From assembly GCA_024137785.1 (NCBI GenBank), contig JAHRHZ010000140.1:28535542-28599541 (forward strand): a DNA stretch of 64,000 nucleotides, in the 5' to 3' direction. Positions 1 through 64,000 of the stretch are shown piece after piece. This DNA is from Ginglymostoma cirratum (Eukaryota). Made by a program: the position numbers and the translations under genes. Each line of letters opens with the position of its first letter. Position 1 is the first letter of the stretch. The notes under the pieces were generated by a model. It searched no databases. It was not told the origin of the DNA and was given only the letters and a program-made list of their open reading frames with translations.

Positions 1-779
1 TATTTTCTTAACAGTTCCAATAAAAATCCTTGTATGTTGACATTGCCAGTATTCACCTGATATGCTAGTAATGTCAACATAGGAATCTTGTGGCAGTATG
101 AGGCTCAGGATATTTTCTCTCTTTTCTGTCAAATTATTTCCTTATTTCATATAAAATGTGAAAATTAGACATATATTTTTAAAACTTGGGTTTTTATTGT
201 TTGAAGAATTTTCATTTTTTTCACAGTTTCCTGTCATATTTAAATAGCTCCTTTCTTTTTCTTTCTGAAATTGAGGCTGTAAAAAAAATGAACACAGAAT
301 CATTGTCTTATTACACACTCAATTTTGCAACTGAACTTTATCCTGAAGGCAGTTTTCCAAATGACAAAGTTACTAATCTGTTAACAACCAAACAGACACC
401 TGTTTCCGGGCCCTTGTAGGCAAGTGAACGTGTAAAAACAAGCATTTATAACTTTAATGGTTTTCAGTTATATGGAGTCTGCTTGTGACAAATGTCCCAA
501 TTTAATTGTCAAGGTTGCTTAGGAGATGTTTATTATCTTATAACACAATGGAACACTGCTGTTTATTTTCTTTTCAGTTAAGGGTATAGACAGACAGTCA
601 GTTAGATTACTTGACTGGATTGTGAATCTATCATGTTGTCGTATTACTGAGGAGTGTTTTTCAGCGTATCTATCACATTAACAATTGTATATTACATACT
701 GAGAATTACGTAAAATTAACAGATTAAAAAATGCATGGAACTGCTATATGTGAAAGGTAGGAATTGAAACTGTGTTGTT

Positions 780-1205
780 CAATTGCTAGCGGCAGTTGAT
801 AGCTCTCCTGTATGCAAGTTAGATGGTTATGGATTCAAGCTTTACTATTGGACTTAAGCATCTAATTGTAATCTAGGTTGGCATTTCAATCCAGTTCTGT
901 TTCACTGATATTAAACAGAAGTTCCATCTGCCTATTCATGTAGAAGTAAAAGAGCTCAATGCCCTATTTGAACTGAAGAAGGAATCATCCCTATATCTTG
1001 GTCAACGTTATTCACCCATTTCCCAAACTAACATCAGTATTACAAATTCACTTGCCACTTAACTTGTGCTGTTTGGAATTCAACAGTGCAAAAGTTTACA
1101 ATTTCCCTTACTCACAAGATTGCAGTGACCACTTCAAAAGTAGCTTTTTGAAATGAAGTACTTTGAGGTATCCAGAAAACATGGAAATCATTAAATATGT
1201 GTTTT
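780..1205 (+). mobile_element. Old Deu-domain SINE (SacSINE1/AmnSINE1-like)
   Basis: Degenerate matches to the recalled Deu core and tail: gtaaaagagctcaatgccctatttgaa, cttggtcaac, cagtgaccacttcaaaagtag, aagtactttgag. Confidence 0.55.
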
Positions 1206-2070
1206 TTAAAACATTTCTCCAACAGTTCCTTCTTCTTATCAACTGATTTTTAATTTAGAGTATGTAATTTCATGTGCTGACTATCACTGACCAAAACAAA
1301 TTCTGTCCAAGTAGCCTGCACAGTAATTTTGATCTACAAGCTCATCTATGTTGCTTGCACTAGCTAAAATTATTGCACTTGGAAAAGCAGTTCTTAATAT
1401 TACCTTCCAGCAGTTCTAAAATATTTAAGATGATTTAATGTCAAATGCATCTTCTTATTTTATTAATTTTCATCCTTCTTGAATGTTTTTGCAACTTTTA
1501 ATTTGGGGATATCTTCATCCCACAACTGCAAATCAGGTCAATGGGTAATGGGATGCAAGTGTGGGACTGTAGATCTAATGTTTTCATTGCAATGTTCAAC
1601 AATGAACCCATGACATTACAGAGCTCTGCCAGGCACAGAATGTTCTGCTCATCTGCTGCTCTCTGCTGACCTTAACAGCAATGAGTTAGTATCCCGCAAC
1701 TTTCCAAATGCTAGTTTTACATTAACTGGCAGAAGACCCACAACCACTTATGTTTTTTTTCAAAAAAAAGTGTTTATCCTAACATTTTTTAAAAAATATT
1801 GCTTTGTATAAAAAGAAAAACATTCAACTCCAACTTCTTTATGTCTGCTCATCTTTTATACTGGAAGATGGACCATTGCTAAGGATAATTGCCAGGATAA
1901 ACAGTCATATAAATTAAATCTGTTAGGAATCTGTCAAATATGTGACAGATTTATTGCAAAATAATTACATTAGGAAGTTCTTTTCAGAAAGCTTCTTAAA
2001 ACATCATTGCTACTTGGCCACGCTTTGCAAAGCAGTATTTTATTCCCTTAAGCAAATGCAGTTAACCTAC

Positions 2071-2257
2071 CCTTGTAGTAGACCTCTGTAAGGACTCAGC
2101 AACAGTATCCACAGTTGTAGCTGATGTTCTGAAGTTATGTCCACAAGTACCCACATTTCCTTTAAGATTTTCCGCTCTGTAGATCAAGTGTGTGTAATCG
2201 GTGACACCTTCAATGGGTTCTAATATATAACTTTTATTTTCAAATGAAACAAATCCC
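2071..2257 (-). CDS. ADAM12: ADAM12 internal coding exon (187 bp, end of prodomain with cysteine switch; probably exon 6)
   Basis: Minus strand: pyrimidine tract ttttctctgttttctttgatag, then G GGA TTT... encoding (R)GFVSFENKSYILEPIEGVTDYTHLIYRAENLKGNVGTCGHNFRTSATTVDTVAESLQRSTTR, then donor AGG|gtaggt. Resembles ADAM12 GLIVFENESYVLEP...GSCG. The phase-2 start matches the preceding exon. Confidence 0.93.
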
Positions 2258-2389
2258 CTATCAAAGAAAACAGAGAAAAATGGTCAATAGAGACAGATCC
2301 TAGTCTTTCAACTTGAAATTTTCACCAATAGAATAAAATAACTCCAGAGCTTCAACTTGCCATTTTTTTGTAGTGTCTTCTATAATCTT

Positions 2390-2670
2390 CCCCAAGAATT
2401 CCCCATTGTCCTGATTCTGGCCTCTTGTCAATTCCTCCCACCATTGATATTTGTGCCTTCTGCCAACTAGGCCCCACAGTCTGGAATTCCCTCTGCCCTT
2501 CTCCATTTGTCCTCCTACAAGACTCTCCTCAAAAAAACAGCTCTATACAAAGCCTGTGAGCATCCCTCCTAATAGCTTCTTCTTTGGTGCAGCATCCTTT
2601 TTTAGTCTGATCATACCACAGTGATATGGATAGTTGTTTTAGTTGTAAAAGCTGCCTTACACATGTAAAC
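2390..2670 (+). mobile_element. L2-type LINE 3' end
   Basis: ggccccacagtctggaattccct (LWNSL) followed by aagactctcctcaaaa, as in L2 3' ends. Similar segment at 63270-63660. Confidence 0.5.
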
Positions 2671-3379
2671 TTTAAGATACATATAGATTTAATGAATCAG
2701 ATTGGCAAAGGTAATCCGGAAGATAAGATTGTAGTGTGTTTTCAGGACAGTTTCTTGGAGCAAAACTTTCTGCAGCCAAACATACAGCAAGCTATTCTAG
2801 GTCAACCTGATATCCTGGAATGAGACAGGATTAATTAACGACCTTGTACTAATGGTGCCCTTCAGTAGCAGTGATCATGACACGATTGAATTTTGCATTT
2901 AGTTTGAGAGCAATTTAAAACTCATGTTTTAAATTTATATCAGGGTAATAAGAGGTTAACAAGAGTATGAACTGGCTAAAGTGAATTGGGAAATTAGGAA
3001 AAAGGCCAGCATGGATGTAGTGGCAGACATTTTAAACAGATTTCTAAACCCGTCTAGTAAGAATGAAAGACTCTGAAGAAGAGCATATGTCTGTGGTTAC
3101 CTCAGGAACTTAAAAATAGTATCAAATTGAAACATAAAGCATATAAATCTATGAAGGGTTGTGGTGGGCCAGAAAATTGGATGGAATAGTTTTAAAAATC
3201 AAAGAAGTACTTAAAGAATAATGAGGAGAGAGAGAAAAAACTAGCTAGGAATATATAAAACAGAAAGTATGAGTTTCTATTGGTATTTTCTATAGCTATA
3301 AATAAAAAGAGTATGTAAAATGAACATAGGTCCTCCAGAAAGTGAGAATTGAGAATGGAAATCTGAAATTACAAAGTGT

Positions 3380-3465
3380 TGAAGAAGAGTCATATTGGAC
3401 TTGCAACATTAATTATGTTTTCCTCACCAGAGATGCTGCCAGACCTGCTGAGTTTCTCCAGATAT
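3380..3465 (+). mobile_element. Penelope-like terminal-repeat fragment (family B) with decayed hammerhead motif
   Basis: TTGAAGAAGAGTCATATTGGACTTGCAACATTA followed by agagatgctgccagacctgctgagtttctccag, homologous to 50670-50845 and 63660-63797. Confidence 0.6.
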
Positions 3466-3884
3466 TTCGCATCTATCTTCATTTTAGAGACTACAAGTAA
3501 CAGCCCATAAAAAATTGAATTAATTTGAAAGGAAGTTAGGAACATACAACAATTGCAATCACCAGGGAAGCATAATGAGAAAGTTATCAGAATTAAATAC
3601 TGACAAGGTCCCAGGTCCTGATAGTGTTCCTCTTAGGGTCCTCAACAAACTGTGATAATAGATGCAATGCATTTGTTTTAACTTTGCATGGTTCCCTGGA
3701 TTCTGGAAGGACTTCATTAGAATAATAAATAGTAAATATGCCTCTTCTCAGGTGAGAAAGAAGGGAGACAGAAAACAAGAAACTACAAGCCAATTAGATA
3801 TCTGTCATTGGGAAAATGCTGAATTTTTTTTAATAAAGGAAGTTAGAGCAGGGCATTTAGAAAATTATGTTAATATGAATAGCA

Positions 3885-4109
3885 GAGATAACAAGGCGTA
3901 GGGCTGGATGAACACAGCAGGTCAAGCAGCATCATAGGAGCAGGAAAACTTGACGTTTCAGGCCTAGACCCTTCATCAGAAAATGATGAAGGGTCGGCCC
4001 GAAACGTCAAGTTTTCCTGCTCCTATGATGCTGCTTGGCCTGCTGTGTTCATCCAGCCCTATGCTTGTTATCTCGGATTCTCCAGCATCTGCAGTACCTT
4101 TTATCTTTT
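3885..4109. mobile_element. Penelope-like insertion (family A) with inverted terminal-repeat pair and 13-bp TSD
   Basis: Arms 3885-3978 and 3984-4074 are reverse complements around a GAAAA loop. TSD ATATGAATAGCAG at 3873-3885 and 4110-4122. Confidence 0.85.
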
Positions 4110-4479
4110 ATATGAATAGCAGCTTGGTTGCCTAAAAGGTTCCAGGCAGTAGGAGTAAATCAGCCATTTTTCAGTTGGCATATTATAATAAGCAGTGTGC
4201 CATTCGGATCAGTATTAGGGTCACGATTATTTACAATCTATATCAATGACTTAGATGAACGAACCAAATGCATATTTGCTACATTTGCTGATGATACAAA
4301 GTAAGTGGAAAAGTTGTTGTGAAGAGGGCATAAAGAGTTTGAAAAGAATATACGGGCGAGAATATGATAGGTGCCCAATAATGTGAGAAAATGTGAATTC
4401 ATTCACTTTTGCGGGAAAAATAGAAAAGCAGCATACTATTTAAACAAAGATTGCAGAACTCTGAGGTAAGGAGGGAGAC

Positions 4480-4710
4480 AGTGAAGGGAGATGAGGAGGA
4501 ATTTCTTCAGCCAGGAGGTGGGGGTGAATCTGTGGAACTCATTGTATTTAAGACAGAGGTAGATAGGTTCTTGATTAGTAAGGAGATCAAAGATTATAGG
4601 GAGAAGGAAGGAGAATGGTGTTGAGAAACATATGAGCTATGATTGAATGGTGGAGCAGATTTGATGGGCCGAATGGCCTAATTCTGCTCCCATTTATTAT
4701 GGTTTTATGG
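4480..4710 (+). mobile_element. CR1 3' end nested in the older CR1
   Basis: gatgaggaggaatttcttcagcc...gatgggccgaatggcctaattctgctcc, the same tail as 6275-6693 and 51600-52345. Confidence 0.75.
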
Positions 4711-6274
4711 TGTCCTGGTACATGAATCACCAAATCTTAGAATATAGGAACAACAAATGATTATGAAAGCAAATGGAATGTTGCCATTTATTGCAAGGGT
4801 AATGAAATATCGAAGTTTTGCTACAGTTGTAGAGTATTGGTGAGGTCATGTCTGGAGTCGTATGTACAGTTCTGGTCTCCTTATTTAAGAAAGAATGGAA
4901 AGGTGTTCGGGGCAATGCAGAGAACGCAATATCACCCAACCGATATCTGGGATAGTAGGGGAGGGAGTGATAACAGGAAAGATTAGATAGGTTGGATTTG
5001 TATCCATTGGAAGAGTAAAAGGTGATCTTATTGAAACACATAACATCCTGAGGGGGATTCGACAGTATGAATGTTGAAGGGTATTTCTCCTGGGGGAGAC
5101 ACTAGAACTAAGGAACATAGTTTAAAAAATAATTGATATTCTATTTAAGACAGAGATGAGAAGGGTGTTTTTTCTCTCAAAGAGTCACGAGTCTTTGGAA
5201 CTCTCACCCTAAAGAATGGTGGAAGTGGGGTCATTGAATAATTCAAAGGAATAGGTAGCTAAATTGTTGACCAACAAAGTTCTTGGGGTAGGTGGGAATT
5301 GCTGGAGCTGAGGCCGGAACTGGATTAGCATGGTATCACAGAATGGCAGAGCAGTACAGAGGGGGTGAAGGGACTACTCCTGCTCCTAAGTAGTGTGTTA
5401 ATTATGTACATAAATATTTAAGAACATTTTTACATTGTAATATTAAATTCTGAACATGCAGCCAATTAAATAGGTTAGTGAAAGAATGACCAAAACTTAT
5501 GGATACCATTCAAAGTAGCAGGCAATAGATTTTCTCTGTTTTTTTGGGTATAAACTGAAGTAACTCCGCAAGTCTGCAGTTGTTTTTTAATCTTATTATC
5601 ACTCTGGCTAAAATAAAACTATGCTCAGTACTTAATATTTGTTAAGCGGTGATTGAAATGTTTGCCGCAGCACTTTCTAATTTTGTAGCAATTTATCCTT
5701 AGTGAGTACCCAATTAAATTCCATAAATCAACAAATTTCAGGAAACCATAAAGCATAAAGGAGCTTTTGTATTTTTCAACTATTTGAGAGCTTGAATTGA
5801 TTTGATGTAATGCACCATGGTCAGGAGTGGAAAAAGTGCCAACATAAACTGTCTGCTTATATTTCATGTGTCAGTCCTTTCCTAGGCTCGTCACAAGTTA
5901 GCATTAGTTCAAATTTCACATTGCCATGAAACCCTCCTTTGATTTCACTAAATACATAGCTTTAATATTCTTTACCATGACATGACACCACAGCAAGGTT
6001 TTCTTTGAACGCAGCAGCAATCTAATGATTTTTTTTTCCATTCACATGGTTTAAATATTTGGATGTTAGAAATTAAATGTCAATTAACTGATGAGACACA
6101 TTAATTCCCAGCCTTTCCGACTGTTTCTTTAGCAAAGTACCACCAAAGTGATGAGAAAGTAATATGGAAAAAAACTGGATTTTTCCTGCAGATTAGAACA
6201 TTTCTAAAACGTCTTTTGTTAGTGACATGTGTTAAACTGATGGACTCCTTATTTAGATTTGATTTCGTTCTCTC

Positions 6275-6693
6275 ACTCTGGGTCTGTACTCAATGGAGTT
6301 TAGAAAGATGAGGAAGGATCTCATTGAAACTTACAGGATACAGAGAGGCCTGGATAGAGTAGACATGGAGAAGGTGTTTCCACTGATAGGAGAAACTAGG
6401 ACCTGAGGGCACCGCCTCAGATTGATGGGATGATCCTTTAGAACTGAGTTGAGGACAAATTTCTTCAGTCCCAGGGTAGTGAATCTGTAGAATTCATTGC
6501 CACAGAAAGCTGTGGAGGCCAAGTCATTGAGTGTACTTAAGATAGAGATGGATAGGTTCTTGATTAGTAAGGGGATCAAAGGTTATGGGTGAAAGGCAGG
6601 AGAATGGGGTTGAGAAACATAGCCATGGTAAAATGGAGGATCAGACTTGAAGGGCCAAATGGCCTAATTCTGCTCCTATATCTCATGGTCTTA
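6275..6693 (+). mobile_element. CR1 LINE 3' end
   Basis: LGLYSMEFRKMRKDLIETY...GLDRVD...FFSPRVVNL*NSLP plus the CR1 3' tail. Confidence 0.88.
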
Positions 6694-6847
6694 GGGACTT
6701 TTGGACTTCACACTGTCCTGCTTTCTTGAATGAATAGCGGAAATAGTTCCCCAGTCTGCGTAATGCAACGACTCAGACTTTCGCAATGATGGACAGCATC
6801 TCAACTGTGATGAAAATTCTGGATGAAGCCATGAATCCTAAGTCCGC

Positions 6848-7024
6848 CTCCCCCTCTCTCCCTATTTATTTCAGAACCCTCTTCCCTTCCCCCATCTCTG
6901 ATGAAGGGTCTAGGCCCGAAACGTCAAGCTTTCCTGCTCCTATGATGCTGCTTGGCCTGCTGTGTTCATCCAGCTCCACACCTTGTTATCTCGGATTCTC
7001 CAGCATCTGCAGTACCTATTATCC
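6848..7024 (+). mobile_element. Penelope-like 3' terminal repeat (family A)
   Basis: Pyrimidine-rich run followed by CTGATGAAGGGTCTAGGCCCGAAACGTC...ggattctccagcatctgcag; near-identical to 3984-4105, 26094-26239 and 63941-64000. Confidence 0.85.
6898..6925 (+). ncRNA. Minimal type I hammerhead ribozyme motif (core intact)
   Basis: CUGAUGA-A-GGGU(CUAG)GCCC-GAAA-CG-UC: conserved core, 4-bp helix II, palindromic ACGU helix III, GUC cleavage triplet. Helix I is weak. Confidence 0.65.
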
Positions 7025-7369
7025 CTAAGATCGAGCATCTCATTTTTGCCAGAACGGGATTTGGGGCAGTCCATACCTTATGCAAGCCTAATACCGAAAG
7101 CTGCTAGCCATATAAACAATTAACTGCCTACAATGAGATCAGATTTTAGACTCCCTGGTGTATGGGACCCAGTACATGCAGATTAGACCAGGTAAAGAAC
7201 AGAGCTGTTCTCACTGCATCATTTTTTTGGAGAGCTGTGTACCCTGTTGGAGAGATAAGGTACCTCTTTGGACCTAAACCCAGGACATCTTTGGAAGTGA
7301 TAAGGCACCTTTTGAGAGGAAAATGTAGGGTTTGTCGTGCATAAATGCATTTGTTTAATTCAATTATAC

Positions 7370-9150
7370 GGCCTTGCTGGCGACCCTTAACTGCCCTAAA
7401 ATAGGTGTTGTTGAGCAGCCTCTTGAACTGTTGCAGTTCTTGGAGTGTGGGGACATCTGCAATGATGTTAGAAAGGGAAGTTCCAGGACATTGCTCTAAA
7501 GACAGTGAAGGAACAACCAGATAGTTTCAACTCAAGATGGTGTGTGGCTTGGAGAGTAGCTTGCAGTTCAGGGTGCTCCGATGCACCTGCTGCCCATGTT
7601 CTTCTAAGTGACAAAGGTTGAGGATTTGGGACGGGGTGTCATTGGAAACTTGGTGAACTGCTGTAGTGCATCTTGTAGGTGATACAGAGTGCTGCCACTG
7701 TTGGTAGTGAAGGGAGTGAATACTGAATGTGATATACGAGGTGCCAATAAAATGGATTGTTTGGTCCTGGATTGTATTTAACTTCTTGAGTGCTGTTGGA
7801 GCTGCACTCATCCAGACAAATGCAGTGTATTCCTTCACAGTCTTGACTTGTGCCTTGTAGATGGTGGACAGGCATCAGGGATATAAAGGGTGAGTTACTG
7901 GCCAGAGAGTTCCTAGCTTCTGGCCTAATTTTGTACCTATAGCATTTAAATGGCTGGCCCAGTTCAGTTTTTGATGTTTGGTAGCCCCATGGTAGGGGAT
8001 TTAGTGATGGTAATGCCATGGAATGTCAAGGTGTGATGACTAGATGCTCTGTCTTTGGAGACGGTAACTGCCTGGCACTTCTGTGGTATGAATACAACTT
8101 GCCAGTTATCAGCCCAACCTCGGTGTTAACCATTATTTGTGGCCAATGGACACAGATGGCTACAGTATCCGAAGAATCATGAATTATGCTGAACATTGTG
8201 CAATCATGAGCAAACAAACCCACCCATATAATGAAGAAGCTGAAGAGGTCAAGCGTGGAGAGACTTGAGGAAATCCTAGAGCTAGGATGACTGACTACTA
8301 ACAACCAGAACTATCTTCCTTTGAGCTAGGTATCATTCCAACCAGCAGAAAGTTTTTGCCTTGGCTCCCATTGATCCCTGTTTGCTGGGCTTCTTGATTT
8401 TATACTTGGTCAACTGTTGCCTTGATCTCAAGTTAGTCACTCACCTCATTTCTGTGGTGTAACCCAAGCCCATTTTTGGACCCAGGCTATGATGCGATCA
8501 GCAGCTGACAAACCCTGGCAGAACCCAAAATGAGTGTCAGTCAATAGGTTATTGGCAAGTAAGTACTGTTTGAGAGAACTGCTGATGATACCTTCCATCA
8601 CTTTGCTGATGATTGAGAGTAGACGGGTGAGGAGGTAATTGGCTGGGTTGAATTCCTCCCGTTTTTGACTACTGGAACTACTTGGACTATTGTTGGCTAG
8701 ATGCCGTTGTTGCACCTGTACTGGAACAGTTTGGCTAGAAGGACATGACCACTTTGGGAGTACGAGACTTCATTACTATTACTGGAATGTCGTCGTAATG
8801 AAATCCTGTGCTCCAGAACTGGAATGTGATAAGGCCCATAAGGTTTGGAGAGTCCAGTATTCGCGATATCATGTGGAGTGAATCAAATTGGTTGAAAACT
8901 GGTACCTGCGATACTTGAGGCCTCAGCAGGAGGCTAGGATGGAACATCTGCTCTGGATTTCCGGGTGAAGAAGAATGCAAATGCTTCAGCCTCATCTTCT
9001 GCACCAATTCACTTGGCTTCCCCATCATTGAGCTGTCTCCATCACCTGTTATTTGTTTAGCTATCCACCACCATTCATGACTGCATATGGGCAGGAATAC
9101 AGAACTCAGACTTTAACTTTAGGTTGTGGAATCGCTTAGCCCTGTCTAGA
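7370..9150 (-). mobile_element. CR1/L2-group LINE (second family), RT and 3' end with internal deletions
   Basis: Minus ORFs NPANYLLTRLLSIISKVME...HFGFCQG (RT), FAHDCT (FADD-like) and MKEYTAFVWMSAAPTALKKLNTIQDQ. Homologous to 21783-22655 and 60030-61400. Confidence 0.85.
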
Positions 9151-11429
9151 GGTACATTCTTTTTTTGCAAACATGTTCATGATGGCACAGCAGGAATTAT
9201 TGTATGTGCGTGCTCTAGATTTTTTGTAATCACTTGATGTCACTGAAATTGGTTAATATGAGATAAAGGAGCAGAATTAGTCCATTCGGGCCATGGAGTC
9301 AGCTCTGCCATTTGATCATGGATGGTGAGTGCATATTTGAACAATACTAATGGCACTGTTTCTCTCCCCTCTCCTCTGTAACAGAAGAATTCTGTTCAGT
9401 AACCCAGAAGGGAACAGGGAAAGGCAGATTCATGCCAGGATTTGTGGATTGAACAGTCAAGATTTTGGGCGTGTTTCTTTCTGAAAACGAAGTGATGAAC
9501 AATGAAAATAATGAAATGTGGAAAGCAGGAAAGGAAGGTAAAAGAAAAAGCATGCACAGAAAGGAAAATCAGTTGAATCAGTTTTAAATGAAGTAACAAA
9601 TAATTTAAGGAGTGTGAAGAAATATTAAGTAAATTATTGAAGCAAATCAGCTTTAAGGAGCTAAGGTTTTGGAAAAGGTTGGAAACAAAGGAGAAAAATG
9701 CATCAGGTTTTACACTGAAACCAAAGATGCACTCACTGAGATAGTCTCTCTATCATTGTCTGTCTTTTCCTTCTTCTTTTCCATTGCAATCAATATGTTT
9801 ATCTTTTATTTGTAAGCCCGGAAGATAGATACAAGTTGGAAACATTCACGGTCTGCTCTCTACTGCTGATGACTGATCTGCTGTGCATTTCCTATTTTTG
9901 CCTTACATATCCAGGTGATTGTATTGGCTTGCTTTTCATTTGAGTACTGATTAGACTTGGGCAATAAGTTCAACTGAAGCTGAGGTTTCAAATTTGCAAA
10001 CAATCTACATGTTTTGAATATTGTTGTTTTAACAATGAATGCTGATGACATTGTCAAGAGGTTGCCTTGCAGCAGAAGCAGAACAGAAGGTCAAGGAATA
10101 CAGAATGAATGACGAAGTGCCCATCAACATTAAGTCATTTCCCTCAATCCGTGAAACCCGTTTGTTGTCCAAGGTCATTTCCCTCAACCACATCATTACA
10201 CACTTAATTAAAAAATACAATTAGATGACAACATTCTTTTCTTCTGAAATTATCAGGGAAAATGATTGACTTAAATAGGGCTGTTAGGTTTTAGTTATTA
10301 TGGGTGAAGAATTGTTCCACTCACTAATTGTAAAGATATTGGGAGTAAATTTTCTTCTTCATTGTTTGGGTAGAGATGAGACAGAGCAAATCTCCTATGC
10401 ATTCTATGTATCTCCTGGGGTCTCTTTCATTAAAATCAATGGTATAATCACATCTCATAGATTTACAACACATGGACAATCTACTCAGAAGGATCAATGC
10501 TCAAGCACTGGAGAACAAAAGTTATGTTATTGCAAACATGTTCCTTCTCACTCTGATAATACTTGGCTACACACAGCAATGAGAAAAGTTCTTCTTTACA
10601 AAATGATTTTCAAAAATTTTCATGGTTTTCCATTTCTTTGCATCTGTCTGTCCACCTGTCTCATACCAACATCAAAATTAAACAAACTTACCTTCTCCAC
10701 TCAGGCCCTCTGGCATGACAGTGCCCTTTCTTTTATCCTTCAAATGGTGGCCCCACTGAGGCAGTTAGGCTGTCAGCTCTGTGATTCGGGCAGCGGATCT
10801 GCAAGGTGGGCTGCCATCTTCAAACCGATGGTGGCCACTTAATCAGATGCCTCTGGTAAAATGCTGCTTTGATTCTGACACCCTGTGATGATGGGGTTGA
10901 GATCCCACACTCACTCACAGCAGTTGGACTTCTAATCTCATGACAGAATTCAGCTCAATATTTCAGGCTGCTGATCATTTGCCAGTTCTGATTATGAATT
11001 ATTATGAAAAATTATGAAGACTGAAGAACTATTCATTTTCACAAGAGTTCTTCAGTACAGAGTTTCATGAGGCTGTCACAAAACAGTGTATATATTTTTT
11101 CCCTAGCATCCAGTTTGGCATAACTTCTTGTCATTATTGACTGTGGGAGCCTCACATGTTGGAAGGCCTTAAAACAGTTGCTGACACAACAATTTACTCA
11201 GCAACATGAAAAGCCAAGAAAAAAAAAAGGCAAAAAAATGCTACATTTGCCTCTGGGAATAAACAGAAGTTGCTTGCCTTTTAAGCGACAACAAAATTCA
11301 CAGTCAATGAATGATGACATCACTCAACAAATATCAGCTGGAAGGGGGCGTCAATCAAGTCCAGTCTGCCTTGTTGTGCCTGACTCTGCACTGCTCTATC
11401 ACATAGAAGGCAATGTTTCGCTTGCTTAA

Positions 11430-12420
11430 TGTCTTCATCTTCCTCCCTGGAAGATGACTGCCACTCTCCCAGCTCTTCAGCATCATCACATCCCCTTCTG
11501 CCTGCTCCAGTTGGATGCTGGGATTATGTAGCACATCTGTACCTCAAAGCCCCCCGATCTTCAGACAGATCCAAGCATCATCAGGAAGCCTATCATTTGC
11601 TCCAGGATTGTGCTGCTAAAGAATGGGCTGCATCTTGTCTATGCTTTGCCTTTGTCGGGGGGTCAGTAGTGGAGTCGTCAGCCACAGTCAGAGGCAGTAG
11701 CCCTTGCCTCTTATTAACTATCTGCTCTTGAAATAAAGCAGGAAGCTGAGAGTTGTCAAAAATGTACACATTATTCATTTTCTGAGGTACCTGGCACAGA
11801 CTTCCAGGATGTGGTACCAATGATCACAGACAGCCTGTACATTGGGGGAATCGACTTTTTTTTCTGTTTAATAAGTCTGCCATGTTCTGAGATGGTGCTG
11901 TTGCTGAAATGTGCATATATATAAAACACCTTGCTCCATGGGAGAAGCCAGACATGTTGGCAAAGCATACTTCCTGGGCCCCAGCACTGATCTCATCACA
12001 GGGAAATAAGATAGAACTGTGTGATCTGGCACAAGTTGCTTCAGTAATGGCCCTGATACTTTTGTGGGTTGAGCATTGAGATGTTCATGAAAGGAGCCAG
12101 TCACTCAACAATGTCCTGCAGCAGTCACCTTGATGGCCACTGGGTTAGGATGGCCACCCACCCATTCAGTAAGACTCGCTCCAGCAGATAACACATTTCT
12201 GATGATACCCCAGGATATCCTCAGCCTGCAGTGAAACTGCATCTTTTTCATCTGGGGGAAATGACACGGAGCACAATACAATTTGTTACCTCCTCTTTAT
12301 TGTGAGGGGACGAGCTACATTTCCTTTATGTAGATCAATAGAGGTTGCTCCTGGTCCTGAGCTTGTGCATAATCTGTACTGCGGCTAGAGCCTTTGGTCA
12401 CGGCTCCAGTGAGCTTATGT
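11430..12420 (-). mobile_element. PIF/Harbinger transposase remnant (element may extend to a terminus near 14751)
   Basis: Minus-strand frames give FANMSGF...HISATAP...LNRKK...NVQAVCDH...ILEVCARY, a degenerate match to Harbinger/HARBI1 motifs GFP.V.GAIDCTH.AI.AP and NRKG..S.NVQ.VCD. Confidence 0.7.
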
Positions 12421-26239: not shown

Positions 26240-26604
26240 AATTCAGGTTGTTGGTTGTGTTCACAGTGTGGCACATTGTGCATTCTGCAAGTTACATATA
26301 TTAATGCACAGACCTTGTCCCTTACAGACAGAAAAAACATGTACACACATTGCACCAGTTACAAACGAACAAAACAGGTGACAGCCATTCTCTGCTAATT
26401 TCTCAGGGAATGCCTTGACTGACTAGGTAAAACCTACTTTGTTTAAGGTTTAAACAAAGCTTGGCAGTTAGCAGTCAGTCATCATCTCACGAGTGCATTC
26501 TACAATGGTAATGCCTTTATGGATCAGACTCTACTTGCTGACCAAATCAGCACTCTGCTCTCAAAAATTATAAATATTGTTTTCTCTTTACATTAGATAA
26601 AATT

Positions 26605-27865
26605 CAATAGGTTTCTATGAGATCACTTCTCATTCTTCTAAACTCTAATGAATACAATCCTAACCAATTCAATCACTCCTCATATGAAAATCCTGTCATC
26701 CCAGGAATCAATTTGGTAAGCCTTCACTGCACTCCCATGATAGCAAGAACATCATTCCTCAAACAAGGAGACCAAAACTACATTTAATGTTCCAGGTGTG
26801 GCCTCACCAATACTCTGTATAATTTTAGCATCCTTGCTCCTGTATTCAAATCCTCTACAAAGGTCAACAAACAGTTTGTCTTCTTTATTACCTGCTGCAC
26901 CTACGTGCTTACTTTCAGTGACTGGTGCAGGAGAACATCAAGGTCTTGTTGAATATTCCCCTCTCTCAATTTACAGCCATTGAAATAATAATCTGCCTTC
27001 TTATTTTGTTACCAAAGTGGATAACCACATACTTATCCACATTACACTATATCTTTCATGCTGTTGCTCACTTACTTAGCCTGTCCAAATCACCCTGCAG
27101 AATCTCTGAATCCTCCTCACAGCTCACCCTTCCAACCTGTGTCATCTGCAAAATTTGAGATATTACATTGAGTTCCCTCATCTGAATCATTAACATATAT
27201 TCTGAAAAGCTGGGGTCCTAGTTCCCTACAGTACACCACTGTTATTCAGAAACTGACCTATTCTAAAACAATGCCTACTGTTTGGTCTCTGTGTGCTAAC
27301 TAATTTCCTACCCATCTCAATAATTACCCCACTGCAATGAACTTTAATTCTACACATTAATTTCTATGTGAGGCATTGTCAAAAGCCTTCTTAAAGTCCA
27401 AATAAGCCGTACTCACTGGATATCCCGATCAGCTCTACTGGTTATATCCTCAAAGAATTCAAGTAGATTTGTCAAGTTTGATTTCCCTTTTATGAATCCA
27501 TACTGACCATGTCTAATTCTACCACTGCTTTCTAAGTGCTCTGCTGTAAAATCCTTGATTTACATCTTCCCACTACTGAGATCAGTTTTACTCGTCTCTA
27601 ATTCACTGTTTTCTCTCTTTATCCCTTTTTAAATAGTGGGGTTAAATTAGCTACCCTCCAACCTTTAGGGACTACATCAGAGTCTAAAACGTCTTGCAAG
27701 GTGACCACCAATACATCCACTATTTCTGTGGCCACTCTCTTCCGTTCTCTGGGATGTATGTTATCTGGCCCTGGAGCTTTATCAACCTTCAATCCCATCA
27801 ATTTCTCCAACACTATTTCTCTACTGATACAGATTTGCTTCAGTTCCTCCTTCGTACTAAACTAT
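26605..27865 (-). mobile_element. CR1 LINE RT remnant
   Basis: Minus ORF MLEKLMGLKVDKAPGPDNIHPR...WRVANLTPLFKKG and FADD (gtcatctgcaaaa at 27141 on plus). Confidence 0.88.
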
Positions 27866-30800
27866 CTATTTGAATGATTAATTAATCCAATTTATATCAA
27901 ATGCTCCATGCATCCAGATGGTAAGCCATGAGGCTAGTCTTTTTAATGATCCTTGTTCCATTTCCTGTATTGTTTACTGTGGCACTTATTTGATGCTGGC
28001 CTTTGATTCCTCTGCCTATCATTTCTCTTCTTCCCCTTTCTATTTTTTACATTGGTACTTCTTGCAAATTGTCCAGATGAGTGAAAGATGAAAAGCTTCT
28101 TGAATCTCTTGAATCATCGACCTGGAGAAAAATAAGGAGAGCTAAATACTCTGTGATGACACAGAGGATAGGGGCAGAAAGATACAGGGCAATGAATCAG
28201 CCATCCAGCTAAAGTTGGACAAAGATCAGTTTAGTAAACATAAGTTCATTCATCTGAAGCCTAAAGCTGATAAGGACCAGAATATGTAGCAGAGATAGTT
28301 AGGTGAATCTATCAAGAGTGATAGTGTAGTGTATCTCTTGTTATTTTTTTTCCTTTTCTAATGTGCATTTTGTGAATTTTTTGAGACAAATTTAGTTTTG
28401 ATTACTTATGTTGCTCTGTATACTGCGAAATTGAAAAATGTAATGATCTATATCTGGTTCTGTCCCACCAGGTGTTTCAATCTGCCTTTAGAAGGATTGA
28501 AGCAGCACACAGCAAGCAGGATTCAGATTGCAAAGCAGCAGATGGTGGTGAAGTGTTGATATCACTGGGTTAGTACTGCAGAGACTGACAGTAATGCTGT
28601 GGGTATAGCTAATTTAATCAAAGCAGCAGGTGGAATTCAAATTCAACGAATTAGAATTGAAAGGTAGGTTCATTAATGGTAACTATGACAACCACTACTG
28701 ATTGTCCTAAAAGCCCTCAAATAAATCCCCTTTAGCGAAAGAGATCTTTATCCTGACCTTGTTTGGCATGTGACTTCAGGCTTAACTTCTCCTGACATGG
28801 CCTAATAAGTCTCTCCGTTCAGGGGCATTAGGGACATGCAACAAAAACTAGTCTTTCCGATGATGCTTACATCCCATTAAAGAATACAAGCAAAGGAGTG
28901 TTATTGTAACATGGTTGGATAATTAAATACCTAGGGCACACCTAAACATAAGGTAACTCAGATCACTTAATATTCTAAATGTGGTAAGAACCATAATGCT
29001 TATGGCGATGGGGGTGATAAGATAATTTATAAAAATGAAACAAAATCTCCAAAATTGTACCTAATTTAGAGCACATCCTGATTGCTTTTTAGTAATTATG
29101 GCACTGGTATATAGGAGAAAATTACAACCAGTAAGTGAGGAAATTACTCAAAGAAGAGCTGGGAAATAGACACAGCAGCAGTAACAATGAGCGCTTCAAA
29201 AGATTCAAGCATATTTTTATTAGCCAGGGTCTGAATAAGTTTATTCTTTTAATGTTAATTTCTTTAAGAAATAAAATGCTGAAGCATTATTTTCTGTGGC
29301 CTGTTTTTACAAGTGACTGTAAGTTTAACATAATAAAAAGCCAAAGGAATTTTATTTCAAACATGTTCAAAAGCAGTTCAAGATTATAAATTTGTTTTAG
29401 ATTAAAAGGCAGGCAGGAAATTTTGAGACTGTACAAAATGGATAGCTCAGCAGTCCAGAGCTGTAGAAAGATAGGTTGTAACATTTTCCTTTTCCCGTCC
29501 ACCCAGTTACTTCAGCAGTCTTAACTTAGTTAACCTGATTCTTACCATATTTTGACCAAATAACACAAAAATGATGGTCTCAGAACAGTGGCAACATGTT
29601 GAAGGTTAGGAAATAATGCTTAATGGTGAAGGAGAAATTATATTGTAGCTCAAACAATTTGTAACATTCGAAAATGGAACAAAAACATCTGTGGAGCTGA
29701 ACTCAAATTCTAATCAATTTGAAATTCAATTCAATAGAACTGAGGCAGATCAGTTAAAGAGTTATTTGTGATCTTTGATAATGGATTTCCAGTGGTGAAC
29801 CAAGTTTGATTCAAAAGAGGTGAGAGGGTGGTGTATTCTAGCCACATAAATAGGTGGTTTTATGTAGGGTGGGATGCTAGAATGTTAAAAATCTGAATTT
29901 CAATCCCAACACATCTGCTTCAGTTTTATGGGGTGGGACAGGGAACGCATTAGCAACGAACTCACTCCCAGGAGAAAGGGTGGAAATTTAAATACCATAA
30001 TGAGATTGTGTGTCTCATATTTAGCACCATTTAAGCTTGATCCTGATTAGCTTAATTTCCAAGTTTTGGGAATGTCAGCAACTAAACAGATGAAAGGACT
30101 GCTAGATCCTGGAGCTAGGTGCCTTTGCATTAAGCTTTTGGATCCAGTTTTCCTGCTTCACCAAACCTCCACAATTGGACAACCCCACGCCCTTCAGGTC
30201 ACCTCCTAACTCTTCTGATTCTTCTTGAACCTCTCCGATCACCTCCAGTAGGTCTGTTATTTTCTCTGAATGTTCTTCCTTTTGACCTCCGCTCTTCAAT
30301 TTGTTCCAGGCTCCAATCTTACCTTTGGCTTCAGATTTCTACTGATCTGGATGTCCATCTTCTCCCTGGCTTCTAATATCTCCCCAGCTCACCCCTGCCC
30401 AGTCTTTCCTATTTCTCTGTCCCTCCTATTCAATGGCCAACTGTCAAAGGCATACCTGCCCTACAGTCAACCAGCTTCTAATGCTGACTGGTTGTGGCTG
30501 AGAGGTAGAAATGAAAAAAAGAAGTTTCATGCTAAATTTGGCAGGATCTACAGGAAATTCATTATTTTGGGTTTCCTGTCTTCTAAGCAGTCTCCAGCAT
30601 CCTTTCCTGCCTCTGACTGAATACTTAACCTAACATGGTCATCTTGACTTTCAGTTTAAACAGAAACAAAAAACTTCAGTAGCTTAGATTCAGACCATTT
30701 TTCTCTTAAATGCCATGGAGGTCATTCTCCTGGCACTCCTCAGAACCTTAACTAATGCAATGCCATTTTGTAATGCTTTTACATTCTTCTGATCAATGTT

Positions 30801-31589
30801 TATCAGGACACCCCTGGCTATGTGCTTAAAAGCATCATATATTAGTAAGATTTCATTCTCTTAAGTGACACTACTTTTCCTCTATTACTCTCCTGAGATC
30901 AGGTACTATCAGTAAATCTTCTTTATGATAGCGCACTGCATAAATCTGTCTCTGTGAAGCATTCTCATAGAATCACCACGGTGAGGTTAGAATACTGAGT
31001 CTTTGAAAAGTGATGAATCGAACGAGACACTGAATTTTGTACGACCATAAAATAGGCATAAATTTACTGGAGTCTTGATTTGTTTTAAACCCAGAATCAA
31101 TAAGACTATTTCATTGGTAATAAAAACTTGCAATTACAAATCCAAGATAAAACACTTGGCAACATATTGTTATGAAACTGGATAATACAATTAAACATAA
31201 TTCTCCTCTCTTGCTTTGAACTCAACATCTTCCATGCGTTAAACAGATACATCAAATCTGGGAAGCAGAAAGAAGAACGGGAAAACAGAAAAGAAATGAA
31301 ATTTGGACCAAATAGTGAGTCAAAGGTAAGTTTTTTTTAGGATTCCGACTGAAAGTAAGGTGGAAGAAGGCAAGGCAATACGAAATGAGGGTAAGAACAA
31401 GAAGTAATGCTAGCAATGGCTGCAAGAATGGTTTATAATGTTAAAATGCAGAGAACGGGCAGAAAAGCATAAACAGTATTGGGGGAATGATGCGTATACA
31501 GCTGAAGAAGGTCACTGAGATAATGTAGAGTGAGGCCATGAGAGCAGTAAAAGCCAGAAGAGCTTCACAAGGACAACAGCAATAGTCAT

Positions 31590-31982
31590 TGTGGAAGGTG
31601 GCATCTGAAGGTAGTTAGGATGACTAAAGTGGCATGTGACAGCAAATATGATCGGGTTAAAGTAATTGACTAAAGTGGCGCTTGACAGCAAATACTGTCA
31701 TGTCAGTATGAGTCATGGTAAATGTGTTAGAGAGATTCAATGAGTGAATACTCTGTAAGGAAATGTTTATCATAGTTGGAACAGATAGCCGTAAGGATGC
31801 TGTATGAGCAACCTCCGCACGCAAGTATCTGTCGTAATACTGTATAAAAAGCCACGTCTACTCACCATAAGCAGCATAAGCTCAAAGATGTACTAAGAAG
31901 TGCTTTCAATAAAGACAACCTTTAAGACTTCTGCCCGGTGTCCGTCTTGCTCCTGTTCGCCAGTCTCAGAAAGATTCCAACA
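31590..31982 (+). repeat. ERV 5' LTR (~393 bp)
   Basis: Starts TGTGGAA, ends TTCCAACA (imperfect inverted termini). TATAAAAA at 31843, AATAAA at 31908, U3 direct repeat TGACTAAAGTGGC...TGACAGCAAATA at 31621 and 31667. PBS follows 3 nt later. The 5' boundary is inferred. Confidence 0.8.
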
Positions 31983-31985
31983 ACT

Positions 31986-32003
31986 TGGCGTAGCTGGCAG
32001 GAT
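31986..32003 (+). promoter_or_regulatory. Primer-binding site complementary to tRNA-Ser
   Basis: TGGCGTAGCTGGCAGGAT matches 16/18 to TGGCGTAGTCGGCAGGAT, the reverse complement of the vertebrate tRNA-Ser(AGA/TGA) 3' end. Confidence 0.85.
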
Positions 32004-32275
32004 CACAATAAAATGCCCTACCACCACCATTGCTCTCATTTTATTCTACTGGCGACTGCGAGGTAAGGACTCCTCTATTTAAAAGTCCTTGGGAGAAAGT
32101 GATAGTCTAAATGGTGGAAGGTCCTGTCTGACATGATCCAAAGAAGGTGAGCCTAGTCAATCCAGAGTTTGTTGTTAAAAAGAGATGTCTCTTTTGGTAA
32201 TAAATTAGATTATCTATGGCTCAAAAAGAGTCTAGTTTCGGTTCTGATCTAAGAGATGTGAGACCTAGCGTAAAA

Positions 32276-33716
32276 ATGTCTTGTTCGTCACCAACTACTG
32301 TCAAAGGTAAGCAGGCACCGCCTGACATTCTAGAAGAGGAAGTCTTGCAAAAGGATATATTGAACAACAATGCAATCTCCCTACCACCTTAATGGAAATT
32401 TGTAAATTTCCAAGAGACAATGGTCCCTGGATGAAATCAAACCAGCTTGGGGAAAAAGTACCCAACTCGTAGGTAAAGAATGAACTTGATGGTCTCTTTG
32501 TGTTATGCAACAGTTAAGACAGAGACAAGAGATCATTGACCAGTCCAATCATGACCAAAAAGTGAATAATTTGAAAGCGTATATAATGAATTAAAAAGAA
32601 CTAAAGACAAATAGGCCGCTGCTAAAAAGGAGATAGAATACATGAAGACTTCTTCGCTGACTCTGCCACCTTACCCCGCTACACCTTTATATTCCGTTCT
32701 TACTCCGAGTGCACCCCCTCTTAAAGGCAACTTGGAACTGTCCTCAGAAAGTAATGACAATTCCGAAACTAGTAAGGGAACCCCTGTGGCCATGTGCCCA
32801 GTCTGACTAAAACAATAAAAATGGAAAAAGACGAATGTCAAAGAAAAGGACAATGACCGGGGAGGGTCCAAATACAAATATACACAATGGGCTGCTCATA
32901 AGCCCCGATCTGAAATTGGTCGAAAAGTCGTCAAAAGAATTGCCTAGAAGACCCAGAAAGCGGGGTCTAAAAACTTGGAGTGAATTGGAAAATTTGAAAA
33001 ATATTTACTCGTTACATCCCATAGACAGAGTTCAAATTTTATCCGCCATGGTGGAATCAAATATGGGAAATTAACTTCTCACTCGAGTGACACCACAGTT
33101 CGGAGAGAATGGACAGAAGTTAGAGGACAGGTGGCGTTCTATCCGCAACTGGCTCCACGATCACAGCCCTCCTCAGACAGACTGTAACAAAATAACTAAT
33201 GTCAACAAAAAGGTACTGAAGACGTTAGGGACTTCGAGGATATTCGGTTAGAACACTGAGAGCTTGCTCGGGATGGTGGGCCAGACGATATAGAAAAACA
33301 GACACTCGCCCAATTAAAATCAGCCTTTGTGTTTGGCCTTAAACCCAAACTCGCAAAAATGTTGAAGTTACATTGCTGCGATCGGGAGCAGCACCACACC
33401 TCCCTCAGAGACCTGATTGGAGAAGGAAGTAAGCTGGAACAGGACATGGAATCAAAACTGAGTCATGCCCACTGTAGACCCTACTAACACTGATAAACAT
33501 CCCAGAAAATGCCACAATTGTGTAATGGAAGGACATTGGAGTAAAATTTGCAGACAGAAGAAAAATAATCCAGGTGGGAAACAGAATCCCAAACCACCTA
33601 AAGGGGCTTCTAGATGCGATAAATTCATCCTAATGCAATGCCTGACTCTACTTGAGCAATATAAAGGGTACTCAGAGTCTCAACTGAAGCAGTTCATTGA
33701 TCTTACAAAAAACTAA
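32276..33716 (+). pseudogene. gag: ERV gag (frameshifted, with stops)
   Basis: LPPYP...PSAPP late-domain region (PSAP at 32705-32716); capsid segment YSLHPID; MHR-like QQKGTEDVRDF; LKSAFVFGLKP; single CX2CX4HX4C knuckle CHNCVMEGHWSKIC at 33510-33551; TAA at 33714-33716. Start position is approximate. Confidence 0.88.
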
Positions 33717-34125
33717 CTCAGCCCACCCACTACCTGTTAGCCCCTTTTCCTGCAGCTTTAGAAAATCAACTGGACAGCTGTTATGTTTTAATGGGAGTGG
33801 GCGATAAGGAAATTGACTGTCTCCTTGACACAGATGCCAAGTTAACTTGTCCTTCCTTTGTCAGATGGCCATGGTCTACCCTGAAAGGGTGAGAAGAGGA
33901 CAGCAGTGGGAGCTGGGGAGAAATAACTCAAGATTGAGAAAACTGAACCCCTTCCTGATACAGCTGGGCCCCTATGAAATAGTCACCTCCATGTGGGTGG
34001 GTCCCGTCACACAAGCTTTACGGGGCATAGATGTATTGACCCAGATAAACCAGTCAACAACAAGATGGACAATGGTCAAGTCACCTGGTCCATAAGGCAT
34101 CTTACCCAAGAGGAATAGCAAGACC
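33713..34125 (+). pseudogene. pro: ERV aspartic protease (-1 frame to gag, active site mutated)
   Basis: Frame is open from the slippery site: LTQPTHYLL...MGVGDKEIDCLLDTDAKLTC (LLDTGA changed to LLDTDA at 33827-33835), later ALRGIDVL (LxGxD motif) after a frameshift. Confidence 0.82.
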
Positions 34126-34127
34126 AC

Positions 34128-34566
34128 CAGGAAGGCCTACCTTGGCACAAGCTTTACCCTGGTCTTGTGCAGTATACGGGCAACTCCCGATAGGATTATA
34201 GGCCTCAGTCCCTTTGAAGTCATGACAGGTCGGCCTATGTCCTCACCCAGTACCATTGACCTACGTACTGCTGACTACCACCTGTTAATTGACCTTTTGC
34301 TCCAATATTGTCAAGATCTAACCATAGCTGTGAGCTCTGCTTCTCAAAAGGTGTCGACAGCTTGGGGGAATCCCCCAGATGGAGCACACAACTTAGTTCC
34401 CGGCACCTGGGTCTACATCAAAAAACTACATAAAGAACCTTTCGCCGCTATGTGGGAAGGTCCATACCAAGTTCTGCTGACAACACAATCCACTGTTAAA
34501 GTCCACAACAAGAAATCTTGGATCCACTCATCCCACTTAAAAAGGACTCACAATATCGAAACATGA
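34128..34566 (+). pseudogene. pol: ERV integrase, C-terminal half only
   Basis: EGLPW...LVLCSIRATP...GLSPFEVMTGRPM...WEGPYQVLLTT...VKV...WIHSSHLK is the GPY/F-type integrase tail of class I ERVs. Confidence 0.92.
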
Positions 34567-35773
34567 AGTTGTCCGCGATAAGTCTGTTACTCGCGTCTTT
34601 TTGTATGGTTTCAACTGGTAATGTACCTAAATGAGAACTAAATGTAAACACTTTCCTTTACCTCTCATACTTATGTCTTTACAAATACTGTGGCCAGCTG
34701 TCAGGTGTGTACCCATATTCCGACCCACTCTAAAGGGGGAATCCAATTACATCCAGTCCCCTTCAATGCCTCTGAAGTGGCGGAGCGGGTGCTGAAACAG
34801 AACAACTCACTGCCCGGAAATTGAGAGGGTTTACAGACCGAAGCTGACTGCTCAATGGCTAACAACGACAGGCTAATATACGAGTGGGCAATCTGCAGGG
34901 TACCCCCTCACCGTCTTCCATAGATTCTAACAACCAGACTACTGCACCACCTCCTCTCCCCCTTTTGTTACACTGACCAACACTTTGTATGAAGGCAGGC
35001 GCAGAACCCTTATCTGTCTCACCTGAACAGCAGTTCAGGAGAAAGGGACACCCATGGGAGTCAGCAAATGCTCCCAATTTTATAACATTTCTATTTTCCC
35101 CTTCTTGGGGGAGAATTCCCAATCCTTTCTGACCAAAGGGACTCAACAGCTCTGTCCTCACGCAGGGCTCCAACAGACTTCTTACTTTTCGCAAAGCCAA
35201 CTGCGGAGACACTTTTAAATAAAATTGTTTACTAAAAATATTACCCGTTTCACCCGCTTTAACGGTACCTATTTTGTTTGTGACCACAAGGCATACGCCT
35301 GGTTATTCCCCTCCTGGACAGGGTCCTGTTATCTCGCTTATGTGGTCTCGTTTATGGGTCACCTTACAAAACTTCCCGATGTCCGCTCTACTATGCGCAG
35401 GATGCCATCACTGAAACCGAACAATTCTTTTCTATTCTGTTTTCCCCGTATGGCACTGCCAGGTTGGCCAAGGAATTATACAATTTGGCTACTGCCCTGG
35501 ATCAGATAGCTAATGACGCAGCCCGCGCCTTAGATAAAACCACTGCCGAAATGCTAGCCATTCGCACAACTGTCTTGCGAAACCAAACAGCCCAAGACTA
35601 GCTTCTCTCTGAAAAAGGAGGCACATGTGCCCTCATTGCGAAAGAATGCTACACTTACCTCCCTGACAGTTCAGAGAAAATTACCAAACTTGTGGATTAC
35701 ATCCGTAAAGACGCTGACAAACTCAAATACCCCCAGAAAACACCCTTTGGAGTTGGGCTATGGGTTGGTTAGG
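34563..35773 (+). pseudogene. env: ERV gamma-type env, truncated before the membrane anchor
   Basis: Signal peptide MKLSAISLLLASFCMVST; CQVC (CxxC) at 34699-34710; NGTYFVCDHKAYAWL...WTGSCYLAY; basic cleavage region RSTMRR; heptad; ISD-like LRNQTAQD*LLSEKGGTC plus CALIAKECY (35575-35652); ends at W-rich LWSWAMGWLG. Confidence 0.92.
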
Positions 35774-37542
35774 ATAGCACCATTAAAATGGAAAGGACAT
35801 GATTAAGAAGTATTTTCCATATGTGACTATCTAATATATTTGTTACTGTTTCCAAATTAAATATGTACTTTATGGAGAAAGACGTAGCAGTGTTGAGAAT
35901 ACAGATCCACTTTATGTTATATACATGTTTTCTAACATTAGGTTAAAAAGCATACTGCTTTTCAATACTTAAATAACTACAACTCCTGATCCGGCAAATA
36001 CTGCTAAAATCTGGGAATCAATGGCACTTTGAATTTGCCATTTCATCAGGTCTATACAAGTTGATAGTTATGTCTTTGGGATGAAGAATGTATTTGCTAC
36101 GTTATTGTAGTATCAGCCTACACGGGTTCCAGGAGACCTGTTGCACTGCTTGAGGAATGGCAGAATTTCCCAGTTGCCTATCCGTCCCAGCTGTGACCCT
36201 GTTCTAAATGCTCAGAACAGGATCATTAATGTATTAGACGTGGGCACCTGGCCAGTATTAAGGCACCTTCCGTTTTAACCCAATACGCAAATTGGTTGTT
36301 GCTGACTAATGGGTCAAATGGCCTTTTTCGGCACTGTAGGGATTCATTGATATCCAGCAAAGTTTGGACAACATTAAGGCTTGACAATTAACATTCAGAC
36401 CATACACATTCTGGGCAATGAGCATCTCCAAACGACAAGTTCTAAACACTTTCCCTTGGTGTTCAACGACTGTTTCAGCATTGAGCGTCCCTTCATTAGT
36501 ATCCTGGGATAACATTAACCAGAAACTTTTGATTCCCACCTTGAAGCTGAAAATTTGGGCCTAAGTGTCAGTGGGACGTTTGCCAGTGACCGTTGTCACA
36601 ACTAACTGGAAATCTACCCTCAGTGGTTATATACATACGAAAACTTAACAGCAGAATCACGAACTCAAGATCAAAGTGAGAATGTTGTTTGATTTTTTTG
36701 CTTCCCCAGGCCAAGGGCAGTAAAGTCAGCTGAGGTCAGGAAAATCAACATGGAGCAGTATTCGGCAGCAGTAGTGCGATAGTACAAGTGCTTCAGCAGT
36801 AAATTCAATATTGGCCATGTTAAATACAGCAGTAATATGTCAAACCATGAGAGCTTTACTGTTGATACTCAAAACAGCAACTACAATTCATGTGATTCTT
36901 CCAAGTAATCCTGCCAACATTTGGAATGAAACAGAATCAAGTTTCTTCAAGGGTGTTAAGAGTAAAACCAGAAATAATGACAATTTATTAACAGCAAGGC
37001 AAGGCCAACAAAAATAAACTGCAGTATATAGCTTCCAAATCAGAGCGGTTTATATCAATGTTCACCTTTGGCCCACTCTTTTAAGTGTTTCATTGAAACA
37101 GCAGGATGGCCTCAACCAATTCCCGTTCTGTAAATGTCATCAGGCAGCCATAGCAAGCAGTTCAAGCAGGGTCAAGCGTGGCTAAATCATCCTTTATCTG
37201 CTAGAGAAGGGAATTTTTCATTTCCATGAAGTAATTGATGTGTTGGTTCAAACAGGATCAAATGAAACTTATACTGGTTTGCAAGAATGAGTATTAAGCA
37301 TTCCTCAAAATAACTGTATGATTTTGTTTATCAAGTAGACACTCAGTCCGGGCATTTCCAACAAATTAGGAGTCTAAGAAGAATTAGAAATATACGAGCT
37401 ATGCTGAATTTAATAGGTTAACATGGATAACTTTTGATGGTTGGTGTTGGCACAGTACAGGCTTTAGCCACTCTTGCAACTATCCTTGAAGACATAGCAA
37501 CATGGTTTTATTGTTTGCAAACAAGAGATTTCAGTTACTTAC

Positions 37543-37621
37543 CGTATAATTCCGTGTGTTTGTGACAGCACTGCCATCAAGCAGGTAGTGTGTCTCTGTG
37601 TAGTTTTCAGCAAAAAGCACA
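37543..37621 (-). CDS. ADAM12: ADAM12 internal coding exon (79 bp, prodomain; probably exon 4)
   Basis: ctgttcctgttttgcag|T GTG CTT... encodes VLFAENYTETHYLLDGSAVTNTRNYT, donor ACG|gtaagt. Matches ADAM12 LIASSFTETHYLQDGTDVSLARNYT. The phase-0 end joins the 77-bp exon. Confidence 0.93.
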
Positions 37622-38909
37622 CTGCAAAACAGGAACAGCGTGAAACAATTAAAAGCATAGCCCGATACAACACAGAGAACATAAACAGCTCATTGAATAC
37701 ATTGTAATGGGCAAATTCTGAATCACATGCACATAGAACGATTCAAGATTAAAATACCTTTCTTCCTGCAAATCTAAAATAATCAAGCAACCAATTTAAG
37801 TATTCTTTTCAACTGAGTGCATAAAAACATTGCAGGGATAGGAATTTTTCTTTGGAGTTGTACTAGCTTTTTGAACATGGGCAGAACATTGTGCATAGAG
37901 CTATTTGGCCAGCTTCACATGAATGCCAGATTTGTAAATTATTATAAGAAATGATTTTGAAATTTTCCATGTCTGAACTGATATTTAATAGGGTGGATGT
38001 ATTCATGATAGACAGTGCATTTCCATGATATGTCTCATTGTGTACAACTCTTCTGCTGTTACTCCTGAAGCGGCAAGCTACATTATGCTGCCCATAACCC
38101 CTAATGTTCTGCCACTCCATTTGAAATGCAAGTCATGCTGCACTGAATTTTACTAACCCACCCCGTGTTAGTATGGAGCTTGGACAGAGTTCACACCCAT
38201 CCTCCTCCCCTGACCAATTTTATGATAGGACAGGTAGCATGCTCAGCATTGCTCCACTTCTGGAGAACTGAACGGATTGAACAATGTAAGAGCCGTTTAC
38301 CACCTAACCCCAATGCCTGGACCCTCCTCAGGCCTCAGCTGGGAAGGGTGCAGAGTTGGGGTGGGGGTCCAATGTTTTAAGCTAATTAGAGAGACATTTA
38401 ATGAGTTGAAACAACATGGAATTTCATTACATTTTTGTGCCTAAATGCTGAAATATTAGGTAAGTATTGAGGCACGTGTGAACACAGATGGTGCAGAGTC
38501 TGACACTCCCTTTTGCCAGCAGTAATGATTTGCATCATTTACTCTATATATTGAGTTGTGGTGGTAAGAATTTCAAATATAGTTACAGAACTGAGACCGT
38601 TGTGAAGGTTTATGTCATCACTGCATTTCAGCTGGTTACTGCATGTAATCCAGTCAGAAATATATCAAAACACATCTCATAGCTGGGACTTACTTATAGC
38701 AATAAGGGCCTCTCCTACTTTCATCCTGGCACAAACAGAACCTACGAATCGCTTCTGTAGGGAAGGCCCAATGCATGTAACCCAACTGGCTAGCATCAGG
38801 CCTTTCACACAATTAAGATGCCAGTGGGGCAGCAATCACATCCAATCTGCAGGGTGATGGCTGCTGCCTGTAATGCCCAGTGACCCAGCCCAAGGATTGC
38901 CACTAAGAA

Positions 38910-39232
38910 ACTTTTCCCCATGGCAGATGTGTCTAAGATCAGAGGGTATAAGCTTAAGGTGAGGAGTAAATGGTTTCGAAGAGATTTGAGAAATTTTTGT
39001 TGCACTCACAGGATGGTAGAAATATGGAATGTGCTGCCAATGAGGATGGTGAAGGCAGGCACTCTCACAACATTCAAGAAGCATCTGGATGAGCACTTAA
39101 AATGCCAGGGCATAGTGGTCTATGGATTAAGTGCAGGTAAATGGGATTAGAGTAGTATGGTATTTGTTGGTTGGCACAGACATGGTGGGCTAAAAGGCCT
39201 GTTTCTATGCTGCATGGCCCTGTGACTCTATG
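38910..39232 (+). mobile_element. CR1 LINE 3' end
   Basis: RGYKLKVR..FRRDLRNF..THRMVEIWNVLP...FKKHLDEH plus the CR1 tail. Confidence 0.85.
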
Positions 39233-39261
39233 GATCCCTGGACCTAGGTAAGCAGTACAGG

Positions 39262-39365
39262 ACGGGATTGGGAATGCTATGGGATGGGGCTGGCGATGGG
39301 ATGGAGAATGGTATGGGCTGGAGAATGGTTTGGAATGGGGCAGGTGTGGGATGGGGCTATGGGAA
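39262..39365 (+). repeat. Degenerate G-rich simple repeat (TGGGA/TGGGGC)
   Basis: Repeated atggg, gatgg and ggggct units. Confidence 0.6.
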
Positions 39366-41634
39366 GGACAATATCAGTGAAGGGTTGTAGCGAGTTAGAG
39401 GCAAAGGTCAGGAGTCGGTTTTCAGCAATATCTCCTTTCTCAATGCCATCAATCTGGCACTAAGTGTCTGCAAATGAGGGATTCCTCTTCCTACCAGGCT
39501 GCAGGCAAATCTGACAGTCTTTTAGGCCCACTAAATTCCAGTGGGTTCACACAGACAGCTGTTGGTATTGGATCATTCATAAGCCTAACTCATCACCAGC
39601 AAGCAGGATTCCCATGTTGGGCCCTTCCTGCAAGCAAGTTAATTGTGGACAATTCTCCTGATGTGAGGAATTGGAAGTGGTTAGAGTGCCCTGATTTTCC
39701 CCGCAACTCTGCCATCGTGACTACTCTGGTAGGGTCAAATAAATTCAATTGCACATACTAATTTTAATTATCTTAAACATTTCCCAGCACATGTGCTGGA
39801 AGCAGACAGCATCCTTGCAGGGTTTGTAACGAAAGCCCTTTACAACAAGACATTTTCATGTCATAAAATCTTACGGCTTAAATTTAAAAATCAGGAGACA
39901 TTACAGTTTATGTTTGTTTACTGTTCACATAATTCATCATCGTTGTTAGTTCACTCCCAAGACCAGGGGTGAGAGCAATGAAAAGATCAGTAACTACACT
40001 TGTGTGTTAAATAAACTACATGGATTGGCCTGGACGAGCTCATCAATTACTGAATGCGGATAACTCATCCTTAGAATATGGATGAACCTCTTGTTTAATG
40101 TTGTGATGCTTCTGTACAGACTGACTGGTAGATAATGGGGATACAATTTGCTGTAATGTAAATAGATTTCAGAAAGTGTTCAATAGAGTGTATGACAGAC
40201 AGTTTAATGCACAAAATTCAGGCACATGTAGGAATGTAAATAGCAATTTGATCAATAGATCAGTAAACAATGAGTTAAGGATTTGTGCATGTATTGGAGA
40301 AGCGTTACAAATATTTTAATGCAAAGACAATGGATACTCACCTTTACTTTTCACTGCTTATGGATCATATGCCATAAATACGATTAGAAAATTTGTTTAC
40401 AATACCAAAGAGACTTGGGCAAACAGCAAGGAAAAGAGCAAAATATACTTCATGATGGCACGTACAGGTGGCAGAATAAGTAACTAACTGGTGGATGCAA
40501 TATATTATTGAGAAGTATGACACAATGGTAATGACTTTCCTTGAGTTTTTCACCATATGCTGTGCAGGAATAGCACAGAAAGCTATTTCGTGAGAAAATT
40601 TGTTGAGCTTGTTTATAGACAATTTTTCCTTGTAAAACGGGTCTCTTGAGCTTGCTCATGGCTTTTGAGCCTTGCTGCAATCAACTCGATGAGTCCCGCT
40701 GGCTTAATTTGCTTGTGTCAGAGACAGACTGAACCAGCTCCGAGTTTCCTGACTTCGCACTACTCTTGTACTGTGCGCAATTTAGACTTAAGACACAGGA
40801 GGCACAAGAGCTCCTGGGATTATCTGATCAGGATGGGAAATTTTTTATGGTGATTTTTGCGGCTTGAAAATGCTTTTTCATATGATACTAAGATAGTGCG
40901 GCACTGAAAAAGCCCAATCAATCCATCAAATCTGCACTGGCTCTTTGAAGTACCAATTCAGTTAATCCCTTGCCATTGCTCTTTCCCAAAAACCGATAAC
41001 ACCAATAACATTTTGTTTCCAAGTACGTACTCAATTTTGCTTTGAAGGCTGTTATTGAATCAGTACCCATCATTAGGCAGGGTTAATAATAAAAAATATA
41101 GTAAGAAAGCTTTTCCTTTTATTGCCTCTAATTCTACTGTCAATTATTGGACAATTATGCTGTGTGGCTACCTAACTGTTAGTTATGAAAAAAGCAACTA
41201 AAGGAACGTGCTGTTAGACTCAATCAGCCATTCATTGGGATGTACAATCTATGTACCTGGTGTCAGACCAAAACTGAATTTCAGTCCATAAAGATCTTCA
41301 GCTGACCACACAATTGAGCAACATTGTGAATAAAAACGTTCGCTCAATAATAAGCAGAGTGCAGACCATCATAAATGAGCTCACACTTGCTAATCCCAAA
41401 ATATAATGTTTACCAGTTCCATGATTAGACAGTACTTACTGAATGAACAGGAGTGTGTTAATAGCTGTATCAACAAACAATTTAAGAAAATTAGTCAAAC
41501 TCATCATGTGACTCAGTTATGCTTGTTGGAATATATATTCGTATGCAGGGACTCATTCTTCGTTAAAAGAAATATATTCAAACATTGAACTTTTAAAAAA
41601 ATTATCTGGGAGCTTGGGGAGCCTACAGTTTCTC

Positions 41635-41800
41635 TGCCAATTTATCCTTGGCAGTGCCTTGGCCAATCAAAGCTGACTTGCCAATGCATCAGCACCCTTT
41701 TCTCCTGTAGTGTTGTTCATTTGAAATTTAGCCTTCTTGTGTTTGTCCTGATAAGTGCAAAACAAAAAGCTTTGGCTACATGTACTTCTTTTACACAATA
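41635..41800 (+). mobile_element. Penelope-like terminal repeat (family C) with decayed hammerhead motif
   Basis: ggcagtgccttggccaatca...tcagcacc...gtcCTGATAAGTGCAAAACAAAAAGCTTT, homologous to 25700-25850 (inverted) and 26500-26600/28048-28105. Confidence 0.6.
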
Positions 41801-42554
41801 CATTGATACAGGGAGATGAAGTAGGGTAAAAAGAGGTTTATATGAAGCATAAACACCAGCAATAATATTTTGCGCAGGGCAGCCTGTTCTAGTTCATGAA
41901 ATGTTTTTAATTATTTGCAATGTTATTAAGATTTGTCACTTGAGCAAGTATTGAGTGAAGTGATGAGTCTACTGGCACCAGCACTGAGAAAAGAAGAAAA
42001 GACAGCTATGAACAGTGCTTGTCCTGTTGAGAATGCACAACTCTTTCCAACACAATGCTGCAGTCCTGGTGTGAGGGAGATGAAAGCCAATGCCAGTTGT
42101 TATGAAAATGTGTTATAATATTGCTTGGAAGACTATTGTTTTGAAGAATTGTGGAAAATGGATTTATTTCAAGTCCTACAGAAATACCAGTAAGTGTTTA
42201 TTTTTAAAAAAGAATTCATAGAAAGTTCACTGTGGACATCAGAGATTTTGTTTTAAACAAGGTTTCTCAGAAATCACATGACTGCTAATAATGATTTTGC
42301 TATTGATCCTGCTGGAATTTTTTTCAACGGTGACTGACTTGAAGACATGTTTGTTTTATCTGGTTTAATTGGCGGAAATCCTGACTTGAACAAGTTGATT
42401 TGAAGAAAAGCTTACGAAGAACAAGCTGCTCAGCTGAATGCTCCCATTTTTGAAATAAAACCCTTTACATCAGCTCAGGGTGAAACTCAGTCATTCTTTA
42501 GAAAATGTGATTGAATAAACAATTAAACTGTGTATCTCATGAGCAAGCTATGTT

Positions 42555-43435
42555 TACAAGTTTACAGAGAGATATTCATAGGTAAGTAAGTAGGCAAAAT
42601 GTTGGCAAATGAGTACAATGTGGGGAAATATAAAGTTGTTCAATTTAGAAGGGTGAACAAGTGAACAGCATTACTTAAATGGGGGAAAACCTACAGAAAC
42701 TGCAACATAAATGGACTTGGGATACTTGTGCACGAAACAAAGGAAGCGAGTACATAAGTGCAGCAGGTAATCAGGAAGGCTAATGGGATGTTGGGCCTTA
42801 TTTCAAGGGGCTTAGAGTAAACAGCCAAGGAAGACCTACTGCAAATATACAAGGTGCTGGTGAGATCACATCTGGAGTACTGTGAGCAGTTTTGGTCCCC
42901 TTATTTATGCAAAAACATGTCATCTGGGGTGTTTCAGAGCAGATTCACTGGGATGATCTCTAGCATGGAGGGCTTGTTTTACTGGCAAAGGATAAACAGT
43001 TTGGGACTCTATTCACTTGAATTTAGAAGAATGAGAGGTGATTTCACTGAAGTATATAGGATTCTTAAGAGGTTTAACAGGGTAAATGCTGAGAGCACAT
43101 TTCCCCTGATGGGAGACGAAGGGTCAGAGGTATAGTCTCAGAATGAAGGGGAGTCAACTTCAGATTGAGATGCACAGGAATATCTTCTGTCAGAGGGTTG
43201 AGAGTCTTTAGAACTACTGGCCACAGAGAACTTTCAGAGGCAAAGTCCTTGTGTATATTTAAGGCTGAGATAGAAAGAATCTTGATCAGTAGGGGAATCA
43301 AGCGTTAGGGGGAAAGGGCAGGAAAGTAGACATGAGGAATGTCAGATCAGACATTATTCTTTGAATGGCAGAACAGGCTCGAGGGGCTGAATGGTCTACT
43401 CCTGTTCCTATTTATTATGGTCTTATGGTCTTACA
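42555..43435 (+). mobile_element. CR1 LINE 3' portion
   Basis: LVRSHLEYCEQFWSPY...LGLYSLEFRRMRGD plus the CR1 tail. Confidence 0.88.
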
Positions 43436-44789
43436 AGACTTCTGAGACAGTCATGCATGATTCATGATACATACCAAAACATGAAAGCTACAGACTCCAG
43501 ACTCTTCCGCCTTCAAGAATATCCTATTTTCCTGAAGAATGTTAGTGTGTTTTGGGGATATTTAGGGGAATAAAGATTTATCTTGTATATTATAGATTGT
43601 GCACATCAAGCAATTATTGCATCTTTATAAAATATGCTTTGTTTTGATAATGAACCAACAGCTGTGTTTATTAAGAAACCTGGTTGATAGGTGCCACTTT
43701 TTAGATTTGATATAGATAGGGTATTTAATTGGTCAGTTTGGTAACTGGAGAAAATTATTTAATGTTGTGGCCTACAGAATAGTGGGACTAGAATGTCAGT
43801 GCACTACTCCAGCCTCAGTCATAACTTAAAAGGGGTGGATCATCGTGGATACCTAACTAAGGATCATGAAATTGGAAACGGGTTACTAATAATCGGAAAA
43901 GGGCATAGGAAATACACCGGGTTTCTTGTGCATTATTATATCAAAGAAGGGGAGTCGGTAGTCCAGTTGATTAGATGGCTGGTTAGCAATGCCCACACTG
44001 ACTGAGGTCACCATGAAGATCCGAAATTCTTGACTTAGTACCTTAACTGAGGAGTGGTGACCTCAGGTCAAATTCACCACCTGTCATCTCTATTGAATGA
44101 GAAAGCAGCCCTATGGTCTTCTGGATCTATGGTGACTATGATATCAAATTGGCTTTGCAGTTGCTCAGTCATTTCTGACGGTGACAGATTGTCCCTTAAT
44201 TACTTACAAATTATCACCAAGGCAAGGCTAACTGAATTTTCTGGGAGGTATGGTTAGAATTAAAAGTAGAGGGCTAGGAGGTGACATATAGGAGGTAATA
44301 ACAAAATATTCTGAAAATGGAAGAACAGCAATGCAAACCAGATGGTGAGTCAATTGAATTAGCAATTATAAATGATGTAGCTTGAACATGAAAGAGAAAT
44401 GGAAATAAAAAAACTCAAATGATAAGCATTCTATAGAGCAAAAAAAGAGAAAGAGCACTTCAGAAAGACAAAATTGAAAAGGCAAGTACACTTCAACAGA
44501 AACAGAAGGCAAAAGAAACAAAATTCAAGAAGGTAGAGCTGGAATTTTTAAGCAAGGGAAAAGGACAGGGAGTGATTTTTAAAAATCAGTTTAGAAACTG
44601 GAATGTAAATAACAGAAGCTCTGACTCTTGAGGAATGTTCCAATGAGGAAAGACCTCTGTCTGGTCCAAGGTCCAGTGAGAACTGTGTGAATTTGCTCAA
44701 GCCCTTCCAAAATTGGGTAAAAGGCAGGCAGTGGATGTTTTATAAAATGTGCCACATACGCTATATGATGGGAAACAACAATGTTTTTG

Positions 44790-45470
44790 ATTTGATTTAT
44801 TATTGTCACGTGTTCCAAGGTACAGTGAAAAGATTTTTACTTGACAGGCATATCATACCGAACAAGTATAGTAGGGTAACAGAACACAGGATACAGTGTT
44901 ACAGCTGCTGAGAAAATGAAGAAAGATCAACATTAATATTTAAGAAGTCCATTCAAAAGTTTGAAAATGGCGGGGAAGAAGCTGTTCTTGTATCTGTATG
45001 CATGTGTGTTCAACCCTTTATATCTTCTGTCAGATGGAAGAGGGTGGAAGAGAGTATAACTGAGGTGGGAGGGGTCTTATTATGTTGGTTCCTTTCCCAA
45101 TGCAGCAGGAAGTATAGATGAAGTCAATGGAAGGAAGGTCTTTTTGCATGATGGACTGGGCTATGTTCACAACTCTCTGTAGTTTCTTACAGTCGTGGGA
45201 AGAGGATGCTGTACCATGCCATACCATGCTGTGATGCATTCAGATCGGATGCTTTCTATGGTGCATCTATAAAAATTTGTAGGAGTCTTCACGGACATAC
45301 TGAATTTCCTTAACCTCTTGAGGAAGCAAAAGAGTTGTTGTGCTTTCTTGACTGTCGTGTCAACATGGGTGGACCAGGACAACTTGTTGGTGGACGTCAC
45401 TCCTAGGAACTTGATGCTCTCGACCATCTCCACTTCAGCACCATTGATGCAGACAGGGGCGTGCTTCCCA
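44790..45470 (-). mobile_element. Rex1/Babar-like LINE 3' end
   Basis: Minus ORFs VESIKFLGV..LSWSTH..KKAQQ..FLKRLRKF..NFYRCTIESI..CITAWYG and KKLQRVVNIAQ. Confidence 0.85.
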
Positions 45471-48400
45471 GAGACTGACGAACCAACTGATAGCCAGCAT
45501 TTTTAACTGTGTGGTTTATGTTGATGATGTAATGGTGTAGAGTGGCATTTGGGAGAACCACTTGTAATTCCCTAAACAAAGATTCCAGTTCTTTCAATTG
45601 GCTGACTTGGATAGAAGCTTTCCAAAAATAATTTGAAAAGGCATGTGAAACCTGGAACAAGCATATAGTAGGACAAAGACGAGTGTTGCCAATAACAACA
45701 AAAGTGGAATTCCCTGCCCCTAAAGCAAAATGGGAAATGAGATTTTTGGGAACGTCTGGGTTTTATCATGAGGTTATACCAAATTTCAGCACTACAGCAG
45801 CTCTACTGATAGATTTGAGCTTGATGAATGCCAAAGGAGTGTAGTTAGTCAAATCCTTTTGAAGATGCTGAAAGTCTTTTTGATCAATTAACCCGAGTTA
45901 GCCTTACCAAGTTTCACCATGCCCTAACAATTGATGCTGATGATTTGAGACTGGATGCAGATCTATTACAAGAGCCATGGGTTGATCTTACAGAAGCCAG
46001 TCAGATGAATTTTTCAAAAGCTAATTCAACATCAAAAGAGCTACTCCTTGTTCAGAAAGTAACAGTGGGATTACTACTGGCACTTAAACATTTTGAAATA
46101 CATATCTGTCATGGCTACAGAAATATATTGATATATGCCGATCATAATAAATTAAAAAAAACAAAATGCCAGATTATTTTAATCAAGCCTGCTATTACAG
46201 CCTCATCTTTTAATGAATATTTCCCCCCTACAATGTGAACAATTTCATTGCCAATGTTTTGTCAAGGATGTAACCTTGTTTCAGTTGTCTAATTTTAAGG
46301 GACGCATATTTTTCCTTTTTGGATTATAAACTGGAATGGAAGTTTGACACTTGCATATAATTGAAATACAAGGATAGTGTTACATGTTAAAAAATCAAGA
46401 GGTGCACATTTTTAGCTGTGCAAGACTATGTCACTTTTGGAGCAGTAAGTGGTCACAAGTAGAATTATAGATTTGTCACAGTGCACAAAGAGGCCATTTG
46501 GTCCATCGTGTCCACACTGGCTCTTTGAATGAACAATTCACTTAGTGTCATTCCTCAGCTTTTTCCCTGTTGCACGGCACTTTCAGATAAACGGAAACAC
46601 AGAACTGAAATTGTGTACAAGTGAAATTTTAAAAATTGCTATGACATCAATTAAATCATTTAAGAGTGAAATGAAAGAGTCAAGGATTTTACCTCTCTTA
46701 CCTGCTTGTCCTGGAATGTTGCAAAAGATTACACAGATGTCCCCAAACAGTTTAGTTGCTTACAGCCATTTTATACTGGTGCTACCACCTCAGTTATAGA
46801 TATTTTCAAATCAGTGTGCTCAGACATGTTATTACACACCTCTGGAGCTTGAACTTGATCCTTCTGGTCCAGACATACAGACACTGACACTGTGCCACAA
46901 GAATCCTAGCACTTTGCTCATACACTGTCTCACTGAGTCCAGCTGTCATGCAAACCAATGACAAGAATCTTACTTGTGGGATCACTTTGAACCAATTTAT
47001 GAAATTGATAACAGTCAGTAAAGCTAGTTCATATAAAGCACTGTCTCAAAATTTGTAAGAGCTTCTGCCTATTCTTAACACTGGTTGGTTTAGGTTAAAT
47101 ATTGTGGAGTGCGGTTTCGTGACCCAAACATAAACAAGCAAATCAGCACACTTCCTCCAGATGCTGTGCTTTAGAAACAGTATAAACAAAGAAGCACACT
47201 GTTCCAGCAAAATTAGAAATGAATTCTAAAAGAGAGGAGATAATGTTGTTCTTGTGTTTATGATGTTATGAAAAGACAGAAGCCAGAGAAAATCATGCCC
47301 AACCATATACGTAAATGCATTCTCAATAATGAGCCAATCCGATTCCAGAGAATGGGCTTCCCTCTGGCCTTCAGCCAATAAACCAATTTGATATTAGAAA
47401 AATGACAAGGTTATATTGATTTTGATGCATCCAAAGTTTAATAATCTCACTATGTGTGCATTCTACCAATTGGCAAATCCACTTAGAGGAGTAGTATTTG
47501 TAGCAATAGCACTCTTAATGAATTTATGCTTGATATATTCCCCTCCCCTCCCAAAATAACTATTGCAATCGCAACTATTGTTGTCAAAACAGAGTATTAT
47601 TTATCAGTAGAAATCCTCTCTTCCATCATCTGTCTCTGTCATAACGCCAGTTGACTGTCATAATATTGTAAAACATTGCCACTTCCTGCCTCAGGACACA
47701 GATCATCACAAAAATATTCAGCAGCCGTAACGGCAGTGGTTAGTGCCAGTAATAGAAGATACAAACACCAATAATAAAGCTCCAAACGTTTAAGAAATGC
47801 TAAATGATATCAAGCTATTATAAAAAGGAACAATGATTTGGAGTGTGTCTTATGTTATGACACACTGTTGGTTCGGATGACTGGGGAACTCTTCAAGCAT
47901 AGTCTCTTGTGGCTTATGATGCTATCTGAATCTCTTGATTGAGTTTCATTCTTGTAACGCACTCCAGTGCTCCAAGATCATGATCAGGCCTTTCCTGTAA
48001 ACTGCTCAGTTTTCCTGTACTTTTTAAAGTGTCAAATGTGACCAGTTGTTAGTAAAACATACCAAGAAAATGCAATAATATAATAACCATTTCATGACAT
48101 TGAGGGGAACTACAATGTGTCGTATGTTAAATGTGTTCCAAAACACAATCAGCTGGTTATGTTCGTGCAGTTAGTATAATGCTCTGAGGTCCTCTTACCC
48201 GGCAAGGTATTAGACTACAGTCTAATAATTCTCTACAGTCTGGCAGGAAGACTAAGAATGCACTAATTGGTAAACGTGCCTGTTAGGGTGCTTCAGTTGC
48301 GGGACCATGGCTAAGTTCTTTGTATTGACATAATTCAAGAACAGCTGACTGCACTAGATGAACCAATGGGCTTGAGAAATTCGAAGCATTGTGATTTTCT

Positions 48401-48616
48401 ACCACTACCAGCAAAAATCTTGCAAACAAAATTAGGTCTAGAAATCAACAATCCAAAAATGAGACTGATAGAGTGAAAATTCATTCATTAGAAACTTACA
48501 CTCTTAATTTCGTCAACACATAGAGTGGGTTTGTTGGGTTCATCGTCTACTTTTTATGGGTGAAAAGAGCACACAATATGAAGAACTGCATGTCCCCTCT
48601 ATTAAATATCATTTTC

Positions 48617-48948
48617 CTAGAATTATAGAATCCCTACAGTGTGGAAGCAGGCCATTTGGCTTATTGAGTCCATGTCAACCCTCTGAAGAGCATCCCACTC
48701 ACACTCACCCGCTACCCTATCCCTGTAGCCCTGCATTTGCCATGGCTAATCCACCTAGCCTGCACCTCTCTGGACACTATGGGCAATTTAGCATAGCCAA
48801 TCCACCTAATGTGCACATCTTTGGAAACTGGAGCACCCGGAAGAAACCCACGCAGACATGGGGAGAATGTACAATCTCCACACAGACAGTCGTTCAAGGG
48901 TGGAATTGAACCTAGGTCCCCAGCGCTGTGAGGTTAACAGTGCCACCC
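48617..48948 (-). mobile_element. HE1-type V-SINE
   Basis: Minus strand: tRNA-like head with ggttcaattcc, V-domain tgtgtggag...ttctccccatgtctgcgtgggtttcttccgggtgctcc, gctaaattgccc, CR1-derived tail ccaaatggcctgcttcc. Confidence 0.88.
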
Positions 48949-49124
48949 AACAACTATCGCCTTTAAATTTAAATGAAACATCTGATAGATTCTTAAACTA
49001 GTCTTCTAGGACCACCAAACACCACACATAATACGATTGCATTAGTAACTGCTAAGCCTGCTTGTCATTCATTGTTCATTGATACAGGCTACTTGATGAA
49101 TAATATAGCCAGAAAATGCTGCTT

Positions 49125-49240
49125 ATATTCAGAAGATCAGGCACCTCCAGAAAGAGAAACACAGTTAATGTTAACCCTGTTTCTCTTACCACAGATGCTA
49201 ACTGGCCTGTTGAGTATTTCCAGCATTTTCTGTTTATACC
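49125..49240 (+). mobile_element. Penelope-like terminal-repeat fragment (family B-like, old)
   Basis: gttaaccctgtttctcttaccacagatgctaactggcctgttgagtatttccagcattttctg resembles 50800-50845 and 3410-3465. Confidence 0.5.
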
Positions 49241-50656
49241 TCTCATTTTCATTAACAACAATGACTGCCTTTCTGCCTCTCTTTAAGTGAGTAATCTGCT
49301 TATTTATAAACGTACATTATTCGTGACTTGTTACCATTGGGAAAACATGTTCATGTACATTAGGTTTATATGATAGATTTGCAATAAGAAATGCTAATTA
49401 TTATTCTTCATAGGAAGTACCTTGTACAAACGGTTAAAGGTTAGACATCCAATTATTTTCTGGATTAGATAAAGGGCTTTCCAATTTTCAAATACACTGT
49501 CAAGTTTTTGATGCTCCAATTAATTTGCATATGTATAAGAGCTTAGACACAAAATTATAATTGAAAGACTTGAAATAATTTAAAATGATAACATTTCAGC
49601 GGTTTCCATCATAAACATTAAAAGGTGTAAAAAGCTGACTGTAGCATCTGTCAGATGTTGCCTACAATCAAAATATTGTTACTCATTTAAGTTCATTTCT
49701 AATTATATTGAAGAGAGATGTGGCGTTTGGGATTGGAACAGAATGATAGAGATTGGGTTTATAGTGTTCTTATCTGGTTAATGTCTATTGCCAAAGGATT
49801 AAATTAGGATTGCTGCTTCTTAAATTATGTATTTATCATATTGGATTTAGTTCTAACAATCTAGTAAGGTTTACAACTTTGCATTAAAATATTTAATGCC
49901 ATTAGAGGTCTTCAACCACGAATTCAAGGAACACTACAGTGTCCTCAAATAAGAAATTTAGTGCAAAAAACTATTTCAATTTAAGTATCTATAGATGTTG
50001 TAATTTATGGCTTTCTGCATAGTTAGCATTGTAGGTGTTCTGTTGGGTCTGAAATAGGCTTCTGGCGATACATACATACTTCTGGTGTGTCTACAGGAAC
50101 TGTGTTGCACCAGTTGAAAGTCAGTATTTCCTCTAAGCTGCCTGGTTGCATAGCAACATGGATATTCCCTACACAAGCTGAAAACAAATAGATCTCTATA
50201 AATTACTGCACCTATGTGGCCATGCAAAAATATTTACAGGCTGTGCACATTTAAATAATTGGCAGTGTTAAACAAAAAAAAGTGAGAAGTTAGTTCTCAC
50301 ATCAAAGATTCTATACAAACGACTTACTCCAGCATGAGTGCTCTAATTTCTATCTGATTTGACCTTTAGCATGACAGGGAAAATGAGTTGAGCTTCATGA
50401 AGTCCTTGCCACCAAGATGCAGTGTGTAGCTGAAGAGAAGGGGGAGAAAGATGAGGTAACCAATTCAACATCTTTTAGGCTAGTGTGTCTGTGATCAGCT
50501 CAATTGACTGCTAAAAATGAACATAACTCCAACGTTCCACTCAACAATGGAACTGTCCCCTACTTTCTTTCTGTTATTAACTATCACGCATCCCTTTGGA
50601 CAAAACGTTGAAATGAAAGCTACTGGAAACAATGTCAACTCAACATGATCAATCAT

Positions 50657-50845
50657 GCAAAACCCGAAAGAACTGCAGATGCTGTAAATCAGGAACAAAA
50701 ACAAAGTTGCTGGGAAAGCTCAGCAGGTCTGGCAGCATCTGTGAAGGAAAAAACAGAGTTAACGCTTCGGATCCGGTGACCCTTCCCGTGCGTTCTCCTT
50801 CACAGATGCTGCCAGACCCGCTGAGCTTTTCCAGCAACTTTGTTT
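50657..50845. mobile_element. Penelope-like insertion (family B) with inverted arms and TSD-like flanks
   Basis: aaacaaagttgctgggaaagctcagcaggtctggcagcatctgtgaagga (about 50699-50748) is inverted at about 50796-50845. Flanks atgatcaatcatgc and acgatcaatcaagc. Minus strand carries a truncated hammerhead-like GGAAGGGTCACCGGATCCGAAGCGTTA. Confidence 0.75.
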
Positions 50846-51599
50846 ACGATCAATCAAGCCATCTACTTTAAAGTCAAATAATCGCTGACACACATTCACT
50901 GAGAGCCTTTTTTTTGTGCCTTTACCCTTTGATTATACTGATGCTGCTACACAGTACTACCACACTGGCTGTAGCAGAGCTGGTAGAAGTTTGCTGATTT
51001 TCACTGAGGAGACTGCAGACAACTTTGAAGAATAAACTCACATCGTTCTGGCCTCAATGCATCCATTCTACATGGGTGGCATTTTACCTTAACTGGCTCG
51101 CAGACAACAACAAATTCATTGATAGCATGGCAAGGTTGAAAGGAAGAAACTTTTATCCTGAGACAGGGCAATTAGTTCATCCTCCATACCAGTTACCACT
51201 AGGCCCCAAGGGCACTGTGTCAGCAATCCTTGTAATCTGTCGGAGGATGGATTACTGGACTCCTTTGAGCCCTTGCAAAACCTCTCTGGTCATTGGTGGC
51301 TACAGAAAATATGACAGCTGCCTGAATGTGCAAATGTGCTAAGGTATGGTAAACACATAGGTGTAAGTTATTAGTTATTGTTGCTAGAGCTTGATCGTAG
51401 TTGTATGAAGGAATGAATGGCTAATTGAGTAATGCAAGTCTAGTTGTTCAGTTATCATGAAATGGCATTTGAAGAAATATTCAGTAATCTTGACCATTGA
51501 TCGGAGGTCATTAATCGGAGGTCATTAGTGTCCTCATGCATACACAACTAGCAAAGACCCTCAATCTACTCTGCTTCCACTGCCTTTGCAGTGGACTGC

Positions 51600-52345
51600 A
51601 GTTCAAAATGGGGAGATAATTCAGAAATCTGAAGTGCAAAGAGACTTGGTAGTCCTAGTCCAGGATTCTCTAAAGGTTAGCTTGCAGGTTAAGTCAATAG
51701 TTAGGAAGGAAAATATAAGGTTGGCATTTATTTCAAAAGGACTAGAATGTAAAAGTGGGGTTGTACTTCTGAGGTTTCATAAGGCTTTGGTCAGATGGCA
51801 TTTAGAATATCATGAGCAATTTTGGGCCCCATATCTCAGGAAGGATGCAATGGCCCGGGAGGGGTTCCAGAGGAGGTTCACGAGAATGATGCCAGGAATG
51901 AAAGGCTTAACATATAAGGAATGTTTGAGGACTCTGGGTCTGTACTCGAGTGTGAAGGATGAGGAGAAATCAAATTGAAGCTTACAGAATACTTAAAGGC
52001 TTGGACAGAGTGGACGTTGAGAAGACGTTTCCATTAGCAGGAGAATCTAGGACCCGAGGGCCCAGCCTTAGAATAAAAGGAAGATCCTTTAGAACACAGA
52101 TGAGGAGAAACTTCTTCAGCCAGAGAGTGGTGGATCTTTGGAATTCATTGCCACAGCAGGCTGTTGAGGCCAGGTCATTGAGTATATCTAAGACAGAGAT
52201 AGATAGGGTCTTGATTGTTAAGGGGATCAAAGTTTACAGGGAGAAGGCGGAAGAATGGGGTTGTGAAACTTATCAGCCATGACTAAATGGCGGTGTAGAC
52301 GCAGTGGGCCAAATGGCCTAATTTCTGCTCCTATGTCTTATGGTC
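51600..52345 (+). mobile_element. CR1 LINE 3' portion
   Basis: VQRDLVVLV...LVRWHLEYHEQFWAPY...FFSQRVVDLWNSLP plus the CR1 tail. Confidence 0.9.
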
Positions 52346-54029
52346 TGGATGGAATGCCTTCTAGCCTCTGGTCCAACTCTGGTTGTGGTATTGCAGCAAT
52401 GTGGAGTTTAATCTCTTCCAATGTTATGCCATTCCTTTGTGTTTTTCAGGTCAAACTGACTCTTAGAATGACTTCCAGAATCTGTTCCAATTTAAATGCA
52501 CCTCCTTTTAAGATTTGCAGACTCGCTTTAAGTTATGCAGGCCAGTTTGAATTCGTGCTGCTCATATTTTTGAGATCCTCATCAGAGATGCAACCTGTCT
52601 AAAACACAATTAGGTTTGGCTGCACACTGCAGCATAATGGGTGTGTGCTGCGTGCATCAGATTAAACGTGTGGGTTAGTCAGGCATTGCGAACCTGGTGC
52701 TTTCTTTCAGGGACAATATAATTTTCCTCTGAGCTTTTCTTTTTGCAGTATTTTTTTTAAAAGTCAGAGACAGAGAAAGGTGATTCCCTGAGAAAACAAG
52801 ATATAAATAAAATAAACCACTTGGTCTTGAGCTTTCAGGCCAAGTGGCTTAAGCAAAATTCTTTAAACGATTAATATTCTGTTGGAGAGCTCCTGATGAG
52901 AATAGCGTTAGCTTTACTTATGTTATTTGGTGTTTTATCAAGAAAATAATTTGCATTCAGTGAAATGTTAATGTTTCATTTGTTCAATTTCCAAACTGGA
53001 AAGTTACATTTAAAATTATTTAAAGTTGTAAAGTCAGTCATTAATTCATTATTTCAAATCGCACTAATGCTTTAATATTTATGATGTAAATGGGATGTAC
53101 AATGAAAATCAACGACCTGACATAACAGTAGGTTGCCTTATAATATTTTATTTCAATTTCTGCTCATCTAGGTATGGATTGAAGGGTCTTGGTGGGCACA
53201 TTCCTGGCACATCCACTGAGATTATGACCCGGGATTTCAGTGTCAGTGCCTTTAATAACAATTGTCACAAATATTACATTACTAGATCAGGCTAGAATTA
53301 ATAACTACAATGAATTGAATCTCATTCCTTATGTGATACAATACATTCTGCCAAAACGTTTCAAATCACTGCCTCAACCTTTCCTCAGCTAGACTTTAAT
53401 AAATTCAGATCACTACTTATTATTTTCTTAATACATTTTCACTGATTAAATACATATTCTGAAAGATTATTATTTAATGAAGGATTTATCTCCCATCATT
53501 TTCCCTCTTACATTAGTCACTGTCTCACATTCACATATATTTCTGAGTATTGAAGGTGTGGACAACATGTGGAAATCTCTATAGACATTATCAGTGGAGG
53601 CTTTTGGTCATCTCCTTACCAAAAGTAATGCCTGGGCGAACTGGAAATACCCTTTCTTTCACCGCCTTCTCCCATTCTTGACAACTTGATCAAATCCATT
53701 GAAACTTATATCCACTCAATCAGGGCTTCGAACATTTATGTCCCATGTGCCACCATCAATTCAGTGGAAAGATTGGCCTGATTTATAGACAGACAAGAAC
53801 AGTCTGTTCCAAAGATTTGACTGCATGAAGAAGATTGCGTGGCAACAGATGGTGTATTTTTGCTATGATACAATTTTCCCACAGTTCAGTATTTGCATTT
53901 TTATGTTAAATCTTAATAAAACTACAAGAATGCCAATTTTGGATCCACAATGAGCAGAAGCTAAAGCCCTTTAATCCACTTGAATGTGGCCTGCACAGTG
54001 CCACATGTTGGGAGAGGCACATGGGAAGA

Positions 54030-55760
54030 ACATAAGAAAAATGAGCAGGAGAAGACCATTTTACCATCAAGCCTTCTCCATCATGCAATATGATAGTGGT
54101 TGATCTGGTGTCCTTTAATTCTCTGATAGATCCAAACTCATCTATCAAAACATGATAGCATGTCCACAATCCACGAAGGTAGAGAATTCCAAAGAGTCAC
54201 AATACTTTAAGTGAATACATTTCTTCTCATATACCATATCTTGAAACTGTGCTCTAGACTGCCCAGTCAGTGGAACAATCTACCCTGTCCAGCTACTTCA
54301 TAAACTTGAATGTTTCAGTGAGATCTCCTCTCAAGTCTTTGAAATACCTGAGAATACAGAGCCAGTTTACTCAGCTTCTCATCACAGGACAGTGCTCTTA
54401 TTGCAGGGATCCTTTGCTGTCCTGCAGCCAAAGTAAGCATATCCTTCCTTAAATATAGAAACGAAAATCACACACAGTATTCTAGGCATGATCTAATCAA
54501 AGCCCTGCATAAATATAGCAAAACTTCTTTATTCCTGTACACCAGTCCCCTTGTAATAAAGGTTAACATGTCATTTACTTTCCAAATTGCATGCTATACC
54601 ATTTTGTGTTCCTTTCATAAGTACCCTGAATGTCAACATGTGAAGTTTTACGCCTTTAAAAAAAAAGTTCTTGTTTTTGTCCTACCAAAATGAATAACCT
54701 CACACTTGTCCACATTACAGTCCAACTGCTACATTGTTGCCCATTCACCTAACTGGTCTATATCTCTTTGCAGCCTCTTTGTATCATCTTCAGAGTTTGC
54801 ATTCCATCTAGTTTTATACCATTAGAAACCTTAGATATGCTACTCCCTGACTTTTCATCCAAATCATTTGTATATATTATTAATTTAAGACCTCAGGACT
54901 TCATGAGTCACAGCCTACCAACTTGAAAATATTACATTTATCCTTATACACTGCTTCCTGTCTGTTAATAACATCTCAATCTACGCTAATATATTACCCC
55001 AAGTATTTCCCATTTGTAAAACCGTGTTGATTTGTTCAAATCACATGATGCTTTTTTAAGTGTACTGCAAAGATTTACTTAACAGATTGTTAAGTAAATG
55101 TCAGACTAACTGGCCTGTAGATCTCCATTATCTCTCTCTCTGTTCCTGAATAGTGAAGTTACATTTGCGAACATTCAGTCTTCTGGTTCTGTTTCAGAAT
55201 CCAGGGAATTTTGGAAACTGATATGCAGCATATGTGTTATCTCTTTAATTATCTTTTCTAGAAACCTAGAATAAGGCTTATCAGGATTCGCTGACTTATT
55301 ATTATTGGCGTTTATTCAGTAATTTTCCTTTGCTGAAATTAATTGCCTGAATTTCCTCAGTAGCCCCTGTAGGATACCATTTATTTCTGCTACGTAACTT
55401 GTGTCTTCTACTGTAAAGCCATACATAAGATGTTCATGCAATGCCTGTACCATTTCCTCATTTCGCATAATAATTTCTATTGTCTTGGCTTTAAGGGACA
55501 AGATTTAGCTATTGTATTCATTTTTATAAACTTATGATGGATTTTTAATTGTATTTTTATATTCCTGGCTAGTTCACTATCACATACAATTTTCTTTTTT
55601 ATCAACTTTGCGTTCTTTTTTGCTGTTTTTTAAAACAAGCCCAATGCTCCAATATACTATCAATCTTAGCAAAATTATAAGCCTCTTCTTTTAATCTAAT
55701 ACTATCCTTAACCCAAGCAGTCAGCCACAGATACAACTTTCTCCCTGAGTTTTTGTTCTT
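54030..55760 (-). mobile_element. Degraded CR1 LINE
   Basis: CR1 tail at the left end (catgggaagaacataagaaaaatgagcagg); MRNEEMVQAL...FTVEDT on minus; reverse-complement matches to CR1 RT segments. Confidence 0.75.
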
Positions 55761-55769
55761 CAATTAAGT

Positions 55770-57450
55770 CCAATTCTTCTGAGAGGTCCTCAGTTTCTTG
55801 TTTTGTATCTTCATCAGTTTTCTCCTGAATGCTGCCTCACCAAGGTCCTCATCAGAGTCTCCTTCAGCAGAGTTCATCTGTGACAATGACCTCCACTGAG
55901 CTAACTAGTCTGTTCCCCTGACCAAGTTGCCAACCATTTACATCTTGCCATTAACATGCGCTGATTACAACCCTACATTAAACCCTAAGAGGTGTACAGT
56001 GACAGCATCTGAGTTGCTCATTGTGAATGACAGATCATGTGACAGGGTTGGCTTCACCGGTACCTTGCTGTTGTGTTCACCGTTCTGCCTGGTGCTGTTG
56101 TGACTTGACAAGTCACCGTTCTTGAGTTTCTAAAAGCAGATAGTCAGAAAGGGGAAGGTCGGACGGAGGGAAGGAGCATGAAAATGGAAAGCAACAGGCT
56201 CACGGTAACACTGTCAGTCTATATGCCAAATAACAAGAGAGGGTGAGGTATGAATAGAAAATTGTGTTTAATTACATGAAAGCATTGAATATTAACTGAT
56301 GACTCACTTAAGTTCCTGTAAATAGAGGTAGGCTTAAATGTGGTGGTTGAGGTTAGGAAGGGTATGTTCAGAATGTGTAAATCTGCAAATATAGGAACAA
56401 AAAAACTAGGAACAGGAGCAGGCCATTCAGTCTTCATGTCTGTCCACCATTAATTTGATCATGGCTGATCTTCCAACTCAATGCCATATTTTCTCTTTTT
56501 CCCCATACCCCTCAACACTCTGAATACACGGAAAGAAATGAATCAATCTCTTTCTTGAATATATTCAGTGACTTGGCCTCCACAGCTTTCTGTGGGTGAG
56601 AATTCCACAGATTCACTATTCTTTGAGTGAAGAAATCTTTTCCTCATCTCAATTCCAAGTGGTCCACCCTGGATCCTGAGACTATGACTCCTGGTTCTAG
56701 ACTTCCCAAGTAAGCAAATAATAAATAGTGTGCAAAGACTGGTTCCTGTTCTATTCTTCATCACTGGCTTTCTGGAACACAGCTCATTAAGGCACATAAT
56801 TGAGGAACATCCTCAATGTCATTGGATGACATGTCACAGTAAGCAGCTGTTTTTTTGGAAAAACCCTGCAGATGCAGACCTTAAATTAACAGTCTGTTAA
56901 ATTCCATTCTTTTTCAGCAGTTCAGGACAATGTTGTCCTGCAAGGGAGAGGGAAGAATGCCAGTGTTTGTACGATACTGTGCTTGTGCTAAAGCCTGTCA
57001 TTGTTGAATGGATTGAGTTATGTGGAGGGGCTAACTTTGAGCCTAACATCACTGGCCAGTGTTAAGATTGAGATAGAATATATAGATTTTAGTTATGAGT
57101 GTCAAGAAGTGCTGCAGTGCAACTGAAATGGTACATTTAATGGCATGAAAAGTTAGTGGCATAGTAGGTGGAGATGTCATGTAAAGATTCATTCCTTGGC
57201 CTTGGCCAATTACATAAAATCAGTAGAGATCTTGAGATACTGCTAATAGGTTCTAGGGACCAGACTCCCAGAATTGGTCTCTCCAGCCACAACACCAACT
57301 CAGAGAGTTCTTCTTTGAGGATTTCTGGCTACTACAGAAACATTGGTCTCTTTTCTAAAATCCAAGACCATCTTTAAGGCCTCTTATGCCACATCAATGA
57401 ACTGGGACCTGTATCTTTGCCCTGGGCGTTTCTTTTCCTTTTCTAAGCAT
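55770..57450 (-). mobile_element. Harbinger ORF2 (Myb/SANT-like) remnant with internal splice signal, interrupted by a CR1
   Basis: 57200-57430 minus gives PRTY*QYLKISTDF (cf. PRTWxQCRKKFxDL); 55780-55900 minus gives NSAEGDSDEDLGEAAFRRKLM; strong 3' splice site at 56130. Confidence 0.45.
56390..56710 (-). mobile_element. CR1 LINE 3' end
   Basis: Minus GKSRTRSHSLRIQG...EMRKRF plus tail aggaacaggagcaggccattcag on plus. Confidence 0.82.
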
Positions 57451-60029
57451 TGTAGTGACAACATTCAGCAGCAACCTCCTGTAATTCAATGCATCTTACC
57501 TTCAAGAGAGACAAATTGACTGTAAGAGGAGCTTGCTGGGTGCACCATGTACCATCAGTGCTTGCTGTTTATTTCACTGTCAAGCACTCAGCAGTGTGGG
57601 CACTGCTCAGACCAATGCTACCAACAGGTAACAGAGGAAGATGCACCAAATTTCCACAGTGCTTCCATGTGAATGAGTGTGAACAGGTCACGAGTCACAA
57701 GCACAAAAATAGATACACAACAATTTTATCTCTAAGTTTCCAAGTAACAAATCTGTCAAAGCAATCAGATCAACAGTCTAACTACACCAATATATTATTA
57801 ATCCTGTTACAGCATTTTGCTAAAACTCTACCAGAAGACAATATAAATTTTAATAATATCTCTGGTGACAAATTGTAGCATATCACAATAAGACTGAAAC
57901 ATGGGGCAGAAAAGACATTATTTCTGTTAGATGAAAATGTTTCACAAAATCCACGTGTCCCACACATCAGCTTAAATGTCAGTAATTCAAAGTTAAAGAT
58001 AAATGTGATCAACTGTATGAGTTACTATTATATAAAATAATGAACTTCTCTATGGTTACATCACAACTATAGAATCCATAAATGCACAAATACAACTTCA
58101 GATTTATGAAGTGATAAATGCAAATAGGACTAGGCTATAGTCACATGGGAAATAAGCTAAGCTTATTACTATGAAAGTCACTGAGAGGTTATGAAAATAT
58201 TTGACAAAAATGTCACTGCCTGAAAAGTTGTTTCTTTAATTTAGAGATTTGATGCAGAGAAAATTAAATAAGAAAAGCACCCAAATGAGGAACTTTAAAT
58301 CGTTGACAAGGAAAGTGAAAGTCAAGATGTTTATTTTCATTTATTTCATAAACAAATCTGGCAGATCTTTTCCTTTAAAAAAATAAAACCTTAATCTAAA
58401 ATGGACTATGTCATCATTTAATGGCTCACTTTAAAAGTAAAGCAAAAAGAAAGTTCTCACTGTTGTACTGTCACATTAGGCCCACCGCAGTTACCTTGCC
58501 TCCAAAATTTAAATTCTGCACATCTCTGTAATGTGGCTCCTACTCACTTCAATCTAGATAGTTTTGTAAAGGTGATTCTTAATTCACAATTTCAAACACT
58601 CTACAATTACGCTGTGCACACCACAAATAATACTCTAACGTAAGACTGAAGTCTTCCATTTGTTCACAAAGCTCAAAGGATAAAATGAATTGCTCTGATT
58701 CTTCTCGTTGTGAAAAGATCCATGAAATCCCCCATGCCACATATATGTCTCATGCTTACAAAGTAAAAACATATCCAGCAAAGACAGGATATTAAAACTT
58801 TATGAAAGATTGACAAGAATGTAAAATTCAATAACTAGATTATATGAAAAACCTAAATACCGCAACACTTTTGGCTAGTCTTCACTATGTCTGCTCATTA
58901 TTAAATATCTTTAATAATCTGAGTTTGTACACATAAAAACACAAGTAACAATTATGGAAACAGAAAAGAAATTCCAAAGCTAAATAAAGACTACAATGAT
59001 GTTAATCATTTCACTGCTTTTGCTCCTAAGATCGAATTACCACCTAATGAGCTGTGGTTTTTAGACAAAGATAAAATTAGTGATGTAAAAAGTACTTTGA
59101 TCTACCTCAATACTTTAGAATATTTGATACTGTCTGTAACATGAGGCACAGCATTGCTAATGTGGCTTGCATTTCTCATTTCAGATAACAGAAAAAGCAG
59201 CAATGAAGCTGTGACCATTGCAAGACAATGGAGACAACCACAGCTGTACCATGTACAATAAGTGAAACAACATTGGTTCACTGTTCAGGATTTATGACAG
59301 GAAGCAAAGTATTTCTGTATGCCTTAAAGGGGAGTATATTTTTCTCAAACTCCTTTGCTGATTTAAATTAGCATTGCAATGTCAGACTTTGTCAATAGCT
59401 TTATTTATTCTGGATACTTCAGTCACAGCAATGCAAATATTCTTTAAAAAACACTTACAATGGACTGGGAAACGTCAAGGCCACGGTTGCTTGTAAAATG
59501 CCAATTCTCTGGCATGGTCTTCCAATGGACTGTGGATTAGGTGTAGAATAAGTTCAGGTTCAACATTGTACTTGCCTAATGGATGGTAATTCTGGAATCA
59601 GTTTAGAATTAACTTGTCCAATTCAGTGCAGTGAACATATGTCAAATCTGAATTAGCCCATTGGGCTTCTTAAGTAACTCCAAATAGCATTTGTAGTTTT
59701 ATAAAATTTTTGCTACTTAAGATGCAGGTGACTGGAGTGGAGTCTGGAGAATACAGTTTTAAATTAAAATCAAATTCATCTGAAAAGTAGCTAGCTCTCT
59801 GCTCTGCTGATCACATTGTACTGGCATACACAATTGTCCCCCTTTGAAATTTGCATGGTAAATGCTTATGGTGTCTCAGAGAAAGCTAGAGATTCCATTG
59901 TATGTGGCATTTAAAGCCTGGCCTCTCATTTCTATACTTCTGCTGGTAACAGATTCACAATGTTTGATATTTGTTTCCACATTTTTTTGTTAGCATGTGT
60001 GTATTGGATAACGAAGCATTATTCCAGCT

Positions 60030-61400
60030 TCCTGTGGTAAGTGTCACTGGCAATGCTATTTTATTGCCCATTCCTAATTATCTTCGAGGTGTAGGTTGTG
60101 GTGGTGAACCAACTTCTTGAATCACTACAGTCAGTGTAGTGTAGGTATGCGCACAATGCTGTTGGGGAGGTTGAGCCAGTGACAAAAAGGCAAGAATACA
60201 TAGTTATTATTCAGAATGGTATGAGACACTTGGAGATTGTCTCTTTCCATGTATCCGCTGTTCTTATTTTTCTAGATGGCAAAGACTGGGGTTTTGGAAG
60301 ATGTTAAAGAGTCTTGGGGGTTTCTGTGGGGCATCTTGTTGATGGTACACACTGCTGCCATTGTTGTGCTGCTGACAGAAGGAGTTAACTTTGAAGGTGT
60401 GCTGATCAAATGAGCTTCTTTATCCTGGATGGTGTTGAGTTTCTTGACAGCTGATGTGGTTTCGTTTATCAAGGAAAGCAGAGAGTATTCCATCATACTC
60501 CTGACTTGCACCTTGTAGGTGAGTCAGGAGGTGAATTATTTGCCACAGTATTCACTCACTGACCTGCTCTTGTAGCCACAGTACTTGAATGACTGGTGCA
60601 GTTCAGTTTCTGGTCAATGATGATGGCAGGATGTTGATGGGGAATTCAGTGATGGTAATGCCATTGAACATTAAAGGGATATGGTATATTTTCCCTTGAT
60701 GATAATCGCTGTCGGGCTCTTTTGTTGTCTGACGTTACTTGCCATTAAACAGGCATGGACAAATATTGTTCAGGACTCATTGAATATGTGCATGGACAGC
60801 TTCAACATCGTGCAATTGTCAGTGAAACTCCCTATTTTAGACTTCATATTGATGAAATAGTTGAAGGTGACTTGGTCTGGGTACAATTGGGCACTGGAAC
60901 TGAGATTAAATGACCTCCAACAACTACAACTATCATCCTCTGGGCTAGGTATGACTCCAACTCTCCAGTAGCAAGCTTCCTCTCTGCTTTGTTTTGAATT
61001 CAATTTTGCTAAGGACCATTGATGCCACACTCAGTCACATGCAGCCTTGAACTCCAACGATTATCACACTCACTTCATCTCTTGAATTCAGCTCTTTCGT
61101 CCATGTTTTGAGCAGGACTTCAACAAAGCCTGTAACTGATTCGTTGTTGAAGAAATGAACATTGGTGACCAGATTACTTCATTGTCAGTACTGCAAAATA
61201 GCAATGTCAGTGATACCTTCCATCACTTTGCTGATGATTGGCAGTAGCTTGATTAGGTAACAACTAATCGGTTTGGATTTGCCCTACTTTTTATGGGTAG
61301 GATGTAACAGGTACATTTTCCACATTGTCAGGTTATGACTAGAGTTATCAGATACCAGAATAGCTTAATTCTGGAGCATTAATCTTCAGACTGTAGCCAG
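60030..61400 (-). mobile_element. CR1/L2-group LINE (second family)
   Basis: Minus ORF MQVRSMMEYSLL...KKLNTIQDKEAHLI; ttccatcactttgctgatgattg as at 8593. Confidence 0.8.
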
Positions 61401-63269
61401 GGTGTTTCTGACTGCCTACTCTGCTATTTAGGATTTGGTATCTCTGTCAAGGGATTTTGGCATCATGGTAATATAGCCAGAAATGATTTGAAAGTGCACT
61501 TATTCAGTCTTGATGTTTACAAAGAATGGTATTTACACTAGAACACACTAGAACAATTACCATAGTCAGAAGGAAGAAATTCTCATAAATAGGTGATAAC
61601 AGCACAGGATGTGGATTATTTGTTGTTAGGCCGGTACAAGAAAAGTCCATTACATAACAATGTCCTAAATGTTCCTGATCTACCAGCTCACCGGTTCCTG
61701 CAATGTGCTTCAGTACCTGAAATACCACAGTGCAGGACACAGATGTTACAGAATTAGGCGATGTGAGTTAGAAATCCATACATTGTGTCAGACTGGAACT
61801 AATAAAATGGATTTCCAACAAACTGCAAATTGAGTGGGTTTAAGTAATGATAAAGCATCTAACCTGGAGTGAGATGCATCTTTGGTGAACTGCAACATTG
61901 CACTGGATTTACTAGTATGGATAAAGATTTAACATAAACAACATAAGATAAATATGTACAGTACTAGTAAAAAATAGAGAAGAATCAACACTGGATTCAT
62001 TCACAAATGTTAGGATGCATTCCCAGGACATTGGACTATAGTGCCCTTGTTATTCTTTAGATATAACTGACTCTTGATTTCAGTTCTGCGATTGAATACT
62101 TCTTGTGGTCAAAGTAACCCAAACCTAACATTACCAAATTAAATGTTTTCAATTCAGAATTAGGCAAAGAAATTGCAAGAAATGCTTTATAATTTTTCAA
62201 AGGCTCAATATTCCCCCAAAAAAGAAACAACTGCCTCAAGATTTCCTGATTCTTGTTGTGGTGTCTCAGTTGCTCAGAATCTCTAGTTCTTGGCTTCAGA
62301 TATTGTATTAACAATTGTTCAGCACAAAAAACAATGATTTGTTCAAATCAAACATTTTTCTTCATAGAAAACACATTGGAGGCCATTCAAAAAACTTCAG
62401 GCTGCACTAATCACTCCACTCAACTGCACACAGAATACTCCTATGAACTTCTAATTTATGTGTTCTAATGAGGGTTGATGATTTCTCTGATCGCCACATA
62501 CTGTATTATTGCACATTGAGAAATATGAGGCTGTAATGTTCTTCATTTACGCTTGATTCTTTAAATTCCAGTAGCTTTTAATTCTAAACATGTTGAATGT
62601 CGTAAAAGACTGTCTTTGGCCTTGAAGCCATACTGTGTTAAATCTAGCAAATTGGCAGGTTCAGTACTTACTTTGTCATGAAACAATCAAGAATAATTAG
62701 TTAGGTTTATTTTCATGCTTTTAGTCTCACATCAGGTAACACAGTTTTCATTGTTCTGTTTATCTCAAGGTCCCTTTATCATATGCTACACAGCATTTGT
62801 AATAGTCGCTTGTTCAAATTGTGATATTTTATTATCTTTGCTGAAAAAAGTGTAGGCATTACATTCACTATTGTTGCTACTAATTCTGACCAAAACTGCA
62901 AGGGGCAGTTCATAAAGGAAGTTTTCTCTAGAGGTTGGCTCTAGTGAAGTAGATGAACCAATATAGAGCTTCAAGTCAAGGATTTGACATTAGAAATTAT
63001 GGAACAAGATCCTCTTTTAGTTTTAATGAAAGATGAGTACAAAGGTGACCGGAGGTGAAAAGCAATGGTGACTGCTTTTCATCTGCTATTGCTGCTACCA
63101 TGGATTACATATCCCACCTGAAATGAGTTTTTGAAAATTTAGTAAAAAGGTTTTTTTATCAGTAAAGGACAGTGGATGACTAGTAAGCAGTTCAAATACT
63201 AGTATTTTGAAATAATGACAACATCACTGATAGCAGGAAATAGCATAAAAGAATTTTCAACCAAAAGTA

Positions 63270-63660
63270 TTCCTGACATCATTGGATCATAATCTATAAA
63301 TGTCTCAGGTTTAGACTTTTAATCCTCATACTGAAATCATTCCATGGCCTCTTTCTTCACTTACCTTCTCTTAGTTTATAACACACTGAGGCTCTGCATT
63401 CCTACAGCTCTCAAATTGTGCATTCTCACTTCCTTTGTTTCACTAATATATTTGTTTAAGCTCTAAGGTCACATATGTGCCTGGCCAACTCTCATTCCCT
63501 CTTTAAAACTCCTTTTAAAACCTACCTCTTATGATTAAAATTTCAGTAACCTCACTTACTCTCTCCTTCTTCTACACAGCATCACCATTTGTCTCATTAC
63601 ACTTCTGTGAAGCACCTTGAGATATTTCTTACACTAAATAAGTTACATAAATGTACTCAA
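63270..63660 (+). mobile_element. L2-type LINE 3' end
   Basis: aaatcattccatggcct...ctctttaaaactccttttaaaacctacctctt...ttctgtgaagcaccttgag. Confidence 0.55.
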
Positions 63661-63797
63661 ATAAAAGAAAAATATTGCAGATTTTGGAAATCTGAAGTAA
63701 AAACAGAAATTGCTGAAGAAAGTCAGTGGCTACAGCATTATCTGTGCAGACTGAAAGTGAGTTAATGTTTTGAATCCAATTGACTCTTCTTCAGAAC
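63660..63797 (-). mobile_element. Penelope-like terminal repeat (family B) with decayed hammerhead motif
   Basis: Minus: gttCTGAAGAAGAGTCAATTGGATTCAAAACATTAACTC...cagatttccaaaatctgcaata. Confidence 0.6.
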
Positions 63798-63940
63798 ATA
63801 AATGCTCTTTGTTGTTGCTATTGCTTTATGGTATAGCAGGGCCTGAGGAGGACAGTATTCATGAAATTCAGAAAGCACCATACCAATATGAAGCAGAAAT
63901 ACTGAGTCTCAGCCAGAGGTTGGAGACAGTTGTGTCCTGA

Positions 63941-64000
63941 TCATTTCTGATGAAGGGTTTAGGCCCGAAACGTCAAGTTTTCCTGCTCCTATGATGCTGC
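63941..64000 (+). mobile_element. Penelope-like repeat (family A) with intact hammerhead core; runs off the window
   Basis: catttCTGATGAAGGGTTTAGGCCCGAAACGTCaagtttt, core at 63947-63974. Confidence 0.8.

Follow-up and report, generated by a model that had tools for sequence, protein, structure and literature searches.

An endogenous retrovirus of Ginglymostoma cirratum carries the slippery heptamer A_AAA_AAC at the exact end of gag, and its protease is encoded one base back. This combination makes a frameshifting ancestor likely, and on the sequence evidence we consider it probable that the ancestor made Gag-Pro-Pol by a single -1 frameshift on A_AAA_AAC. What is observed is the layout of the junction and which genes its two frames belong to, both read in the window (the whole stretch of DNA analysed, 64,000 nucleotides), while slippage, a stimulator and conservation are what we infer.

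The gag-pro junction in a decayed provirus

The element contains the following features.

31843..31982, plus strand: 3' part of the 5' LTR, with TATA at 31843, AATAAA at 31908 and the end ..AACA
31986..32003, plus strand: primer binding site (PBS), which we take to be of the tRNA-Ser type
32216..33716, plus strand: gag, decayed, with frame breaks near 32366, 33199 and ~33470, several stops and the C-terminus ..DLTKN*
33510..33551, plus strand: single CCHC zinc knuckle (Pfam zf-CCHC E 0.004, under the curated cut-off; the motif is visible in the translation)
33701..34056, plus strand: pro, open in the -1 frame at 33701-33889, with DTDA at 33827, homologous to the protease of the related proteins P0001 and P0023
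33707-33713, plus strand: slippery heptamer A_AAA_AAC in the gag frame, abutting the gag stop TAA at 33714-33716
33721..33802, plus strand: candidate stem-loop 3' of the junction, extended, in two alternative registers and without statistical support
34057..34146, plus strand: zone of the large deletion in which RT, RNase H and the integrase core were lost
34125..34566, plus strand: C-terminal part of integrase with the WEGPY motif (GPY 34459-34467; Pfam MLVIN_C E 8.5e-12)
34563..35796, plus strand: gamma-type env with what we take to be the SU CxxC, the TM immunosuppressive region and a degenerate CX6CC; broken, and ending short of the membrane anchor

The gag tail reads ACA AAA AAC TAA at 33705-33716 and gives the C-terminal residues ..QFIDLTKN*. 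From 33701 the -1 frame is open, and its translation as far as 33889-33892 is SYKKLTQPTHYLL...CLLDTDA...STLKG*, in which the catalytic D of the protease (LLDTDA) is encoded at 33827. The preliminary description had placed A-AAA-AAC at 33707-33713 before the gag stop and had read the -1 frame as open through LLDTDA; the window letters confirm both, and the frame is open from 33701. Both frames are secure, because the gag frame holds the CCHC knuckle and the last Gag helix, whose match in the alignment is the helix at the C-terminus of the Gag relatives. When compared with the leaders of P0001 and P0023, the -1 leader scored no better than other frames. The arrangement is that of a -1 frameshift signal (X_XXY_YYZ in the upstream frame and the downstream ORF in -1), and the one-frame gag/pro across a stop that is a class I feature is not found in the Ginglymostoma copy. 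A canonical heptamer with an immediate stop occurs 26 times in the 64,000 bases of the window (2 of them in the 3.8-kb element), so its position at the exact gag terminus is unlikely to be due to chance.

In a frameshifting ancestor, most ribosomes would terminate Gag at TAA, and a minority with tRNA-Lys and tRNA-Asn would slip one base back and continue into pro-pol, as in class II retroviruses. A_AAA_AAC or G_GGA_AAC stands at the gag-pro junction of MMTV, HTLV, EIAV and SRV-1. One would expect a 3' stimulator at a distance of 5-9 nt downstream, and a weak and possibly decayed stem-loop may be left there. The GCCCAC/GTGGGC stem proposed in the preliminary description has both arms present (33721-26 and 33797-802) and complementary, but the pairing probability of this register with 7-nt spacing (33721) is ~0.06, versus ~0.88 for a register from 33726, and the fold downstream of the junction, in decayed sequence, is no better than shuffles (z -0.37; 67/200 shuffles equally good; z -0.98 in a second scan). 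The favoured register extends to a G-U rich stem of 14 pairs and starts 9 nt past the gag stop, a spacing that would equally suit a readthrough element. No compact pseudoknot stem starting within 33716-33729 was found. As evidence, the downstream fold is neutral between frameshift and readthrough, and neither supports nor excludes either of them.

The Ginglymostoma copy of the provirus is dead. Aligned to its relatives with frameshifts allowed, it shows 6 frame breaks per 1,762 aligned bases plus several stops, and pro has further frame breaks near 33848 and 33957 and stops at 33882 and 33924. Protease homology runs to ~34056 and integrase homology starts from 34125-34162. This heavy decay and the deletion of most of pol were absent from the preliminary description, while the Ser PBS, single knuckle, GPY integrase and gamma-type env that it named are all present. 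The integrase tail is 56% identical to P0023, 50% to P0001 and 29-35% to P0002/P0003/P0004/P0024. In env, tblastn with the PF00429-bearing P0004 matches 35470-35658 (E 9e-4), and a Pfam search of the window env gave no match. By eye, and in the published sequence available, this env closely resembles that of CmiERV lineage I, and CmiERV scaffold 2 has the same layout of LTR end and PBS, its PBS matching at 16/18 bases. At 34563-34566 the first codon of env and the last of pol overlap (ATGA), an arrangement likewise described for XtERV-S (PMC8278194).

A 28-nt direct repeat (89% identical; 31621-31694) stands upstream of the TATA box and is probably within the LTR U3. The long leader hairpin at 32138-32230, which lies just ahead of the gag start and reaches over it, has the highest stability among 82 windows over the element (z -4.6 and -3.0 in two scans) and is a possible packaging or dimerisation element. 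Three overlapping env windows at 34990-35175 are more stable than their shuffles (z -2.6 to -3.1). Dispersed host repeats, presumably shark SINE and CR1-type LINE ends, lie at 3996-6998, 26094-26244, 43361-43429 and 51954-52323. In the 64,000-nt window neither a 3' LTR, nor a second copy of the element, nor a long host ORF was found, and Rfam gave no match there; a PDB search with the protease piece also gave none.

Gag termini and junctions of relatives

Searching with the capsid piece gave 18 proteins, of which P0010 and P0020 were excluded as non-Gag repeat proteins, leaving 16 Gags. Four of these 16 end in K-N or G-N (P0005 ..PKN*, P0016 ..QGN*, P0019 ..PGN* and P0006 ..SKNY*), the dipeptides encoded by A_AAA_AAC and G_GGA_AAC. 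The four have ~33-47% capsid identity and are spread over the tree, P0005 being nearest to the window. Compared with the background dipeptide frequency, this is an excess (binomial P~4e-4) which is also compatible with conservation at the protein level. At the penultimate Gag residue, variation is limited to residues permitted by the slippery P-site codon. The other 12 of 16 Gags have no K-N/G-N end, and the majority of them are gene models that are truncated or fused; in P0009, A-N-Y is followed by 14 further residues. Both P0006 and P0009 have N-Y in place of the N-stop of other Gags, and these two cases hint at a constraint at the DNA level, because Tyr codons begin with the same two bases as UAA/UAG. 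The Gag family P0005/P0006/P0009/P0011/P0014/P0016/P0019 has no Pfam capsid match and carries a long coiled coil upstream of CA, and the capsid region of P0016 folds as retroviral CA in a model.

The closest Pols are P0023 (Astyanax mexicanus) and P0001. P0023 Pol, an NCBI gene model, starts 14 residues ahead of the position expected for the gag stop and passes it via F-K-L-I. F-K-L is the -1 reading of U_UUA_AAC plus stop, the distance from F-K-L to DTG is 36 residues (38 in the window equivalent), and the +1 frame of P0023 is able to encode L-L-S-A..L-N-stop, a Gag-like tail. These three properties, chosen post hoc, coincided in 1 of 12,257 control windows, from a pool that included P0023's own site. 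P0001 Pol begins at the expected stop position and is without an upstream slip signature. At the protein level, slippage is supported in 4 of the 16 Gags and in one of the two family Pols (P0023), and several lineage members likely frameshift, on A_AAA_AAC, G_GGA_AAC and U_UUA_AAC. A word-index search with the 84-aa Gag end gave no match, two scans of genome contigs for contaminating host DNA carrying relatives found none, and Atlas searches returned generic Gag and RT clusters only.

A post-insertion indel is a serious alternative, because the element is heavily decayed. The ancestor would then have read through an in-frame stop, the -1 offset would be a later break, and K-N/G-N would be conserved as the end of the protein, perhaps as a cleavage site. 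Published relatives argue for this. In the available sequences of Xu et al. 2018 (PMC6001957), the family is recognisable by eye in pike es_lu_ERV3, gar le_oc_ERV2, carp cy_ca_ERV4 and cod ga_mo_ERV4; the cod consensus, of the same Gag and Pol family, has gag and pro in frame across UGA-CUA, likewise by eye. The whale shark rh_ty_ERV4 consensus, from a neighbouring sublineage, is in frame across UGA-CGG with a Gag end L-N in non-slippery codons (PMC6001957, by eye), and CmiERV scaffold 2 of the elephant shark keeps one frame across UGA-CAU, with E-G-N five codons before the stop (Han 2015, PMC4422223, by eye). In total, 3 of the 3 scoreable junction DNAs of relatives in these sources are in frame across UGA, only cod being in the same Gag family, and a -1 junction was seen in the window copy only. 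The whale shark and CmiERV ends indicate that N-terminated Gags exist alongside readthrough.

The pike es_lu_ERV3 Gag reads ..AVEGN-DPLL.. directly ahead of the protease leader (PMC6001957, by eye), and its recoding mode is not visible, since the protein is printed without a stop or break mark. Eel an_an_ERV1 (Gag end Q-UAG-G) was left unscored because its protease is partly deleted. Slip-plus-stop decamers gave 2 matches in the accessible part of the Xu 2018 S2 Data, both irrelevant, and four such decamers gave 0 matches in the accessible Han 2015 dataset.

Readthrough is also reported, in the available text of these papers, for SnRV, SSSV, ZFERV, RMEV, XtERV-S and Ovex1 (PMC13517186, PMC8278194, PMC2717909), and both the rate of decay and the 9-nt spacing of the favoured stem would suit it. 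However, the gag frame meets its next stops at 33738 and 33759, so under readthrough the break is confined to the ~20 nt that follow the end of gag. At 6 breaks per 1,762 nt, one of the right sign falls there with P~0.03. A perfect heptamer would in addition have to arise by coincidence next to a UAA stop, which is the junction stop of the Ginglymostoma copy; for SnRV, SSSV, ZFERV and RMEV the stop given in the available text of a 2026 review is UAG or UGA (PMC13517186). The F-K-L extension of P0023 would also be left unexplained. From the above, we consider a readthrough ancestor with a later break unlikely.

For the -1 frameshift itself, which the preliminary description had claimed for gag-pro, the protein termini of relatives (K-N/G-N and the F-K-L of P0023) count in favour, as evidence that is independent yet indirect, and the cod junction of the same family, in frame across UGA-CUA, counts against. 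Taking the several likely frameshifters together with the in-frame cod junction, it is likely that the recoding mode switched within the lineage.

Placement of the lineage

The window has no RT, and the lineage was therefore placed by proxy through P0001 and P0023. In the RT tree, which has no named reference viruses and a trichotomy at its deeper fork, P0001 and P0023 form a pair (95/97) that lies outside the class I-like clade, which is that of P0026-28 (96/97), so these proxies do not show a class I RT grouping. The family labels stand at the foot of 'Clade Huo' in the S2 Fig text of Xu 2018 (PMC6001957), in which branches are not visible and members were matched by eye, and the lineage appears to belong to clade Huo (the snakehead-retrovirus/class III side, related to ERV-L). 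Some RT positions are unstable, as a review by the same authors warns (PMC8922424). Class I-like traits persist in RT and capsid. P0001 scores 383 bits with MLV RT, 160 with foamy Pol and ~46-61 with class II RT/Pol chains. For the P0016 capsid model, the best solved match is MLV CA (E 1e-6), with Z 11.2, rmsd 2.5 and 87 aligned residues for the C-terminal domain, in a tie with PEG10; among named retroviruses, WEHV2/WDSV Gag is nearest.

The GPY/F integrase end, 1-2 knuckles and gamma-type env are all found in the element, but these traits are not exclusive to class I (clades Jin and Mu), and GPY/F and a zinc finger are possible in SnRV/Ovex1-related ERVs (Chong 2014, PMC4299795). For this reason, and because the family RT lies outside the class I-like clade, the class I/gamma-type integrase of the preliminary description is not diagnostic. 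As to its mosaic lineage, a Ser PBS and gamma-type env are also combined in the SnRV-like CmiERV lineage I (PMC4422223) and in XtERV-S (PMC8278194), so that a special mosaic is unneeded. Its divergent fish lineage was right, and matches a published fish ERV sublineage by eye. The element is probably an intermediate fish lineage on the Huo side, neither a class I virus nor a special mosaic.

The fish ERVs of Xu 2018 and Eluc.ERVi.2 share, by eye and in the available sequences, the LHPxD capsid motif family, the C-terminal Gag helix, the protease leader and the RT motifs of P0001/P0023. They differ in that cod is in frame across UGA-CUA while the Ginglymostoma copy, which is decayed and without RT, has a -1 offset, and the accessible text of Xu 2018 (PMC6001957) describes no recoding mode for this sublineage. 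SnRV has one knuckle as well (PMC1224870), and the window's relatives have its xDYR-type RT motif; unlike the element, SnRV and CmiERV lineage I have another Gag type and an in-frame UAG (SnRV, PMC13517186) or UGA (CmiERV, PMC4422223). The gamma- and epsilonretroviruses (MLV, WDSV, SSSV, ZFERV) resemble it in capsid fold, MLVIN_C/GPY end, gamma-type env and best solved RT match, but they use readthrough (PMC13517186, PMC1224870, in the text available) and the family RT is outside their xDLR-type clade.

With class II retroviruses the element shares the heptamer type and the -1 geometry, and it differs from them by its single knuckle and gamma-type env and by the single pro/pol frame and lack of dUTPase in P0001/P0023. 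It is not placed in class II (clade Shui), given one knuckle and the weak RT scores of P0001. Membership in ERV3/ERV4/foamy, defined by no Gag zinc finger and no GPY/F motif (PMC4299795), does not fit an element with both. Membership in the lokiretroviruses was rejected too: their env is related to the fusion proteins of negative-strand RNA viruses (PMC8922424), and the env here is gamma-type.

Two other explanations of the junction were weighed. The offset could be original, with Pro-Pol made in a foamy-like way from a start codon of its own or a spliced transcript and the heptamer incidental, and we regard this as very improbable. The lineage labels do adjoin clade Tu (foamy) in the published tree text available (PMC6001957), and the -1 frame has an ATG 12 codons ahead of DTDA. 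Nevertheless, the family implies three different slippery heptamers at the same site, Gag combines a CCHC knuckle with a capsid of orthoretroviral type, and the RT score of P0001 favours MLV over foamy Pol. It is just as hard to credit that recombination brought the junction in from a class II retrovirus or Ty3/gypsy, giving a true mosaic with class I integrase/env: frameshifting is typical of class II (PMC13517186, PMC1224870) and env exchange between classes is documented for XtERV-S (PMC8278194), but the same Gag and Pol types co-occur in the available pike es_lu_ERV3 record, the Gag relative P0011 ends with a cod-type protease peptide, the capsid model is closest to MLV and epsilon Gag instead of class II or Ty3, and there is one knuckle only.

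Recoding as a marker of retroviral branches

Jern et al. 2005 treated translational strategy as a 'global' marker, with a one-frame gamma branch, including SnRV, versus a frameshifting beta branch (PMC1224870). Ovex1 (PMC2717909) and XtERV-S (PMC8278194) conform to this one-frame rule, and the fish and amphibian retroviruses covered in the available text of the 2026 review all use readthrough (PMC13517186). In the literature searched, largely open-access text, gag-pro frameshifting was not found described for the lineage. The accessible text of PMC8672886, PMC7947760 and PMC10435555 does not contain the word 'frameshift', and that of PMC5210030, PMC12193657 and bioRxiv 2024.07.05.601823 is unrelated to frameshifting in the lineage. 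The lineage is known as tree tips, and its likely frameshift and apparent recoding switch seem undescribed.

We lean towards a wider reading, in which a non-class-II fish lineage, still invading genomes, would use a -1 frameshift with at least three interchangeable heptamers and would have switched, at this one junction, between frameshifting and UGA readthrough. It can be tested directly, since intact, insertionally polymorphic relatives have been published: Eluc.ERVi.2 and the carp-type Mamb.ERVi.1a-c and Oste.ERVi.1a/b (RT alignment available from Wang & Han 2023). If this reading is true, the rule of Jern et al. would be broken, and the lineage would offer a natural pair in which to follow the replacement of one recoding signal by another. 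Translational strategy would then be labile within one retroviral lineage, and no fixed marker of the two great branches.
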